Below are positions 1 through 24,000 of a stretch of DNA of 24,000 nucleotides, piece after piece. The DNA is from Brenneria roseae subsp. roseae (lineage in GTDB: Bacteria > Pseudomonadota > Gammaproteobacteria > Enterobacterales > Enterobacteriaceae). The DNA lies in the NCBI RefSeq assembly GCF_003115845.1, contig NZ_KZ819023.1, positions 124,920 through 148,919 on the forward strand, in the 5' to 3' direction. Positions within the stretch are counted from its first letter, which is position 1. Every line of letters starts with the position of its first letter. Made by a program: the position numbers and the translations under genes. The notes beneath the pieces are model-generated. The model saw nothing but the letters and a program-made list of their open reading frames with translations, made no database searches and was not told the DNA's origin.

Positions 1-1004
1 TCGGTCCCTGCGTAACAGTGCCTGCTGCATTGCAGGCACTGGCTTCTAATCCAGGTCTCAGTCTGTTATTAGTTGGCGATCCCGCCGCGATTGCGCCATT
101 ACTTGCCAAAGTCGATTCTGAACGATTATCCCGGTTAGAAATTGTTCCGGCCGAATCGGTTATTGCCAGTGATGCAAAACCGTCGCAGGCTATCCGCGCC
201 AGTCGCGGAACTTCGATGCGTATCGCACTTGAGCTGATTAAAGACGGAAGGGCGCAGGCTTGTGTCAGTGCGGGCAATACCGGCGCGTTGATGGGATTGG
301 CGAAGCTCCTGATCAAACCTCTTGAGGGAATTGAACGTCCGGCGCTGGTTTCCATTTTGCCTCATCAGCAGCATGGCAAAACCGTCGTGTTGGATCTGGG
401 AGCCAACGTTGACTGCGACAGCACGATGCTGGTTCAGTTTGCGGTCATGGGTTCAGTGATGGCGGAAGAGGTGCTTGAACTGGAAAATCCCCGGGTCGCG
501 TTGCTGAATATCGGCGAAGAAGAGAGTAAAGGCCTTAGTAATATCCGCGAGGCGGCAAGCCGATTAAAAAATACACCGTCAATCAACTATATAGGCTATC
601 TTGAAGGCAATGAATTGTTGACAGGAAAGACGGATGTCATGGTTTGCGACGGTTTTGTCGGTAATGTTACGTTGAAGACGATGGAAGGCGTGGTAAGGAT
701 GTTTCTATCGTTGCTGAAGTCCTCCTCTTCCGGTACTGAACACAAGCAAAAACAGTCCTGGTGGTTGAAATGGTTGGGACGTTTGTTACAAAAACGGTTG
801 TCAAAGCGTTTCGGTCATTTGAATCCTGACCAATATAATGGCGCATGTCTGTTAGGATTGCGGGGAACTGTAATCAAAAGCCATGGCGCAGCGAACCAGA
901 GAGCGTTTGCCGTTGCCATTGAACAGGCGATGCAGACGGTACGGCGGCAACTCCCAGAGCGAATTGCTGCCCGTCTAGAAGCTGTATTACCCAAGAGTGA
1001 CTGA
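1..1004 (+). CDS. plsX: Phosphate acyltransferase PlsX (5' end outside the window)
   Basis: The frame is open from the window edge, in phase with nt 3. The track ORF 18..1004 only begins at an internal GTG. The translation ..[52 protein letters not shown] is collinear with E. coli PlsX as I recall it, from about residue 25. It lies directly upstream of fabH, as in the conserved fab cluster. Confidence 0.95.
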
Positions 1005-1010
1005 GCGTAC

Positions 1011-1964
1011 ATGTATACAAAAATAATCGGAACGGGCAGCTATTTGCCTGAACAAATCAGGACGAACGCTGATTTAGAGAAGATGGTGGAGACGTCTGAC
1101 GAATGGATCGTTACGCGTACCGGCATTCGTGAACGCCGCATTGCAGCGTCAGATGAAAACGTCGCGACCATGGGATGCCATGCCGCGCAAAAAGCGCTGG
1201 AAATGGCGGGCATTGACAGATCGCAGGTCGGTTTACTGATCGTGGCGACGACGTCATCAAGCTATGCGTTCCCAAGCTCGGCCTGCCAGATTCAACAGTT
1301 GCTCGATATAAAAGATACGATTGCATTTGACCTGGCCGCCGCCTGCGCCGGGTTTACCTATGCGTTAAGCGTGGCCGATCAATATATAAAAAATGGTGCG
1401 GTGGATTATGCCCTGGTTATCGGTTCCGATACCTTGTCCCGCACGCTGGATCCAGAAGATCGCGGTACGATCATTCTGTTTGGCGATGGTGCCGGCGCCG
1501 TGGTATTGGCAGCATCAGAACAGCCGGGCATTTTGTCTACGCATTTGCATGCGGACGGTCGCTACGGTGAGTTGCTGACGTTGCCGCATCAGGATCGTGC
1601 TCATCCGGAGACGCCTGCCTACCTGACAATGTCGGGCAATGAAGTCTTTAAGGTCGCGGTGACTGAATTGGCGCATATTGTTGAAGAAACGTTACAAGCC
1701 TCTCAGTTGGATAAAAGTGAATTGGATTGGCTGGTGCCTCATCAGGCAAATTTGCGTATCATCAGCGCGACTGCAAAAAAATTAGGTATGGGAATGGACA
1801 AAGTGGTTGTGACGCTGGATCGTCATGGCAACACTTCTGCTGCCTCTGTACCATCTGCTTTGGACGAAGCGGTGCGTGACGGGCGTATCAAGCCTGGACA
1901 TCTGGTATTGCTTGAAGCCTTTGGCGGCGGCTTTACCTGGGGTTCTGCATTGGTTCGTTTTTGA
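1011..1964 (+). CDS. fabH: 3-oxoacyl-ACP synthase III (KAS III)
   Basis: 317 aa, the same length as E. coli FabH. The ATG is 7 nt after the plsX stop. It has the active-site Cys context LAAACAGF, plus PHQANLRI and HGNTSAAS motifs. Confidence 0.97.
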
Positions 1965-1980
1965 TTAAACAGGATTTTAT

Positions 1981-2910
1981 ATGACGCAATTTGCAATGGT
2001 TTTCCCCGGACAGGGATCTCAGACGGTTGGTATGCTGGCTGAACTGGCGGCAGAATATCCGATTGTTACTGAAACTTTTGCTCAGGCTTCTGACGCCTTA
2101 GGTTATGATTTGTGGCAGCTTACCCAGCAAGGGCCTGTTGAGGAGTTGAATAAAACCTGGCAGACCCAGCCGGCGTTGCTGACGGCATCTGTGGCGATCT
2201 GGCGTGTTTGGCAGCAGCAGGGCGGTAAACAGCCTGCGTTGATGTCAGGCCATAGCCTGGGCGAATATTCCGCTCTGGTCTGTGCCGGTGTGCTGGATTT
2301 CCAACAGGCAGTCCGCCTGGTCGAATTGCGTGGTAAACTCATGCAGGAAGCGGTGCCTGAAGGTACGGGGGCAATGTATGCGATCATTGGTCTTGATAAT
2401 GATGCTATCGCCAAAGCGTGTGAGGAGTCCGCGCAGGGGCAGGTTGTTTCACCCGTAAACTTCAATTCTCCCGGACAGGTTGTTATTGCCGGTAACAAAG
2501 AAGCGGTAGAACGAGCGGGTGCGGCTTGTAAAGCGGCAGGCGCCAAACGTGCATTGCCGTTGCCTGTCAGCGTACCATCACACTGTGCATTGATGGAGCC
2601 GGCGGCACAAAAACTGGCTGCCGCGCTTGAGTCTATTGATTTCCAGACACCGTCAATCCCCGTCGTCAATAATGTTGACGCGCGTATTGAAACGTCGCCG
2701 GAAGCGATCCGCAGTGCGCTGGTGCGTCAACTCCACTGCCCGGTCCGCTGGACCGAATGTGTCGAGCTGATGTCATCTCAAGGTGTCGGGTTACTGCTGG
2801 AAGTCGGGCCTGGAAAAGTTCTGACTGGTTTAACCAAACGAATCGTCGATACCCTGACAGCCGCCGCGGTGAACGATCCTGCCTCTCTGTCAGCGGCGCT
2901 TGAGAAATAA
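1981..2910 (+). CDS. fabD: Malonyl-CoA:ACP transacylase
   Basis: 309 aa, collinear with E. coli FabD. It carries the nucleophile motif GHSLGEYSAL and the N-terminal FPGQGSQ motif. Confidence 0.97.
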   Translation: MTQFAMVFPGQGSQTVGMLAELAAEYPIVTETFAQASDALGYDLWQLTQQGPVEELNKTWQTQPALLTASVAIWRVWQQQGGKQPALMSGHSLGEYSALVCAGVLDFQQAVRLVELRGKLMQEAVPEGTGAMYAIIGLDNDAIAKACEESAQGQVVSPVNFNSPGQVVIAGNKEAVERAGAACKAAGAKRALPLPVSVPSHCALMEPAAQKLAAALESIDFQTPSIPVVNNVDARIETSPEAIRSALVRQLHCPVRWTECVELMSSQGVGLLLEVGPGKVLTGLTKRIVDTLTAAAVNDPASLSAALEK

Positions 2911-2924
2911 GAACGGAGAAAACA

Positions 2925-3659
2925 ATGAGTTTTGAGGGAAAAATTGCACTGGTTACCGGCGCAAGCCGAGGCATCGGCCGTGCGATAGCTGAGACACTGG
3001 TTGCCCGGGGCGCAAAAGTCATTGGGACCGCAACCAGCGAAAAAGGCGCGGAAGCGATCAGCGCGTGGCTGGGAGAAAACGGTAAAGGTTATATACTGAA
3101 TGTCGCTGATGTGGCGTCAGTCGATAAAGCGTTGGCGGATATTCGTGCTGAATTCGGCGAAATTGACATTTTGATCAATAACGCCGGGATTACCCGCGAT
3201 AATCTGTTAATGCGCATGAAAGAAGACGAATGGCAGGATATTCTGGATACGAATTTGACATCCGTGTTCCGACTGTCCAAGGCTGTAATGCGCGCTATGA
3301 TGAAAAAACGGTTTGGCCGTATCATTACTATCGGGTCTGTTGTCGGCACGATGGGCAATGCCGGACAGGCAAACTACGCGGCGGCGAAGGCTGGACTGAT
3401 TGGTTTCAGTAAATCCCTCGCACGTGAAGTGGCTTCCCGTGGTATTACGGTCAACGTTGTTGCGCCGGGTTTTATTGAAACAGATATGACTCAGGCGTTG
3501 ACAGAAGAACAGCGAGCAGGCATTTTGAACCAGGTTCCAGCTAATCGGCTTGGTGATGCTAAAGAAATCGCCAGTGCTGTTGCATTTTTAGCCTCTGACG
3601 AGGCAGGTTACATTACCGGCGAAACATTACATGTCAATGGCGGCATGTATATGATCTAA
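2925..3659 (+). CDS. fabG: 3-oxoacyl-ACP reductase (SDR family)
   Basis: 244 aa. It has the Rossmann motif TGASRGIGRA, NNAG, and the catalytic Y-x3-K (YAAAKAG). Position and length match E. coli FabG. Confidence 0.97.
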   Translation: MSFEGKIALVTGASRGIGRAIAETLVARGAKVIGTATSEKGAEAISAWLGENGKGYILNVADVASVDKALADIRAEFGEIDILINNAGITRDNLLMRMKEDEWQDILDTNLTSVFRLSKAVMRAMMKKRFGRIITIGSVVGTMGNAGQANYAAAKAGLIGFSKSLAREVASRGITVNVVAPGFIETDMTQALTEEQRAGILNQVPANRLGDAKEIASAVAFLASDEAGYITGETLHVNGGMYMI

Positions 3660-3683
3660 AAAGCACGAAAACTATTTGCGTTA

Positions 3684-3703
3684 TTTGCGGTGATGACCGC
3701 AAA
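3684..3703 (+). other. Stem-loop in the fabG-acpP spacer (no U-tract; function unassigned)
   Basis: TTTGCGGT-GATG-ACCGCAAA forms a perfect 8-bp stem with a 4-nt loop, 25 nt after the fabG stop. No T-run follows, so it is not a classic intrinsic terminator. I recall a near-identical element in the E. coli spacer. Confidence 0.4.
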
Positions 3704-3737
3704 ATAGCACAAAATCGTGGTTCGACCAGCCGGGATT

Positions 3738-3768
3738 TTGTTGCATCTTTTTCAACATTTTATACACT
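3738..3768 (+). promoter_or_regulatory. Putative acpP promoter
   Basis: Two readings fit: TTGTTG (3738-3743), 17 nt, TATACA (3761-3766); or TTGCAT (3741-3746), 16 nt, TACACT (3763-3768). The site is about 50 nt upstream of the acpP ATG. The region closely resembles the E. coli acpP upstream sequence as I remember it. The exact hexamers are uncertain. Confidence 0.3.
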
Positions 3769-3813
3769 ACGAAAACCATCGCGAAAGCGAGTTTTGATAG
3801 GAAATTTAAGAGT

Positions 3814-4050
3814 ATGAGCACTATCGAAGAACGCGTTAAGAAAATCATCGTTGAACAGCTTGGTGTTAAGCAGGAAGAAGTCGTAAACAATGCTTCTTTC
3901 GTTGACGACCTCGGCGCTGATTCTCTTGACACTGTTGAGCTGGTAATGGCCCTGGAAGAAGAATTTGATACTGAGATTCCAGATGAAGAAGCCGAAAAAA
4001 TCACGACTGTTCAGGCAGCCATCGATTTCATTCAGGCTAACCAGCAGTAA
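3814..4050 (+). CDS. acpP: Acyl carrier protein
   Basis: 78 aa. It begins [18 protein letters not shown] and has the phosphopantetheine attachment site [12 protein letters not shown]. It is essentially identical to E. coli ACP. Confidence 0.98.
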
Positions 4051-4061
4051 GCGAACATATC

Positions 4062-4091
4062 TAGGCGGTCATTCGACCGCCTAAGTTTTTT
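4062..4091 (+). terminator. Intrinsic terminator/attenuator after acpP
   Basis: TAGGCGGTC-ATTC-GACCGCCTA forms a 9-bp stem, followed by AG and then T6 (4086-4091). It sits between acpP and fabF, where partial termination is known in E. coli. Confidence 0.65.
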
Positions 4092-4131
4092 GTCCCGCAG
4101 TGTCATATTTTTCCCTCCCTGGAGGACAAGC

Positions 4132-5373
4132 GTGTCTAAGCGTCGAGTAGTTGTGACCGGACTGGGCATGTTATCTCCTGTCGGCAATACAGTTGAGTCT
4201 ACCTGGAGTGCTCTTCTTGCCGGTCAGAGTGGCATCAGCCTGATCGACCATTTCGATACTAGTGCCTACGCAACGCGTTTTGCTGGCTTAGTAAAGGATT
4301 TTGATAGTGAAGAATTCATTTCGCGTAAAGAAGCACGCAAAATGGATGCCTTTATCCAATACGGGATCGCGGCGGGTATTCAGGCCGTAAAAGATTCCGG
4401 TATTGAAGTAACGGCAGAAAATGCACCGCGTATCGGTGCGGCGATTGGTTCCGGCATTGGTGGCCTGGGTCTTATTGAAGAGAACCATAGCTCCCTGGTG
4501 AACGGCGGCCCTCGTAAAATCAGTCCGTTCTTCGTGCCTTCAACCATCGTGAATATGGTTGCCGGGCATCTTACCATTATGTACGGCTTGCGCGGTCCGA
4601 GTATTTCGATCGCCACGGCTTGTACGTCTGGTGTTCATAATATCGGCCATGCCGCGCGTATCATTGCTTACAATGATGCTGACGTCATGTTGGCGGGTGG
4701 GGCGGAAAAAGCCAGTACGCCATTGGGCGTGGGGGGGTTTGGCGCCGCGCGCGCATTATCAACCCGCAACGACAACCCGCAGGCCGCAAGCCGTCCATGG
4801 GATAAAGACCGTGATGGTTTTGTGCTGGGCGACGGTGCCGGTATGGTGGTGCTGGAAGAATATGAGCACGCCAAAAAACGCGGCGCTAAAATCTATGCGG
4901 AGGTGGTCGGCTTTGGTATGAGCAGCGATGCCTACCATATGACGTCTCCGCCGGGAAATGGCGCCGGAGCCGCGCTGGCGATGGAAAACGCACTGCGTGA
5001 CGCAGGGGTATCCACCACTCAGATTGGCTATATCAACGCGCACGGTACTTCTACGTCTGCCGGTGATAAAGCTGAAACTCAGGCCGTCAAGTCTGTGTTT
5101 GGGGCGGATGCCAATCGCGTATTAGTCAGTTCGACAAAATCGATGACCGGTCACTTATTGGGTGCCGCAGGGGCAGTTGAATCTATTTTCAGTATTCTGG
5201 CACTGCGCGATCAGTCTGTACCGCCAACGATCAATCTGGATAATCCGGATGAAGGTTGCGATCTTGATTTTGTGCCTCATGAAGCGCGTCAGGTCAGCAA
5301 TATGGAATATACGTTGTGTAACTCTTTTGGTTTCGGCGGAACAAACGGTTCACTGATATTCCGTAAGGTTTGA
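4132..5373 (+). CDS. fabF: 3-oxoacyl-ACP synthase II (KAS II)
   Basis: The track ORF starts at 4090, but homology begins at GTG 4132: [19 protein letters not shown] against E. coli [19 protein letters not shown]. The GTG is 5 nt after GGAGGA (4121-4126). That start gives 413 aa, as in E. coli. It has the active-site motifs ACTSG, HGTST and GHLLGAAG. Confidence 0.95.
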
Positions 5374-5390
5374 TCATTGCTCTTTATTAA

Positions 5391-5416
5391 AAAAACCCGG
5401 TTTCCGGGTTTTTTTA
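5391..5416. terminator. Bidirectional-type intrinsic terminator after fabF
   Basis: AAAAACCCGG-TTT-CCGGGTTTTT is a perfect inverted repeat, with an A-run on its 5' side and T7 on its 3' side. It starts 18 nt after the fabF stop. Confidence 0.8.
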
Positions 5417-5482
5417 TGGCCGCTTGCCTGGCGGTTTGGTTTACTGACAAGCTGACGACTCTTGGCTGAAAGGAAAAGAGGC

Positions 5483-6280
5483 ATGTATTGGATAAATGGT
5501 CAACAGCAGGACATGCTATCGGTTTCGGACCGTGCTACCCAGTTCGGCGATGGCTGTTTTACCACCGCCAGAGTGGGGCATGGTCAAATTATCTGGCTTG
5601 ATCGCCATATCATTCGTTTGCAGCAAGCGGCCGAACGTCTGATATTACCGCCGATTGACTGGACGCAACTGACGGAAGAAATGAAACTGGCGGCTCAGGG
5701 GCGTCAGCAGGGCGTGGTAAAAGTTATGTTAACGCGAGGTCAGGGAGGCAGGGGCTACAGCAGCCAGGGCTGTGGGCAGGCGACACGTATTGTCATGCAG
5801 GCTGATTATCCCGCGCATTATGTTCGCTGGCGTGAACAGGGTATTCGTTTGAACCTGAGTCCGGTGGCGCTGGCTAAAAATCCACTGCTGGCGGGCATCA
5901 AGCACCTTAATCGTCTGGAACAGGTTTTGATTCGTGCGCATCTGGATCAGACGCCTGCCGATGAGGCTTTGGTGCTTGATACCGCCGGCGCGCTGGTGGA
6001 ATGCTGTGCGGCTAATCTATTCTGGCGTAAGGGGAATCAGGTTTATACGCCGGATCTATCCTACGCCGGTGTCGATGGCGTTGCCCGGCGGCATATCCTT
6101 TCGCTATTGGACGATACTGATTTTGACGTCCACATTGTCGCTGAACCGCTAACCGCGCTCGCCCAGGCCGACGAGGTTTTAGTCTGTAACGCATTGATGC
6201 CTGTTATCCCCGTAAACCAGGCTCACGTCTGGTGTTATCGCTCCAGAGATTTGTATCGGTTTCTGAGCCCTAACTGTTAG
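5483..6280 (+). CDS. pabC: Aminodeoxychorismate lyase
   Basis: Homology starts at ATG 5483 (MYWINGQ; E. coli MFLINGH), preceded by AGGAAAAGAGG. The motifs include SVSDRATQFGDGCFTT, GIKHLNRLEQVLIR and ECCAANLFWRKGN. The track start (TTG 5462) adds 7 non-conserved residues. Confidence 0.9.
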   Translation: MYWINGQQQDMLSVSDRATQFGDGCFTTARVGHGQIIWLDRHIIRLQQAAERLILPPIDWTQLTEEMKLAAQGRQQGVVKVMLTRGQGGRGYSSQGCGQATRIVMQADYPAHYVRWREQGIRLNLSPVALAKNPLLAGIKHLNRLEQVLIRAHLDQTPADEALVLDTAGALVECCAANLFWRKGNQVYTPDLSYAGVDGVARRHILSLLDDTDFDVHIVAEPLTALAQADEVLVCNALMPVIPVNQAHVWCYRSRDLYRFLSPNC

Positions 6281-6294
6281 TCGATGGTTGATTT

Positions 6295-7314
6295 ATGAAG
6301 AGAAAGAAGATTGGTGTTCTGATTGTCGCTTTACTGTTGTTAGCGAGTCTGCTTCTGTGGCAGAAACTACAGCAGTTCGCCAGTTCGCCACTCGCGATTG
6401 AGCAAGAAACGATTTTTACGCTGCCCCCTGGCACAGGGCGTGAAGGTTTGGAAGCGTTATTGCTGGATCAGAAGATTATTACCGAAGGGACGTTCTTTCC
6501 CTGGTTGCTGCGTGCTGAACCGGAACTGGCCAAGTTTAAAGCGGGAACATATCGTTTCACCACCGGTATGACCGTCCGCGAGATGCTGGCATTATTATCC
6601 AGCGGGAAGGAAGCGCAATTTTCTATCCGCTTTGTTGAGGGTTCACGCCTGAGAGATTGGCTCGAAACATTGCGTCAGTCACCCTATATTAAACATGTGC
6701 TGGTGGATAAGAGTGTGCAGGAGATTGCGGCGGAGCTGGATATAAAAGATAAATCCAACCCGGAAGGGTGGTTTTATCCAGACACGTATCTGTATACCGC
6801 GAATACAACCGATCTGTCTCTGTTGCAACGGGCTTACCTGCGGATGCAGAAAACAGTCGATGACGTATGGAAAGGGAAAGCAGACGGATTACCTTACAAG
6901 ACGCCGGATGAGTTGCTTACCATGGCATCTATTATTGAGAAAGAGACGGCCGTCAGCGAAGAGCGTCCCCAGGTAGCGTCTGTGTTTGTTAACCGGCTGC
7001 GTGTCGGCATGCGTTTACAAACCGACCCAACGGTTATTTATGGCATGGGAGAAGAGTACACTGGCGTGATTACCCGTAAGGCGCTGGATACGCCGACGCC
7101 TTACAATACTTATATCATCTCTGGCTTGCCGCCAACGCCAATTGCCATGCCGGGTAAAGCGTCGTTGGATGCAGCAGCGCACCCGGCTAAAACGTCATAT
7201 CTCTATTTTGTGGCTGACGGTAAAGGCGGGCACAGTTTTACCACTAACCTTGCAGATCATAATCGTGCTGTAAGGGTATACCGCTCAGTGTTGAAGGAAC
7301 GGGATGAACAGTAA
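6295..7314 (+). CDS. mltG: Endolytic murein transglycosylase MltG (YceG)
   Basis: 339 aa. It has an N-terminal membrane anchor ([19 protein letters not shown]) and the YceG-like motifs [23 protein letters not shown] and [11 protein letters not shown]. It follows pabC, as in E. coli. Confidence 0.93.
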
Positions 7315-7984
7315 ATTTATCGTTATTGAAGGTTTGGAAGGCGCGGGGAAAACAACGGCGCGTAATGTTGTTGTCGAGACGCTGCGGGCATATGGCGTTC
7401 AGGATGTTATTTTTACGCGTGAGCCCGGCGGTACGCCGCTGGCTGAGAAGCTGCGGGAATTGATCAAACAGGGCATGGCGAATGAAAAGGTGACGGACAA
7501 AGCGGAAGTGCTGATGTTGTATGCCGCCAGAGTACAATTGGTCGATAACGTTATTAAACCTGCGCTGGCCAATGGTCAGTGGGTGATTGGCGATCGGCAC
7601 GATCTCTCCTCACAGGCTTATCAGGGGGGAGGCCGGGGTATCGATCAACAGCTGTTGTTGTCACTGCGTGATACCGTGCTGGGAGATTTTCGTCCCGACC
7701 TGACCCTCTATCTTGATTTGCCTCCCGCCATCGGATTGCAGCGCGCGCGCGCGCGCGGCGAGCTGGATCGTATTGAGCAGGAATCTTTGGCGTTTTTTGA
7801 ACGTACCCGCGCTCGTTATCAGGCGTTGGCGGCGGCAGATCGTACCATTGTCACCATTGATGCATCCCAGTCGCTGGAACATGTCAGTGCGCAGATTCAG
7901 GCAACGCTGCGGGAATGGCTGCAACAGCAGGGATTACATCAGCAGGATGCGCAGGCTGTTGCTTTTTCTCAGGATCGTGACTAA
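7304..7984 (+). CDS. tmk: Thymidylate kinase
   Basis: 226 aa. It has the P-loop [10 protein letters not shown], plus [16 protein letters not shown] and ELDRIEQE. The ATG overlaps the mltG end by 11 nt. It is about 13 residues longer at the C-terminus than the 213-aa E. coli enzyme, with a Gln-rich tail. Confidence 0.95.
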
Positions 7985-8997
7985 TGGATTGGTATCCCTG
8001 GCTTAACGCGCCATACCGCCAGTTGATTGCGCAATATCAGGCGGGTAGAGGTCATCATGCCATTTTATTGCATGCGTTACCCGGCATGGGGGATGACTCG
8101 CTGGTTTATGCGTTAAGCCGTTGGCTGATGTGCCAGCATCCCGACGGCATAAAAAGCTGCGGCAAGTGCCACGCCTGTAATTTGATGGTGGCGGGTACTC
8201 ATCCGGACTGGTATACGCTCACCCCTGAAAAAGGGAAGCAGAGTCTGGGGATTGACGCAGTGCGGAGTGTGCTGGATAAGCTTTACCAGCATTCACGGCA
8301 GGGCGGAGCCAAGGTGATTTGGTTGCCGTCTGCTGAGCTTTTGACGGAAGCGGCGGCCAATGCCTTACTGAAGACGTTGGAAGAGCCACCGCAGCGTACC
8401 TATTTTCTGTTTGGCTGCCGTGAACCCTCACGTCTGCTGGCGACGATGCGGAGCCGCTGTTTGTATCAGTATCTGCATGTTCCGGACGAAACGCAGAGTT
8501 TACTGTGGTTAAACGCGCGTCATCGTCATGATACACAGGCGATACGAACGGCACTGAGGCTACAGGCGGGGGCGCCGCTGGCTGCGGAGATACTGTTGCA
8601 ACCGGAGCGCTGGAAACAGCGTAACGCATTGTGTCAGGGATTACTTGCTTCACTGACTTCGCACGATCTGCTCTCATTAATCCCACAGCTTAATCATGAT
8701 GATGTCGATGAGCGTATTCACTGGCTGACGTCGCTACTGTTGGATGCGATTAAGCGGCAGCAAGGCGTGGACGAACATCGGGTTAATCAGGATCAGGCGC
8801 TGCTGGTTGAACGTTTAGCGCATGCATTTGCAAATGCCCAATTACAGTATGAGCTGCGCCAATGGCTGGTTTGCCGGCAAAAATTATTGATGGTGACCGG
8901 CGTTAACCGCGAACTGCTGTTAACGGAACGGTTGCTTGATGCCGAACAGAGCCTGTCCGCCACGGTTCAGCGGCACTTTCATCCATTCTCTGCTTAA
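7984..8997 (+). CDS. holB: DNA polymerase III delta-prime subunit
   Basis: 337 aa. It begins MDWYPWL and has HHAILLHALPGMGDD, the zinc module CGKCHACNLMVAGTHPD, and the SRC motif (MRSRC). Its ATG shares an A with the tmk stop (TAATG), implying translational coupling. Confidence 0.93.
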   Translation: MDWYPWLNAPYRQLIAQYQAGRGHHAILLHALPGMGDDSLVYALSRWLMCQHPDGIKSCGKCHACNLMVAGTHPDWYTLTPEKGKQSLGIDAVRSVLDKLYQHSRQGGAKVIWLPSAELLTEAAANALLKTLEEPPQRTYFLFGCREPSRLLATMRSRCLYQYLHVPDETQSLLWLNARHRHDTQAIRTALRLQAGAPLAAEILLQPERWKQRNALCQGLLASLTSHDLLSLIPQLNHDDVDERIHWLTSLLLDAIKRQQGVDEHRVNQDQALLVERLAHAFANAQLQYELRQWLVCRQKLLMVTGVNRELLLTERLLDAEQSLSATVQRHFHPFSA

Positions 8998-9016
8998 TCA
9001 ATTTTGAGTAAATATC

Positions 9017-9814
9017 ATGTTGTTAGTTGATTCCCACTGTCATCTTGATGGTCTGGATTATCAGACGTTACATAAAGACGTGTCTGACGTTCTGGATAAG
9101 GCAAAACGCCGCGATGTCGGCTTCATTCTGGCCGTAGCGACTACGTTACCGGGCTTTCGAGCCATGACGGAACAGATCGGTGAGCGAGATAATGTGGCGT
9201 TTTCCTGTGGCGTTCATCCGCTCAATCAGGATAAGCCCTATGATTATGCCGAACTTCGCCAACTGGCCGCTGCCAGTCAGGTAGTGGCAATGGGGGAAAC
9301 AGGGCTGGATTATTATTACCAGCAGGAAACCAAAGTGCAGCAGCAGGAATCTTTCCGCGAGCATATTCGTATTGGCAATGACTTGAATAAACCGGTCATC
9401 GTACATACGCGTGCGGCGAGGGAAGATACCATTACCATTCTGAAGGAAGAGCGGGTAGAGAAATGCGGCGGCGTGCTGCATTGTTTTACCGAAGATCTGT
9501 CCACAGCCAAAACGCTGTTGGACATGGGATTTTATATTTCCTTTTCCGGTATTATCACGTTCCGTAATGCGGAAGAATTACGTGATGTTGCGCGCTATGT
9601 GCCGCTGGATCGTATGCTGATTGAAACAGATTCCCCCTGGTTGGCGCCGGTTCCTTTCCGGGGACAGGAAAACCAGCCTGCCTATGTTCGTGATGTGGCC
9701 GAATATTTATCGGTCCTGAAAGGGACGACGCTGGAAAATCTGGCCGCCGCCACGACGGATAATTTCTCCCGCCTGTTCCATATCGATCCTGCGCGGTTGA
9801 CCCCTATTCGGTAG
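9017..9814 (+). CDS. ycfH: TatD-family metal-dependent hydrolase YcfH
   Basis: 265 aa. It has the TatD-fold ligand motifs DSHCHLD, GETGLDY, VIVHTR, HCF and ETDSPWL. Its position between holB and ptsG matches E. coli. Confidence 0.9.
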   Translation: MLLVDSHCHLDGLDYQTLHKDVSDVLDKAKRRDVGFILAVATTLPGFRAMTEQIGERDNVAFSCGVHPLNQDKPYDYAELRQLAAASQVVAMGETGLDYYYQQETKVQQQESFREHIRIGNDLNKPVIVHTRAAREDTITILKEERVEKCGGVLHCFTEDLSTAKTLLDMGFYISFSGIITFRNAEELRDVARYVPLDRMLIETDSPWLAPVPFRGQENQPAYVRDVAEYLSVLKGTTLENLAAATTDNFSRLFHIDPARLTPIR

Positions 9815-9841
9815 TGGTTGAGAATAGCCGAGTTTTTTTTA
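9804..9841 (+). terminator. Possible intrinsic terminator overlapping the ycfH stop
   Basis: CTATTC (9804-9809) pairs with GAATAG (9822-9827) across a 12-nt loop. CCGAG and T8 (9833-9840) follow. The stem is short, so support is moderate. Confidence 0.45.
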
Positions 9842-9970
9842 TCTGTGTAATTAATAGTGACTCATAGCGATCCTGACCTGGTGATTCCTCGTCAGGAATG
9901 TCTGTTTTTTAGCGATATATCACAAATGAGCTTAATTTATGCGCTAACTCGACTTGTCGGCTCATGGAAA

Positions 9971-9986
9971 CGTGATAGCTATCAAA
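9971..9986. promoter_or_regulatory. CRP-like site upstream of ptsG
   Basis: cGTGA-TAGCTA-TCAaA matches TGTGA-N6-TCACA at 8 of 10 positions with correct spacing. It is centred about 40 nt upstream of the expected ptsG P1 start. ptsG is known to be CRP-activated in E. coli. Confidence 0.4.
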
Positions 9987-10000
9987 CATTGAGGAGCCTA

Positions 10001-10028
10001 TTTATTTTACTCTGCGTAAAAATTAAAA
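10001..10028. promoter_or_regulatory. Mlc (NagC-family) operator-like palindrome at the ptsG promoter
   Basis: The sequence TTTATTTTAC-TCTGC-GTAAAAATTAAA has perfect inner arms TTTTAC/GTAAAA and AT-rich flanks. It is very similar to the E. coli ptsG P1 Mlc site as I recall it (TTATTTTACTCTGTGTAATAAATAAA). Confidence 0.5.
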
Positions 10029-10097
10029 GGGGGCTAAGACTCCCCGAAATGCAAAGGGTCATCTCCCCACCTTTGCCTATATGAAGTAACAGCATCA

Positions 10098-10122
10098 TTA
10101 CTCAGGAGCACACTCAATTATG
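10098..10122 (+). promoter_or_regulatory. ptsG RBS / predicted SgrS sRNA pairing region
   Basis: TTACTCAGGAGCACACTCAATTATG differs from the E. coli leader (ATACTCAGGAGCACTCTCAATTATG, from memory) at 2 positions. In E. coli this segment base-pairs with SgrS. Confidence 0.4.
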
Positions 10123-11553
10123 TTTAAGAACGCATTCGCAAACCTGCAAAAAGTAGGTAAGTCGCTGATGCTGCCCGTATCCGTACTCCCTATCGCAGGT
10201 ATTCTGCTGGGTGTCGGTGCGGCCAACTTCAGCTGGTTACCTGAGGTTGTATCCCATGTTATGGCGGAAGCTGGCGGATCTGTTTTCGCCAACATGCCGT
10301 TGATTTTCGCTATCGGTGTCGCTCTGGGGTTCACCAATAATGACGGTGTTTCAGCACTTGCGGCGGTCGTAGCCTACGGCATTATGGTGAAAACCATGGC
10401 GGTGGTTGCTCCCCTGGTGTTGCATCTGTCGGCGGCGGAAATTGAAGCGCAGCATTTGGCGGATACCGGCGTACTCGGCGGGATTATCGCCGGTTCTATT
10501 GCCGCGTATATGTTTAACCGCTTTTATCGCATTCAGCTGCCGGAATACCTCGGTTTCTTCGCAGGTAAACGTTTTGTGCCGATTATTTCCGGTCTGGTCG
10601 CCATCGTGCTCGGCATCGTGCTGTCCTTCATCTGGCCACCGGTCGGGCGCGCTATCCAGGCATTCTCTCAGTGGGGCGCATATCAAAACCCGGTACTGGC
10701 ATTCGGCTTGTACGGTATTGTTGAACGTTCTCTGGTGCCTTTCGGTCTGCACCATATCTGGAACGTACCTTTCCAGATGCAGATCGGTGAATTTACCAAT
10801 GCGGCGGGTCAGGTGTTCCACGGCGATATTCCTCGCTATATGGCAGGCGACCCGACTGCGGGTAAACTGTCTGGTGGTTTCCTGTTTAAAATGTATGGTC
10901 TGCCAGCTGCGGCCATCGCGATTTGGCACTCTGCCAAACCGGAAAACCGCGCCAAAGTCGGCGGTATCATGATCTCTGCGGCGTTGACGTCTTTCCTTAC
11001 CGGGATTACCGAACCCATTGAGTTCTCTTTCCTGTTTGTTGCGCCGATCCTGTATGTGATCCATGCGATTCTGGCTGGTCTGGCATTCCCGATTTGTATT
11101 CTGCTGGGTATGCGTGACGGTACGAGCTTCTCTCATGGTCTGATCGACTTTGTCGTGCTGAGCGGAAACGGTAGCAACCTGTGGCTGTTCCCGATCGTTG
11201 GTCTGTGCTATGCATTGATTTACTACACCATTTTCCGCGTGCTGATTGCCAGGCTGAATCTGAAAACACCGGGTCGCGAAGAGTCGTCTTCCGAACAGGT
11301 CGCTCAGGATAGCACTGAGATGGCGGCGGCACTGGTTACTGCCTTCGGTGGTAAAGAAAACATCACTAATCTGGATGCTTGTATCACTCGTCTGCGCGTT
11401 AGCGTAGGGGATGTATCAAAAGTGAATCAGGCGGGTTTGAAACAGTTGGGTGCTGCGGGTGTGGTGGTTGCGGGTTCCGGGGTTCAGGCAATTTTCGGTA
11501 CAAAATCCGATAACCTGAAAACCGACATGGACGACTACATCCGTAATCACTAA
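10120..11553 (+). CDS. ptsG: PTS glucose-specific EIICB component
   Basis: 477 aa, collinear with E. coli PtsG. It begins [27 protein letters not shown] and has the EIIC motif GITEPIEF and the EIIB phospho-cysteine site [10 protein letters not shown]. Confidence 0.97.
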
Positions 11554-11575
11554 TTAGTTGTCGGGGAGTTTCAAG

Positions 11576-11597
11576 AGGGAGCCGACAGGCTCCCTTT
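11576..11597 (+). terminator. Probable intrinsic terminator after ptsG
   Basis: GGGAGCC-GACA-GGCTCCC forms a perfect 7-bp GC-rich stem, extendable by A-T. It is followed by TTT, a short T-run. It starts 23 nt after the ptsG stop. Confidence 0.55.
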
Positions 11598-11870
11598 CAG
11601 ACAGTTGACCAACCTCTTCATTATCGCCGTTCATCTCATTAAAACTTTCCGGCATCGTTGTGTACCTTAATCGGGCCAGTTCATTTCAATTTCATCCATC
11701 GTCTGTTTTTCCGCGCTTGAAATAAATCGCAACTCTGATTTTGCTTTGTCGCTACAAGAATCTGATCGATTGCCGATAAAACTATATGAATCGTCCTTTT
11801 CGCCAGAAACAGGCGGTAAAGCCAGATCGTGGTGCGGGATTAATTTATAAATCACCTGCTGGGCCTATAT

Positions 11871-11900
11871 GTGACACGCTGATATAAAAAAATTTATATT
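11871..11900 (+). promoter_or_regulatory. Putative sigma70 promoter of the PAS-GGDEF-EAL gene
   Basis: gTGACA (11871-11876), 18 nt, TATAtT (11895-11900). The -10 element lies within an AT palindrome, ATATAAA-AAAA-TTTATAT (11882-11899). The site is about 70 nt upstream of ATG 11972. Confidence 0.3.
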
Positions 11901-11971
11901 GAGTTTTCCAGCCTGGGGGAGGAGTGGTTTCCTCGTTGTCGTCAGTCGTTGGCCTGCAAGGAAAGTCCATC

Positions 11972-14548
11972 ATGCATACAGCCATTAATAGTTCCAGATT
12001 CGATGTGTTCAGGCAGGTTGTTGAGCAGTCTGTCGATGCCAAAGTGGTTATTGACGAAAACGGACAAATTGTTTTTTTTAATACCGCCGCGGAAGCGCTG
12101 TGGGGAGAACGCCGGGAGGATGTGCTTGGCCGGAAAGTCAGTCTTCTGATTCCCGATATGCATCCTTCTCCAACATGTAGCCAACTTGATGAACACTTTG
12201 TTCGTGTTTTGGGGGAGATGGCAGGCACCTACCGTGATATCTCGATCAATCTGATGGATGGCGCGGGGATTAAAACTATCGAGATCGGCCTGTCGCGGAT
12301 TAGCACGGCTGAACGGGTTTTCTATCTGGCTATTGCCAGGGATGTCTCCGTGGCTCGCCAGCAAGAGGAAGAGCGCCGCCTTCTGTCTCAGGCGCTGAAT
12401 GAGAGCGAATCAGCCATTTATATCACGGATGCTGACTGGCGCATCATCTATCTCAATGACGGTTTCACCCGGATGCTGGGCTACACGCTGGCAACCACGC
12501 AGGGGAAAAATCCCCCGCAGTTGCTGAGCCCGCAATCAACCAGCGCTCACAATGCGGCGGTATGGGAATTATTCAGGCAGGGTAAGCCATTCAGGGGCAA
12601 CCAGCTGTTATATCGGCGCGATGGCCGACGCCTGTGGGGAAATATTATGGAAACCCCCATTCACGATGACCAGGGGAATATTTCCCATATTGTCGGTGTG
12701 CTTACCGATATCACACAGGCGCAGATGTATCAATCCCTGCACCAGCAGGTGCTGGAGGATCTGGTTCGCGAGCAACCGTTGGAACTGGTGATGGAGCAGA
12801 TGTGTCGTCTTATTGAATCCATTCTCCCTGATACTATCGCCTCAATTATTCGGGTGGATGAACAGCAGTGTCTGCGCGCTCTGGCCGCTCCCAGCCTGCC
12901 TGCCGAATATATGCATTCATTCGATGGTTTGCCGATCGGCCCGTTGGTTGGATCCTGTGGCACCGCGGCTTTCCTGAACGAGTCGGTCGTGGTCACCGAC
13001 ATTGCACAAGATCCTCGCTGGGAGACGTGCCGCGATCGGGCTTTGGAACTGGGTTTACGCGCCTGTTGGTCAAGCCCCATTCGCAGCGGTGATGGCCGGG
13101 TGATCGGAACCTTCGCTTTTTATTTTCCCCAATGCCGTGAACCTGACATTTTGCACCGGGAAATCGCCGATATATGCACCCACTTATGTGCGCTGGCGTT
13201 AGAGCGTGAGGACGCCCGCCGTGATATCCGCCAACTGGCATTCTTCGATACGTTGACGGGACTGCCCAATCGAAATCTGCTGCTGGCCCAGGCCGATCGG
13301 ATGATTGAAGAGGTTGCGCGGGAAGGCGCTCCTTTGGCGGTACTGTTTATCGATTTGGATCACTTCAAGGCGATTAACGACGCCTACGGCCATGCGACCG
13401 GCGATGAACTGTTGCGCACGATTGCCGACCGAGTGCGGCAGGTCGCACAGGCATCGGATATCGTCGGCCGACTGTCCGGTGATGAGTTCGTTATTGTCCT
13501 GCCACACTGCGGCGAGGAGCAGGTCGTTGACATCCTCGAACGGCTACGCGGCGTGATTAGCCAGCCTTGCCAACTGGCTGGTATTACCGTGACGCCACAG
13601 TCCAGCATCGGTATCAGTCTGTATCCACATGACGGCAACGACATGACCACGCTGTTATTACACGCCGATCTGGCGATGTATCAGGCCAAACGGACCAGCC
13701 GTGGCGGTTTGAGTTTCTACAACAAGGAAATGAATATTGTTGCACGCGAGCGCATGACGATGGAGCATGAACTGCGTCTGGCGCTGGCTAATAAATCACT
13801 GAGTCTGGCCTGGCAGCCGCAGGTGAGACTGCGGGATGGCGAACTGAGCGGCGTAGAGGTGCTTGCCCGCTGGTATCATCCTGAGCTGGGATATATCCCG
13901 CCTGCGCGTTTTATTCCGCTGGCCGAAGAGAGCGGCCTGATCCACCAGCTTAGCGACTGGGTATTGGATACCGCTTGTCAGCAACTTGTCCAGTGGCGCA
14001 ATGCGGGTATTTCCGTGCCCGTCATTTCGATCAATCTCTCCCCGGCAAGTTTCCATAATCCGGATCTTCCCGCGGCGCTTTTTCGTACGCTGGAAAGATA
14101 TGGTCTGAAAGCAGCCGATCTGGTCATCGAAATCACGGAAAATATTCTGCTCGATAATCATCCTAATATCCTGACCTCAATAACCGCGATTCATCGCAGC
14201 GGCATCCAATTGTCCATTGACGATTTCGGTACGGGGTATTCCAGTCTGGGCTATCTGCGTCGGTTGCCGATCAGCGAACTCAAACTGGACAAGAGTTTTG
14301 TGGACGATCTTGAGCACGATGCCGCCAGCCGGGCGCTGAGCAAGGCGGTGGTCGGCATTGGCGAAGGTCTTGACCTCCGGCTGGTGGCGGAGGGGATTGA
14401 AAGGCGCGGGCAACTGGAAATTTTGCAGGAGCATGGATATCAGTCAGGTCAGGGATATCTGTTTTCAAAACCGCTGCCCGCCTCGGCCTTTGAGACGTGG
14501 CTGGCCGAATACTCGGCTAAACCAGGCGATATACAATCCGATGAGTAA
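11972..14548 (+). CDS. PAS-PAS-GAF-GGDEF-EAL c-di-GMP signalling protein (SGDEF variant cyclase domain plus intact-looking EAL phosphodiesterase domain)
   Basis: **Start:** ATG 11972 is preferred because AAGGAAAG lies 6 nt upstream. The track GTG 11924 sits only 1 nt after its GGAGG.
**Domains read from the translation:**
- PAS1: VVIDENGQIVFFNTAAEALWG.
- PAS2: IYITDADWRIIYLNDGFTRMLGY..ISHIVGVLTDITQ.
- GAF: GSCGTAAFLNESVVVTDI..GRVIGTFAFYF.
- GGDEF: FFDTLTGLPNR, FIDLDHFKAINDAYGH, RLSGDEF.
- EAL: EVLARW, NLSP, EITE, DDFGTGYSSL, KLDKSF, EGIE, QGYLFSKP. Confidence 0.9.
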   Translation: MHTAINSSRFDVFRQVVEQSVDAKVVIDENGQIVFFNTAAEALWGERREDVLGRKVSLLIPDMHPSPTCSQLDEHFVRVLGEMAGTYRDISINLMDGAGIKTIEIGLSRISTAERVFYLAIARDVSVARQQEEERRLLSQALNESESAIYITDADWRIIYLNDGFTRMLGYTLATTQGKNPPQLLSPQSTSAHNAAVWELFRQGKPFRGNQLLYRRDGRRLWGNIMETPIHDDQGNISHIVGVLTDITQAQMYQSLHQQVLEDLVREQPLELVMEQMCRLIESILPDTIASIIRVDEQQCLRALAAPSLPAEYMHSFDGLPIGPLVGSCGTAAFLNESVVVTDIAQDPRWETCRDRALELGLRACWSSPIRSGDGRVIGTFAFYFPQCREPDILHREIADICTHLCALALEREDARRDIRQLAFFDTLTGLPNRNLLLAQADRMIEEVAREGAPLAVLFIDLDHFKAINDAYGHATGDELLRTIADRVRQVAQASDIVGRLSGDEFVIVLPHCGEEQVVDILERLRGVISQPCQLAGITVTPQSSIGISLYPHDGNDMTTLLLHADLAMYQAKRTSRGGLSFYNKEMNIVARERMTMEHELRLALANKSLSLAWQPQVRLRDGELSGVEVLARWYHPELGYIPPARFIPLAEESGLIHQLSDWVLDTACQQLVQWRNAGISVPVISINLSPASFHNPDLPAALFRTLERYGLKAADLVIEITENILLDNHPNILTSITAIHRSGIQLSIDDFGTGYSSLGYLRRLPISELKLDKSFVDDLEHDAASRALSKAVVGIGEGLDLRLVAEGIERRGQLEILQEHGYQSGQGYLFSKPLPASAFETWLAEYSAKPGDIQSDE

Positions 14549-14647
14549 TTGTCCCGTTCAATACGTTAAAAATGGTACGTAAGGTTCTCCTGACCGGCGT
14601 GATTGGGCGACAGATTATCCGTTTGAATCACAAATAAACGAAGAAGG

Positions 14648-14677
14648 TTGAAAGAAATGGAATATGTCACTCATACT
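14648..14677 (+). promoter_or_regulatory. Putative hinT operon promoter
   Basis: TTGAAA (14648-14653), 18 nt, CATACT (14672-14677), about 45 nt upstream of the hinT ATG. This is a hexamer match only. Confidence 0.25.
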
Positions 14678-14722
14678 GCCTACATGACTTTGATCTGAGT
14701 TTGTTTAAAAAGGAAATCAATC

Positions 14723-15073
14723 ATGGCTGAAGAAACCATTTTTAGTAAAATTATCCGCCGGGAAATTCCTGCCGATATCGTTTACCAGGATGAACTGGTA
14801 ACCGCCTTTCGTGATATTGCGCCACGCGCACCAACCCACATTCTGATTATTCCTAACGAACTGATCCCGACGGTCAATGAGACCACGGCAGAACATGAAG
14901 CCGCGCTGGGACGCATGATCACCGTCGCAGGAAAGATTGCCCGTCAGGAAGGTATTGCAGACGACGGTTATCGCCTGATTATCAACTGCAATCGCCATGG
15001 CGGGCAGGAAGTCTACCATGTACATATGCACCTGCTGGGCGGCCGTGCGCTGGGGCCTTTGTTGGCTCACTAA
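14723..15073 (+). CDS. hinT: Purine nucleoside phosphoramidase (HIT family)
   Basis: 116 aa. The N-terminus [16 protein letters not shown] matches E. coli HinT, and it has the histidine-triad motif HVHMHLLGG. Confidence 0.95.
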
Positions 15074-15084
15074 TGGAGTTTACG

Positions 15085-15468
15085 ATGCGTAATCCGATGA
15101 TGCGATGTTTGTCACTCTTGTTGATGACCGGCGTATTGATCGCGTGTAGTTCGCCAAAGGTACTAACGATCAATGAACGACAAACATTGGTACTGGATGC
15201 TCCTCTGCTATCGGCCGGGATTACGGCTGGCGCGCCTTCTCTTGATTCGGAAAACGGTAAACGACGCGCGTCTTCTGTCGTCAGTAACCACACGGAGCAA
15301 CCTGTCACCGTGCATTACCGTTTCTATTGGTATGATGATAATGGGCTGGATATATTGCCGTATGACGATGCGCAAACCCTTGTGCTCCCACCTCGGGCGG
15401 AAATAAAAATTTCTTCAACGCGCGGCAATCCTGATGTGCGTCAGGTTCGCCTTCATCTATTTTTGTAG
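15085..15468 (+). CDS. ycfL: Lipoprotein YcfL
   Basis: It has a signal peptide with a lipobox (MRNPMMRCLSLLLMTGVLIAC) and the conserved PVTVHYRFYWYD motif. ATG 15085 is preferred over track ATG 15073. GGAG (15075-15078) lies 6 nt upstream of it, and the resulting 127 aa matches E. coli YcfL (~125 aa). Confidence 0.85.
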   Translation: MRNPMMRCLSLLLMTGVLIACSSPKVLTINERQTLVLDAPLLSAGITAGAPSLDSENGKRRASSVVSNHTEQPVTVHYRFYWYDDNGLDILPYDDAQTLVLPPRAEIKISSTRGNPDVRQVRLHLFL

Positions 15469-15489
15469 TGGTGTGTTGAGAGAGGAAAT

Positions 15490-16065
15490 ATGAAAAAGTA
15501 TCTAGGAGTGGCGTTGGCCGTGCTGGTATTGACGGGGTGTCCAAGTCGTCCACCTGAACCTGTTGAACCGCCCGTGACGATCGAACCGGTAGAACCGCCG
15601 GTTCCGGTGACGCCACCGCCGGGGGAACCGGTCCCGCCGCCGCCAAAAATTCAAACGTTGAACTGGGAAGCCAGTATCAATCCGCTGATTGCGCAAATGC
15701 TGAAAGCAGACGGCGTGGCGCAGGGCAGTATCCTGTTGCTGGATAGCGTGAAGAATAACACCAATGGCGCGTTGCAAACGGCGAATGCCAATAACGCGCT
15801 ATATAACGCGTTGTCATCCAGCAATACCTTTACGCTGGTGCCGCGCGAACAGCTGGCTGCGGCGAAGCAGACATTAGGATTATCGGTGGATGATAGCCTG
15901 GGATCGCGTAGTAAGGCGATTGGGTTGGCTCGGTACGTCAGTGCGCAATATGTGTTGTACAGCGATATAAGTGGCGATGTGAAATCACCCGAAATCGATA
16001 TGCAACTGATGCTGGTGCAGACCGGCGAAATTGTCTGGTCAGGTAATGGATCCATTCAACATTAA
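15490..16065 (+). CDS. lpoB: Penicillin-binding protein 1B activator LpoB (lipoprotein)
   Basis: 191 aa. It has the lipobox LTGC and a Pro-rich linker (PPEPVEPPVTIEPVEPPVPVTPPPGEPVPPPP). The C-terminal domain ends MQLMLVQTGEIVWSG, as in E. coli LpoB. Confidence 0.9.
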   Translation: MKKYLGVALAVLVLTGCPSRPPEPVEPPVTIEPVEPPVPVTPPPGEPVPPPPKIQTLNWEASINPLIAQMLKADGVAQGSILLLDSVKNNTNGALQTANANNALYNALSSSNTFTLVPREQLAAAKQTLGLSVDDSLGSRSKAIGLARYVSAQYVLYSDISGDVKSPEIDMQLMLVQTGEIVWSGNGSIQH

Positions 16066-16906
16066 ACAGCAGCTTACTGAGCTTGTTCATCAGTTTTTTC
16101 CGGCGGTAGATACCGCCGGTTTTCATTTCGAACCTATCAGCGGGCTCAGCAGTGAAAGCTGGCGCATCACCGGACCTGATAGTGAGTGGCTGGCGCGTCC
16201 GCAATCGGTATTGGGGCGCCAGACGGGCACCGATCGTCAACGAGAGTTTCATCTGCTACGGCAGATGGCCGCAGCCGGGTTGGCTCCGCGTCCGCTGTTA
16301 TGGCGGCACGACTGGTTGATTATTGAGTGGGTGCCAGGACGTATCGCGACGGCGGATGAGTTTACCGCTTTACTGACCCGCGGCGCGCTGGCGGGCTGTT
16401 TGTCCCGCATTCATCAACAGCCATGCAGCGGTTATCCGTTGGATCTGCGCAAGCTGTTTTCCCGGCACTGGCAGCAGATGGATCCGCGCCGACGTTCTCC
16501 GGCGCTGCTGCGGTGGCATCAGCATTTTCAACGGTTGCCACTGCCGGCGTGGTTAGCCTGTGCGCCATTACATCTGGATGTTCATGCCGATAATATGTTG
16601 TTAACCCCGAATGGTATGATGCTTATCGATTGGGAATATGCGTCAGATGGCGATATCGCTTTTGAAATGGCCTTCATTTTTCGGGCGAATCAGATGGATA
16701 CGCCGGCACAGATCAATTTTTTAGAAACGTATCAGCGACATCGTCCCGGATTTACTGTTGAACGGCTGTATCGGCACGTTGTGCCGTGGTTGCCCTGGGT
16801 CGATTATCTGGTGCTGATGTGGTTCGAAGTCCGTTGGCAGCAAACGCGGCAGGACAGATTTTTGCAGGCGCTTCCAACCTTGCGCAGGCAACTGGGGTTA
16901 AATTAA
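16046..16906 (+). CDS. thiK: Thiamine kinase
   Basis: It has the kinase-like motifs PLHLDVHADN and LIDWEYASDGDIAFE (E. coli ThiK: PLHMDVHAGN, LIDWEYAGDGDIALE). ATG 16046 is preferred to track TTG 16031. The gene overlaps the lpoB 3' end by 20 nt. Confidence 0.85.
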   Translation: MDPFNIKQQLTELVHQFFPAVDTAGFHFEPISGLSSESWRITGPDSEWLARPQSVLGRQTGTDRQREFHLLRQMAAAGLAPRPLLWRHDWLIIEWVPGRIATADEFTALLTRGALAGCLSRIHQQPCSGYPLDLRKLFSRHWQQMDPRRRSPALLRWHQHFQRLPLPAWLACAPLHLDVHADNMLLTPNGMMLIDWEYASDGDIAFEMAFIFRANQMDTPAQINFLETYQRHRPGFTVERLYRHVVPWLPWVDYLVLMWFEVRWQQTRQDRFLQALPTLRRQLGLN

Positions 16907-16977
16907 ACATCGCTTTCAGATCGGTGAAAGGGACGTTTTTCTGACAGACGTAACGAACAGTAAAGAATGAGGTTTGT

Positions 16978-18003
16978 GTGGGTCCGGTAATGTTAGATGT
17001 TGCCAGCTATGAGCTGGACGCGGAAGATCGTGAAGTATTGGCGCATCCGCTCGTCGGCGGCGTGATTTTATTTACGCGCAATTTCCATGATGCGGAACAA
17101 CTACGTGAGTTGGTTCGCCAGATTCGCGCCGCATCGCGCACGCGTCTGGTAGTGTCGGTCGATCAGGAAGGCGGACGCGTTCAACGTTTCCGCGAGGGGT
17201 TTACCCGTTTGCCGGCCGCGCAGGCATTTGCCGCATTGAATACGGAAACAGAGGCGCAGAGGCTCGCGGAAGAAGCGGGTTGGCTGATGGCGGCAGAGAT
17301 GATTTCAATGGATATTGATATCAGTTTTGCTCCGGTGCTGGATATTGGTCACCAGAGCGCCGCGATTGGCGAGCGCGCTTTCCATGCCGAACCGCAAAAA
17401 GCGCTGATGATGGCGCAAAGCTTTATTCGCGGAATGCATAGCGCAGGGATGAAAGTGACGGGCAAGCATTTTCCCGGTCACGGCGCCGTCAGTGCGGATT
17501 CCCATAAGGAAACACCGCGCGATCCCCGCCCGCTGGAGACAATCCGCACCCATGACATGTTTATTTTCAGCCAGCTGATCCAGCAACAGCAACTGGACGC
17601 CATCATGCCTGCCCATGTAATTTATACTGAAGTCGATCCGCATCCTGCCAGCGGTTCGCCATTCTGGTTAAAGCAGGTCTTGCGTCAGGAACTGAATTTT
17701 AATGGCATCATCTTTTCCGACGACCTGTCAATGGAAGGCGCCGCCGTGATGGGAAGCTATCCGGAACGTGCGCAGGCTTCACTGGATGCGGGGTGCGACA
17801 TGATTCTGGTTTGCAATAACCGAAAGGGGGCGGCGAGCGTGTTGGATAATCTGTCCCCGGTCAAAGCGGAACAACTGTCCAGTTTATATCATCAAGGGGA
17901 GTTTTCCCGCAGGCAGTTGCTGGATTTGCCGCGCTGGCGGCAGACCAACCAGGCGCTGACGGCGCTGAGTGAGCGTTGGCAAGCGTATAAATCAGCAGGG
18001 TAA
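16978..18003 (+). CDS. nagZ: Beta-N-acetylhexosaminidase (GH3, peptidoglycan recycling)
   Basis: 341 aa. The GTG start gives MGPVMLDV, identical to the E. coli NagZ N-terminus. It has the motifs [18 protein letters not shown] and [11 protein letters not shown]. Confidence 0.95.
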
Positions 18004-18073
18004 CGTAAACTCGGGAATAGACGCTTCTGCACCGTAGCCGTGGTGTATTGGTACAACAGTGGTGAGGATAGAG

Positions 18074-18616
18074 ATGATTATCTATTTACATGGTTTTGAC
18101 TCGACCAGCCCCGGTAACCATGAAAAAGTGTTGCAGCTGCAATTTATTGATGACGATGTCCGGCTGATCAGCTACAGCACGCTGCATCCGCGTCATGACA
18201 TGCAGCACTTGCTTAAGCAGGTCGATAAAACGATTCAGCATTCCAATGATGAGCGGCCACTGATTTGTGGGGTGGGACTTGGCGGTTTTTGGGCTGAGCG
18301 GGTCGGGTTCCTGTGTGATATCCGGCAGGTTATATTCAATCCAAACCTGTTTCCGCAGGAAAACATGAGCGGCAAAATCGATCGTCCGGAAGAGTATCTG
18401 GATATCGCGACCAAGTGCGTGGCGAATTTCCGCGAGAAAAACCGCGATCGTTGTCTGGTGGTGCTGTCTCGCCAGGATGAAATGCTCAATAGCCAGCGTA
18501 GTGCGCAGGCGCTGGGTAACTACTATGAAATCATCTGGGACGATGTTCAGACACACAAATTCAAGAGCATTTCTCCGCACCTGCAACGGATGAAGTCCTT
18601 TAAAACGCTGGGCTGA
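18074..18616 (+). CDS. ycfP: UPF0227 alpha/beta-hydrolase-like protein YcfP
   Basis: ATG 18074 gives [10 protein letters not shown], the same start as E. coli YcfP, and the same length (180 aa). It is preferred to track GTG 18059. The GVGLGG elbow is present. Confidence 0.92.
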
Positions 18617-18847
18617 ATCACTGAAAGCAGACGCTGTCTCTATACTTCTTCAAAGGGGAGAACGGTTCAGGTTTTCTCTCCTTAGCGGGGGGGCAGGCGG
18701 ACGGCGGCCAATTTATTTACTTTCCTTACGGTGATCTTTTCCTCATCGGATGACGATGACGGCGTTCGCGTATTCCTTTCATTATCCGCTAATCAGCTGA
18801 AATAAAGATAAAACCCCGCCAGGTGTCAGCCACGGCCTGAAAATAAA

Positions 18848-18861
18848 TTGATATATATCAA
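18848..18861. promoter_or_regulatory. FNR-box (perfect TTGAT-N4-ATCAA) upstream of ndh
   Basis: TTGAT-ATAT-ATCAA matches the FNR consensus exactly. It lies 137-150 nt upstream of the ndh start. E. coli ndh is a classic FNR-repressed promoter. Confidence 0.6.
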
Positions 18862-18997
18862 TTTTGGTATGACCAAATGACCTGCCGTGATATTCTTGCA
18901 GCAGATATCGAGTTTAACTTACGCGAACCCTATGTAATATAAGGATATTATTATTTTACCCTTTATTAACCATTGGTTCACAATTTAGGGGGTCATT

Positions 18998-20302
18998 TTG
19001 ACATCACCAACCAAAAAAATCGTTATTGTCGGCGGGGGAGCCGGCGGACTTGAACTGGCAACCAGTCTGGGCCATAAGTTAGGCCGCAAGAAAAAAGCGG
19101 AAGTAACGCTGGTTGATCGTAACCACAGCCATCTGTGGAAACCGTTGTTGCACGAAGTGGCAACCGGATCGCTGGATGACGACATGGATGCGCTGAGCTA
19201 TCTGGCTCATGCCCGCAACCACTTCTTCCAGTTTCAACTCGGTATGTTGACGGATATCGATCGCGAGCAGAAGCGCATCCAACTGGCGGAAATTCGTGAT
19301 GAGCAGGGTGAACTGCTGGTGGCCGCCCGCAAAATACCTTACGACATTCTGGTGATTGCGTTAGGCAGTACCTCGAACGACTTTGGCACGCCGGGCGTAA
19401 AAGATCACTGTATCTTCCTGGATAACCCTAAACAGGCCCGTCGTTTTCACAATGAAATGCTGAATCTGTTCCTGAAATTCACCGCCAACACGGATGGAAA
19501 AGAACGGGTAAATATCGCGATAGTCGGTGGTGGGGCAACCGGCGTTGAACTGTCCGCCGAACTGCATAACGCGGTGAAACAGCTGCACAGCTACGGTTTC
19601 GATGGTCTGGATAAGGAAACGCTGAATGTTACGCTGGTTGAAGCCGGTGAGCGTATTTTGCCTGCGCTGCCACCGCGTATTTCAGCGGCAGCGCATCAGG
19701 AACTGACGAATATCGGTGTCCGTGTTCTTACCAAAACGATGGTGACCAGCGCTGAACCAGGCGGTTTGAATACCAAAGACGGCGAATTTATTGATGCCGA
19801 TCTGATGGTATGGGCCGCCGGGATTAAAGCGCCGGACGCGATGAAGGAGATTGCCGGTCTGGAAACCAACCGTATCAACCAGCTTGTGGTTGAGCCGACG
19901 TTGCAGACGACCCGCGATCCTGACATTTTTGCCATTGGCGATTGTGCGTCCTGCCCGCAGGAAGGCGGTGGTTTTGTTCCTCCACGGGCGCAGGCGGCAC
20001 ACCAGATGGCCTCCCGCTGCCATGGCAACATACTGGCGCTGCTGAGCGGCCAGACGCTGAAGCCTTATGTGTATAAAGACCATGGTTCACTGGTGTCACT
20101 GTCCAAGTTCAGTACGGTGGGTAGCCTGATGGGTAACCTGATGCGTGGTTCGGTCATGGTGGAAGGGCGCATTGCGCGTTTTGTTTACATTTCCCTATAC
20201 CGTATGCACCAGATTGCACTGCATGGCTATGTGAAGACCGGCTTGATGATGCTGGTCGGCGGCATCAACCGCGTTATTCGTCCTCGTCTTAAACTGCACT
20301 AA
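18998..20302 (+). CDS. ndh: Type II NADH:quinone oxidoreductase (NDH-2)
   Basis: 434 aa, collinear with E. coli Ndh. It has two GxGxxG motifs ([10 protein letters not shown]; [10 protein letters not shown]) and the C-terminus [12 protein letters not shown]. An in-frame TAG at 18986-18988 leaves TTG 18998 as the only canonical start ahead of the conserved N-terminus. AGGGGG lies 5 nt upstream. Confidence 0.95.
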
Positions 20303-20312
20303 TGTTGACACG

Positions 20313-20335
20313 CCGCCTGCGAACCGCAGGCGGTT
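20313..20335 (+). terminator. Possible terminator after ndh
   Basis: CCGCCTGCG-AAC-CGCAGGCGG forms a perfect 9-bp GC-rich stem 11 nt after the ndh stop. Only TT follows, so the U-tract is weak. Confidence 0.45.
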
Positions 20336-20662
20336 GCGATCTGAAATCCCATCCTGACTATTCCAGAATAAAATATCGTCCTATGGCCGATTCTCGTTAA
20401 GACAATTCTCAAATGATAGTTTTATGTTACGAAAGTGACATTTTTGGTTAATTAGTCTTATTGCGGGTGCCGAAAACATTGTGCAGACTCCTCACTGTTT
20501 ACAGGCGGCGTAGCGCGCACGTCGCGAATCCTGAGTGAAAGGTATTCAGGAGAAATCATCGGATCCATCGCGTATAACGCGAAGCGTAATGAAGATAAAG
20601 CATCTTTAACACGCGGGGCGAGGGTGGGGGAAATGCGCGGAAATATATTCGGGAGGTATCCT

Positions 20663-21202
20663 GTGAACAAGTCAATGTTAGCGGGGGTAGGTATCGGCGT
20701 AGTTGCTGCATTGGGTGTAGCGGCAGTGGCGAGTATGGATGTGTTTTCATCTAAACCGCAGTATGCGCAGGTACTTACGGCAACACCAATAAAAGAAACG
20801 GTTAAAACCCCTCGTCAGGAGTGTCGTAATGTCGCTGTCACAAATCGTCGTCCGGTTCAGGATGAACATAAAATCGCCGGTTCGGTGTTAGGCGCGGTGG
20901 CGGGCGGTGTACTGGGTCACCAGTTTGGCGGCGGTCGCGGTAAAGATGTGGCGACAGTCGCCGGGGCTTTGGCGGGCGGCTATGCCGGTAACAAAGTTCA
21001 AGGCAGTATGCAGGAAAATGATACGTATACGACAACCCAGCAGCGTTGCCAGACGGTCTACGATAAATCGCAGAAAATCCTGGGTTATGACGTTACCTAT
21101 AAAATTGGCGACCAGCAGGGTAAAATCCGCATGGATCGCGATCCCGGAACACAGATTCCGGTAGACAGAAACGGTCAGTTGATTCTGAACCAGCAGAGTT
21201 AA
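20663..21202 (+). CDS. ycfJ: Glycine-zipper membrane/outer-membrane-associated protein YcfJ
   Basis: GTG 20663 gives VNKSMLAGVGIGVVAALGVAAVAS (E. coli MNKSMLAGIGIGVAAALGVAAVAS). GGGAGG (20651-20656) lies 6 nt upstream. It is 179 aa, as in E. coli, with a Gly-rich GGVLGHQFGGGRGKDVATVAGALAGGYAGN segment. The track start 20624 adds non-conserved residues. Confidence 0.9.
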   Translation: MNKSMLAGVGIGVVAALGVAAVASMDVFSSKPQYAQVLTATPIKETVKTPRQECRNVAVTNRRPVQDEHKIAGSVLGAVAGGVLGHQFGGGRGKDVATVAGALAGGYAGNKVQGSMQENDTYTTTQQRCQTVYDKSQKILGYDVTYKIGDQQGKIRMDRDPGTQIPVDRNGQLILNQQS

Positions 21203-21240
21203 TCTTTCAGAATCCGCTCTTTGTGCTGACACCCGGTAAT

Positions 21241-21280
21241 AAAACCGCGGGAAACCTATTCTGGTTTCCCGCGGTTTTTT
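21241..21280. terminator. Strong bidirectional intrinsic terminator between convergent ycfJ and the yegD-like gene
   Basis: AAAACCGCGGGAAACC-TATTCT-GGTTTCCCGCGGTTTT is a perfect 16-bp inverted repeat with a 12-bp GC-rich core. T6 lies on the + strand and T4 on the - strand. Confidence 0.85.
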
Positions 21281-21299
21281 AGCATACAGAGAAAAGGTT

Positions 21300-21326
21300 A
21301 CGGCGTGTGGGGCGGAGAAACGCCGT
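21300..21326 (-). terminator. Possible terminator hairpin just downstream of the yegD-like stop
   Basis: ACGGCGT..13 nt..ACGCCGT forms a 7-bp stem 7 nt beyond the - strand stop (21333-21335). On the - strand it is followed by AACCTTTTCTC. The loop is long and support is weak. Confidence 0.3.
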
Positions 21327-21332
21327 GTTCAC

Positions 21333-22022
21333 CTATTTTCTGAACATGATGGCGGCCCAACGCGCCAGCCCGGCGGTGACGGAGCCAAAATCATTACCGC
21401 TGGCGATGGGGATCGCAGGAAGCAGCTGTGCAATCGCCTGTTTCAGAATGGGGGAACGCGCACTTCCCCCCGTCAGATAGATGACATCCGGCTGCGTTTG
21501 GCTGGCTTTCAGTGCCAGTGTGATCTGCTGCTGAATACGCATCAATGGCTGGGTAATGGCGCTATTCAGTTCGTCGGCTGTTATGGCGACCGCAAGATCG
21601 GGATCAATAAAATGCAGGTCGGCCATCGCTTGCGGCCGGTCGGAGAGCGTGATTTTGCTCTCTTCGGCCCGTTGAACCAGCCGGTAGCTTAACCGCTGCC
21701 GCCAGACGGTCAACAGGCGTTTGACCTGTTCAGGCTGGCGGGCATCTCGAATCATTTCATTGATTAAGGTACGACAGGCCGGGCTATAGAATTCCTTCTG
21801 AGCCGGAATATCGTTAATCGCAACGGCGTTCCACCATGCCATGATTGGCAGAGCGATCCCCTTTTCGGTTTCACCGTTCATCCCCAACAACGGCATCAAT
21901 TGTTTAAACGCCAGCATGATATCAAGGTCGTTACCGCCAACGCGACAACCGCTGTGACCCAACAGACTTTGATGACGGTCATGTTGCTGGCGCCACTCGG
22001 GTTCCATCAGCAGTATGGAATA
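21333..22022 (-). pseudogene. yegD: 5'-truncated yegD-like Hsp70/actin-fold ATPase gene (C-terminal half only)
   Basis: The translation SLLGHSGCRVGGNDLD..GIALPIMAWWNAVAINDIPAQ..VWRQRLSYRLV..DVIYLTGGSARSP..DFGSVTAGLARWA matches residues ~225-450 of E. coli YegD (450 aa) as I recall it. Similarity stops at ..SILLMEPEW (about nt 22020). Upstream in frame is RKVYHNY and a TAG (22041-22043), where DIGGGTTD is expected. The N-terminal ATPase lobe is absent. Confidence 0.8.
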
Positions 22023-22045
22023 GTTGTGATATACTTTACGCTACA

Positions 22046-22377
22046 ATGAACAGCTGGAAAATCATAATTAAATCATAAAGTTATCCACGTATCAGTACTT
22101 TACAACAATCAAATGGTTTTGGTATTGAAAGACAGGTACAAACAGTAAGTGATTTTCTACAGTATGCCACGGTAGATCATCGCCTCGGTTATCAACTTGA
22201 TTCCAACGATTTTGAAGTACTTGAATCAGATTTAGGTAAATCCGCCTTTAAGGAGATGAACTGGAAGCCTAATAGCTCACTCGTAAGTTCTATAATGATG
22301 TTCTCAGTGGGCGTATCACTAGTGGCGTTCTTATTGTTGAAAACATAGACCGCCTTACACGTCATAAGCAACTATGA
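22046..22377 (+). pseudogene. Decayed serine recombinase (catalytic resolvase-type N-terminal domain only)
   Basis: **Frame 1:** MNSWKIIIKS*SYPRISTLQQSNGFGIERQVQTVSDFLQY..ESDLGKSAFK. It matches Y-x-R-V/I-S-T-x-x-Q, with the catalytic Ser codon at 22094-22096, and DLGxSAF+G.
**After a 1-nt shift near 22252:** GDELEA**LTRKFYNDVLSGRITSGVLIVENIDRLTRHKQL*. This carries the E-x-x-DRL-x-R motif.
**Lesions:** TAA at 22076-22078, a frameshift around 22252, tandem TAA TAG at 22270-22275, and no recognisable downstream recombinase domains. Confidence 0.72.
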
Positions 22378-22680
22378 GTAACACCTCGCATTGCTCGTTG
22401 CTACTGACCAGATGCCTTGTTCATTCGCTACTTGGAAGTAGCTCATTCACTGCGTTATCTGCTTTCTGATTGTAGTAGTACTCCATCATTAACTGGTCCC
22501 CAAAGTCTCTTTGAGTAACTACGCGGTCGTAAACTCCCTTGTCAGGTCGTCGGCTGTTTAAGCCTCCTAATCATCTACTCACAAGTGACCGAAGGGAACA
22601 ACCCCGATCCAATAATTACATCCCATAATGGTGAAAAGTACATCATTACTTATTACAGTACTGAATATGATTTTGATATG

Positions 22681-23613
22681 CTATTGGAATAATTTCTGCC
22701 AAAAAACAATAGGTGTTGAGGCATCAAAACCCAGGCCGAATCTGAAGAATATCCATGTACATAGAAATAATACAATGAGAAGAATGATTGCTAATACTGT
22801 TTTTCCTAAAAGACGAACAGCAATTGATGAAAGTTGCCCTAATAGTTCAAATTTACTATGTATTCTAATATCGTAACTAGTAATAAAAACATGGACCGAT
22901 TTGTTCTTGGAAACAGTGCCAATAACTAGTAATGTTATCAATGTGAAGTATATAGTCCCAAATAAAATAATAGATAAGAAACTTAATTCTGGAGTGCTGT
23001 GAAATTTGATAGTGATGAGCAACATTATTATTGCTAGCCAGCTCATTTGGATTACAGAGAAAAGTAAAAAGTTTAACTTAGCAATAGATGACCTATATCT
23101 ACTCGATACTAAATGAGTCGAGTAAAGCCTACCACTAAACATAGGTTCAAGCATTGAGATATGTGTTTCCCAATTTTTCTTCCAGTACTCACCACTTACA
23201 GACATAAACTGACAAAGAGATGTAATTACTACACCGATAAATGAAACCGCACCAATTGCTATAAGTATAGTACTGTCTCTTTTATCTAAATCATCAGGTT
23301 TAAAATAAGCTGAGAATAATAATCCACAAATGGTTAGTAACGCAGCTATTAATGTCCAACAGTAGGTGGCTCTTTTCCAGTACAGGTCAACTTCGATATT
23401 CCTTATTTGATGTGCTTTATCATATGCTTCTCTAAGTACTGTAACATCGTTTATAGAAATGGTATTTTCCCTTGTTATTCTATTACCAAGTAATGCCGAG
23501 AAATAGTTTCTATGAGAATTAACATAGTCAATTACGAATGGATCTACTTCATTACCAGTCATTGCTAATTTCTCGGGTGTATTTTTGACTTTTTTCTGAC
23601 TCATCCAGAACAT
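22681..23613 (-). CDS. Uncharacterised 310-aa integral membrane protein: ~80-aa polar N-terminal domain plus five predicted TM segments
   Basis: A 310-codon ORF is open in ~30% G+C DNA, where stop codons are frequent, so it is unlikely by chance. AAAGG lies 6 nt upstream of the ATG. Hydrophobic segments fall at about residues 83-104, 115-137, 180-202, 211-234 and 272-294. I recognise no catalytic motif. Confidence 0.8.
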   Translation of the reverse strand: MFWMSQKKVKNTPEKLAMTGNEVDPFVIDYVNSHRNYFSALLGNRITRENTISINDVTVLREAYDKAHQIRNIEVDLYWKRATYCWTLIAALLTICGLLFSAYFKPDDLDKRDSTILIAIGAVSFIGVVITSLCQFMSVSGEYWKKNWETHISMLEPMFSGRLYSTHLVSSRYRSSIAKLNFLLFSVIQMSWLAIIMLLITIKFHSTPELSFLSIILFGTIYFTLITLLVIGTVSKNKSVHVFITSYDIRIHSKFELLGQLSSIAVRLLGKTVLAIILLIVLFLCTWIFFRFGLGFDASTPIVFWQKLFQ

Positions 23614-23645
23614 AATAAACCTTTATTGATTTTGATGGATTTAGT

Positions 23646-23667
23646 TATATGAATCTTTCTTCATATA
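23646..23667. repeat. 8-bp perfect inverted repeat (candidate operator) in the divergent intergenic region
   Basis: TATATGAA-TCTTTC-TTCATATA lies 33-54 nt upstream of the 310-aa gene ATG (23613) and 63-84 nt upstream of the + strand small ORF. The AT-rich context raises the chance expectation. Confidence 0.3.
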
Positions 23668-23729
23668 TTATGATTTTTACTATGCAAGCGTTCTATAGGC
23701 AACAAGATGGCACGATATGGGGAACCATC

Positions 23730-23813
23730 ATGTCAGATGCTAAGTTACGAATGACACGCGATAAGGCCATTGAACTATATAAGCTACGTACAAGTACAGA
23801 TCTGGAAGGATAA
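23730..23813 (+). CDS. Hypothetical 27-aa hydrophilic peptide (MSDAKLRMTRDKAIELYKLRTSTDLEG)
   Basis: The ATG is preceded by GGGGA (23719-23723) at 6 nt. The stop (23811-23813) lies 6 nt before a perfect hairpin with a T-run. It is divergent from the 310-aa gene. It is too short for statistical support and could instead mark a small RNA. Confidence 0.25.
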   Translation: MSDAKLRMTRDKAIELYKLRTSTDLEG

Positions 23814-23818
23814 ATGGT

Positions 23819-23851
23819 AAAGTACTGGAACCATCAATTCCAGTACTTTTT
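23819..23851. terminator. Perfect 12-bp hairpin, terminator-like (better U-tract on + strand)
   Basis: AAAGTACTGGAA-CCATCAA-TTCCAGTACTTT is followed by TT, giving T5 overall on the + strand. On the - strand only TTT follows. It could terminate the + strand small transcript, a - strand gene ending at 23913, or both. Confidence 0.55.
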
Positions 23852-23912
23852 CATTGAGCAACTAGGCTTGGATTTAATTATAAGATTGGAGTTGGCATCC
23901 ATATCACGCTAA

Positions 23913-24000
23913 TTATTTCAATTTTAATAATGGTGTTCGAATGTTATTAACGATATCATCTATAAGGTACAATTCATTGGAAAGGGAATTTATATGGCTA
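23913..24000 (-). CDS. Possible 3' end of a further island gene entering from beyond the window (..SHINSLSNELYLIDDIVNNIRTPLLKLK*)
   Basis: The - strand frame is open from the window edge for 28 codons and ends at TAA (23915-23913), 62 nt before the hairpin. I see no homology, and the length is too short to be significant. Confidence 0.2.
   Translation of the reverse strand, partial: SHINSLSNELYLIDDIVNNIRTPLLKLK

What the first reader, a model, noticed from the sequence alone, without database searches (positions are those of the whole stretch)
22681..23613. Orphan 310-aa five-TM protein in the island: candidate membrane effector of unknown family
**Seen:**
- This is a long, clean ORF in very AT-rich DNA, with an SD-like AAAGG.
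- It has a polar ~80-aa N-terminal domain and then five hydrophobic segments.
- It contains no enzyme motif that I can name.

**Pattern memory (not a search):** the module EVDLYWKRATYCW-[TM1]-KPDDLDKRDS-[TM2]-GEYWKKNWETHISMLE resembles DUF4231/SLATT-type two-TM effector domains. Those have an aromatic/basic collar, a TM hairpin, then a W..E..L helix. They have been described in nucleotide-signalling conflict systems (Burroughs et al. 2015).

**Inference:** it sits at the edge of an acquired island beside a dead recombinase. That fits a phage-defence, abortive-infection or exclusion protein acting on the membrane. Any sensor or partner genes would lie beyond nt 24000. This is the best candidate in the window for something undescribed, but only one gene of it is visible.
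Basis: partly seen in the sequence, partly recalled or inferred. Interest (0 to 1): 0.7.

Follow-up and report, generated by a model that had tools for sequence, protein, structure and literature searches.

The report
Prophage-remnant 8xMP family membrane protein
The ORF is real and encodes a five-helix inner-membrane protein, but it is not an orphan: it belongs to a large catalogued family (Pfam 8xMP, "RipA family octameric membrane protein") of unproven function that travels on prophages and defence islands, and here it is the only intact gene left in a decayed prophage that has lost the gene's usual partner genes.

Summary
Observation confirmed: 22681-23613 (minus strand) is a clean 310-aa ORF in 34-37% GC DNA, with five hydrophobic helices and a polar N-terminus.

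Interpretation partly right.
- It is not an orphan. It scores 74 bits (cutoff 30) on Pfam PF24838 "8xMP". The family has about 2,300 clusters at 50% identity across many phyla.
- SLATT/DUF4231 membership is not supported by HMMs or by fold searches.
- The mobile and defence context is supported. Orthologues 77-85% identical sit in Pectobacterium prophages. Distant relatives sit inside type I R-M/Septu operons and integrase-flanked islands.

New here: close relatives form a cassette with one or two copies of an uncatalogued partner (TM anchor plus helical domain). The partner is always adjacent and on the same strand, and in one viral contig it is fused to 8xMP.

In this window the cassette is gutted. 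About 3.1 kb, including both partners, is deleted. An LprI gene stump sits 70 bp upstream, and a frameshifted serine-recombinase stump lies downstream. So the partners were lost; they are not hidden beyond nt 24000.

The ORF still shows purifying selection (dN/dS about 0.27).

Most likely it is an oligomeric inner-membrane prophage accessory protein for phage exclusion or abortive infection. That function is inferred, not shown.

The parts
22681..23613 (-). Intact 310-aa gene of the 8xMP / 'RipA family octameric membrane protein' family (five-TM enterobacterial prophage subfamily)
   Evidence: ORF. Pfam PF24838 at 74 bits against a cutoff of 30. 100% identical to Brenneria roseae DDT52_03035 and 78-81% identical to Pectobacterium proteins. 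dN/dS 0.26-0.29.
23017..23430 (-). Conserved 8xMP core, residues 62-199. Order: juxtamembrane helix with WKR, TM1, short acidic loop, TM2, cytoplasmic W-x2-NWE-x-H-x3-LE helix, start of TM3.
   Evidence: Pfam match covers residues 62-199. Invariant and near-invariant columns. pLDDT 80-95 in both models. Positive-inside count of 15 against 6 places both motif regions in the cytoplasm.
23614..23679 (-). 66-bp upstream junction segment with the AAAGG Shine-Dalgarno-like element. It has no homology to the upstream regions of intact relatives.
   Evidence: blastn homology to intact prophages stops 2 nt before the ATG and resumes at 23680. Comparison of upstream sequences. No convincing sigma-70 promoter here.
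23680..23850 (+). Stump of an LprI-family gene (last 43 codons, 23682-23810) followed by an inverted repeat (23819-23850). This is the left edge of a deletion of about 3.1 kb.
   Evidence: tblastn 93-95% identity to residues 96-138 of the 138-aa LprI genes of L085 and L088. blastn 87-90% identity to L085, L088, L089, L090 and L091, and the inverted self-match.
22377..22680 (.). Non-coding segment downstream of the gene, shared with intact prophages
   Evidence: blastn: the window 23615->22377 alignment runs on past the gene into L090 8934-9238 (82% over the whole match). Window 22633->22377 matches L088 10604-10853 at 77%.
22079..22365 (+). Pseudogene stump of the prophage large serine recombinase (N-terminal catalytic region, frameshifted)
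   Evidence: Colinear tblastn matches to the L088 recombinase: residues 6-56 (window 22079-22267) and residues 78-89 'LIVENIDRLTRH' (75% identity, window 22330-22365), in different frames. Also L085 recombinase residues 68-94 at 48%. The piece I scanned against Pfam did not reach the Resolvase HMM.
21333..22007 (-). 3' half of an Hsp70-family (yegD-like) chromosomal gene. It marks the chromosome/element junction and is the probable integration target.
   Evidence: Pfam HSP70 matches profile positions 250-374 only. An in-frame stop lies 11 codons upstream of the first ATG. GC break at about 22000.

Best explanation
What is shown:
- The gene encodes an inner-membrane protein of the catalogued 8xMP family (Pfam PF24838).
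- It is cargo of a lambda-like prophage that uses a large serine recombinase. In this Brenneria-type genome the prophage inserted into a yegD-like gene and then decayed.
- In intact Pectobacterium relatives the gene is the last or first member of a small same-strand cassette: a 61-aa protein, one or two partner proteins (N-terminal TM anchor plus a helical domain of about 170 aa), and 8xMP.
- In one viral contig the partner is fused to 8xMP.
- In this window two deletions removed the partners, the 61-aa gene and most of the recombinase. 8xMP is the only intact ORF left.

What is predicted:
- Topology is N-in/C-out with five TM helices.
- The two conserved regions (WKR collar before TM1; W-x2-NWE-x-H-x3-LE helix after TM2) lie side by side on the cytoplasmic face.

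What is inferred:
- The protein assembles into a ring-like homo-oligomer in the inner membrane. The family name says octamer.
- It acts as a prophage 'moron' that protects the lysogen against other phages. It would either gate or permeabilise the membrane when triggered (abortive infection) or block genome entry (superinfection exclusion).
- The partner would act as the cytoplasmic sensor or regulator.
- Many family members, including 51%-identical enterobacterial ones, occur without the partner. The orphaned Brenneria copy may therefore still work alone, which fits the purifying selection seen on it.
For: Family membership:
- Pfam 8xMP E=1.2e-20. All 140 diverse relatives hit the same model.

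Prophage origin:
- L085 and L088 place the orthologue between the GpA-type terminase and the large serine recombinase.
- 50 IMG/VR viral contigs carry relatives, the closest at 77-80% identity.
- Recombinase stump and LprI stump in the window.

Cassette:
- The partner HMM finds an adjacent same-strand partner in 22 loci, often in two copies.
- The fusion ORF in L100 has 8xMP at residues 9-273 and the partner at 242-432.

Deletion:
- Homology to the intact prophages jumps from the LprI 3' end (L090 4727-4898 = window 23848-23680) straight to L090 position 7999, 2 nt before the ATG.

Defence context in independent lineages:
- HsdR-HsdM-8xMP-DUF4357/PDC-S14-HsdS-PtuA-like-PtuB operons, and HsdM-HsdS-HsdR-8xMP.
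- C5 MTase / HATPase_c_3 operon next to integrases.
- PDC-S60 and PDC-S31 neighbours.
- A type I MTase is the immediate neighbour in 6 of about 78 loci.
- The upstream neighbour is on the same strand in 66 of 78 loci.

Structure and topology:
- All-helical models, core pLDDT 84.
- K+R count of 15 against 6.

Selection:
- dN/dS 0.26-0.29, the same as among partner-bearing orthologues.
Against: - No experiment on any member was found. PADLOC (2023) and PHROGs have no model for it.
- No match in 50,697 sequenced phage genomes.
- Immediate neighbours across the family are very heterogeneous: 137 Pfam families in 150 neighbours. Some copies sit among housekeeping genes, for example in the ilv locus in Dickeya and near prs in Shewanella.
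- There is no general bias toward prophage ends (KS p=0.72).
- The octameric state comes only from the family name; I could not model or find a structure.
- In this window the native upstream region is gone and no good promoter is detected, so this copy may be silent.
- The only characterised protein called RipA with these properties (Francisella) is linked to LpxA and envelope physiology, not to phage.
Confidence: 0.5

Rival explanations
1. Inert relic. This copy is just the last open reading frame of a dying prophage. Without its partners, its 61-aa leader gene and its native promoter it is not expressed or has no function. It stays open only because the deletions are recent.
For: - Two deletions flank it, and an LprI stump lies 70 bp upstream.
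- Recombinase pseudogene downstream.
- Only weak promoter-like sites, fewer than in shuffled sequence.
- All 5-TM orthologues of at least 77% identity that I examined keep a partner.
Against: - dN/dS against orthologues is 0.26-0.29, no higher than between partner-bearing copies. This mostly reflects older history, however.
- The ORF is full length and keeps every family-invariant residue.
- Partner-less relatives exist naturally: Dickeya at 51% identity, L006 and L008, and most of the family.
Confidence: 0.2
2. Envelope-homeostasis protein like Francisella RipA. It would be a homo-oligomeric inner-membrane protein whose cytoplasmic regions bind and modulate a soluble enzyme such as LpxA, affecting lipid A or envelope physiology rather than phage.
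For: - RefSeq and UniRef call the relatives 'RipA family octameric membrane protein'.
- Francisella RipA is described as a homooligomeric cytoplasmic-membrane protein with two essential cytoplasmic domains that co-precipitates with LpxA (PMC4322802; also PMC4688374 and PMC12444477).
- This matches the predicted N-in topology with two conserved cytoplasmic regions.
- Some family members lie among housekeeping genes.
Against: - I could not verify that Francisella RipA itself matches PF24838. No Francisella entry is among the listed hits.
- This copy and its closest relatives are prophage cargo.
- Other relatives are embedded in R-M/Septu operons. That is not where envelope housekeeping genes sit.
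- The family is patchy and not syntenic.
Confidence: 0.12
3. SLATT-type effector. It would be a two-TM pore-forming effector domain activated by a nucleotide second messenger or an associated sensor, as in CBASS-like, SMODS/SLOG or Hailong-type systems.
For: - The layout is similar: a juxtamembrane aromatic/basic collar, a TM hairpin, then a conserved cytoplasmic helix.
- It lies in mobile and defence contexts.
- 4 of 140 members give a very weak DUF4231 hit, best E 0.11.
Against: - No SLATT or DUF4231 hit for this protein at E<=10.
- The weak hits are rarer than those to unrelated TM-hairpin families: DUF2207_C in 38 members, DUF4131 in 21, Imm17 in 19.
- PADLOC TM-effector models do not match.
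- No PDB sequence or fold match, although solved TM effectors should be in that library.
- No cyclase, SMODS, SLOG, TIR or SAVED genes appear among the 25 most frequent Pfam families or the 25 most frequent PADLOC models of the adjacent genes.
Confidence: 0.08
4. Phage-benefit membrane function unrelated to defence, for example a holin/antiholin-like lysis-timing component or a lysogenic-conversion envelope protein.
For: - Prophage location close to an LprI-type lysozyme-inhibitor gene.
- Small multi-TM proteins with TM partners are typical of lysis cassettes.
- 4 of 140 members give weak Phage_holin_3_6 hits, best E 0.024.
Against: - The cassette is transcribed opposite to the flanking phage genes and sits away from any endolysin.
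- The family is absent from sequenced phage genomes.
- Many members are in non-phage R-M operons.
Confidence: 0.1

Closest known systems
Pfam PF24838 '8xMP' (RefSeq/UniRef name: RipA family octameric membrane protein)
   Same: Direct member. The HMM match spans 133 of 136 profile positions at 74 bits, and all family-conserved residues are present.
   Different: - This copy belongs to a longer (~300 aa) five-TM enterobacterial prophage subfamily. Most members are 210-260 aa.
- The family has no demonstrated function that I could find, and no solved structure in the PDB copy.
Francisella tularensis RipA (FTT_0181c)
   Same: Inner-membrane, homo-oligomeric, with two functionally essential cytoplasmic regions (PMC4322802). 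The predicted architecture here is the same kind. It is presumably the source of the family name; this is an inference.
   Different: - Francisella RipA is a chromosomal gene conserved in Francisella that is needed for intracellular growth, and it interacts with LpxA.
- The window gene is prophage cargo.
- Homology between the two was not tested here.
SLATT / DUF4231 two-TM effector domains (Burroughs et al. 2015, recalled from memory)
   Same: Overall layout of collar, TM hairpin and cytoplasmic helix. Presence in conflict and mobile loci.
   Different: - No HMM match.
- No recurrent nucleotide-signalling neighbours.
- No fold match.
- This protein has 3-5 TM helices rather than 2.
Two-gene prophage membrane exclusion modules such as lambda RexA/RexB (my own knowledge)
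   Same: Prophage-encoded and expressed as accessory cargo. A polytopic membrane protein is paired with a second protein. The proposed outcome is membrane-level exclusion or abortive infection.
   Different: - No sequence relationship.
- The partner here is itself membrane-anchored and can be duplicated or fused.
- No functional data.
Accessory ('hitchhiker') defence genes embedded in type I R-M operons
   Same: Distant 8xMP members sit between hsdM and hsdS, together with PDC-S14/DUF4357 and Septu PtuAB.
   Different: The window copy is not in an R-M operon. It is in a prophage remnant.

Membership tests
Pfam PF24838 8xMP / RipA-family octameric membrane protein | Score above the curated gathering threshold on the family HMM | tested here: met
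   74.1 bits against a cutoff of 30, E=1.2e-20, residues 62-199 on profile positions 2-134 of 136.
Pfam PF24838 8xMP / RipA-family octameric membrane protein | Conserved core residues (W-K/R-R before TM1; W..NWE.H...LE after TM2; G in TM2; S and W near TM3) | tested here: met
   W79 and E149 are invariant. R81, W144, N147, W148, H151, L155, E156, G127, S176 and W192 are at least 90% conserved across 140 members, and all are present here.
Pfam PF24838 8xMP / RipA-family octameric membrane protein | Homo-octameric assembly in the membrane | not testable with these tools
   No multimer prediction is available. No solved relative by sequence or by fold.
Pfam PF24838 8xMP / RipA-family octameric membrane protein | Homology to the name-giving Francisella RipA | not tested
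None is among the listed hits. The link rests on the RefSeq/UniRef name and on PMC4322802's description of RipA.
8xMP + partner prophage cassette (defined here) | Adjacent same-strand gene of the partner family (TM anchor plus helical domain) | tested here: not met
   The partner is present in 22 loci but absent from the window by tblastn. Its position is occupied by an LprI stump after a deletion of about 3.1 kb.
SLATT / DUF4231 | Match to a SLATT-clan HMM (DUF4231, SLATT_1-6 and related) | tested here: not met
   No hit at E<=10 for this protein. DUF4231 is touched by only 4 of 140 relatives, best E 0.11.
SLATT / DUF4231 | Genomic association with nucleotide-signalling or sensor genes (SMODS, SLOG, CD-NTase, TIR, SAVED) | tested here: not met
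   None of these is among the 25 most frequent Pfam families or the 25 most frequent PADLOC models of 150 adjacent genes. Single occurrences below the listed top 25 cannot be excluded.
SLATT / DUF4231 | Fold similarity to a solved or predicted SLATT domain | tested here: inconclusive
   8xMP is the only Pfam hit for this protein. NCBIfam gives nothing significant. The weak LptF_LptG and Cation_efflux hits in relatives are sub-threshold TM noise.
Known anti-phage defence systems (PADLOC-DB 2.0.0) | Match to any model of a known or candidate defence protein | tested here: not met
   0 families at E<=10. The partner also gives 0.

The most novel reading that the evidence does not exclude
The 8xMP protein together with its uncatalogued TM-plus-helical partner (and perhaps the 61-aa leader protein) is an undescribed prophage-borne, two-component membrane anti-phage module. 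The partner senses infection on the cytoplasmic face and opens or rearranges an octameric 8xMP ring. 8xMP on its own is a widely reused membrane effector that has also been recruited into type I R-M/Septu islands.
Probability: 0.3. Interest if true: 0.6.

Novelty: new member of a known kind. Interest (0 to 1): 0.3.

Why it matters
For this window the result is mostly clarifying. The 'orphan' is a member of an already catalogued family, and it sits in a gutted prophage.

The wider value lies in the family. PF24838 is large, spans many phyla and has no established function. Three observations give a concrete, testable lead for a possible new membrane-acting phage-defence module:
- a conserved partner that is adjacent and on the same strand;
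- a natural fusion of the two proteins;
- repeated embedding in R-M/Septu operons and prophage accessory regions.

The intact Pectobacterium brasiliense prophage cassette is the construct to test, not the Brenneria stump. If instead the Francisella RipA link holds, the family would connect a virulence-associated envelope protein to mobile-element cargo.

Tried and rejected
- Literature searches for '8xMP', 'PF24838', 'octameric membrane protein', and RipA with octamer, anti-phage or RipB found no paper on the family. The hits were RIPA lysis buffer, mycobacterial RipA peptidoglycan hydrolase, or the S. pneumoniae RipA Rosmer toxin. That toxin paper describes action on the DnaN sliding clamp and never mentions a membrane or octamer, so I judged it unrelated.
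- The Francisella RipA primary papers (PMC2573376, PMC3294868) are not held.
- E. coli genomes: no DNA match. Sequenced phages: no DNA or protein match. Plasmids: five weak partial hits.
- Fused family members carry no informative extra Pfam domain.
- I tested whether the gene sits preferentially at prophage ends. It does not (KS p=0.72), so I dropped that claim.
- I looked for a universal conserved partner across the family. There is none: 137 Pfam families among 150 neighbours.
- An exact-match look-up of the Brenneria protein to get sequence beyond nt 24000 failed.
- The source-name look-up of short members and the profile search gave only the generic family name.
- The recombinase piece I scanned (window ~22252-22551, one frame, so it holds only the 'LIVENIDRLTR' match) did not reach Pfam Resolvase. 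The identification rests on colinear tblastn matches.

Full report
**1. Observation**

It runs 22681..23613 on the minus strand, starts with ATG and encodes 310 aa. GC drops from about 0.53 to 0.34-0.37 from about nt 22000 to the window end. AAAGG ends 8 nt upstream of the ATG.

A hydropathy scan gives five hydrophobic segments. AlphaFold2 models five long helices in the same places; mean pLDDT is 73.6, and 80-93 over residues 54-160. At the local base composition, the chance that 310 codons stay open is about 1e-10. dN/dS against three orthologues is 0.26-0.29. This is a real gene.

**2. Family**

The protein is not an orphan. Pfam gives one clear hit: PF24838 '8xMP, octameric membrane protein family', E=1.2e-20, 74 bits against a cutoff of 30, residues 62-199. 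PADLOC and PHROGs return nothing, and NCBIfam returns only two non-significant hits far below their cutoffs.

- The identical protein is Brenneria roseae DDT52_03035. Relatives of 78-81% identity are in Pectobacterium, and more distant ones are in Dickeya, Citrobacter, Yokenella and Pantoea. Several are named 'RipA family octameric membrane protein' by RefSeq and UniRef.
- An exhaustive profile search finds 2,316 clusters at 50% identity, mostly 210-260 aa.
- 346 species-representative genomes from many phyla encode a relative.
- By the positive-inside rule (K+R 15 against 6) the topology is N-in/C-out. The WKR collar and the W-x2-NWE-x-H-x3-LE helix both lie on the cytoplasmic face.

**3. The SLATT idea**

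I tested it in four ways.
- No SLATT or DUF4231 hit for this protein at E<=10.
- Among 140 diverse relatives only 4 touch DUF4231 (best E 0.11). That is fewer than hit unrelated TM-hairpin families such as DUF2207_C (38), DUF4131 (21) or Imm17 (19).
- No significant sequence or fold match to any solved structure, using the full-length model and a better core-only model of pLDDT 84, and none in BFVD.
- No cyclase, SLOG, TIR or SAVED genes appear among the 25 most frequent Pfam families or the 25 most frequent PADLOC models of the adjacent genes.

**4. Where the gene lives**

In Pectobacterium brasiliense the orthologue lies inside a prophage. It sits between the GpA-type terminase/portal genes and a large serine recombinase, and it is transcribed against the flanking phage genes. 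IMG/VR holds 50 viral contigs with relatives, the closest at 77-80% identity.

Distant members sit in other mobile or defence settings:
- HsdR-HsdM-8xMP-DUF4357(PDC-S14)-HsdS-PtuA-like-PtuB operons in several alphaproteobacteria, and a related type I R-M gene set in a flavobacterial contig (L041).
- HsdM-HsdS-HsdR-8xMP in Maribellus.
- In Citrobacter, at the end of a C5 MTase / HATPase_c_3 operon beside two integrases and ParB.
- Near PDC-S60 and PDC-S31 candidate defence genes.

The association is not universal. Immediate neighbours are very heterogeneous, with 137 Pfam families among 150 neighbours. Some copies lie among housekeeping genes. The gene is not biased toward prophage ends, and it is absent from sequenced phage genomes.

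**5. A conserved partner**

Clustering the neighbours revealed a protein family of 200-255 aa, with an N-terminal TM anchor and a helical domain of about 170 aa. It has no Pfam or PADLOC match. An HMM of this family finds it in 22 of 138 fetched loci. It is always adjacent to 8xMP and on the same strand, upstream or downstream, and often in two copies. In L100 a single 445-aa ORF carries 8xMP (residues 9-273) and the partner (residues 242-432). A conserved 61-aa protein heads the cassette in three Pectobacterium loci.

All 5-TM orthologues of at least 77% identity that I examined have a partner. Some relatives at about 50% identity (Dickeya) and most distant members do not.

**6. What happened in this window**

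- The partner and the 61-aa gene are absent.
- Window 23680-23848 is the 3' end of an LprI-family gene: the last 43 codons, 93-95% identical at the protein level.
- Homology to the intact prophages resumes only 2 nt before the 8xMP start codon.
- About 3.1 kb is therefore missing: the LprI 5' part, a 254-aa gene, the 61-aa gene and both partners.
- Downstream, about 300 bp of shared non-coding DNA is followed by two colinear, frame-shifted fragments of the prophage large serine recombinase (residues 6-56 and 78-89, the latter 75% identical). These abut the 3' half of an Hsp70-family (yegD-like) chromosomal gene.

The picture is a prophage that integrated into that gene and was then eroded by deletions, leaving 8xMP as the only intact ORF in the roughly 2 kb of element visible. 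The chromosomal side is ordinary: ptsG-like, a PAS-GAF-GGDEF-EAL protein, nagZ, ycfP, ndh and ycfJ-like genes. No convincing promoter precedes the gene.

**7. Mechanism**

Shown: family membership, prophage origin, the cassette and the fusion, and the deletions.

Predicted: topology and helical fold.

Inferred: a homo-oligomeric (by name, octameric) inner-membrane assembly that serves the lysogen as a phage-exclusion or abortive-infection effector, with the partner acting as cytoplasmic sensor or regulator. I put about 0.5 on this overall reading. Within it, identity and history are near certain; the defence function is perhaps 0.4.

Rivals:
- This copy is an inert relic (0.2).
- It has a Francisella-RipA-like envelope/LpxA-modulating role (0.12). 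Francisella RipA is a homo-oligomeric inner-membrane protein with two essential cytoplasmic domains (PMC4322802, PMC4688374, PMC12444477), but I could not verify its homology to PF24838.
- It has a phage lysis or lysogenic-conversion function (0.1).
- It is a true SLATT effector (0.08).

**8. Verdict**

The gene is a new member of a known, functionally uncharacterised family, sitting in a gutted prophage. Interest for this window is modest. The partner cassette in intact Pectobacterium prophages is the lead worth testing experimentally.

Noticed in passing
window 21333-22007 (-): Only the C-terminal ~224 residues of an Hsp70-family (yegD-like) gene are present. The GC break and the recombinase stump start right after it. 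This suggests the prophage integrated inside this gene and that its 5' half lies beyond the far end of the element.
   Followed up: partly
window 22079-22365 (+): Frameshifted N-terminal stump of a large serine recombinase ('SYPRISTLQQ...', 'LIVENIDRLTRH'), colinear with the Pectobacterium prophage integrases. The rest of the gene is deleted.
   Followed up: yes
window 23680-23850 (+): Last 43 codons of an LprI-family (lysozyme-inhibitor-like) prophage gene, followed by a 32-bp inverted repeat. The 54-aa ORF 23649..23813 that the ORF list shows is this stump read from an upstream ATG.
   Followed up: yes
L100 7953-9290 (IMG/VR UViG_2869567588_000001): Natural fusion of an 8xMP domain and the partner domain in one 445-aa ORF, flanked by two further free partner genes.
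   Followed up: partly
L021 1872-12484 (also L059, L011, L057): One operon combines type I R-M (HsdR, HsdM, HsdS), 8xMP, a DUF4357/PDC-S14 protein and a Septu-like PtuA/PtuB pair. It is a compact multi-system defence island.
   Followed up: partly
L139 1804-8681 (Citrobacter; also L140, L141): A C5 DNA methylase, a ~1000-aa HATPase_c_3 protein, a 582-588-aa PF19192 protein and then 8xMP, inside an element with a tyrosine integrase, a large serine recombinase and two ParB/RepB genes. The two large proteins have no PADLOC match.
   Followed up: partly
L087 7143-8951 (Dickeya sp. CFBP 2040): A two-gene insert wedged between a LysR regulator next to the KARI gene and the ilvA-ilvD operon. It consists of a signal-peptide protein with weak LprI similarity plus a partner-less 8xMP gene.
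   Followed up: no
L085 6140-6325, L088 7802-7987, L001 8862-9047: A conserved (93-98% identical) acidic 61-aa protein with no family match heads the 8xMP cassette in Pectobacterium. It is missing from the window.
   Followed up: no
window 11924-14548 (+): An 874-aa PAS-PAS-GAF-GGDEF-EAL signalling protein lies between the ptsG-like gene and the nagZ/ycfP/ndh cluster.
   Followed up: no
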